A DNA stretch of 14,589 nucleotides from a virus (taxonomy: Duplodnaviria; Heunggongvirae; Uroviricota; Caudoviricetes). Positions within the stretch are counted from its first letter, which is position 1, and each line of letters starts with the position of its first letter. The stretch is from IMG/VR virus record IMGVR_UViG_2609459801_000008; one strand, given 5' to 3'. The notes beneath the pieces are model-generated. The model was not told where the DNA came from. It saw nothing but the letters and a program-made list of their open reading frames with translations, and made no database searches. A program made the position numbers and the translations under genes. Positions 1 to 14,589 of this stretch are shown in pieces.

Positions 1-1
1 T

Positions 2-316
2 GACAGGCTCCGGAAGACGGTTGTTGCGCACGTATTCGGTGAACGCACTATGGCGACGCTGGGGCGTCTTATGAGCCTGCTGTCACCCTTTGACGTGGTG
101 ATATGGATGACGGATGGCTGGCCGCTGTATGAATCCCGCCTGAAGGGAAAGCTGCACGTAATCAGCAAGCGATATACGCAGCGAATTGAGCGGCATAACC
201 TGAATCTGAGGCAGCACCTGGCACGGCTGGGACGGAAGTCGCTGTCGTTCTCAAAATCGGTGGAGCTGCATGACAAAGTCATCGGGCATTATCTGAACAT
301 AAAACACTATCAATAA
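2..316 (+). CDS. insB: IS1 transposase InsB, C-terminal portion (5' end outside window)
   Basis: The frame is open from the window edge. The track ORF 50..316 begins at an internal Met; translation from base 2 continues the InsB sequence. Stop TAA at 314-316. Confidence 0.9.
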
Positions 317-331
317 GTTGGAGTCATTACC
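309..331 (+). repeat. IS1 right terminal inverted repeat
   Basis: ATCAATAAGTTGGAGTCATTACC is the reverse complement of the IS1 end GGTAATGACTCCAACTTATTGAT. Junction with phage DNA is at 331/332. Confidence 0.85.
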
Positions 332-2225
332 GTTCACTAGCTCTCTGCTGCTCCCGGGTCTGATATTGTTTTGAAAAGGCATCTGCTCTCTGTCTGAGTT
401 CAATTCCTTCCTGTTGTCGCTTGTTGTAATCGTTTATTGATGAATTTAGTACGTCCTTAGCAATTTTTTCTGCTTGAAGTACGCCCAATTGCTGCTTTAA
501 TCGTGCCAGCCTTTTATTTTGAGCTCCGCCATCTCCAATGCCACCTAACCCGAAAACTCCGGGTCGGGTATTTTTTTCTATTTCATCAATTTGACGGAGA
601 ACATCTGAGATTTTTTGATCAAGGGAGGCCTCACGGCCAATATCCAGCATGGAATCCCATGCCCATTTTGCGGAGTCTGCGACAGCTTTCCATGCAGTCT
701 CAAGATAACCAAGATTTTCTTTAATCTGGTTGGTGCGCTGGATCATTGAGGATGAGTATTCTTCTGTCGCAATGCGGGCGGCCTCCTGCTGGTTCCCTTC
801 ATCCTGTAGCGCCTTAATCTGGTTATAAGTCGCAAGTGTCAGAAAATGGTACTGATCATTAAGTTTTGATATGGCACTGACAGGATCCTTTGCAATTTCA
901 TTGAAGTCATTAACCAGTTGTTCGGTTGATATTCCTGTTACTTCGCTCGTTTTTACTATCGCTGTCGTCACTTGCTCCAGCGAACTGCTCGCTACCTTTC
1001 CCGAACGCACAAGCTGATTTAATACTGCCGCCGCAGCACCAGTTGTCGAATCAGCCGCATTCCCGGCACGTTGAGCTATATCGCCCAATTGCCCGCTGGT
1101 TGTCCCCAACTGATTTCCGGTAAGAATAAGAGATTTATTAAATTCGTCCTGCTCCTGAGAGCCTTTATAGTAAGCCAGTCCTAAGACCCCAACGGCTGCT
1201 GCGGCCAGGGTAAAAGGATTAATTAATCCCAGCACATAAGAACCTACACCTTTGATCGCCGGGCCAATCCCACCGAACATATCTTTTAGCTGGCCGCCCT
1301 GCTGCATTAACACCATAAATGGCGACTGACCAGTGGACAACCCAACAACAATATCCGTCATTTGTGCAGGCAACATGCGCATAGCAAAAGCCGTTTGTTT
1401 TGCCGACATTCCGGTTTTGCTTAATTGTGATTGAGTAACCTCAAGCTCACTCCGCATAGCACGAAGTTTTCCAGAAAGCTCCTCATACATTTCAGGAGAA
1501 AGCATCCCCTTAGCTTTTGCTTCATTGAGCTGTTTCTGTTGTTCTACCAGACGATTAAAAGCAGTTCCGACAGGATCAAGTTGAGCAATCAGACGTTGCA
1601 AAGCAACAACCTGTTCATCATGCGCTTTTGCTGCTTCTCGCTCTGCCTGAGCCTCTCCGGTAAGCTCTCGCCGTGTTTCCTGTATTTTTCGGCTATAATT
1701 CTCAAACTGAGAACCATTTATTTTCCCGGATGCAAACGCAGCATTAAGTTCATCATGCTGTTGTTCAAGATTTCTTAGCGCCGCAGCCAGAGGGTCGATC
1801 TTGTCCAGCATTCTTTGAAAGGCCTGAGCCTGCGCTTCCTGCTGGGCGGCAGCAAGTTTTCCGGCCTTCTCGGCTTCTCTCTGCGCTTGCGCAACCCCGC
1901 TCAATTCCTCTGTGGTTTCATTAAGTTTACGGACAAGAAATTCATATTCTTCTTTATCAATAAGCCCTTTATCGAAAAATTTCTTTAATTCAGAATAGCG
2001 TCGACCGACAGTATCAATTGCGGCACCAACTGGATCAATAGCTGCTTTTAATTTTGCGAGCGCGTTCTTCTCATCTTCTGTTGCCTTAGTCACTTTCCCT
2101 GCGCTATTTGCAGCAGTTTCCCCAGCCTGCGTCATTTTGACTAATGAGGAGGTCAGATTGTCAGCATTATTTTTCGCTCCAGTGCTATCAATAATTATTG
2201 CGAGACGCGAGGTTTGCTCTGCCAT
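327..2225 (-). CDS. Phage tail tape measure protein, 3'-truncated by the IS1 insertion (probably non-functional)
   Basis: 632-aa ORF with ATG at 2225 and SD AGGAG 7 nt upstream. N-terminal half has three ~48-aa coiled-coil repeats ([20 protein letters not shown]… / [20 protein letters not shown]… / [20 protein letters not shown]…) and a Gly-rich hydrophobic segment ([36 protein letters not shown]), both typical of lambda-family tape measure proteins. It follows the chaperone pair. The frame runs to the IS1 boundary and stops inside IS1 (327-329). Confidence 0.85.
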
Positions 2226-2240
2226 TTATTAAAACTCCTG

Positions 2241-2270
2241 ACAACAAAAAACCCACCGCGAAGTGGGTTT
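2241..2270 (-). terminator. Candidate intrinsic terminator just upstream of the tape measure start
   Basis: Minus strand reads AAACCCAC-TTCGCG-GTGGGTTTTTTGTTGT: a stem with a 5-bp GC core, 6-nt loop and U-run. It lies between the chaperone stop (2391) and the tape measure RBS. Confidence 0.45.
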
Positions 2271-2390
2271 CAGGCGACATAATAGTAGATATAGCGATTA
2301 CGAGGCCACGCAATGCTTTTCTCCAGGAGCATCATCGATTTAATTAAAGACACCATCACATCTCTGTAACAGAGTGTACGTAATTAACAA

Positions 2391-3160
2391 CTACACACAC
2401 TGCTCCTGAAAATACTGGTCATCCAGTGCAAAGATCACTGCTTCAAATTCATCGCGCTCAATCAATACCGGATGAGTGGCTAAATATTCATTTATCTCTG
2501 TCAGAGATAAAGGCAAAGGCACCCCAGCCATTCCAGCATAACGTCGGGCACGGGATATTACCGAATAGGCGTACAACAACTCCTTAAGCACCGGGTCTAT
2601 TTCTGGTTCCGGTATCGGTGGCAACCTGAGTTTTTCTCGCTTCCATCTTGCCTTTTCCCCCCTTTCTCCCCCGAACTCCGATAACCACCGCTGGGCAGCT
2701 ATGGCTTTTTTATCGTATCCTGCTTCTGCTGCTCTTTACCCTGGGCGATGCTGGCTGCTTCTGCAAGGATCTGCCAGTACAACTCTGGATTCTGCTTAAG
2801 CAGCGCGATCCCTCGTTCTGCCGTATATTCCAGTGCAACCTCAACACCATTAACCAGTTCACCAACCCCTTTCCAGTCTTTCAGCAGATAACGAGCGGCA
2901 TTATCAATGAGTAAATCATCAACAGAATCCACCTCGGAAACCTTTGAAATATCAAACTCCTTCGTTCCGACGTGCAAACTGGCATCCATTTTCTCAATGT
3001 GGCGACGGATTAATGCATTACGGGAGCGATACTGATCGTTATCGCTGCTTGCCACCAACAGTTTTAACCCGTCTACAGGTTTTAAGTCCTTCATTGGCGT
3101 AAACCAGCGTTCTCCACCAATGATAATTTTCTGATTAAGAATAAACATCCATAACCTCAT
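2391..3160 (-). CDS. Tail assembly chaperone fusion (lambda GT-like) made by programmed -1 frameshift at A_AAA_AAG
   Basis: The -1 frame is open from the slippery site through the track's 77-aa ORF (2391..2624, which starts on TTG and is not an independent gene). Hand translation after the slip gives …KKAIAAQRWLSEFGGERGEKARWKREKLRLPPIPEPEIDPVLKELL… with no stop until 2391. Confidence 0.6.
2699..3160 (-). CDS. Tail assembly chaperone (lambda G-like), zero-frame product
   Basis: 153-aa ORF, ATG at 3160 with SD GGGGGA 8 nt upstream. Sits between major tail protein and tape measure genes. Ends …DTIKKP* with the slippery heptamer in its last codons. Confidence 0.7.
   Translation of the reverse strand: MRLWMFILNQKIIIGGERWFTPMKDLKPVDGLKLLVASSDNDQYRSRNALIRRHIEKMDASLHVGTKEFDISKVSEVDSVDDLLIDNAARYLLKDWKGVGELVNGVEVALEYTAERGIALLKQNPELYWQILAEAASIAQGKEQQKQDTIKKP
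2705..2711 (-). other. Programmed -1 ribosomal frameshift slippery heptamer A_AAA_AAG
   Basis: Minus strand reads GAT ACG ATA AAA AAG CCA TAG. A AAA AAG is the same heptamer used by E. coli dnaX, placed 2 codons before the G stop, matching the conserved G/GT arrangement of long-tailed phages. Confidence 0.6.
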
Positions 3161-3208
3161 TCAATGCGTCCCCCTGTAGGGCAGTACCACAGGAGGAATA
3201 ACGGAAAA

Positions 3209-4171
3209 TCAACTAATCGCCTCAGCACTGGCTTTTGCGATCACGGCAGCCGGGGAATTTTTTTTTCTGGTTATCGTAGGTGCTTCATCTGCTGCGGTAA
3301 TGCTCAATTGAACCTGGATAATGTCGCTATTACCCCCATCAGGCCATTCACCTGACACCTGAACCTTCGGGAAACTGAAAGTGTATGCCCCCTCTCCATT
3401 CGAAAGCGTGAAGCTGAACGGAACTGTTTCTCCAGTCAGTGTTTTACTCCAGATTTCCCACGCGGCTTTAGACCATGAAAGCGTCACCGTACCGGACGGT
3501 GTAAAAGTAGTCGGAATATTTGCTCCTGCATAAGGCGAGCCAGTCCCGATACAACGCTGTGTCTGGAGTTTGTTATCGAACTGAATATCAAAACTGTCGA
3601 TACAAAAACCGTTACCTCCGGCAACACCATTCAGGCTTACTGCTGAAACCTCCTTAAACGAATAACGTAGCTTTCCTGCACTATCCACAGGTTCGCCTTT
3701 GATAAAATTCGTATCATCGGCCTTTGATTCCCAGTCCAGTCCGGCAAAGGTTACGGTCGCTGTAATATCGCCGTCGTTAGGGATCTGCATTTTCCATGAG
3801 CCAACCTGCGCTCCTCTGACGACAGAGGCAATTCCGACATCGGACGCATAGGTCGCCAGAGAAAATGTTATTCGCTCATTCCCCATTGTCAGAGAATCGC
3901 CTGACCATTCCGCGCCGAAACAGGATGCAAGAAAATCATCATGTTGACCCCAGCGAAATTTGGTACCAACATCACCGCCGACATCCACAGTGCCAGGCGT
4001 CGCCCCCTGAGCCATCCGGGAGCCACCAATCTCATTATTTTCGCCTTTATTCTGGGTGGGTTTTACTCCCCAGCTTGTGCGTTTTAATAAACTCCAGTCA
4101 CCACTTGCTGGCGTAGTGCCTGCAACCGTCTCCCGGATAAATGCCGAGATAACCTTTGCACCTGAACTCAC
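3209..4171 (-). CDS. Major tail (tube) protein, assigned by position
   Basis: 320-aa ORF directly upstream of the G/GT pair and tape measure gene. GTG start at 4171 with a strong SD (AGGAGG, 5-nt spacer) and an in-frame stop 4 codons upstream. Gly/Ser/Thr-rich, beta-rich composition. No motif-level identification. Confidence 0.6.
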   Translation of the reverse strand: MSSGAKVISAFIRETVAGTTPASGDWSLLKRTSWGVKPTQNKGENNEIGGSRMAQGATPGTVDVGGDVGTKFRWGQHDDFLASCFGAEWSGDSLTMGNERITFSLATYASDVGIASVVRGAQVGSWKMQIPNDGDITATVTFAGLDWESKADDTNFIKGEPVDSAGKLRYSFKEVSAVSLNGVAGGNGFCIDSFDIQFDNKLQTQRCIGTGSPYAGANIPTTFTPSGTVTLSWSKAAWEIWSKTLTGETVPFSFTLSNGEGAYTFSFPKVQVSGEWPDGGNSDIIQVQLSITAADEAPTITRKKNSPAAVIAKASAEAIS

Positions 4172-4197
4172 AGGAGCCTCCTATGTCATTAATTGCG

Positions 4198-4590
4198 CTA
4201 GAGCGCGCGATATGGAATTTGAAGATTAAGCTGGAACCAGCCATTCTTTTCGCCAACGGATATTGAGGAAACAGCCTGGTAACTGAGACGATCGTCATCC
4301 TGAAACTCAAACAGTTCCCGCAATTTATCGGCTGTCTCAGTAATGAGTTTTGAACCAGAACCTGCGGGGACAAATAACTGAATAATGATTATCCCCGTGC
4401 GATAAACAATCGGCCCCGCGCCAATTTCATTAACTCCAGCCTGCCCGGGAATATTACTTAACCGCGCCCAGATTAACTTACCGGAAGGATCGAACGTTGG
4501 CGCGTTCGGATACAATACGTCTTTTCCATCAATAATCGTCTGTGCCGTCATTCTGGAAATAACCGTATTTCTGATTTCAGTAAACGTCAT
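4198..4590 (-). CDS. Tail terminator / tail completion-like protein (positional)
   Basis: 130-aa ORF. Its ATG overlaps the upstream stop (ATGA) and it lies immediately before the major tail gene. Confidence 0.45.
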   Translation of the reverse strand: MTFTEIRNTVISRMTAQTIIDGKDVLYPNAPTFDPSGKLIWARLSNIPGQAGVNEIGAGPIVYRTGIIIIQLFVPAGSGSKLITETADKLRELFEFQDDDRLSYQAVSSISVGEKNGWFQLNLQIPYRAL

Positions 4591-4967
4591 TTGTAAGCCT
4601 GTAAAACACCATGAAAAGCGTTGGCATACACGCCAGTTGGCGCTTGTTGTGAATGACCGTTTTCAAGAGCCTCTGCATAAGGAAGGTTATTCTGGATATA
4701 AATAACTCCGTAATTTGCAGCTTTCGAAATAACCCCGATCCCACGCTGAACAGCAATCGTACCGTTCGGATCCACGTTATCAGATATACCAAAATCGGGA
4801 TGCTGTAACGACACCAGGTTGTTATTTCTGAAACGTCCGGTATCAACCGGAGCAGCAATATCAATAGCAGTAAGAATCTGAATAGCGATGTAGCGAATCT
4901 TCAGCCCTACATCTTCCTCAATCATCCCGGCAAATATTGACGGTTCTATATCCCATGCCTTTGCCAT
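4587..4967 (-). CDS. HK97 gp10-like neck / tail-component protein
   Basis: 126 aa containing …PVDTGRFRNNNL… and …NNLPYAEALENG…, which resemble the conserved motifs of the HK97 gp10 family. Translationally coupled to its neighbours. Confidence 0.55.
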   Translation of the reverse strand: MAKAWDIEPSIFAGMIEEDVGLKIRYIAIQILTAIDIAAPVDTGRFRNNNLVSLQHPDFGISDNVDPNGTIAVQRGIGVISKAANYGVIYIQNNLPYAEALENGHSQQAPTGVYANAFHGVLQAYK

Positions 4968-5351
4968 TTACGCTCTCCTTAACTGGATAGAGTAAACTGA
5001 TGCGGAAGGATCTACACTTGCTGTAATTACCTCGTATCGTTGTAACTGCCTTGATACAGGATCATAAATCTCAATAATATGGTCGACAGCTGGTTTATCC
5101 GTAACCTCGCATACCAGAGCGGTTAATTTAAGGTCACCATGCAAAATATTAATCCCATCAATTCTGCCCAGCTTATAACGTGTCAACACGCCTCGCCCGG
5201 TATAGATTGCGGTGGATTCGCCGCCAGTTTCCGTCACAGGATCCCAGTGCCGGTGCGTAACGTAAGAACCAGAAAAATCACTCACGGCGTCCGCTAAATC
5301 CTCATCAAAAGCAGCGGCAACCTCTGACTGAATCTCTTCACGAAGCCCCAT
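4968..5351 (-). CDS. Head-tail adaptor / joining protein (positional)
   Basis: 127-aa ORF inside the tightly packed connector gene block, with TAATG overlap to the upstream gene. Confidence 0.4.
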   Translation of the reverse strand: MGLREEIQSEVAAAFDEDLADAVSDFSGSYVTHRHWDPVTETGGESTAIYTGRGVLTRYKLGRIDGINILHGDLKLTALVCEVTDKPAVDHIIEIYDPVSRQLQRYEVITASVDPSASVYSIQLRRA

Positions 5352-5746
5352 TATCCCCCCCTCACAACCCTGACTTGTGAGCGACTAAGTCCGTACGGTT
5401 TCAGCAGTGCTATCGCAAGCTGTAAATCGGGTTCAAGCAATGCAGTGCTGTTTGCTGGCAACTCAGAAAATGATTTCGATACACTGACCCCGTCAGCCGA
5501 CACGGCTTTACTGATAACAACGCCAGAATCATTTTTCTGCTGAAACAACTTACCGAATGAGGCAATTCTGGCTGCATATGCTCCCGCAAGTTTTACCTCT
5601 TCCGGAATACGGGATGGGTTAATTTTCAGGTTGAAGCCATTAAGCCAGGCATTAGCCATTAAAACAGCTTTATTTTTAGCGTTCTCACTCGTCCAGGCGT
5701 TCCCAAACGCATTATCAACGTCATCACAGGTCACGTAAGTGATCAT
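5351..5746 (-). CDS. gp6-like head-tail connector protein (tentative)
   Basis: 131-aa ORF, first gene of the connector block. N-terminal pattern (MITYVTCDDVDNAFG…KAVLMANAWL) resembles gp6-type connector proteins. Start overlaps the upstream gene by 23 nt. Confidence 0.4.
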   Translation of the reverse strand: MITYVTCDDVDNAFGNAWTSENAKNKAVLMANAWLNGFNLKINPSRIPEEVKLAGAYAARIASFGKLFQQKNDSGVVISKAVSADGVSVSKSFSELPANSTALLEPDLQLAIALLKPYGLSRSQVRVVRGG

Positions 5747-6443
5747 GTGTTCCGGAATCCAGATACAGCTCGGTCATTCCGCCGCTGTTTTTCTGCGTCT
5801 GTTTCTGCCCTAACTGGACAGCACCGATCGTCATAAACAATTCACCACAGCGACCGAGATTCGTGTACGTATTCACATCCTCGTTAATGCGCCCCATGAA
5901 TGAGAACGGTCGATCAACCGAACAGATAAAGCTGTTCATTGCCTTGCGTTTCACCCACGAAGCATGGCCGCCATTGTCACCAAGAAAATCCCCGCCCTGC
6001 GACATAGCGATGGAAAGAGCAGGTATTGATTCGTAGTACGCCAGCATTTCAGAAAGGATCGCATCCAGTTTCCTTATCGGAAAATAGGCCTGGTCATAGT
6101 TGCGATCCACCCGAAACTGGAACTCGTGATAATCATCATCGAGCTGAATGAAGTATTTACACCCGACCAGTTTTGCCAGGTCGAAACAGGCATTACGGGC
6201 GTAAAAAATTGAGCGGCGGTCACAGAAATTATCGGCTTCGTCAAAACGACTGGCGATATCGGCTTTGGAAAACACCAGCACCTGTTCACCAAATTCAGCC
6301 ATGTACTGATTCCGTGTCTTATCTTCATCATCAACAACGATAAAAATTTTCCCGGTATAGCCAGCACGACGCAACGTCCGGTAAGTCAGAACTTTGTCCG
6401 GTCGCCCGTGAGTCAGAATAAAGGCGCAAAAATCATCACGCAT
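5724..6443 (-). CDS. Hypothetical enzyme-like protein with paired acidic motifs (possible nucleotide-sugar or nucleotidyl transferase fold; function unknown)
   Basis: Track ORF is 5724..6464 (246 aa). I prefer the ATG at 6443 (239 aa, MRDDFCAFILTHGRPDK…) because it has a strong SD (GAGGAGGAGG) and overlaps the ParB-like stop as ATGCGTGA. Alternating hydrophobic strands plus IVVDDED and QLDDDY clusters suggest a Rossmann-like DXD enzyme. Inference only. Confidence 0.5.
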   Translation of the reverse strand: MRDDFCAFILTHGRPDKVLTYRTLRRAGYTGKIFIVVDDEDKTRNQYMAEFGEQVLVFSKADIASRFDEADNFCDRRSIFYARNACFDLAKLVGCKYFIQLDDDYHEFQFRVDRNYDQAYFPIRKLDAILSEMLAYYESIPALSIAMSQGGDFLGDNGGHASWVKRKAMNSFICSVDRPFSFMGRINEDVNTYTNLGRCGELFMTIGAVQLGQKQTQKNSGGMTELYLDSGTHDHLRDL

Positions 6444-7227
6444 ATTCCTCCTCCTCACCACCATGCATGATCTCCACCATGCGCTGCGTCATCCGGACAA
6501 ATCCATTTTCAATAGCCTGCTGATAATCAATGATCACCAGCGCCGACTCCTCGAAAAAACACTGAATTTCAGAGGGGGCGTGAGCGTAATAGTCCGCAAT
6601 TCTGCTGAAATTAAACACCGTGTGACGTTCTGCCGCACACAGGAGGAATTTCTCAATATCAGGCTCAAGGGACGCCGAACGTATCCGGCTGATCAGCTCC
6701 TGAGTTTTCGTATCGTCGTACAGTTCACTGATATCCGGTTTACCGCCCGACGGCTCATAAACAGGCGTATCAATTTTCGTCGTATACGGCTCCTCCTCAT
6801 TTCCTGTACCGGGCAAAACATCCGTCAACAGTTCATCAATTTCTGTCGGGATGAAGCCTGTCAGGGAGACATCAAAATCAGCATTGATTAGGTCCGACAG
6901 GTCCATCCGCAACAGATCTTCATCCCAGCCAGCATTCATCGGCAGGCGATTATCTGCCAGGCGGTACGCCTTTTTCTGCTCATCCGTCAGGCCAGACAGA
7001 ACAATGACCGGAACAGAATCCATTTTGAGCATTTCAGCCGCCATAACACGACCGTGACCCGCAATAATTTCGCCCTTTTCGTCAATCAGCACCGGATTAG
7101 TCCAGCCGAATTGCTTAATACTTTCTACCAGTTGTGCCACCTGCTCAGGGCTGTGCGTCCTGGCGTTGTGCGCATACGGTGACAATTCTTGTAATGGGCG
7201 ATAGACTATCTTTAATTTCTCGCTCAT
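6436..7227 (-). CDS. ynaK: ParB-like nuclease (ParB/Srx N-terminal domain) protein, Rac ynaK-like by synteny
   Basis: 263 aa. N-terminal region has ParB-N features (…VLIDEKGEIIAGHGRVMAA…, a GxxR box), and the C-terminus is an acidic tail (GGEEEEYA). It lies immediately downstream of trkG, as ynaK does in the Rac prophage. ATG at 7227. Confidence 0.7.
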   Translation of the reverse strand: MSEKLKIVYRPLQELSPYAHNARTHSPEQVAQLVESIKQFGWTNPVLIDEKGEIIAGHGRVMAAEMLKMDSVPVIVLSGLTDEQKKAYRLADNRLPMNAGWDEDLLRMDLSDLINADFDVSLTGFIPTEIDELLTDVLPGTGNEEEPYTTKIDTPVYEPSGGKPDISELYDDTKTQELISRIRSASLEPDIEKFLLCAAERHTVFNFSRIADYYAHAPSEIQCFFEESALVIIDYQQAIENGFVRMTQRMVEIMHGGEEEEYA

Positions 7228-7244
7228 ACAGCCTTGCTTTATGA

Positions 7245-7278
7245 ATAAAACGCACCCCAGCAGCCAGTGCTACTGGGG
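7245..7278 (-). terminator. Candidate intrinsic terminator downstream of trkG
   Basis: Inverted repeat CCCCAGCAG-ccagtg-CTACTGGGG (8 of 9 pairs). On the minus strand it is followed by TGCGTTTTATTCAT. Sits between the trkG stop (7365) and the ParB-like start. Confidence 0.45.
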
Positions 7279-7364
7279 ACGGAGGGGTTGCTGGTAAAGT
7301 TAGGTATTGGATCAATGAGTGAGTCAACATAATATTAAACTCACAATTATAAATCAGCCATATA

Positions 7365-14589: not shown

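Follow-up and report, generated by a model that had tools for sequence, protein, structure and literature searches.

An IS1 end abuts a truncated tail tape measure gene in a Rac-type Escherichia coli prophage lacking its head module

Introduction

Among the described systems close to the DNA reported here is the Rac prophage of Escherichia coli K-12, which retains just a fragment of its own tape measure gene (tmpR/ynaA) and carries an IS5 in lomR. Intact relatives of the tape measure gene are found in the prophages of E. coli SE11 and MB10, where the gene is 3,234 nt long and encodes a protein of 1077 aa, the functional analogue of lambda gpH. The proteins of these two strains differ at a single position (Q590K in MB10 relative to SE11), and in both prophages the gene is followed by minor tail genes (M-like, L, K-like C40 peptidase, and I-like) and by genes for the tip protein J, Lom, the Stf tail fiber, and the Tfa assembly protein. 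The insertion sequence IS1 normally inserts as a simple transposition with a 9-bp duplication of the target, and it prefers AT-rich targets. A literature search on the Rac prophage, the tape measure gene, and IS1 found nothing specific.

Here we describe a whole draft contig of 14,589 nt (the window), which ends inside IS1 and has nothing to its left. It contains the same kind of element as K-12 Rac, with trkG inside the prophage, ydaY, a ParB-like ynaK, and an Rz lysis gene, but its lesions differ from those of K-12 and are independent of them: IS1 at tape measure nt 1894, and a 7.6-kb deletion in the head region. We conclude with high confidence that an IS1 right end lies at nt 1894 of the tape measure gene of a Rac-family E. 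coli prophage already without its head module, leaving a 632-aa fragment that retains the TMP_2 domain.

Results

A Rac-type late region in lambdoid order

Between 14196 and 327 on the minus strand, the window has a late region with the gene order of a lambdoid prophage. RusA, antiterminator Q, and a set of cargo genes are followed by an S21-type holin, lysozyme, Rz, and trkG (TrkH family), then by a gene for a ParB_N protein, a gene resembling TAGT-family glycosyltransferases, three head-tail connector genes, and finally the tail terminator, tail tube, YdaY, a 77-aa chaperone-like ORF, and the tape measure gene. The lambdoid late-gene order together with trkG and ydaY identifies the element as Rac-type, and the annotations of near-identical prophages include trkG, ynaK, and ydaY. 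Over positions 332-5751 the window is identical (5420/5420) to the Rac-type lambdoid prophage of E. coli MB10 (NZ_CP073988.1, 3,048,233-3,078,301). The window itself is without chromosomal flank; in the relative TW01221, the equivalent prophage end is at the Rac locus, where it adjoins pinR'-ydfK-uspF-ompN. Scanning the window against Rfam returned no match.

The tail tube, tail terminator, and three head-tail connector genes (3209-5746, minus strand; PF18906, PF13554) are intact and 100% identical to those of MB10. YdaY (153 aa; PF27119, Phage_YdaY) and the 77-aa ORF separate the tail tube gene from the tape measure gene (2391-3160, minus strand), a position equivalent to that of lambda G/GT. 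The two probably constitute a tail assembly chaperone pair; the Phage_TAC_18 match of the 77-aa ORF is weak (E 3e-4, below the Pfam cut-off).

Several other genes in the window are of incidental interest. The cargo genes between Q and the lysis cassette (10321-13078) include those for an AraC-type regulator (195 aa) and a DUF523/DUF1722 protein (319 aa) that is 2-thiouracil desulfurase-like, as well as a Blc-like lipocalin (174 aa) encoded on the plus strand, opposite to the other cargo genes. A sister contig (L003) has a 56-aa ORF with an AraC HTH called in place of the 195-aa regulator, which is a gene-calling difference, since this contig is 100% identical to the window. The ParB_N protein (263 aa) and then the TAGT-family gene ('GREB1-related') are encoded at 5724-7227 on the minus strand; this ParB_N/TAGT pair (TAGT, TET-associated glycosyltransferase) sits between trkG and the former terminase genes, and may be involved in DNA modification or anti-restriction.

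The IS1 end and its junction with prophage DNA

The first 331 nt of the window correspond to the last 331 nt of a 768-nt IS1A copy of E. coli TW01221, with 330/331 identical and the sole mismatch at window position 7. This IS1A-like 3' part (1-331, plus strand) shares with IS1 of the IS1A/IS1B type in E. coli and Shigella both the right inverted repeat, which ends at 331, and the C-terminal frame of InsB, whose stop codon is at 314-316. The ORF at 50-316 (plus strand) is the C-terminal part of InsB (PF03400, DDE_Tnp_IS1), the PF03400 match having come from sister contig L003, where this ORF is partial. The canonical IS1 right end, ...AAGTTGGAGTCATTACC, was located and ends at window position 331; the terminal inverted repeat, ...CACTATCAATAAGTTGGAGTCATTACC, stops at this same base and prophage DNA begins at 332. 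With 43% of the element visible, some 437 nt of IS1 lie off the contig, including the left end, insA, and the target duplication.

Comparison with intact alleles defines the junction from the prophage side. The sequence ...TTTTGCAA/GTTCACTAG... of these alleles corresponds to ...CATTACC/GTTCACTAG... in the window, such that the break falls exactly at 331/332, and BLAST matches of the window to intact alleles begin at 332. The identities of the two partners and the exact junction are thus observed directly. An earlier reading, made from the sequence only, had assigned bases 1-331 to IS1 and placed the junction at 331/332; the near-perfect IS1 match with its right terminal repeat at 331 bears out the assignment, and the intact alleles bear out the position. 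The 9 bp beside the IS1 end (GTTCACTAG, 332-340) are nt 1886-1894 of the tape measure gene and would be one copy of the target duplication if IS1 had arrived by simple insertion.

The truncated tape measure gene

On the minus strand, the tape measure ORF extends from 2225 to 327 and consists of 632 codons plus a stop: tape measure codons 1-631, a hybrid Arg codon (332-330), and TAA (329-327). The hybrid codon, CGG, takes its first base (332) from the gene and the other two (331-330) from IS1, and the TAA is formed by IS1 bases 3-5 counted from the end of the element. The start codon is kept, together with a ribosome-binding site (AGGAG). Pfam TMP_2 matches residues 267-471 with full profile coverage (E 5.3e-82, 275 bits), and the ORF is colinear with the intact 1077-aa proteins. 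The window retains gene nt 1-1894 of 3234, and over residues 1-631 there is no difference from the MB10 protein. Missing from the product are residues 632-1077, or 41% of the protein, and with them the TMP_4 (671-748) and Tape_meas_lam_C (858-932) domains, whose absence marks the product as less than full length. RefSeq contains an identical protein, WP_032266395.1, named 'phage tail length tape measure family protein, partial'. When compared to WP_089617074.1 (MB10) and WP_000840618.1 (SE11), the window has the same upstream genes (tube, YdaY, and the small chaperone-like ORF), but there are no distal tail genes after the tape measure gene; IS1 and the contig end stand there instead.

The truncation is therefore directly observed, and the sequence-only reading was correct here as well. 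It had called this a tape measure gene, as the TMP_2 match and the colinearity confirm; its description of a 632-codon frame running up to IS1 and stopping a few bases inside agrees with the TAA at 329-327; and its proposal of a truncated protein is sustained by the comparison of 632 with 1077 aa. The comparison with IS1-free alleles that it had suggested, run on SE11 and MB10, gave the intact 1077-aa gene.

We also observed a terminator-like hairpin at 2248-2271 on the minus strand, with 10 pairs (GAAACCCAC-TTCG-CGGTGGGTTTT) followed by a T run. It precedes the tape measure start codon by 22 nt and lies immediately ahead of the AGGAG site. This is an odd position for a terminator within a tail operon, and the hairpin might attenuate tape measure expression or stabilize the upstream mRNA.

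A second lesion removes the head module

Alignment with the SE11 prophage (L001) reveals a 7.6-kb deletion in the window. Positions 332-5751 correspond to L001 12001-17420 and positions 5749-6763 to L001 25055-26069, so that the deletion junction is at 5749-5751, where the two sides share a 3-bp GTT microhomology. The missing interval contains, in SE11, the 3' part of the TAGT-like gene, a 69-aa ORF, and the genes for both terminase subunits and the portal (DUF4055), and further the minor head protein gene, a scaffold-like DUF6651 gene, the major capsid gene, and a 58-aa ORF. What is left of the TAGT-like gene is an ORF of 246 aa directly upstream of the first head-tail connector gene (context 5351-6464). 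All sister contigs long enough to show the deletion have it too (L003-L005), and its junction is found in none of 5,426 complete E. coli genomes (0/5,426).

This second deletion, likewise directly observed, has consequences for how the first lesion is viewed. Because the head and packaging module is gone, the prophage is unable to build heads whatever the state of its tail genes, and truncation of the tape measure gene alone does not decide particle production. Both lesions are recent, given that the flanking 5.4 kb is base-for-base identical to the intact MB10 prophage. The head deletion, the 41% protein loss, and the recurrence of IS events described below are points that go beyond the sequence-only reading.

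Other lesions in the same gene

At least six different IS1 sites are present in the tape measure gene in other strains (positions in this section are in nt of the tape measure gene unless a contig is named). Three of these alleles have unrelated DNA on the other side of IS1. In LR-48, IS1 abuts nt 1936 and the other side is mcrBC DNA, indicating a rearrangement (L011 5275-6042); in TW01221, it abuts nt 2082 with pinR' on the other side, a deletion (L002 5564-6331); and in PSS-13, IS1 also abuts nt 2082 and is joined to lom', again a deletion (L012 5275-8800). A second IS1 in PSS-13 abuts nt 99, with a terminase large-subunit gene fragment on its other side, and the tape measure fragment at nt 99-2082 in this strain is bracketed by two inverted IS1 copies. 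Other IS1 alleles are simple insertions, namely that of T28R, with a 9-bp duplication at 313-321, and that of EC2, where a divergent IS1 variant has a 9-bp duplication (TTATCTGCT) at 2639-2647. A further set of contigs (L016-L023), referred to here as the +188 allele, has IS1 at nt 2082 and includes a left junction with the 9-bp duplication GCTGAGTTG, from which it follows that the nt 2082 allele began as a simple insertion.

Lesions of other kinds, beyond which the gene continues, include an IS5 at CTAG 1886-1889 (OW1E2-type), an IS3-family element at 815-819 (contig L025), and a frameshift at nt 2064 (contig L014). We note that the IS5 in CP067245 and CP054371 (L026/L027, about 1690-2860) has a 4-bp CTAG target that falls inside the putative 9-bp target of the window (1886-1894), and IS5 and IS1 thus used overlapping targets in different strains. 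The window allele belongs with these others as the same class of event in the same gene, but its junction at nt 1894 is an event of its own; and relative to the IS1 copies in other strains, it shares the truncation, with the adjacent deletions and rearrangements being seen in those strains.

The four independent junctions at 1886-1889 (IS5) and at 1894, 1936, and 2082 (IS1) fall within 200 nt of a 3.2-kb gene, a clustering at nt 1886-2082 that is partly an artefact of how the alleles were found. The local G+C content near the site is about 40%, below that of most of the rest of the gene (200-nt windows), which fits the preference of IS1 for AT-rich targets. We consider it quite doubtful that nt 1886-2082 is a true IS1/IS5 hot spot, and that IS knockout of the Rac-type tail module might be recurrently favored in IS1-rich E. 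coli as opposed to reflecting neutral decay.

Distribution of the junction

The same product of 632 aa recurs on no fewer than 20 independent contigs from NCBI, ENA, and Logan, all of which break inside IS1; the longest of them, at 14,589 nt, is the window. The sources are two NCBI assemblies (protein accessions KDU33510.1 and KDZ78319.1), one ENA metagenome assembly, and several Logan runs. The length of IS1 included on a junction contig ranges from 28 to 386 nt, with 331 in the window and 386 in JNMT01000076.1. The window IS1 junction is present in none of the 5,426 complete E. coli genomes (0/5,426). Three apparent full-coverage matches among these genomes were rejected, as each is made up of two pieces aligning to a different IS1 junction, located 42 or 188 nt further along.

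Discussion

The simplest objection to the junction is that it is an assembly chimera, in which a contig was wrongly extended into a repeated IS1 copy, and it is true that the window is a draft contig ending in a multi-copy repeat. However, the same junction is recovered by different assemblers from different samples, and the break coincides exactly with the final base of the IS1 inverted repeat. Recurrence of an identical junction across independent assemblies effectively rules out a chimera. It is hardly more credible that the 632-aa fragment is a retained and functional (domesticated) protein and not debris. The start codon, the ribosome-binding site, and a complete TMP_2 domain are preserved, and the upstream tail tube, terminator, and connector genes are intact; yet the end point of the fragment is dictated by a stop codon in IS1, and no particular length is preserved, as IS1, IS5, IS3, and frameshift lesions occur at many other points of the gene elsewhere. 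Moreover, the element is without capsid, portal, and terminase genes, and the absence of any substitution between it and MB10 leaves no time in which selection could have acted. The 632-aa product is most likely a piece of a family member that is without function.

For the DNA beyond IS1, the sequence-only reading had allowed for either displacement or deletion of the genes that normally follow. We think it probable that, instead of simply inserting, IS1 brought about the deletion of the 3' portion of the gene and of the distal tail genes, or their transfer to another place. A simple IS1 transposition, with a 9-bp duplication of GTTCACTAG and with the 3' 1,340 nt and all of the distal tail genes intact across IS1 on another contig, appears rather unlikely, even though it does not want for precedent: clean 9-bp duplications are seen within the tape measure gene in EC2, in T28R, and in the +188 allele, and draft assemblies always break at IS1, so contigs missing the left side are to be expected. 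The evidence against it comes from predicted left-junction products, 0/15 of which are found in a protein collection where the right-junction product is there on 13-20 contigs. These predictions use an IS1 left-end frame that is open into the gene under a 9-bp duplication (...TKSVSWQHHP-SELAKLEK...), the IS1 left end (GGTGATGCTGCC...) being expected to join ...GCAAGTTCACTAG under simple insertion; the 15 variants carry between 16 and 78 nt of IS1 and assume duplications of 6, 8, 9, 11, or 12 bp at the target. All 15 exact full-length look-ups, run against a collection of 15 billion proteins and with no positive control, came back absent. An exact look-up is blind to left-junction contigs that end before the stop codon of the gene, and also to those where the gene caller picked an internal ATG, giving a non-diagnostic 401-aa product (89 contigs in the collection). 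Nonetheless, this gene caller regularly predicts genes that are cut off by the edge of a Logan contig (L005-L010), and the MB10 C-terminal sequence is the same as that used for the predictions, making an allele mismatch unlikely; because the right-junction product is present, edge-truncated genes are called, and the C-terminal allele matches MB10, the negative result has some weight. The absence of the 15 products leans weakly to deletion or rearrangement. At the tape measure gene in other strains, IS1 does border unrelated DNA (pinR', lom', or mcrBC).

Two further checks concerned the left side of IS1. Pattern scans for the left junction, permitting duplications of 0-14 bp, found no occurrence in JGI metagenome contigs and GTDB representatives, and the right-junction control was also zero; since the right junction is likewise absent from these collections, the scan negatives carry no weight. 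The 401-aa and 384-aa internal-start products were considered as the left junction of the window and rejected, as they come from other alleles: left junctions of IS1 in the +188 allele (L016-L023), IS5 and IS3 insertions, frameshifts, and plain contig ends. Derivation of the window allele from the +188 allele by an adjacent deletion of 188 nt is unsupported, and no sample is common to the two listed sets of contigs.

Taken together, an IS1 right end lies against nt 1894 of the 3,234-nt tape measure gene, probably with loss or relocation of what followed. Translation of the gene reads a single hybrid codon and then the TAA of the IS1 terminal repeat. A separate 7.6-kb deletion has stripped the head and packaging module, leaving a decaying remnant.

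For annotation, the 632-aa ORF is best labeled a pseudogene fragment, in line with the 'partial' that RefSeq already applies, and the prophage is to be scored as defective, with its head module absent and its tail ruler broken. The locus is a clean example of how IS1 produces contig ends and truncated ORFs in draft assemblies, with little import beyond annotation. Biologically, it is an unremarkable case of decay through an insertion sequence in a Rac-type prophage that was defective already. A by-product of the comparisons is a catalogue of many independent IS1, IS5, and IS3 events in one E. coli prophage gene, and in some of the strains IS1 then acted as an end point for deletion or rearrangement.

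Follow-up and report, generated by a model that had tools for sequence, protein, structure and literature searches.

A conserved terminator-like hairpin before the tape-measure gene of a Rac-type prophage and its place in a slot of exchangeable cargo

Introduction

Why does a hairpin with the look of an intrinsic terminator stand directly in front of the ribosome-binding site (RBS) of a phage tape-measure gene, inside what should be one late operon? The question is raised by a stretch of viral DNA of 14,589 nucleotides (IMG/VR record IMGVR_UViG_2609459801_000008, Caudoviricetes), which in its full length is called the window and to which coordinates refer unless stated otherwise. The original prediction for this locus offered two readings. 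The hairpin could be a partial terminator that sets the ratio of tail tube to tape-measure protein and is overridden by Q antitermination, or it could mark a mosaic junction where a tape-measure gene of different origin was joined.

Gene context in the window

The window is a defective prophage of the Rac (lambdoid) type, with the gene order RusA, Q (PF06530), cargo genes, holin, lysozyme, Rz, TrkG, ParB_N, TAGT glycosyltransferase and tail genes. The genes relevant to the hairpin are all encoded on the minus strand and follow one another as tail tube, G chaperone, T extension, a 165-nt gap and the tape-measure gene (Table 1). Chaperone G/GT pairs produced via a -1 frameshift are the usual arrangement of tail genes. 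In the window the -1 frame is open from 2705 to the TAG at 2393..2391, so that the 'chaperone stop' corresponds to the GT stop at 2391. The gap between this stop and the tape-measure start spans 2226..2390, just as the original prediction had it. The hairpin also lies, as expected there, inside a same-strand late region that holds the Q antiterminator gene (PF06530, 13626..13234) along with the genes for lysis and for the tail. As the minus strand carries the Q gene, the terminator at 13133..13114 and the lysis and tail genes alike, the organization is that of a Q-antiterminated lambdoid late operon, in which the late promoter after Q shows only a weak consensus match. The Q gene with a terminator about 100 nt later resembles a late-promoter leader carrying a tR'-like terminator.

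Table 1. Coordinates of the hairpin, its slot and the related genes in the window
Feature	Position	Strand	Remarks
Terminator hairpin	2271..2248	-	5' arm GAAACCCACU, loop UCGC (or UUCGCG), 3' arm GGUGGGUUUU
U-tract UUUUUUGUUGU	2241..2251	-	Read from the sequence
Shine-Dalgarno AGGAG of the tape-measure gene	2235..2239	-	9 nt before the ATG
Spacer between GT stop and hairpin	2272..2390	-	119 nt, GC 39.5%, no credible gene
29-codon ORF, GTG/ATG..MMVSLIKSMMLLEKSIAWPRNRYIYYYVA	2270..2359	-	TGA abuts the hairpin; weak Shine-Dalgarno; read from the sequence
Tail tube gene	4171..3209	-	PF18906
gpG-like tail assembly chaperone	2699..3160	-	ORF 3160..2699
-1 frame 'T' extension of the tail assembly chaperone	2391..2711	-	Slippery A AAA AAG at 2711..2705, stop TAG at 2393..2391; weak PF23812 Phage_TAC_18 match
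Tape-measure gene, N-terminal 632 codons	about 332..2225	-	PF06791 TMP_2; ATG 2225..2223
Q antiterminator gene	13234..13626	-	PF06530, E 2.5e-51
Second strict terminator	13114..13133	-	About 100 nt after the Q stop; tR'-like

At about 331 the right end of an IS1 element truncates the tape-measure gene, the IS1 transposase domain PF03400 (InsB C-terminus) being at 50..316, which makes the prophage a defective one. The window contains no terminase, portal or capsid genes; in particular, the region from the lysis cassette to the tail genes (5351-9436) holds none of these and no protease gene. Since the tape-measure gene is interrupted and no head genes are seen, it is doubtful that the hairpin currently functions in this particular copy. 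In place of the head genes are TrkG (8840..7365), a full-length ParB_N protein (7227..6436) and a TET-associated glycosyltransferase, TAGT (6464..5724), which directly precede the genes leading to the tail terminator gene. The ParB_N and TAGT genes may be the remnant of a DNA-hypermodification module; ynaK of E. coli K-12 is its stub. Just downstream of trkG is a 10-pair hairpin with a weaker T-run (7255-7278 (-), CCCCAGTAGCACTGGCTGCTGGGG TGCGTTTTAT), probably the terminator of this cargo gene. The region between Q and the lysis genes (10321-13078) also carries cargo, namely a Blc-like lipocalin on the opposite strand (12554..13078), a 2-thiouracil desulfurase/DUF1722 protein (12361..11402) and an AraC-family regulator (10908..10321). 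A 56-bp segment of the T coding region (2419-2474) is 100% identical to a stretch inside the 'host specificity protein J' gene of E. coli Z142-3, which may be a recombination scar.

Anatomy of the hairpin, U-tract and RBS

A pattern scan of the window returned the stem-loop at 2271..2248 (-) (GAAACCCACTTCGCGGTGGGTTTT, tail TTGTTGTCAG). Its GC core is formed by CCCAC (2267..2263) pairing with GUGGG (2256..2252), beyond which are one U:G pair and a 4-bp A:U extension. This gives a stem of ten pairs, five of them in the G/C core, with a loop of 4-6 nt and a folding energy of -12.3 kcal/mol. The GC-rich stem and short loop expected of an intrinsic terminator are thereby found on the transcribed strand, and the expected U-tract follows directly 3' of the stem (TTTTTT, 2251..2246). 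The six consecutive U are followed by GUUGU, and the first four of them are able to pair with the A-tract. The original prediction of a terminator-like hairpin on the coding strand, directly 5' of the tape-measure RBS, is thus borne out by the -12.3 kcal/mol stem, the six U and the AGGAG that comes next. Judged by these sequence features, the hairpin and U-run make up an intrinsic (Rho-independent) terminator signal, at which transcription would be expected to end.

The columns of the T-run are invariant among relatives in the junction alignments A2 and A3, and a homologue of the Shine-Dalgarno sequence, (G/T)(C/T)C(C/A)GGAG, is conserved in all their junctions. Two loop alleles are common, differing by a 2-nt indel at window positions 2258-2261: UUCGCG in the window and K-12, and a C(UUCG)G tetraloop in locus L032 and other relatives. 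The length of the U-run varies from 6 to 8 among relatives, and a few copies of the hairpin carry single-base changes that weaken the stem or the U-run.

The hairpin compared with chance and with other sequence-level readings

A loose terminator scan was not enriched over the whole window, with 13 sites against 12.4 expected. Under strict criteria (an uninterrupted stem, dG <= -7 and at least five T in 7 nt), only two sites were found on the 14.6-kb coding strand, the chaperone/tape-measure hairpin (-12.3 kcal/mol) and the site at 13133..13114 after Q. One hundred dinucleotide shuffles of the coding strand gave a mean of 0.66 strict sites, and in only 3% of them was there any site of -12 kcal/mol or below.

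Several other readings of the gap were considered and rejected. Searches for a known RNA family in Rfam gave only sub-threshold chance matches; nothing in the gap reached the gathering threshold, the best match being to positions 138-161 of sroH, its terminator (14.7 bits against a threshold of 80 bits). A structured RNA extending over the whole gap was discarded on an unexceptional fold z-score of -1.67. Sequestration or insulation of the Shine-Dalgarno sequence by the hairpin was evaluated in 48 junctions, where its predicted unpaired probability was 0.46 in the native sequence, against 0.42 when the 5' flanks were shuffled. Because the predicted accessibility shows no systematic effect, the idea that the hairpin hides or uncovers the Shine-Dalgarno sequence was rejected.

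A literal sequence search in a collection of papers returned no match. Published Term-seq data for K-12 have no plus-strand 3' end at 14263xx/14264xx, which is uninformative if the Rac late region is silent, and the TERMITe tables have no 3' end at the K-12 coordinates of the hairpin, a region that is possibly untranscribed.

Conservation and covariation among relatives

A collection of at least about 170 related loci (174), anchored on tape-measure N-termini, was assembled from viral contigs and genomes, with genome contigs contributing at least eight loci; individual loci are designated by L numbers. The sources were genomes of Escherichia, Shigella, Citrobacter, Raoultella and Pantoea, and phage records of Klebsiella and Salmonella. 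The collected loci contain 48 distinct variants of the 70-nt junction, every one of which ends in a hairpin and U-run, and the distance from the end of the stem to the tape-measure ATG is 21-25 nt in all 48. The strict hairpin and U-run test was passed by 44 of the 48 variants, and the other four (L016, L038, L044 and L132) are single-base variants of types that pass. Strict sites outside the slots numbered 16 in 48 representative loci, which total 326 kb with about 38 kb of slot.

Pairing of the stem is kept despite changes in its sequence, as seen in the arm pairs CCCAC/GTGGG, CCCGC/GCGGG, CCCAG/CTGGG, GCCGC/GCGGC, CCGGC/GCCGG, CCTCGC/GCGGGG and CCTCGC/GCGAGG. Thirteen hairpins were used to build a covariance model (R1), which recovers the junction in 46 of the 48 representative loci and has 2241..2272(-) as its sole match in the window. 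The model-based alignment A4 was used for counting pairs because the MAFFT alignment A2 put the 3' arms out of register. In A4, 95.7% of the cells pair and five of eight pairs have changed on both sides, with a covariation score of 0.382 against 0.194 in shuffled controls (0 of 500) and at most 0.13 in slid controls; these figures lean towards structure, because A4 is fitted to the model, and the slid controls are to be read alongside them. We take the hairpin to be real and under selection as a structure.

A slot of variable cargo and its exchange

The distance from the T stop to the tape-measure ATG ranges from 29 to 2,801 nt and includes 87 distinct alleles among the loci collected. No slot allele without the hairpin was found (0 of 87). 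The larger slots contain about 29 unrelated ORF clusters, encoding among others an Ail/Lom outer-membrane protein, a Zn-ribbon membrane protein, at least six lipoprotein families, a KilA-N protein and a YafO toxin. Even the near-empty slots of L077 (39 nt) and L092 (29 nt) still have the terminator hairpin, and in L092 the stop codon of T falls inside the hairpin loop. The type of hairpin mostly follows the cargo gene located at the 3' end of the slot.

Ten representative cargo proteins gave no match to known defence systems in PADLOC. The larger slots of L106, L110, L152 and L094 encode a 260-aa protein, a 131-aa protein that is HEPN-like by eye (RNEADYH) and an oppositely oriented 155-aa gene, and the slot of L076 encodes a toxin of the YafO family (PF13957). 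These genes may be unrecognised defence or toxin-antitoxin cargo.

Three prophages with the Ail/Lom allele were compared with the window across the junction. Their identity to it is 95-100% through the tube gene, G and most of T; the final ~200 nt of T match at 68-76%, and the slot shares no identity. Within the first 100 nt of the tape-measure gene, identity is back to 95-99% in two of the three and is 81% in L070. The close flanks around a differing middle indicate that the exchanged unit consists of the 3' end of T, the slot, the hairpin and the RBS. The mosaic junction of the original prediction therefore holds as a recombination hot spot with a swapped cassette, and the comparison of identity on either side of it does place a break at the T 3' end, slot, hairpin and RBS. 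The tape-measure gene of different origin is not retained, since identity is high on both flanks and returns within that gene.

A module of about 70 nt, TCATATCATTGTC..CTGTGCTAACCTGTGTGCAAATGTTAATGATGGGGATAGGGAT followed by ATG or GTG, stands directly after the T stop in L005 (3387-3456) and in the slots of L083, L118, L119, L123 and L143. It precedes five unrelated cargo families (clusters C0, C1, C6, C16 and C22) at a fixed distance to their start codons. All 38 copies of the module lie in slots, with no further copy in other parts of the loci and none in the window. The module may serve as a common promoter/leader or as a site of recombination. Some alleles with large cargo have a second strong terminator that overlaps the T stop (L081 at ~1216, L083 at ~1102 and L096 at ~2214; e.g. 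AGCCTCGGCACCCGCCGGGGCT), and the cargo in these three loci is thus bracketed by terminators on both sides.

The spacer in the slot of the window

Morons are equipped with a promoter and a terminator of their own, which allow them to be expressed while the prophage is repressed (PMC3594210), and the slot of the window shares several of their properties. It is extra DNA between genes that are adjacent in relatives, as the intervals of 29-39 nt in L092 and L077, 165 nt in the window and 416-2,801 nt elsewhere demonstrate. The signal for a terminator of its own is present at the 3' end in the form of the hairpin. The composition of the spacer is unlike that of the flanking genes (GC 39.5% against 46-50% in the T, tube and tape-measure genes), a modest difference over a short segment. 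What the slot fails to show is a gene; it has only the 29-codon ORF, with a weak Shine-Dalgarno sequence and no homology to other slot cargo, which is probably not a gene, and the smORF supplement of K-12 ribosome profiling contains no entry at its K-12 coordinates. The slot is therefore regarded as an empty or vestigial cassette and not a full moron.

No sigma-70-like promoter was found by scanning the coding strand over 2226-2420, a weak negative because the same scan misses the promoter of HK97 gene 15, a prophage-expressed gene. With neither a recognisable promoter nor a convincing gene in the slot, there is perhaps nothing locally to terminate. The spacer is at least 99% conserved in about 1,045 E. 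coli genomes, with very little sequence variation among its copies, and diverged copies were found in neither E. coli genomes nor phage records. The idea that it is a relic of other slot cargo was rejected, as only chance or T-run matches of 10-15 nt were obtained.

Discussion

The explanation that we favour, with a probability of roughly 0.6, is that the hairpin is an intrinsic terminator forming the fixed 3' boundary of a swappable moron cassette, where it would shield the tape-measure gene and the tail genes beyond it from transcription in the lysogen and would let Q-modified polymerase pass. In a lysogen, ordinary RNA polymerase would arrive after starting at a promoter in the slot, or after reading on from cargo further upstream that the prophage expresses, trkG for example. 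It would stop at the hairpin, leaving the tape-measure and distal tail genes silent. After induction, Q-modified polymerase would pass through the hairpin, and the tape-measure gene would then be translated from its own strong RBS, 21-25 nt downstream. The terminator in the window is the boundary of a cassette that is almost empty.

HK022, the moron-less sister of HK97, has an empty slot with a 19-nt junction lacking a hairpin, whereas the Rac-type slots of 29-39 nt keep one. For this reason the hairpin may have a role of its own beyond ending the moron transcript. Possibly, and we put this forward tentatively, the terminator is a resident, selected element of the phage late operon (an attenuator, an RNA-stability barrier or an insulator) that makes the site a 'safe harbour' for cargo. 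If so, cargo with promoters of its own could be inserted and swapped there while the tail genes stay silenced. A resident terminator would also explain why none of the 87 alleles is without it, why it is kept in the 29-39-nt slots, the compensatory drift of the stem and the contrast with HK022. Should it prove to function in the phage's own expression, the moron model would be refined from one in which each moron brings its terminator to one in which morons dock at a resident terminator. Retention of the terminator without cargo is the sole point that goes beyond textbook knowledge; the rest is mostly an ordinary example of a known design.

Two specific roles in lytic growth would place the hairpin between genes of unequal output, and both appear doubtful. 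As an attenuator, which is the partial terminator of the original prediction, it would end a fixed fraction of late transcripts and lower the tape-measure and tail-tip genes relative to the head, tube and chaperone genes, in the manner of the T7 terminator T-phi after the major capsid gene. Its location at the boundary of high-copy (tube, 4171..3209, and chaperone) and low-copy tail genes, its persistence in the empty slots of L077 and L092 and its presence in every one of the 87 slot alleles were counted in favour, together with HK022, which shows that an empty slot can lack a hairpin. Against attenuation, the window encodes a Q-family antiterminator (PF06530), and lambdoid Q-modified polymerase resists intrinsic terminators, a property ascribed to the Q of the window by analogy. 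If such a polymerase ignores the hairpin, termination cannot set the ratio of tube to tape-measure products in lytic growth. The original prediction, in which Q overrides the hairpin, is at odds with itself on this point. Moreover, the identity of the hairpin follows the 3'-most cargo gene and the swapped cassette, not the lineage of the tape-measure gene. A role in mRNA stability or processing, to which we give similarly little credence, would avoid the conflict with Q. In that case Q-modified polymerase would read through and, once the transcript had been cleaved downstream, the stem-loop would block 3'-to-5' exonucleases so that the tube/chaperone segment outlives the tape-measure/tail-tip segment. 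Such an element agrees with both Q read-through and the hairpins of empty slots, and what is conserved is structure, not sequence. The idea is purely inferential, however, and the U-run, which a terminator needs and an exonuclease barrier does not, is conserved as strictly as the stem; termination is therefore favoured over an exonuclease barrier.

Explanations that look to the window's own slot are less probable. The spacer might itself be a miniature moron that is ended by the hairpin, having its own promoter and, as product, a small RNA or a peptide of 29 aa (2359..2270); we consider this unlikely. The TGA of the ORF abuts the hairpin as in ordinary gene-terminator pairs, the conservation of the spacer (>=99% in ~1,045 E. 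coli genomes) would suit a gene, HK97 gene 15 is also small (62 aa), and the promoter scan is equally blind to the promoter of gene 15. These points are opposed by the weak Shine-Dalgarno sequence, a coding strand without a promoter-like site, an Rfam match confined to the terminator fragment of sroH (14.7 against 80 bits), the missing smORF entry in the K-12 ribosome-profiling supplement and an ordinary overall fold (z -1.67). It is highly improbable that the hairpin is a non-functional relic or a chance structure in a decaying prophage. The prophage is indeed defective, with IS1 cutting its tape-measure gene and no head genes, and the copies in L016, L038, L044 and L132 have weakening single-base changes. 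Yet the hairpin is position-locked, with covariation, in 48 of 48 variants from Escherichia, Shigella, Citrobacter, Raoultella and Pantoea and from Klebsiella and Salmonella phages, and a hairpin of such strength is rare in shuffled sequence (3%).

The fixed boundary of a swappable cassette, as the preferred reading, gives an explanation for an unannotated feature in a very common prophage region of E. coli. The chaperone/tape-measure junction of the Rac-type tail family is a hot spot of cargo exchange for at least 25 unrelated families, mostly envelope proteins of unknown function, and the latter are natural candidates for superinfection exclusion or host-fitness genes.

Comparison with known systems

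Positions 2100-2750 of the window are 100% identical to the ydaY–ynaA (tmpR) junction of the Rac prophage in E. coli K-12. This sequence is present in 1,073 of 5,426 complete E. coli genomes (about a fifth), and also in Salmonella phage SPF_0923 (100%) and a set of vB_EcoS phages (~98%). In K-12 the hairpin corresponds to about 1426408-1426431 (+) of NC_000913.3, whose annotation contains no feature in the ydaY–ynaA gap. The K-12 slot, like that of the window, is a 119-nt spacer without a convincing gene. More has been lost in K-12 than in the window, with ydaY being a C-terminal chaperone fragment and ynaA fused to lomR.

The Ail/Lom allele of E. coli SA31-1 (L004) resembles the window in that its slot ends in a terminator, here 23 nt before the tape-measure ATG. 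It differs in having a slot of 763 nt with the gene for the Ail/Lom outer-membrane protein and a hairpin of another sequence (GGCCCCGCTT..AAGCGGGGC). At the level of the operon, the window is similar to the lambdoid Q-dependent late operons (lambda tR' and moron terminators): a terminator comes after the Q gene, and the late region on that strand contains cargo.

The closest parallel in layout is HK97 (AF069529), where the stop of gp14 is followed by gene 15 ('moron product'), then a 'terminator, putative' (ACCCGCTATCAAGCGGGTTTTTTTT), and the tape-measure ATG 12 nt on. The term moron was first applied to gene 15, which lies between the genes for the tail chaperone and the tape measure (Juhala et al. 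2000, cited in PMC3594210); the product of gene 15 is a superinfection exclusion protein expressed from the prophage (PMC3594210). The tape-measure proteins start differently, with MATLRELI in HK97 and MAEQTSRL in the window, as compared by eye only, and the HK97 slot holds a real gene of 62 aa where the window has the 119-nt spacer. The hairpins are of a similar type, ACCCGC..GCGGG with T8 in HK97 and ACCCAC..GTGGG with T6 in the window. In both, the slot comes after a -1 frameshifted tail chaperone and before the tape-measure gene, and is followed by hairpin, U-run, RBS and ATG in this order. Given this identical layout, the hairpin of the window belongs to the already known design of moron-slot terminators.

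Follow-up and report, generated by a model that had tools for sequence, protein, structure and literature searches.

Two overlapping open reading frames (ORFs) between the tail tube and tape measure genes of a prophage raise the question of whether they are two separate genes or the two parts of one chaperone system joined by programmed -1 ribosomal frameshifting. They lie on the minus strand of the window, the whole 14,589-nucleotide stretch of Caudoviricetes DNA that was analysed (IMG/VR record IMGVR_UViG_2609459801_000008). Frameshifting in tail chaperone genes was first shown for lambda G/GT and has since been extended to the majority of long-tailed phages (Levin, Hendrix & Casjens 1993; Xu, Hendrix & Duda 2004, 2013, 2014; all as cited in PMC5009743). 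The class of G/GT-type chaperones with a programmed -1 frameshift was defined by Xu et al. (2004, as described in PMC5009743). The original prediction assigned the window's ORFs to such a lambda-type pair, made by slippage at an A_AAA_AAG heptamer. Comparison with relatives makes it very probable that evolution has maintained this heptamer as a -1 frameshift signal. The mechanism itself is not new, and the locus is an ordinary, well-conserved case of it, one more family of a textbook mechanism.

Gene neighbourhood and identity

The chaperone pair is placed between the tube and tape measure genes, with all of them on the same strand. The features of the region, in the direction of transcription, are the following.

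3209-4171, minus strand: tail tube (major tail) protein gene, directly upstream; Pfam Phage_tube_2, E 9.4e-32
2699-3148, minus strand: G-like upstream chaperone ORF ('ydaY' in E. coli annotation), 149 aa plus TAG; PHROG 313
2705-2711, minus strand: slippery heptamer A_AAA_AAG in X_XXY_YYZ phase, with AAA and AAG as the P- and A-site zero-frame codons
2699-2701, minus strand: zero-frame stop TAG, with one sense codon (CCA) between it and the heptamer
2391-2705, minus strand: T-like -1 frame extension, 104 codons (AIAAQRW...QEQCV) plus a stop at 2393-2391; PHROG 1189
2391-3148, minus strand: predicted GT-like fusion, 252 aa, junction ...QKQDTIKK|AIAAQRWLSEF...
332-2225, minus strand: tape measure protein gene, directly downstream; Pfam TMP_2, E 5.3e-82

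In an intact copy of the prophage, the tube gene carries the PGAP name 'phage tail tube protein'. The G part matches PHROG 313, 'Tail assembly chaperone', with an E-value of 4.9e-46 (158 bits), and the fusion assembled in silico matches the same profile with an E-value of 8.2e-51 (174 bits). The fusion match runs unbroken from position 20 to position 246 of the 258 in the profile, which evidently contains full-length fusion products. The T part matches PHROG 1189 (E 1.4e-36) and, weakly, Pfam PF23812 Phage_TAC_18 (20.6 bits, E 4.9e-4, positions 12-78 of 79), for which the gathering cut-off is 27 bits. The G part had no Pfam match in the local Pfam copy, and neither the NCBIfam search nor the PDB sequence search returned a match. 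An AlphaFold2 model of a natural fusion protein (P0001, see below), built on a 33-row alignment, reached a mean pLDDT of 50 and a pTM of 0.30, values too poor for a fold test.

A gap of 165 nt separates the T-frame stop (2391) from the tape measure start (2225). A terminator-like hairpin, GAAACCCACTTCGCGGTGGGTTTTTTG, lies inside the gap at 2248-2271 on the minus strand; the number of such sites in the region (2) does not exceed chance, with 1.2 expected.

Anatomy of the slip site and its reading frames

The zero frame of the ydaY-like ORF ends with GAT ACG ATA AAA AAG CCA TAG. The heptamer is found at the position near the ORF end given in the original prediction, and it lies in the X_XXY_YYZ phase. 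The stop is also close behind it, as had been stated, although the spacing is a single sense codon and not two codons. Likewise, the -1 frame proved to be open from the heptamer to the predicted end at 2391. After the slip, it reads GCC ATA GCT GCC CAG CGG TGG..., which translates as KKAIAAQRWLSEF...QEQCV. The junction peptide of the in-silico fusion is ...DTIKKAIAAQRW..., exactly the one that had been predicted. The KK at this junction is a trypsin cleavage site, and the junction-spanning peptide is QQKQDTIKKAIAAQRWLSE. Two tryptic peptides of the -1 frame, AIAAQR and WLSEFGGER, both lie upstream of all candidate T starts.

The 5' end of the pair had to be revised. The ORF had been taken to begin at 3160, but homologues align instead from ATG 3148 (MFILNQ...), which is their common start and has GAGG 6 nt upstream; ATG 3160 would add four codons that are not conserved among homologues. 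As the homologues align from the methionine at 3148, the short product has 149 aa and the fusion 252 aa. A stop closes the -1 frame nine codons before the slip site, and the T-like part can be reached from the upstream ORF only via a -1 shift.

The heptamer by itself is within chance, as the window holds three copies of A_AAA_AAG against 5.06 expected. The long open frame behind it is much less ordinary. Base composition gives a probability of 0.002 for an open -1 frame of 105 codons, and a comparable frame appeared in 35 of 20000 shuffles. When in-frame codon positions were sampled in nine further minus-strand ORFs of the window, 1.5% of them opened such a frame. The combination of an in-phase heptamer at the ORF end with a 105-codon open -1 frame is beyond chance. 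The other two AAAAAAG heptamers lie at 8710-8716 (minus strand) and 7611-7617 (plus strand). By coordinate arithmetic, the former falls within the trkG ORF and outside the X_XXY_YYZ phase.

Conservation of the slip site across relatives

The comparative set comprised 94 loci (14 genome loci and 80 viral contigs) drawn from Escherichia, Shigella, Citrobacter, Raoultella, Siccibacter, Serratia, Pantoea, Pectobacterium, Scandinavium and IMG/VR contigs. A canonical heptamer occupies the identical codon position in 93 of these loci: 90 carry A_AAA_AAG and three carry G_GGA_AAG, the heptamer of lambda. The remaining locus has the non-canonical G_GGG_AAG at the same position. In 91 of the 94, the -1 frame runs on for 100 aa or more. 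The zero-frame stop, by comparison, is found 3 nt past the heptamer in 72 loci, 21 nt past it in 13, 75 nt in two and 105 nt in seven. The position of the stop thus varies among relatives, whereas that of the slip site is kept. Homologues of the G part were found in Escherichia, Salmonella, Citrobacter, Klebsiella, Raoultella, Leclercia and Serratia; their C-terminal T[VI]KK motif hardly varies, but their endpoints do.

The exchange of A_AAA_AAG for G_GGA_AAG is informative about what has been conserved. It changes the zero-frame residue from lysine to glycine and keeps the X_XXY_YYZ pattern. Because the re-pairing pattern survives a change of residue, selection acts on slipperiness and not on the sequence of the G protein.

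Among the genome loci, the slip site and the two-frame layout are kept down to ~55% protein identity. In phage records the layout extends to ~32% identity, and there the site is reduced to an A_AAG core. A tblastn search of phage genomes found the G and T parts in two frames in phages of Klebsiella, Erwinia, Pseudomonas syringae and Acinetobacter. In Acinetobacter phage vB_AbaS_TRS1, the existing annotation of TRS1_19 joins the two frames into one CDS at G_GGA_AAG. Erwinia phage Gungnir39 (L099) has GCA_AAG followed directly by TAA, and Pseudomonas phage Aurca01 (L097) has G_GAA_AAG; both keep only the A_AAG core. In Pectobacterium odoriferum (L012:2920-2926), the G_GGG_AAG site makes A-site re-pairing impossible. 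Despite their non-canonical sites, all three still have an open and conserved -1 frame. Their sites may be weaker slip sites that depend on a single tRNA, or sites in decay.

The locus is also widespread. The segment 2200-3400 of the window is matched in 1075 of 5426 complete E. coli genomes and is 100% identical to Salmonella phage SPF_0923. The two-frame layout was found in at least 10 genera, in intact prophages and isolated phages as well.

Coding selection and initiation in the -1 frame

In the first 44 post-slip codons (to TTG 2576), purifying selection is found in the -1 frame only. Substitutions fall mostly at third positions of that frame (e.g., 11/7/30 and 13/9/31). Where omega could be measured, it ranged from 0.10 to 0.17 in the -1 frame and exceeded 1 in both of the others. 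The first 28 post-slip codons are 74% identical across genera and contain no ATG, GTG or TTG in the -1 frame; the first such codon is TTG 2624. The sole start-type codon conserved across the loci is an ATG at alignment column 59, and initiation there would leave out the greater part of the conserved sequence.

These observations bear on the view that the two ORFs are separate genes, with the downstream one read from its own start (TTG 2624, GTG 2591 or TTG 2576) and the heptamer incidental. GenBank and PGAP do annotate a separate small ORF, an AAGGAG at 2585-2580 adjoins TTG 2579 and TTG 2576, and A_AAA_AAG is not over-represented in the window. However, the AAGGAG is too close to those codons, at 0 or 3 nt, and the three annotated or mechanical starts (TTG 2576 in GenBank, GTG 2591 in PGAP and TTG 2624 as the first in the ORF list) disagree with one another, and none of them is conserved. 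Predictions of the T ORF in databases are far fewer than those of the G ORF, and they are inconsistent. The purifying selection upstream of TTG 2576 also speaks against separate initiation, as does a slip site that is fixed in position while the zero-frame stop is mobile. Since the first 28 of the selected -1 codons are free of starts and the proposed starts are inconsistent, independent initiation does not explain the data, and a pair of separate genes is very unlikely. The claim that the ORF track hides a slippage pair therefore holds up, with the -1 frame under selection from the first codon after the slip.

Alternative readings: slippage by RNA polymerase and gene decay

A shift in frame could also arise before translation. 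As a rule, the RNA polymerase of E. coli slips efficiently only on runs of about nine residues or longer. In the window, the site holds six consecutive A, and polymerase that added or dropped an A in this A6 run would give some mRNAs that encode the fusion in frame; slippage on homopolymer runs is known in other bacterial and IS genes (PMC5009743). The relatives argue against this route. Those with G_GGA_AAG, G_GAA_AAG or GCA_AAG have at most four consecutive A and keep the two-frame layout, so that it is the pattern of tRNA re-pairing, and not the length of the run, that has been conserved. Transcriptional slippage is for this reason judged improbable, slightly more so than separate initiation.

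Least credible of all is that the pair is a single gene split by a frameshift mutation, or that the -1 ORF is noncoding and open by chance: the window copy does lie in a defective prophage and rare fused versions such as the 240-aa P0001 exist in databases, but the layout recurs in the 1075 E. coli genomes and the ten or more genera noted above, omega is ~0.1 in a -1 frame whose chance of being open is 0.002, and P0001 became fused through the loss of 12 residues at the junction, which makes it a derived state.

In P0001 (E. coli NB16F79_39920), G and T lie in one ORF, and the junction without the 12 residues reads ...AEAGYDKKAIAAQR.... A second protein, P0002, also has G and T fused and resembles an assembly in which both the A run and the G run carry indels. 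These two proteins may reflect real deletions or sequencing errors.

Proposed mechanism, stimulators and expected efficiency

With programmed -1 ribosomal frameshifting as the preferred reading, the tail assembly chaperone pair would be made from one mRNA as follows. The majority of ribosomes would translate from ATG 3148 to the TAG at 2701-2699 and yield the 149-aa 'G-like' protein. A small fraction would slip by -1 with AAA in the P site and AAG in the A site. Both lysyl-tRNAs would then re-pair with AAA AAA, reading would resume at GCC ATA GCT... and continue to the stop at 2393-2391, and the product would be the 252-aa 'GT-like' fusion. If the two products work like lambda gpG and gpGT, the N-terminal part common to both would coat the tape measure protein, the C-terminal part read in the -1 frame would bring in the tail tube protein, and the frequency of slipping would set the ratio of short protein to fusion. 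The sequence comparisons show the anatomy, its conservation, the selection on the -1 frame and the missing start of the T part; the production of the predicted fusion, its amount and these binding partners are inferred.

The searches for elements that stimulate frameshifting were negative. The local fold of the 116-nt region was no better than that of shuffled sequence (z = +0.54), and a consensus fold of 13 diverged loci gave -3.45 kcal/mol with one covarying pair and no stimulatory structure. No consistently conserved Shine-Dalgarno-like element was found upstream of the site: an AGGA-like sequence is absent in the Serratia, Pectobacterium and Siccibacter relatives, and it coincides with the conserved Q-[ED]-T codons. 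Given these negative results, a low efficiency is probable.

Reporter values for the two heptamers of the family are available for comparison and hardly differ from each other. Unstimulated shifting amounts to 0.29% on A_AAA_AAG and 0.28% on G_GGA_AAG; with the IS911 stimulator, the values rise to 4.3% and 3.8%, and with the IS3 stimulator to 39% and 43%, respectively (Sharma et al. 2014, PMC4066793, Table S3). The unstimulated reporter value of ~0.3% (PMC4066793) is below the fusion ratio in lambda (G:GT ~1:30; PMC5009743). Judged by these systems, the fusion would probably be a minor product, amounting to anything from a few tenths of a percent up to a few percent.

Comparison with known systems

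In the G/GT class, the short protein and a minor fusion are both made, and tail assembly requires the two of them. Those features of the class that can be examined by computation are found together at this locus: synteny with the tube and tape measure genes, an in-phase heptamer followed by an open -1 frame, a layout conserved among relatives, and a T part with no conserved start of its own. The assignment to a lambda G/GT-type pair is thus well supported. As in lambda, the pair lies between the major tail and tape measure genes and the -1 slip would occur at an X_XXY_YYZ heptamer close to where the first ORF ends. The zero-frame tail is also short, the -1 extension is of similar size (~105 aa here), and some relatives of the window locus carry lambda's exact G_GGA_AAG. 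The differences are in sequence and spacing. No homology to lambda gpG could be detected with hhalign (alignment A1: probability 0.07%, E 0.68). The heptamer in the window is A_AAA_AAG, with the stop 3 nt past the site and not 15 nt as in lambda. Whereas T overlaps H in lambda, here the T stop and the start of the tape measure gene are 165 nt apart, with the terminator-like hairpin in between.

The pair TRS1_18/TRS1_19 of Acinetobacter phage vB_AbaS_TRS1 (NC_031098) is a distant homologue with the same layout and a match to PHROG 313; its T part has 38.8% identity over residues 170-249. It differs from the window locus in its heptamer, G_GGA_AAG, in a zero-frame stop that lies 78 nt beyond the site, and in its host and the remainder of the phage.

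A gene of similar description is ECs1801 of the E. coli O157 Sakai prophage Sp9, which was placed in cluster A_AAA_AAG_25 and labelled 'tail assembly chaperone [true]' (Sharma et al. 2014, PMC4066793, Table S4). It is also an E. coli prophage tail chaperone gene with A_AAA_AAG and a stop directly behind the heptamer. ECs1801 was considered as a prior report of the window gene and rejected, as BLASTP gave no alignment at E <=100; its product, unlike the window protein, has 124 aa and belongs to a lambda-like tail module. Because similarity to gpG is not detectable and ECs1801 is unrelated, the window's pair is, as far as sequence comparison goes, a separate family within the tail assembly chaperone functional class.

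The dnaX gene of E. coli, which encodes gamma and tau, has an upstream Shine-Dalgarno-like element, a downstream stem-loop and ~50% shifting, and its shifted product is the shorter one. The original prediction had described the heptamer as dnaX-type. This is correct in that the A_AAA_AAG is identical and relies on a single tRNA-Lys. It does not extend to the stimulated cassette, of which the heptamer alone is shared: no downstream hairpin or other conserved structure was found here, an upstream AGGA/AGGAG-like element is present only in some lineages and is not conserved, and the shifted product is the longer one.

In the literature searched, no link of ydaY or of the Rac tail genes to frameshifting was found. 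For E. coli K-12, a 2003 abstract by Gurvich and colleagues reportedly puts forward 'pheL and ydaY' as new candidate genes in which A_AAA_AAG frameshifting is utilised.

State of the prophage copy and its annotation

The window is a decayed Rac-type prophage. Positions 1-331 are the end of an IS1 element, whose terminal inverted repeat ends at 331; this 331-base segment has matches in 4966 of 5426 E. coli genomes, and the median number of places per genome is 10. The insertion cuts the tape measure gene at about codon 632 (the intact homologue has 3234 nt), and similarity to an intact prophage (L100) stops at window position 332. Relative to the same prophage, ~7.6 kb have been deleted at 5751/5752. 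In L100, this segment contains the genes for the small and large terminase, portal (DUF4055), minor head, scaffold-like and P22-type capsid proteins. The ORF at 5724-6464 (minus strand) crosses the deletion junction and may therefore be a fusion artefact. The ORF at 7365-8840 (minus strand) is trkG, the Trk potassium transporter gene within Rac, and a partial ynaK is adjacent to it. The match to positions 1-797 of L100 places the window in the Rac-type prophage region beside trkG.

With the head genes missing and the tape measure gene cut by IS1, the window copy is unlikely to function. The G/T segment, on the other hand, is identical to that of intact relatives. The frameshift signal in the window is thus probably an intact relic that is not in current use.

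Current annotation does not reflect the arrangement. PGAP names the upstream ORF 'protein YdaY' and starts it at an internal ATG (MKDLKP..., 119 aa), at L100:12343-12702 and L102:443-802, which correspond to window positions 2699-3058 on the minus strand. This internal start apparently follows the truncated K-12 gene; the start conserved across genera (3148) lies 30 codons upstream of it. In RefSeq/PGAP records, the downstream ORF is either omitted or given as a separate hypothetical protein with an arbitrary start. For the records inspected (E. coli, Shigella, Salmonella-phage and Klebsiella-phage), the arrangement would be described more accurately by a single 'tail assembly chaperone' CDS, joined across the ribosomal slippage site.

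Evolution of the slip site

Two further ideas concern how the signal has been kept and changed. It is conceivable, though doubtful, that the family, most of whose members use the equally efficient A_AAA_AAG or G_GGA_AAG, records a turnover of slip sites. A more remote possibility is that use by the host keeps the G/T signal intact in defective Rac-type prophages. The exchange between the two canonical heptamers offers a clean example of selection on slipperiness and not on the encoded residue. If the members with non-canonical sites still make the fusion, slippage of a single tRNA, perhaps aided by the adjacent stop, would be enough for the chaperone ratio.

Follow-up and report, generated by a model that had tools for sequence, protein, structure and literature searches.

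A ynaK-TAGT glycosyltransferase gene pair of tailed viruses, truncated by deletion in a defective prophage

The gene pair and the deletion

The window, ie the whole 14,589-nt stretch of tailed-virus DNA analysed here (IMG/VR record IMGVR_UViG_2609459801_000008), carries two overlapping genes on its minus strand, followed by the head-tail adaptor gene (Table 1). The initial annotation had described them, at 5724-7227, as two coupled open reading frames, and both frames were confirmed: 6436-7227 (263 aa) and 5724-6464, the latter being 246 aa when counted from its first ATG. The start of the second gene was placed at the ATG at 6443 (239 aa), which lies within ATGCGTGA and is the same ATG that RefSeq uses for intact copies. 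ATGCGTGA overlaps the stop codon of ynaK, and translational coupling is indicated by the Shine-Dalgarno-like GAGGAGGAGG found inside the end of ynaK, ahead of the second start. An overlap of a few bases between the two genes was also found in the Klebsiella, Yersinia, metagenomic, Lactobacillus, Nocardia and haloarchaeal virus copies. On the other side of ynaK, trkG has a GC content of 33-40%, compared to 48-51% in its flanks. The gene adjoining the module is trkG here, and LT-II enterotoxin genes adjoin it in a Yersinia prophage.

Table 1. Features of the ynaK-TAGT locus, in window coordinates
Feature	Position	Strand	Remarks
ynaK	6436..7227	minus	Intact ParB/Srx-type protein, 263 aa; conserved partner of the glycosyltransferase; RefSeq: ynaK / ParB/Srx family N-terminal domain-containing protein
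YnaK ParB nucleotide-binding N-terminal domain (predicted) and helix pair, residues 1-135	6823..7227	minus	Confident AF2 model; box II-like G57-H-G-R60, D92-N93
YnaK acidic linker, predicted disordered, residues 146-175	6703..6792	minus	Carries Y148-T-x-K-I-x-x-P155-x-Y157-E-P
YnaK C-terminal domain, residues 168-255	6463..6726	minus	Without Pfam family; FL..AA.RH.vF....IA.yY....Q..E.sALVIID...AI.nG
Truncated TAGT-family GT-A glycosyltransferase gene	5724..6443	minus	239 aa: 232 native residues, then HDHLRDL and stop
Shine-Dalgarno-like GAGGAGGAGG	6447..6456	minus	Within the ynaK 3' end, ahead of the TAGT ATG (6441-6443); direct sequence reading
Palindrome TTCCGGAA, TAGT codons 229-232	5750..5757		Centre of recurrent deletion hot spot
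Deletion junction, GTT 3-bp microhomology	5749..5751		7,634 bp missing relative to intact Rac-type prophages
Head-tail adaptor (Ad1) gene	5351..5746	minus	phrog_493, 7e-49; junction sequence
Terminator-like hairpin, 10-bp stem, T-rich tail	7255..7278	minus	Between the low-GC trkG moron and ynaK; found by scan

The initial annotation had noted that the pair lies where a packaging block normally sits. The second frame is in fact a truncated gene, and the pair does not take the place of that block. The intact gene encodes 310 aa; WP_001291094.1 (YnaK) and WP_088845980.1 (full-length TAGT enzyme) are intact versions of the two proteins. In intact relatives the second gene is complete and the terminase genes normally lie just downstream of it; in the window a deletion has removed both its 3' end and the packaging genes, which are missing for that reason. 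Window positions 332-5751 align to 948-6366 of an intact reference prophage, and positions 5749-10160 to 14001-18412 of the same reference. Lost between them are the TAGT 3' end, a 69-aa open reading frame, the small and large terminase, portal, minor head, scaffold-like and major capsid genes, and a 58-aa open reading frame. TAGT codon 232 was thereby joined to sequence just upstream of the adaptor gene, so that the foreign tail of the truncated frame overlaps Ad1, now 5 nt downstream of the junction. The identities of both genes and the deletion were observed directly, and we regard them as practically certain.

Residues 233-310 are gone from the window protein, among them 10 invariant positions, and for this reason the enzyme is very probably inactive. 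The tape-measure gene is also truncated, by an IS1 insertion, which together with the loss of the terminase, portal and head genes makes the prophage defective. While ynaK remains intact, the window copy of the module is in all likelihood non-functional, a decayed remnant.

The same place in the gene has been broken repeatedly. Residues 230-235 are where the sequences of no fewer than 13 different fusion partners depart from that of the intact TAGT protein. Of the eight internal truncations among E. coli loci in IMG/VR, four lie at codons 232-235, and the truncations sampled from complete genomes stop at the same spot. The hot spot may mark a site-specific DNA break, possibly a packaging initiation site, in Rac-type prophages.

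The two proteins

The second protein, which could not be placed in a family when first described, matches the curated Pfam family TAGT (TET-associated glycosyltransferase, PF20691) with an E-value of 7e-35 and 121.3 bits (cut-off 27.5), covering profile positions 4-205 of 205. It also matches phrog_842 (3.7e-87), the match being limited to positions 1-217 of 270. RefSeq names it 'GREB1-related protein', NCBIfam contains no TAGT model, and a sequence search of the PDB with the TAGT profile returned nothing meaningful. The two acidic clusters seen initially, VVDDED and LDDDY, are real: D38, D41 and D102-D104 are invariant in the family alignments. The nucleotide-sugar or nucleotidyl transferase suggested from them was right in so far as the protein belongs to the nucleotide-sugar GT-A DxD transferases, and wrong in taking it for an unknown enzyme. 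R14, D102-D104 and E188-D189 are invariant as well and are retained in the window copy; they correspond to the active-site motif R…DDD…ED(Y/F) that phage DNA GT-A enzymes share with JGT, the trypanosome base-J glucosyltransferase (motif as in bioRxiv 10.1101/2023.12.21.572611).

An AF2 model of an intact homologue has a confident GT-A core (pLDDT >85). Its top structural matches by Foldseek were viral TAGT proteins at 1e-26, and the T-even beta-glucosyl-HMC-alpha-glucosyltransferase was matched at 3e-6. The solved GT-A enzymes matched include GalNAc-T2, glycogenin, collagen galactosyltransferase and the S-glycosyltransferases SunS/ThuS. Beyond the core lies an invariant C-terminal block, Y233-K-S-F-Y…P244-x-C…R258-x-H-H, which was modelled with low confidence and to which no fold could be assigned; invariance was judged in 10 diverse members and holds for Y233, K235, S236, F237, Y238, P244, C246, R258, H260 and H261. 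Neither protein of the pair matched a terminase, portal or capsid family in Pfam or PHROG, and a packaging or structural identity for the second protein was rejected on that basis, the deletion being enough to account for the missing genes.

The ParB-like domain first noticed in the upstream protein was borne out. YnaK matches Pfam ParB_N (PF02195) at 28.9 bits (cut-off 26.3, E 1.2e-6) and phrog_620 at 2.7e-89; it also matches the ParB-methyltransferase family phrog_498 (9e-50) and, over residues 10-144, the PADLOC model MTase_II (5e-38). Foldseek aligned its N-terminal domain with CTP- or CDP-bound ParB, Noc and KorB at 1e-6. The nucleotide-binding motif is only partly kept, the YnaK profile aligning to GERR of Noc and the GERRxR of that motif reading GHGRxM in YnaK; G57-H-G-R60 and D92-N93 are conserved among 65 ParB partners from many phyla. 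By profile, fold, box II GxxR and box III N, YnaK is a member of the ParB/Srx N-terminal domain superfamily, with a putative NTP-binding N-terminal domain.

The remainder of YnaK is less familiar. Residues 136-167 have pLDDT values below 50, and the linker motif is conserved across phyla and kept even in a single-chain TAGT::ParB fusion (P0355). The C-terminal domain is conserved across phyla more strongly than the N-terminal domain. Used alone as a query it retrieved 1,115 cluster representatives (50% identity), in nearly all of which it is C-terminal in a ParB_N protein of 250-300 aa; its AF2 model is of low confidence and no fold could be assigned. A hidden dioxygenase was considered here and ruled out, the domain being only about 90 residues long, helical and without a family match. 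YnaK was likewise ruled out as a partition ParB of the ParABS type: Pfam gave no helix-turn-helix (HTH) family match, no ParA-like gene was seen in any module neighbourhood inspected, and its score against TIGR00180 (38.6 bits) is under the cut-off of 58.45. The median pI is 4.5 for the ParB partners, 8.85 for the TAGT proteins and 9.6 for the TAGT C-terminal block lost from the window.

Both protein families have thus been catalogued already; the window adds no new family, and its copy of the module is broken.

Conservation and genomic context of the pair

Species-level loci were taken from a one-genome-per-species collection; the neighbourhoods obtained from IMG/VR were mostly those of near-identical E. 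coli prophages. Co-occurrence of the homologues with ParB-like genes, a test suggested by the initial annotation, proved to be near-universal. The 76 species-level loci with a complete TAGT open reading frame come from many phyla. A same-strand gene for a YnaK-type ParB begins the module in 74 of them, no more than about 1 kb upstream of TAGT, and in 69 it is directly adjacent to TAGT or overlaps it. The other five of the 74 have the order ParB, then a second TAGT paralogue (four loci) or a SAM methyltransferase (one locus), then TAGT. The only gene clusters common to most loci were ParB (69 loci) and TAGT (67 loci), the next largest occurring in 17. In some lineages the two are fused: TAGT::ParB single chains make up five or more protein clusters, with identities as low as 35%, and both of the two fusion loci examined have a second, overlapping TAGT gene just downstream.

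Of 65 loci, at least 41 have a large terminase subunit as their first large open reading frame downstream, and these subunits belong to more than one Pfam family, several being represented. The intact Rac-type relatives have the pair immediately upstream of their small and large terminase genes, and in Lactobacillus phage c5 it forms ORF1 and ORF2, directly after cos. The large terminase gene of several loci starts a few bases from the TAGT stop, leaving no space for a small-subunit gene, and most loci, including the intact Rac type, possess a small terminase gene of their own. The Vibrio phages have the TAGT enzyme within the replication module. Some modules are adjoined by sugar-nucleotide genes (UDP-galactopyranose mutase, epimerase/dehydratase, NTP_transferase). 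A radical SAM gene lies 3' of TAGT in eight loci. The hosts range from Proteobacteria to haloarchaea, the module occurs in roughly one in six complete E. coli genomes, and the terminase and capsid families that accompany it number at least four and are unrelated. The pair is a strongly conserved late-operon module of two genes, shared by tailed viruses that infect bacteria and archaea.

An enzyme that forms a hydroxymethyl-pyrimidine (5mYOX/TET or thymidylate-synthase-like) was not found as a conserved neighbour within 10 kb on either side in 78 loci. None forming 5hmC or 5hmU is annotated in an intact Rac-type prophage, and there was no TET_JBP match among the candidate proteins of phage c5.

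Possible function and comparison with known systems

Of the roles first suggested for the pair (DNA modification, DNA processing or anti-defence, rather than packaging), DNA modification is the best supported. By analogy with known systems, the intact modules may constitute a ParB-assisted, late-expressed system for DNA glycosylation, to which we would give about an even chance. The ynaK and TAGT genes would be expressed together with the terminase genes, the ParB-like partner would recruit or activate the glycosyltransferase on double-stranded phage DNA, and the enzyme, drawing on a nucleotide-sugar donor, would glycosylate the DNA just ahead of packaging. Phage DNA would thereby probably be shielded from host nucleases. 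DNA glycosylation is favoured by the Pfam TAGT and phrog_842 matches, the GT-A fold and the invariant R…DDD…ED motif, and also by the near-universal coupling of ParB and TAGT, the fusions, the terminase context and the adjoining sugar-nucleotide genes. It is further favoured by the resemblance of the YnaK N-terminal domain to its counterpart in ParB-N6/N4 methylase fusions (45-63% identity between the ParB domains), by a layout resembling that of the ParB activators of thymine dioxygenases, and by the charge contrast between acidic ParB partners and basic TAGT proteins.

Several points count against DNA glycosylation. No DNA-binding domain is recognisable in the ParB partner, which is also very acidic, a family member (GREB1) glycosylates a protein, the models of the YnaK C-terminal domain and of the TAGT C-terminal block are of low confidence, and the searched literature yielded no report of a modified base in viruses of the Rac type, the Lactobacillus c5 type or HHTV-2. 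Moreover, no enzyme generating an acceptor accompanies the module; a hydroxymethyl group is required by the TAGT-type DNA enzymes known so far. A bolder possibility is that the stand-alone ParB-TAGT module places sugar on DNA without a hydroxymethyl-pyrimidine precursor, by a chemistry of DNA glycosylation not described before, for instance on a canonical base or some other DNA nucleophile. The ParB-like partner would then be indispensable for loading or activating the enzyme and would direct it to phage DNA at packaging. This proposal is tentative, and we give it only a modest chance of being correct. If it were true, the module would represent a DNA modification that is widespread but has gone unrecognised, in both temperate and lytic tailed viruses, bacterial as well as archaeal.

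Alternatively, TAGT could act on a protein. Candidate substrates would be the Tyr/Thr residues of the YnaK linker (YTxKIxxPxYEP; compare the self-glucosylation of glycogenin), terminase, or virion proteins of the late operon. GREB1 O-GlcNAcylates a protein (PMC7968844), several of the solved structures matched are protein-modifying GT-A enzymes, the two-tyrosine linker motif is conserved even in fusions, the module heads a structural operon, and no source of hydroxymethyl bases is encoded. We nevertheless consider protein glycosylation unlikely. The closest viral relatives of known function, by structure and by sequence, act on DNA, the ParB partner has an N-terminal domain whose greatest similarity is to those fused to DNA methyltransferases, and the Vibrio phage enzyme sits away from structural genes. 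A specific structural-protein substrate is itself unlikely because of the variety of unrelated terminase and capsid families alongside the module.

A role in counter-defence with a target other than DNA is very doubtful. The pair would then glycosylate or sequester a host molecule (for instance a protein, a nucleotide used in defence signalling or an envelope precursor), or the acidic ParB-like protein would be a DNA mimic or decoy. The low pI of the partner is consistent with this, as is the position of the lambdoid prophage module in the moron zone between the lysis and terminase genes, beside trkG or the enterotoxin genes. The ParB/Srx fold also serves kinase and other non-DNA functions (PMC12704722), and Foldseek matched YnaK to a serine kinase and to sulfiredoxin. 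Unlike typical morons, however, the module has its position and translational coupling conserved across phyla; no defence or anti-defence model was matched except the methyltransferase-type ParB domain, and the likeness to DNA-modifying systems is much stronger.

Least probable is an accessory role in packaging, in which the ParB-like protein would aid terminase (for example by recognising pac/cos, by binding DNA as a small terminase does, or in handling concatemers) and the glycosyltransferase would be secondary or regulatory: the almost invariable position directly upstream of terminase genes, the loci with no room for a small subunit, the cos-proximal pair of c5 and the break hot spot within the E. 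coli prophage TAGT genes all point that way, but YnaK is strongly acidic with no HTH or other DNA-binding domain, most loci own a small terminase gene, and it would be left unexplained why YnaK is obligatorily paired with, or fused to, a glycosyltransferase that is catalytically intact, and why sugar-nucleotide genes adjoin the module.

No study of this pair (ynaK, HHTV-2, or ParB with a DNA glycosyltransferase) was found in the searched literature. What is new relative to that literature is a TAGT subfamily that is near-obligatorily paired, and sometimes fused, with a distinctive ParB-like protein ahead of the terminase genes, without a maker of hydroxymethyl acceptors. If the module does modify DNA, the principle of a ParB-activated enzyme would extend from dioxygenases to glycosyltransferases, a novel acceptor chemistry would be indicated, and common Rac-type prophages would provide the genes for a direct test in E. 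coli.

The TAGT family was defined by Iyer et al. (2013), whose ParB hypothesis is cited through PMC8256090 and PMC13229309. It also holds phage 5hmC glycosyltransferases, the trypanosome base-J glucosyltransferase JGT, and GREB1. The present proteins share with it the Pfam match, the GT-A fold, the R…DDD…ED motif and viral TAGT proteins as top structural matches. They differ in that no TET/5mYOX, C5-methyltransferase-plus-dioxygenase pair or hydroxymethylase lies alongside, and in the extra invariant basic C-terminal block, which is outside the Pfam model. They are also paired with a ParB-like gene, whereas the published dioxygenase clusters rich in glycosyltransferases are the ParB-independent ones. 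Among annotated neighbours, the module lacks the co-encoded 5hmC/5hmU maker of a TET/5mYOX-dependent DNA hypermodification cluster.

The ParB fusions with N6/N4 DNA methyltransferases in prophages (phrog_498, PADLOC MTase_II; PMC12704722) resemble the module in the match to the YnaK N-terminal domain and in their late or terminase-proximal location. In those the methyltransferase is fused in cis and the YnaK C-terminal domain is lacking, whereas here the partner is mostly a separate, translationally coupled glycosyltransferase, fused in a minority only. ParB of ParABS systems, Noc and KorB share the fold of the N-terminal domain and part of the nucleotide-binding motif with YnaK, which differs from them in having neither an HTH domain nor a ParA partner, in its acidity and in its place in a phage late operon.

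A parallel in layout is 5mYOX176/ParB176, in which ParB is required for the activity of a thymine dioxygenase on dsDNA (O'Toole et al., PNAS 2026, PMC13229309). There too the phage ParB homologue lacks a DNA-binding domain, its nucleotide-binding and C-terminal domains being joined by an unstructured linker, and its gene lies beside that of a DNA-modifying enzyme and near terminase genes. The AF2 model of YnaK shows this layout, with about 30 disordered residues. The partner enzyme is a dioxygenase in that system and a glycosyltransferase in this one.

The late region and its decay

The genes of interest are all on the minus strand and together make up the late region of an Escherichia prophage that is lambdoid and of Rac type; their order is given in the table.

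Features of the late region in gene order, with window positions
Feature	Position	Strand	Remark
Antiterminator Q and RusA		minus	first in gene order
Blc-type lipocalin	12554-13078	plus	cargo block, after antiterminator Q/RusA; opposite to other cargo genes
2-thiouracil desulfurase/DUF1722 protein	11402-12361	minus	cargo block
AraC-family regulator	10321-10908	minus	cargo block
Holin, lysozyme, Rz		minus	after cargo block
trkG moron	7365-8840		between Rz and ynaK; low GC
Terminator-like hairpin	7255-7278		belongs to trkG moron
Palindrome TTCCGGAA	5750-5757		centre of the TAGT hot spot; about 13990-14008 in L001 (intact Rac-type prophage)
Deletion junction	5749-5751		3-bp GTT microhomology
Head-tail adaptor, head closure, neck, tail terminator, tail tube, tail chaperone		minus	after the ynaK-TAGT pair
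Tape-measure gene	327-2225		shortened by IS1 fragment
IS1 transposase fragment	50-316		abuts tape-measure gene

The cargo block fills 10321-13078, between antiterminator Q and holin, the position at which Stx phages have toxin genes. The GC content of trkG is 33-40%, against 48-51% in its flanks, and in a Yersinia prophage LT-II-type enterotoxin A and B genes (L005 2180-3332) occupy the equivalent slot, 5' of the ParB gene.

Both ORFs of the pair are present as initially annotated, at 6436-7227 (ynaK, 263 aa) and 5724-6464, except that the second, encoding a TET-associated glycosyltransferase (TAGT), starts at the ATG at 6443 and not at 6464. That ATG lies within ATGCGTGA, overlapping the ynaK stop codon, and is preceded by a GAGGAGGAGG stretch; intact copies in RefSeq have the identical start. 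The ParB and TAGT genes overlap by 4 to 29 bases in Klebsiella, Yersinia, metagenomic, Lactobacillus, Nocardia and haloarchaeal virus copies. Because overlaps recur in such distant copies, translational coupling of the two genes is a conserved feature of the pair.

The pair had been noted to lie where a terminase/portal block is expected. Alignment with the intact Rac-type prophage NZ_CP042896 explains this position, as window segments 332-5751 and 5749-10160 are 7,634 bp apart there. According to the annotation of the intact prophage, the segment absent here holds the codons for TAGT residues 233-310 together with genes for a 69-aa protein, both terminase subunits (small and large), portal, minor head protein, scaffold-like protein, major capsid protein and a 58-aa protein. 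The pair is therefore not a substitute for the packaging block; it normally lies directly 5' of the block, which has been deleted here. The exact junction was found in no complete E. coli genome of the collection. The IS1 insertion is a second decay event, leaving a tape-measure protein of 632 aa compared to 1,077 aa in an intact relative.

The deletion does not end at a random point within TAGT. Close E. coli homologues carry at least 13 distinct fusion partners downstream that part from the intact protein at residues 230-235, and of eight internal truncations in IMG/VR E. coli loci, four lie at codons 232-235 and continue into DNA that differs from case to case. This part of TAGT is truncated in 85 of the 954 complete genomes that carry it, and of six truncated records sampled from these, three stop at this point to within a few bases. 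A second cluster of truncations lies about 300 bp downstream, close to the 69-aa ORF and to where the small terminase gene starts. The hot spot may reflect a site-specific break, possibly a terminase cut at a pac or cos site; alternatively it may be a boundary between mosaic modules.

The glycosyltransferase and its ParB-like partner

The downstream protein, which the initial annotation could not place, belongs to Pfam family PF20691 (TAGT, 7e-35) and matches phrog_842 at 4e-87; its intact copies are named 'GREB1-related protein' in RefSeq. For an intact homologue, AF2 modelled a GT-A core with confidence. The model matched solved GT-A enzymes and, in a viral structure library, TAGT proteins (up to 1e-26) and the T-even beta-glucosyl-HMC-alpha-glucosyltransferase (3e-6). 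The acidic clusters singled out earlier proved to be conserved nucleotide-sugar and metal-binding motifs with invariant D38, D41 and D102-D104. With R14 and E188-D189 added, they make up the R…DDD…ED motif that has been reported for the base-J glucosyltransferase and for GT-A enzymes acting on phage DNA, and the catalytic motifs are intact across the family. The truncated ORF retains the entire Pfam-defined core. Missing from it is a block (G-T-Y-x-K-S-F-Y…P-x-C…R-x-H-H) with ten residues that do not vary between members as distant as those of E. coli and a haloarchaeal virus. On sequence grounds, the window copy is very probably a non-functional remnant, and we infer that it is inactive.

YnaK narrowly clears the Pfam ParB_N threshold and matches phrog_620 (3e-89). 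Over its first 140 residues it is much closer to ParB domains fused to DNA methyltransferases (phrog_498, 9e-50; PADLOC MTase_II, 5e-38), with 45-63% identity to ParB-N6/N4 methylase fusions. In the AF2 model the ParB nucleotide-binding domain is predicted with confidence, residues 136-167 are disordered, and the C-terminal domain is helical and of low confidence; Foldseek matches of the model include ParB, Noc and KorB in CTP/CDP-bound form (about 1e-6). No helix-turn-helix domain was detected in YnaK, and its score against TIGR00180 was under the cut-off. The C-terminal domain has no Pfam family and is better conserved across phyla than the ParB domain. Used as sole query it matched 1,115 cluster representatives, nearly always as the C-terminal part of a ParB_N protein 250-300 residues long. 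Similar ParB domains occur in a 914-aa protein (P0427), with an Asp/Arg-hydroxylase-like dioxygenase domain and an N6/N4 methylase, and in a 519-aa protein (P0402), with an FkbM-type methyltransferase. In a third representative (P0265, 433 aa) a tandem-duplicated ParB domain precedes the YnaK-type C-terminal domain.

Conservation of the module

Neighbourhoods were surveyed at 78 loci, one genome per species, spanning Proteobacteria, Bacteroidota, Firmicutes, Planctomycetota, Verrucomicrobiota, Saccharibacteria, Acidobacteriota, a SAR11 relative and one archaeon; 76 had a complete TAGT ORF. Co-occurrence with ParB-like genes is near-obligatory: 69 of the 76 have a YnaK-type ParB gene immediately upstream in the same orientation. 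A second TAGT paralogue intervenes in four and a SAM-dependent methyltransferase in one; of the other two, one reflects overlapping ORF calls and one is a truncated copy. The tandem paralogues are a Clostridia-type variant (L211, L222, L224 and L231) with a ParB-TAGT gap of about 850 bp, and the inserted methyltransferase is a class I enzyme on a Verrucomicrobia contig (L215:5883-6719). All-against-all clustering of neighbourhood proteins placed ParB-like proteins in 69 loci and TAGT in 67; as the next cluster occurred in only 17, the module has no third universal component.

The first large downstream ORF is a large terminase subunit (Terminase_6, Terminase_3, GpA or TerL_ATPase family) in at least 41 of 65 loci. 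The pair is ORF1 and ORF2 of Lactobacillus phage c5, directly after cos, and genes 21 and 22 of haloarchaeal virus HHTV-2; in Nocardia phage NTR1 the large terminase gene is immediately 3' of it. The exception is a group of Vibrio phages of about 191 kb, with TAGT in a replication module and no ParB gene next to it. One of these, pv27 (L011, 8887-9888), has a TAGT of the same subfamily (44% identity) with the C-terminal block present; its neighbours are primase, helicases and SSB, and ParB is absent from the adjacent genes.

Occasionally the partners are fused. A 534-aa protein, itself among the matches of the YnaK C-terminal domain, carries TAGT domain, ParB domain, the linker motif YTxKIxxPxYEP and the C-terminal domain in one chain. 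As query it revealed at least five clusters with such fusions, at identities down to 35%. At both fusion loci inspected a second TAGT gene overlaps the fusion gene on its 3' side. It is followed by a large terminase at one locus; the other is flanked by sugar-nucleotide enzymes, an epimerase/dehydratase and a nucleotidyltransferase. A UDP-galactopyranose mutase gene lies 3' of TAGT at two loci, and a radical SAM protein gene at eight (including L212:10860-11819), where it adjoins TAGT directly and is part of the Clostridia-type variant. The latter protein matched no specific subfamily; it could serve acceptor supply or tailoring in that lineage.

Function and relation to known systems

The median pI is 4.5 for the ParB-like partner, 8.85 for the TAGT enzyme and 9.6 for the lost C-terminal block. 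In the mechanism we propose, the partner would, at a late stage of infection, load the basic glycosyltransferase onto phage dsDNA or activate it there, sugar would be moved to the DNA ahead of packaging, and the benefit would be shielding from host nucleases. The chance that intact modules glycosylate DNA is about even. No enzyme forming 5-hydroxymethyl-cytosine or -uracil was found as a conserved neighbour in the clustering of the 78 loci, in the annotation of the complete Rac-type prophage from intR to pinR, or among the unassigned proteins of phage c5 (31.8 kb). Rival readings are glycosylation of protein, an accessory role in packaging, and counter-defence on a non-DNA target.

The observation of a coupled pair stood, and its original interpretation was partly right. 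Elements of this kind, in which a ParB-like accessory protein accompanies a TAGT glycosyltransferase, are known, but the configuration is uncharacterised: hydroxylase-free, with a near-obligatory ParB partner, and terminase-adjacent. The module as a whole matters more than the window copy, and is directly testable in E. coli.

Phage GT-A enzymes of the TAGT family have been described as glycosylating the 5hmC that methyltransferase-plus-TET pairs produce; of the viral contigs with a glycosyltransferase, about 65% were without such partners and were set aside, a DNA-modification role being less obvious (bioRxiv 10.1101/2023.12.21.572611). A survey of the ParB-CTPase fold reported frequent methyltransferase fusions in prophages and did not mention glycosyltransferases (PMC12704722). 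The idea that ParB guides modification enzymes to DNA during packaging is credited, in PMC8256090, to Aravind and co-workers. In a 2026 study, one subclass of phage thymine dioxygenase required a ParB homologue on dsDNA (PMC13229309). In that homologue a nucleotide-binding domain and a structured helix pair are followed by some 50 residues of unstructured linker and then a C-terminal domain, and there is no DNA-binding domain; the layout of YnaK is the same. Glycosyltransferases were tied there to the ParB-independent dioxygenase subclass, whereas here TAGT is paired with ParB.
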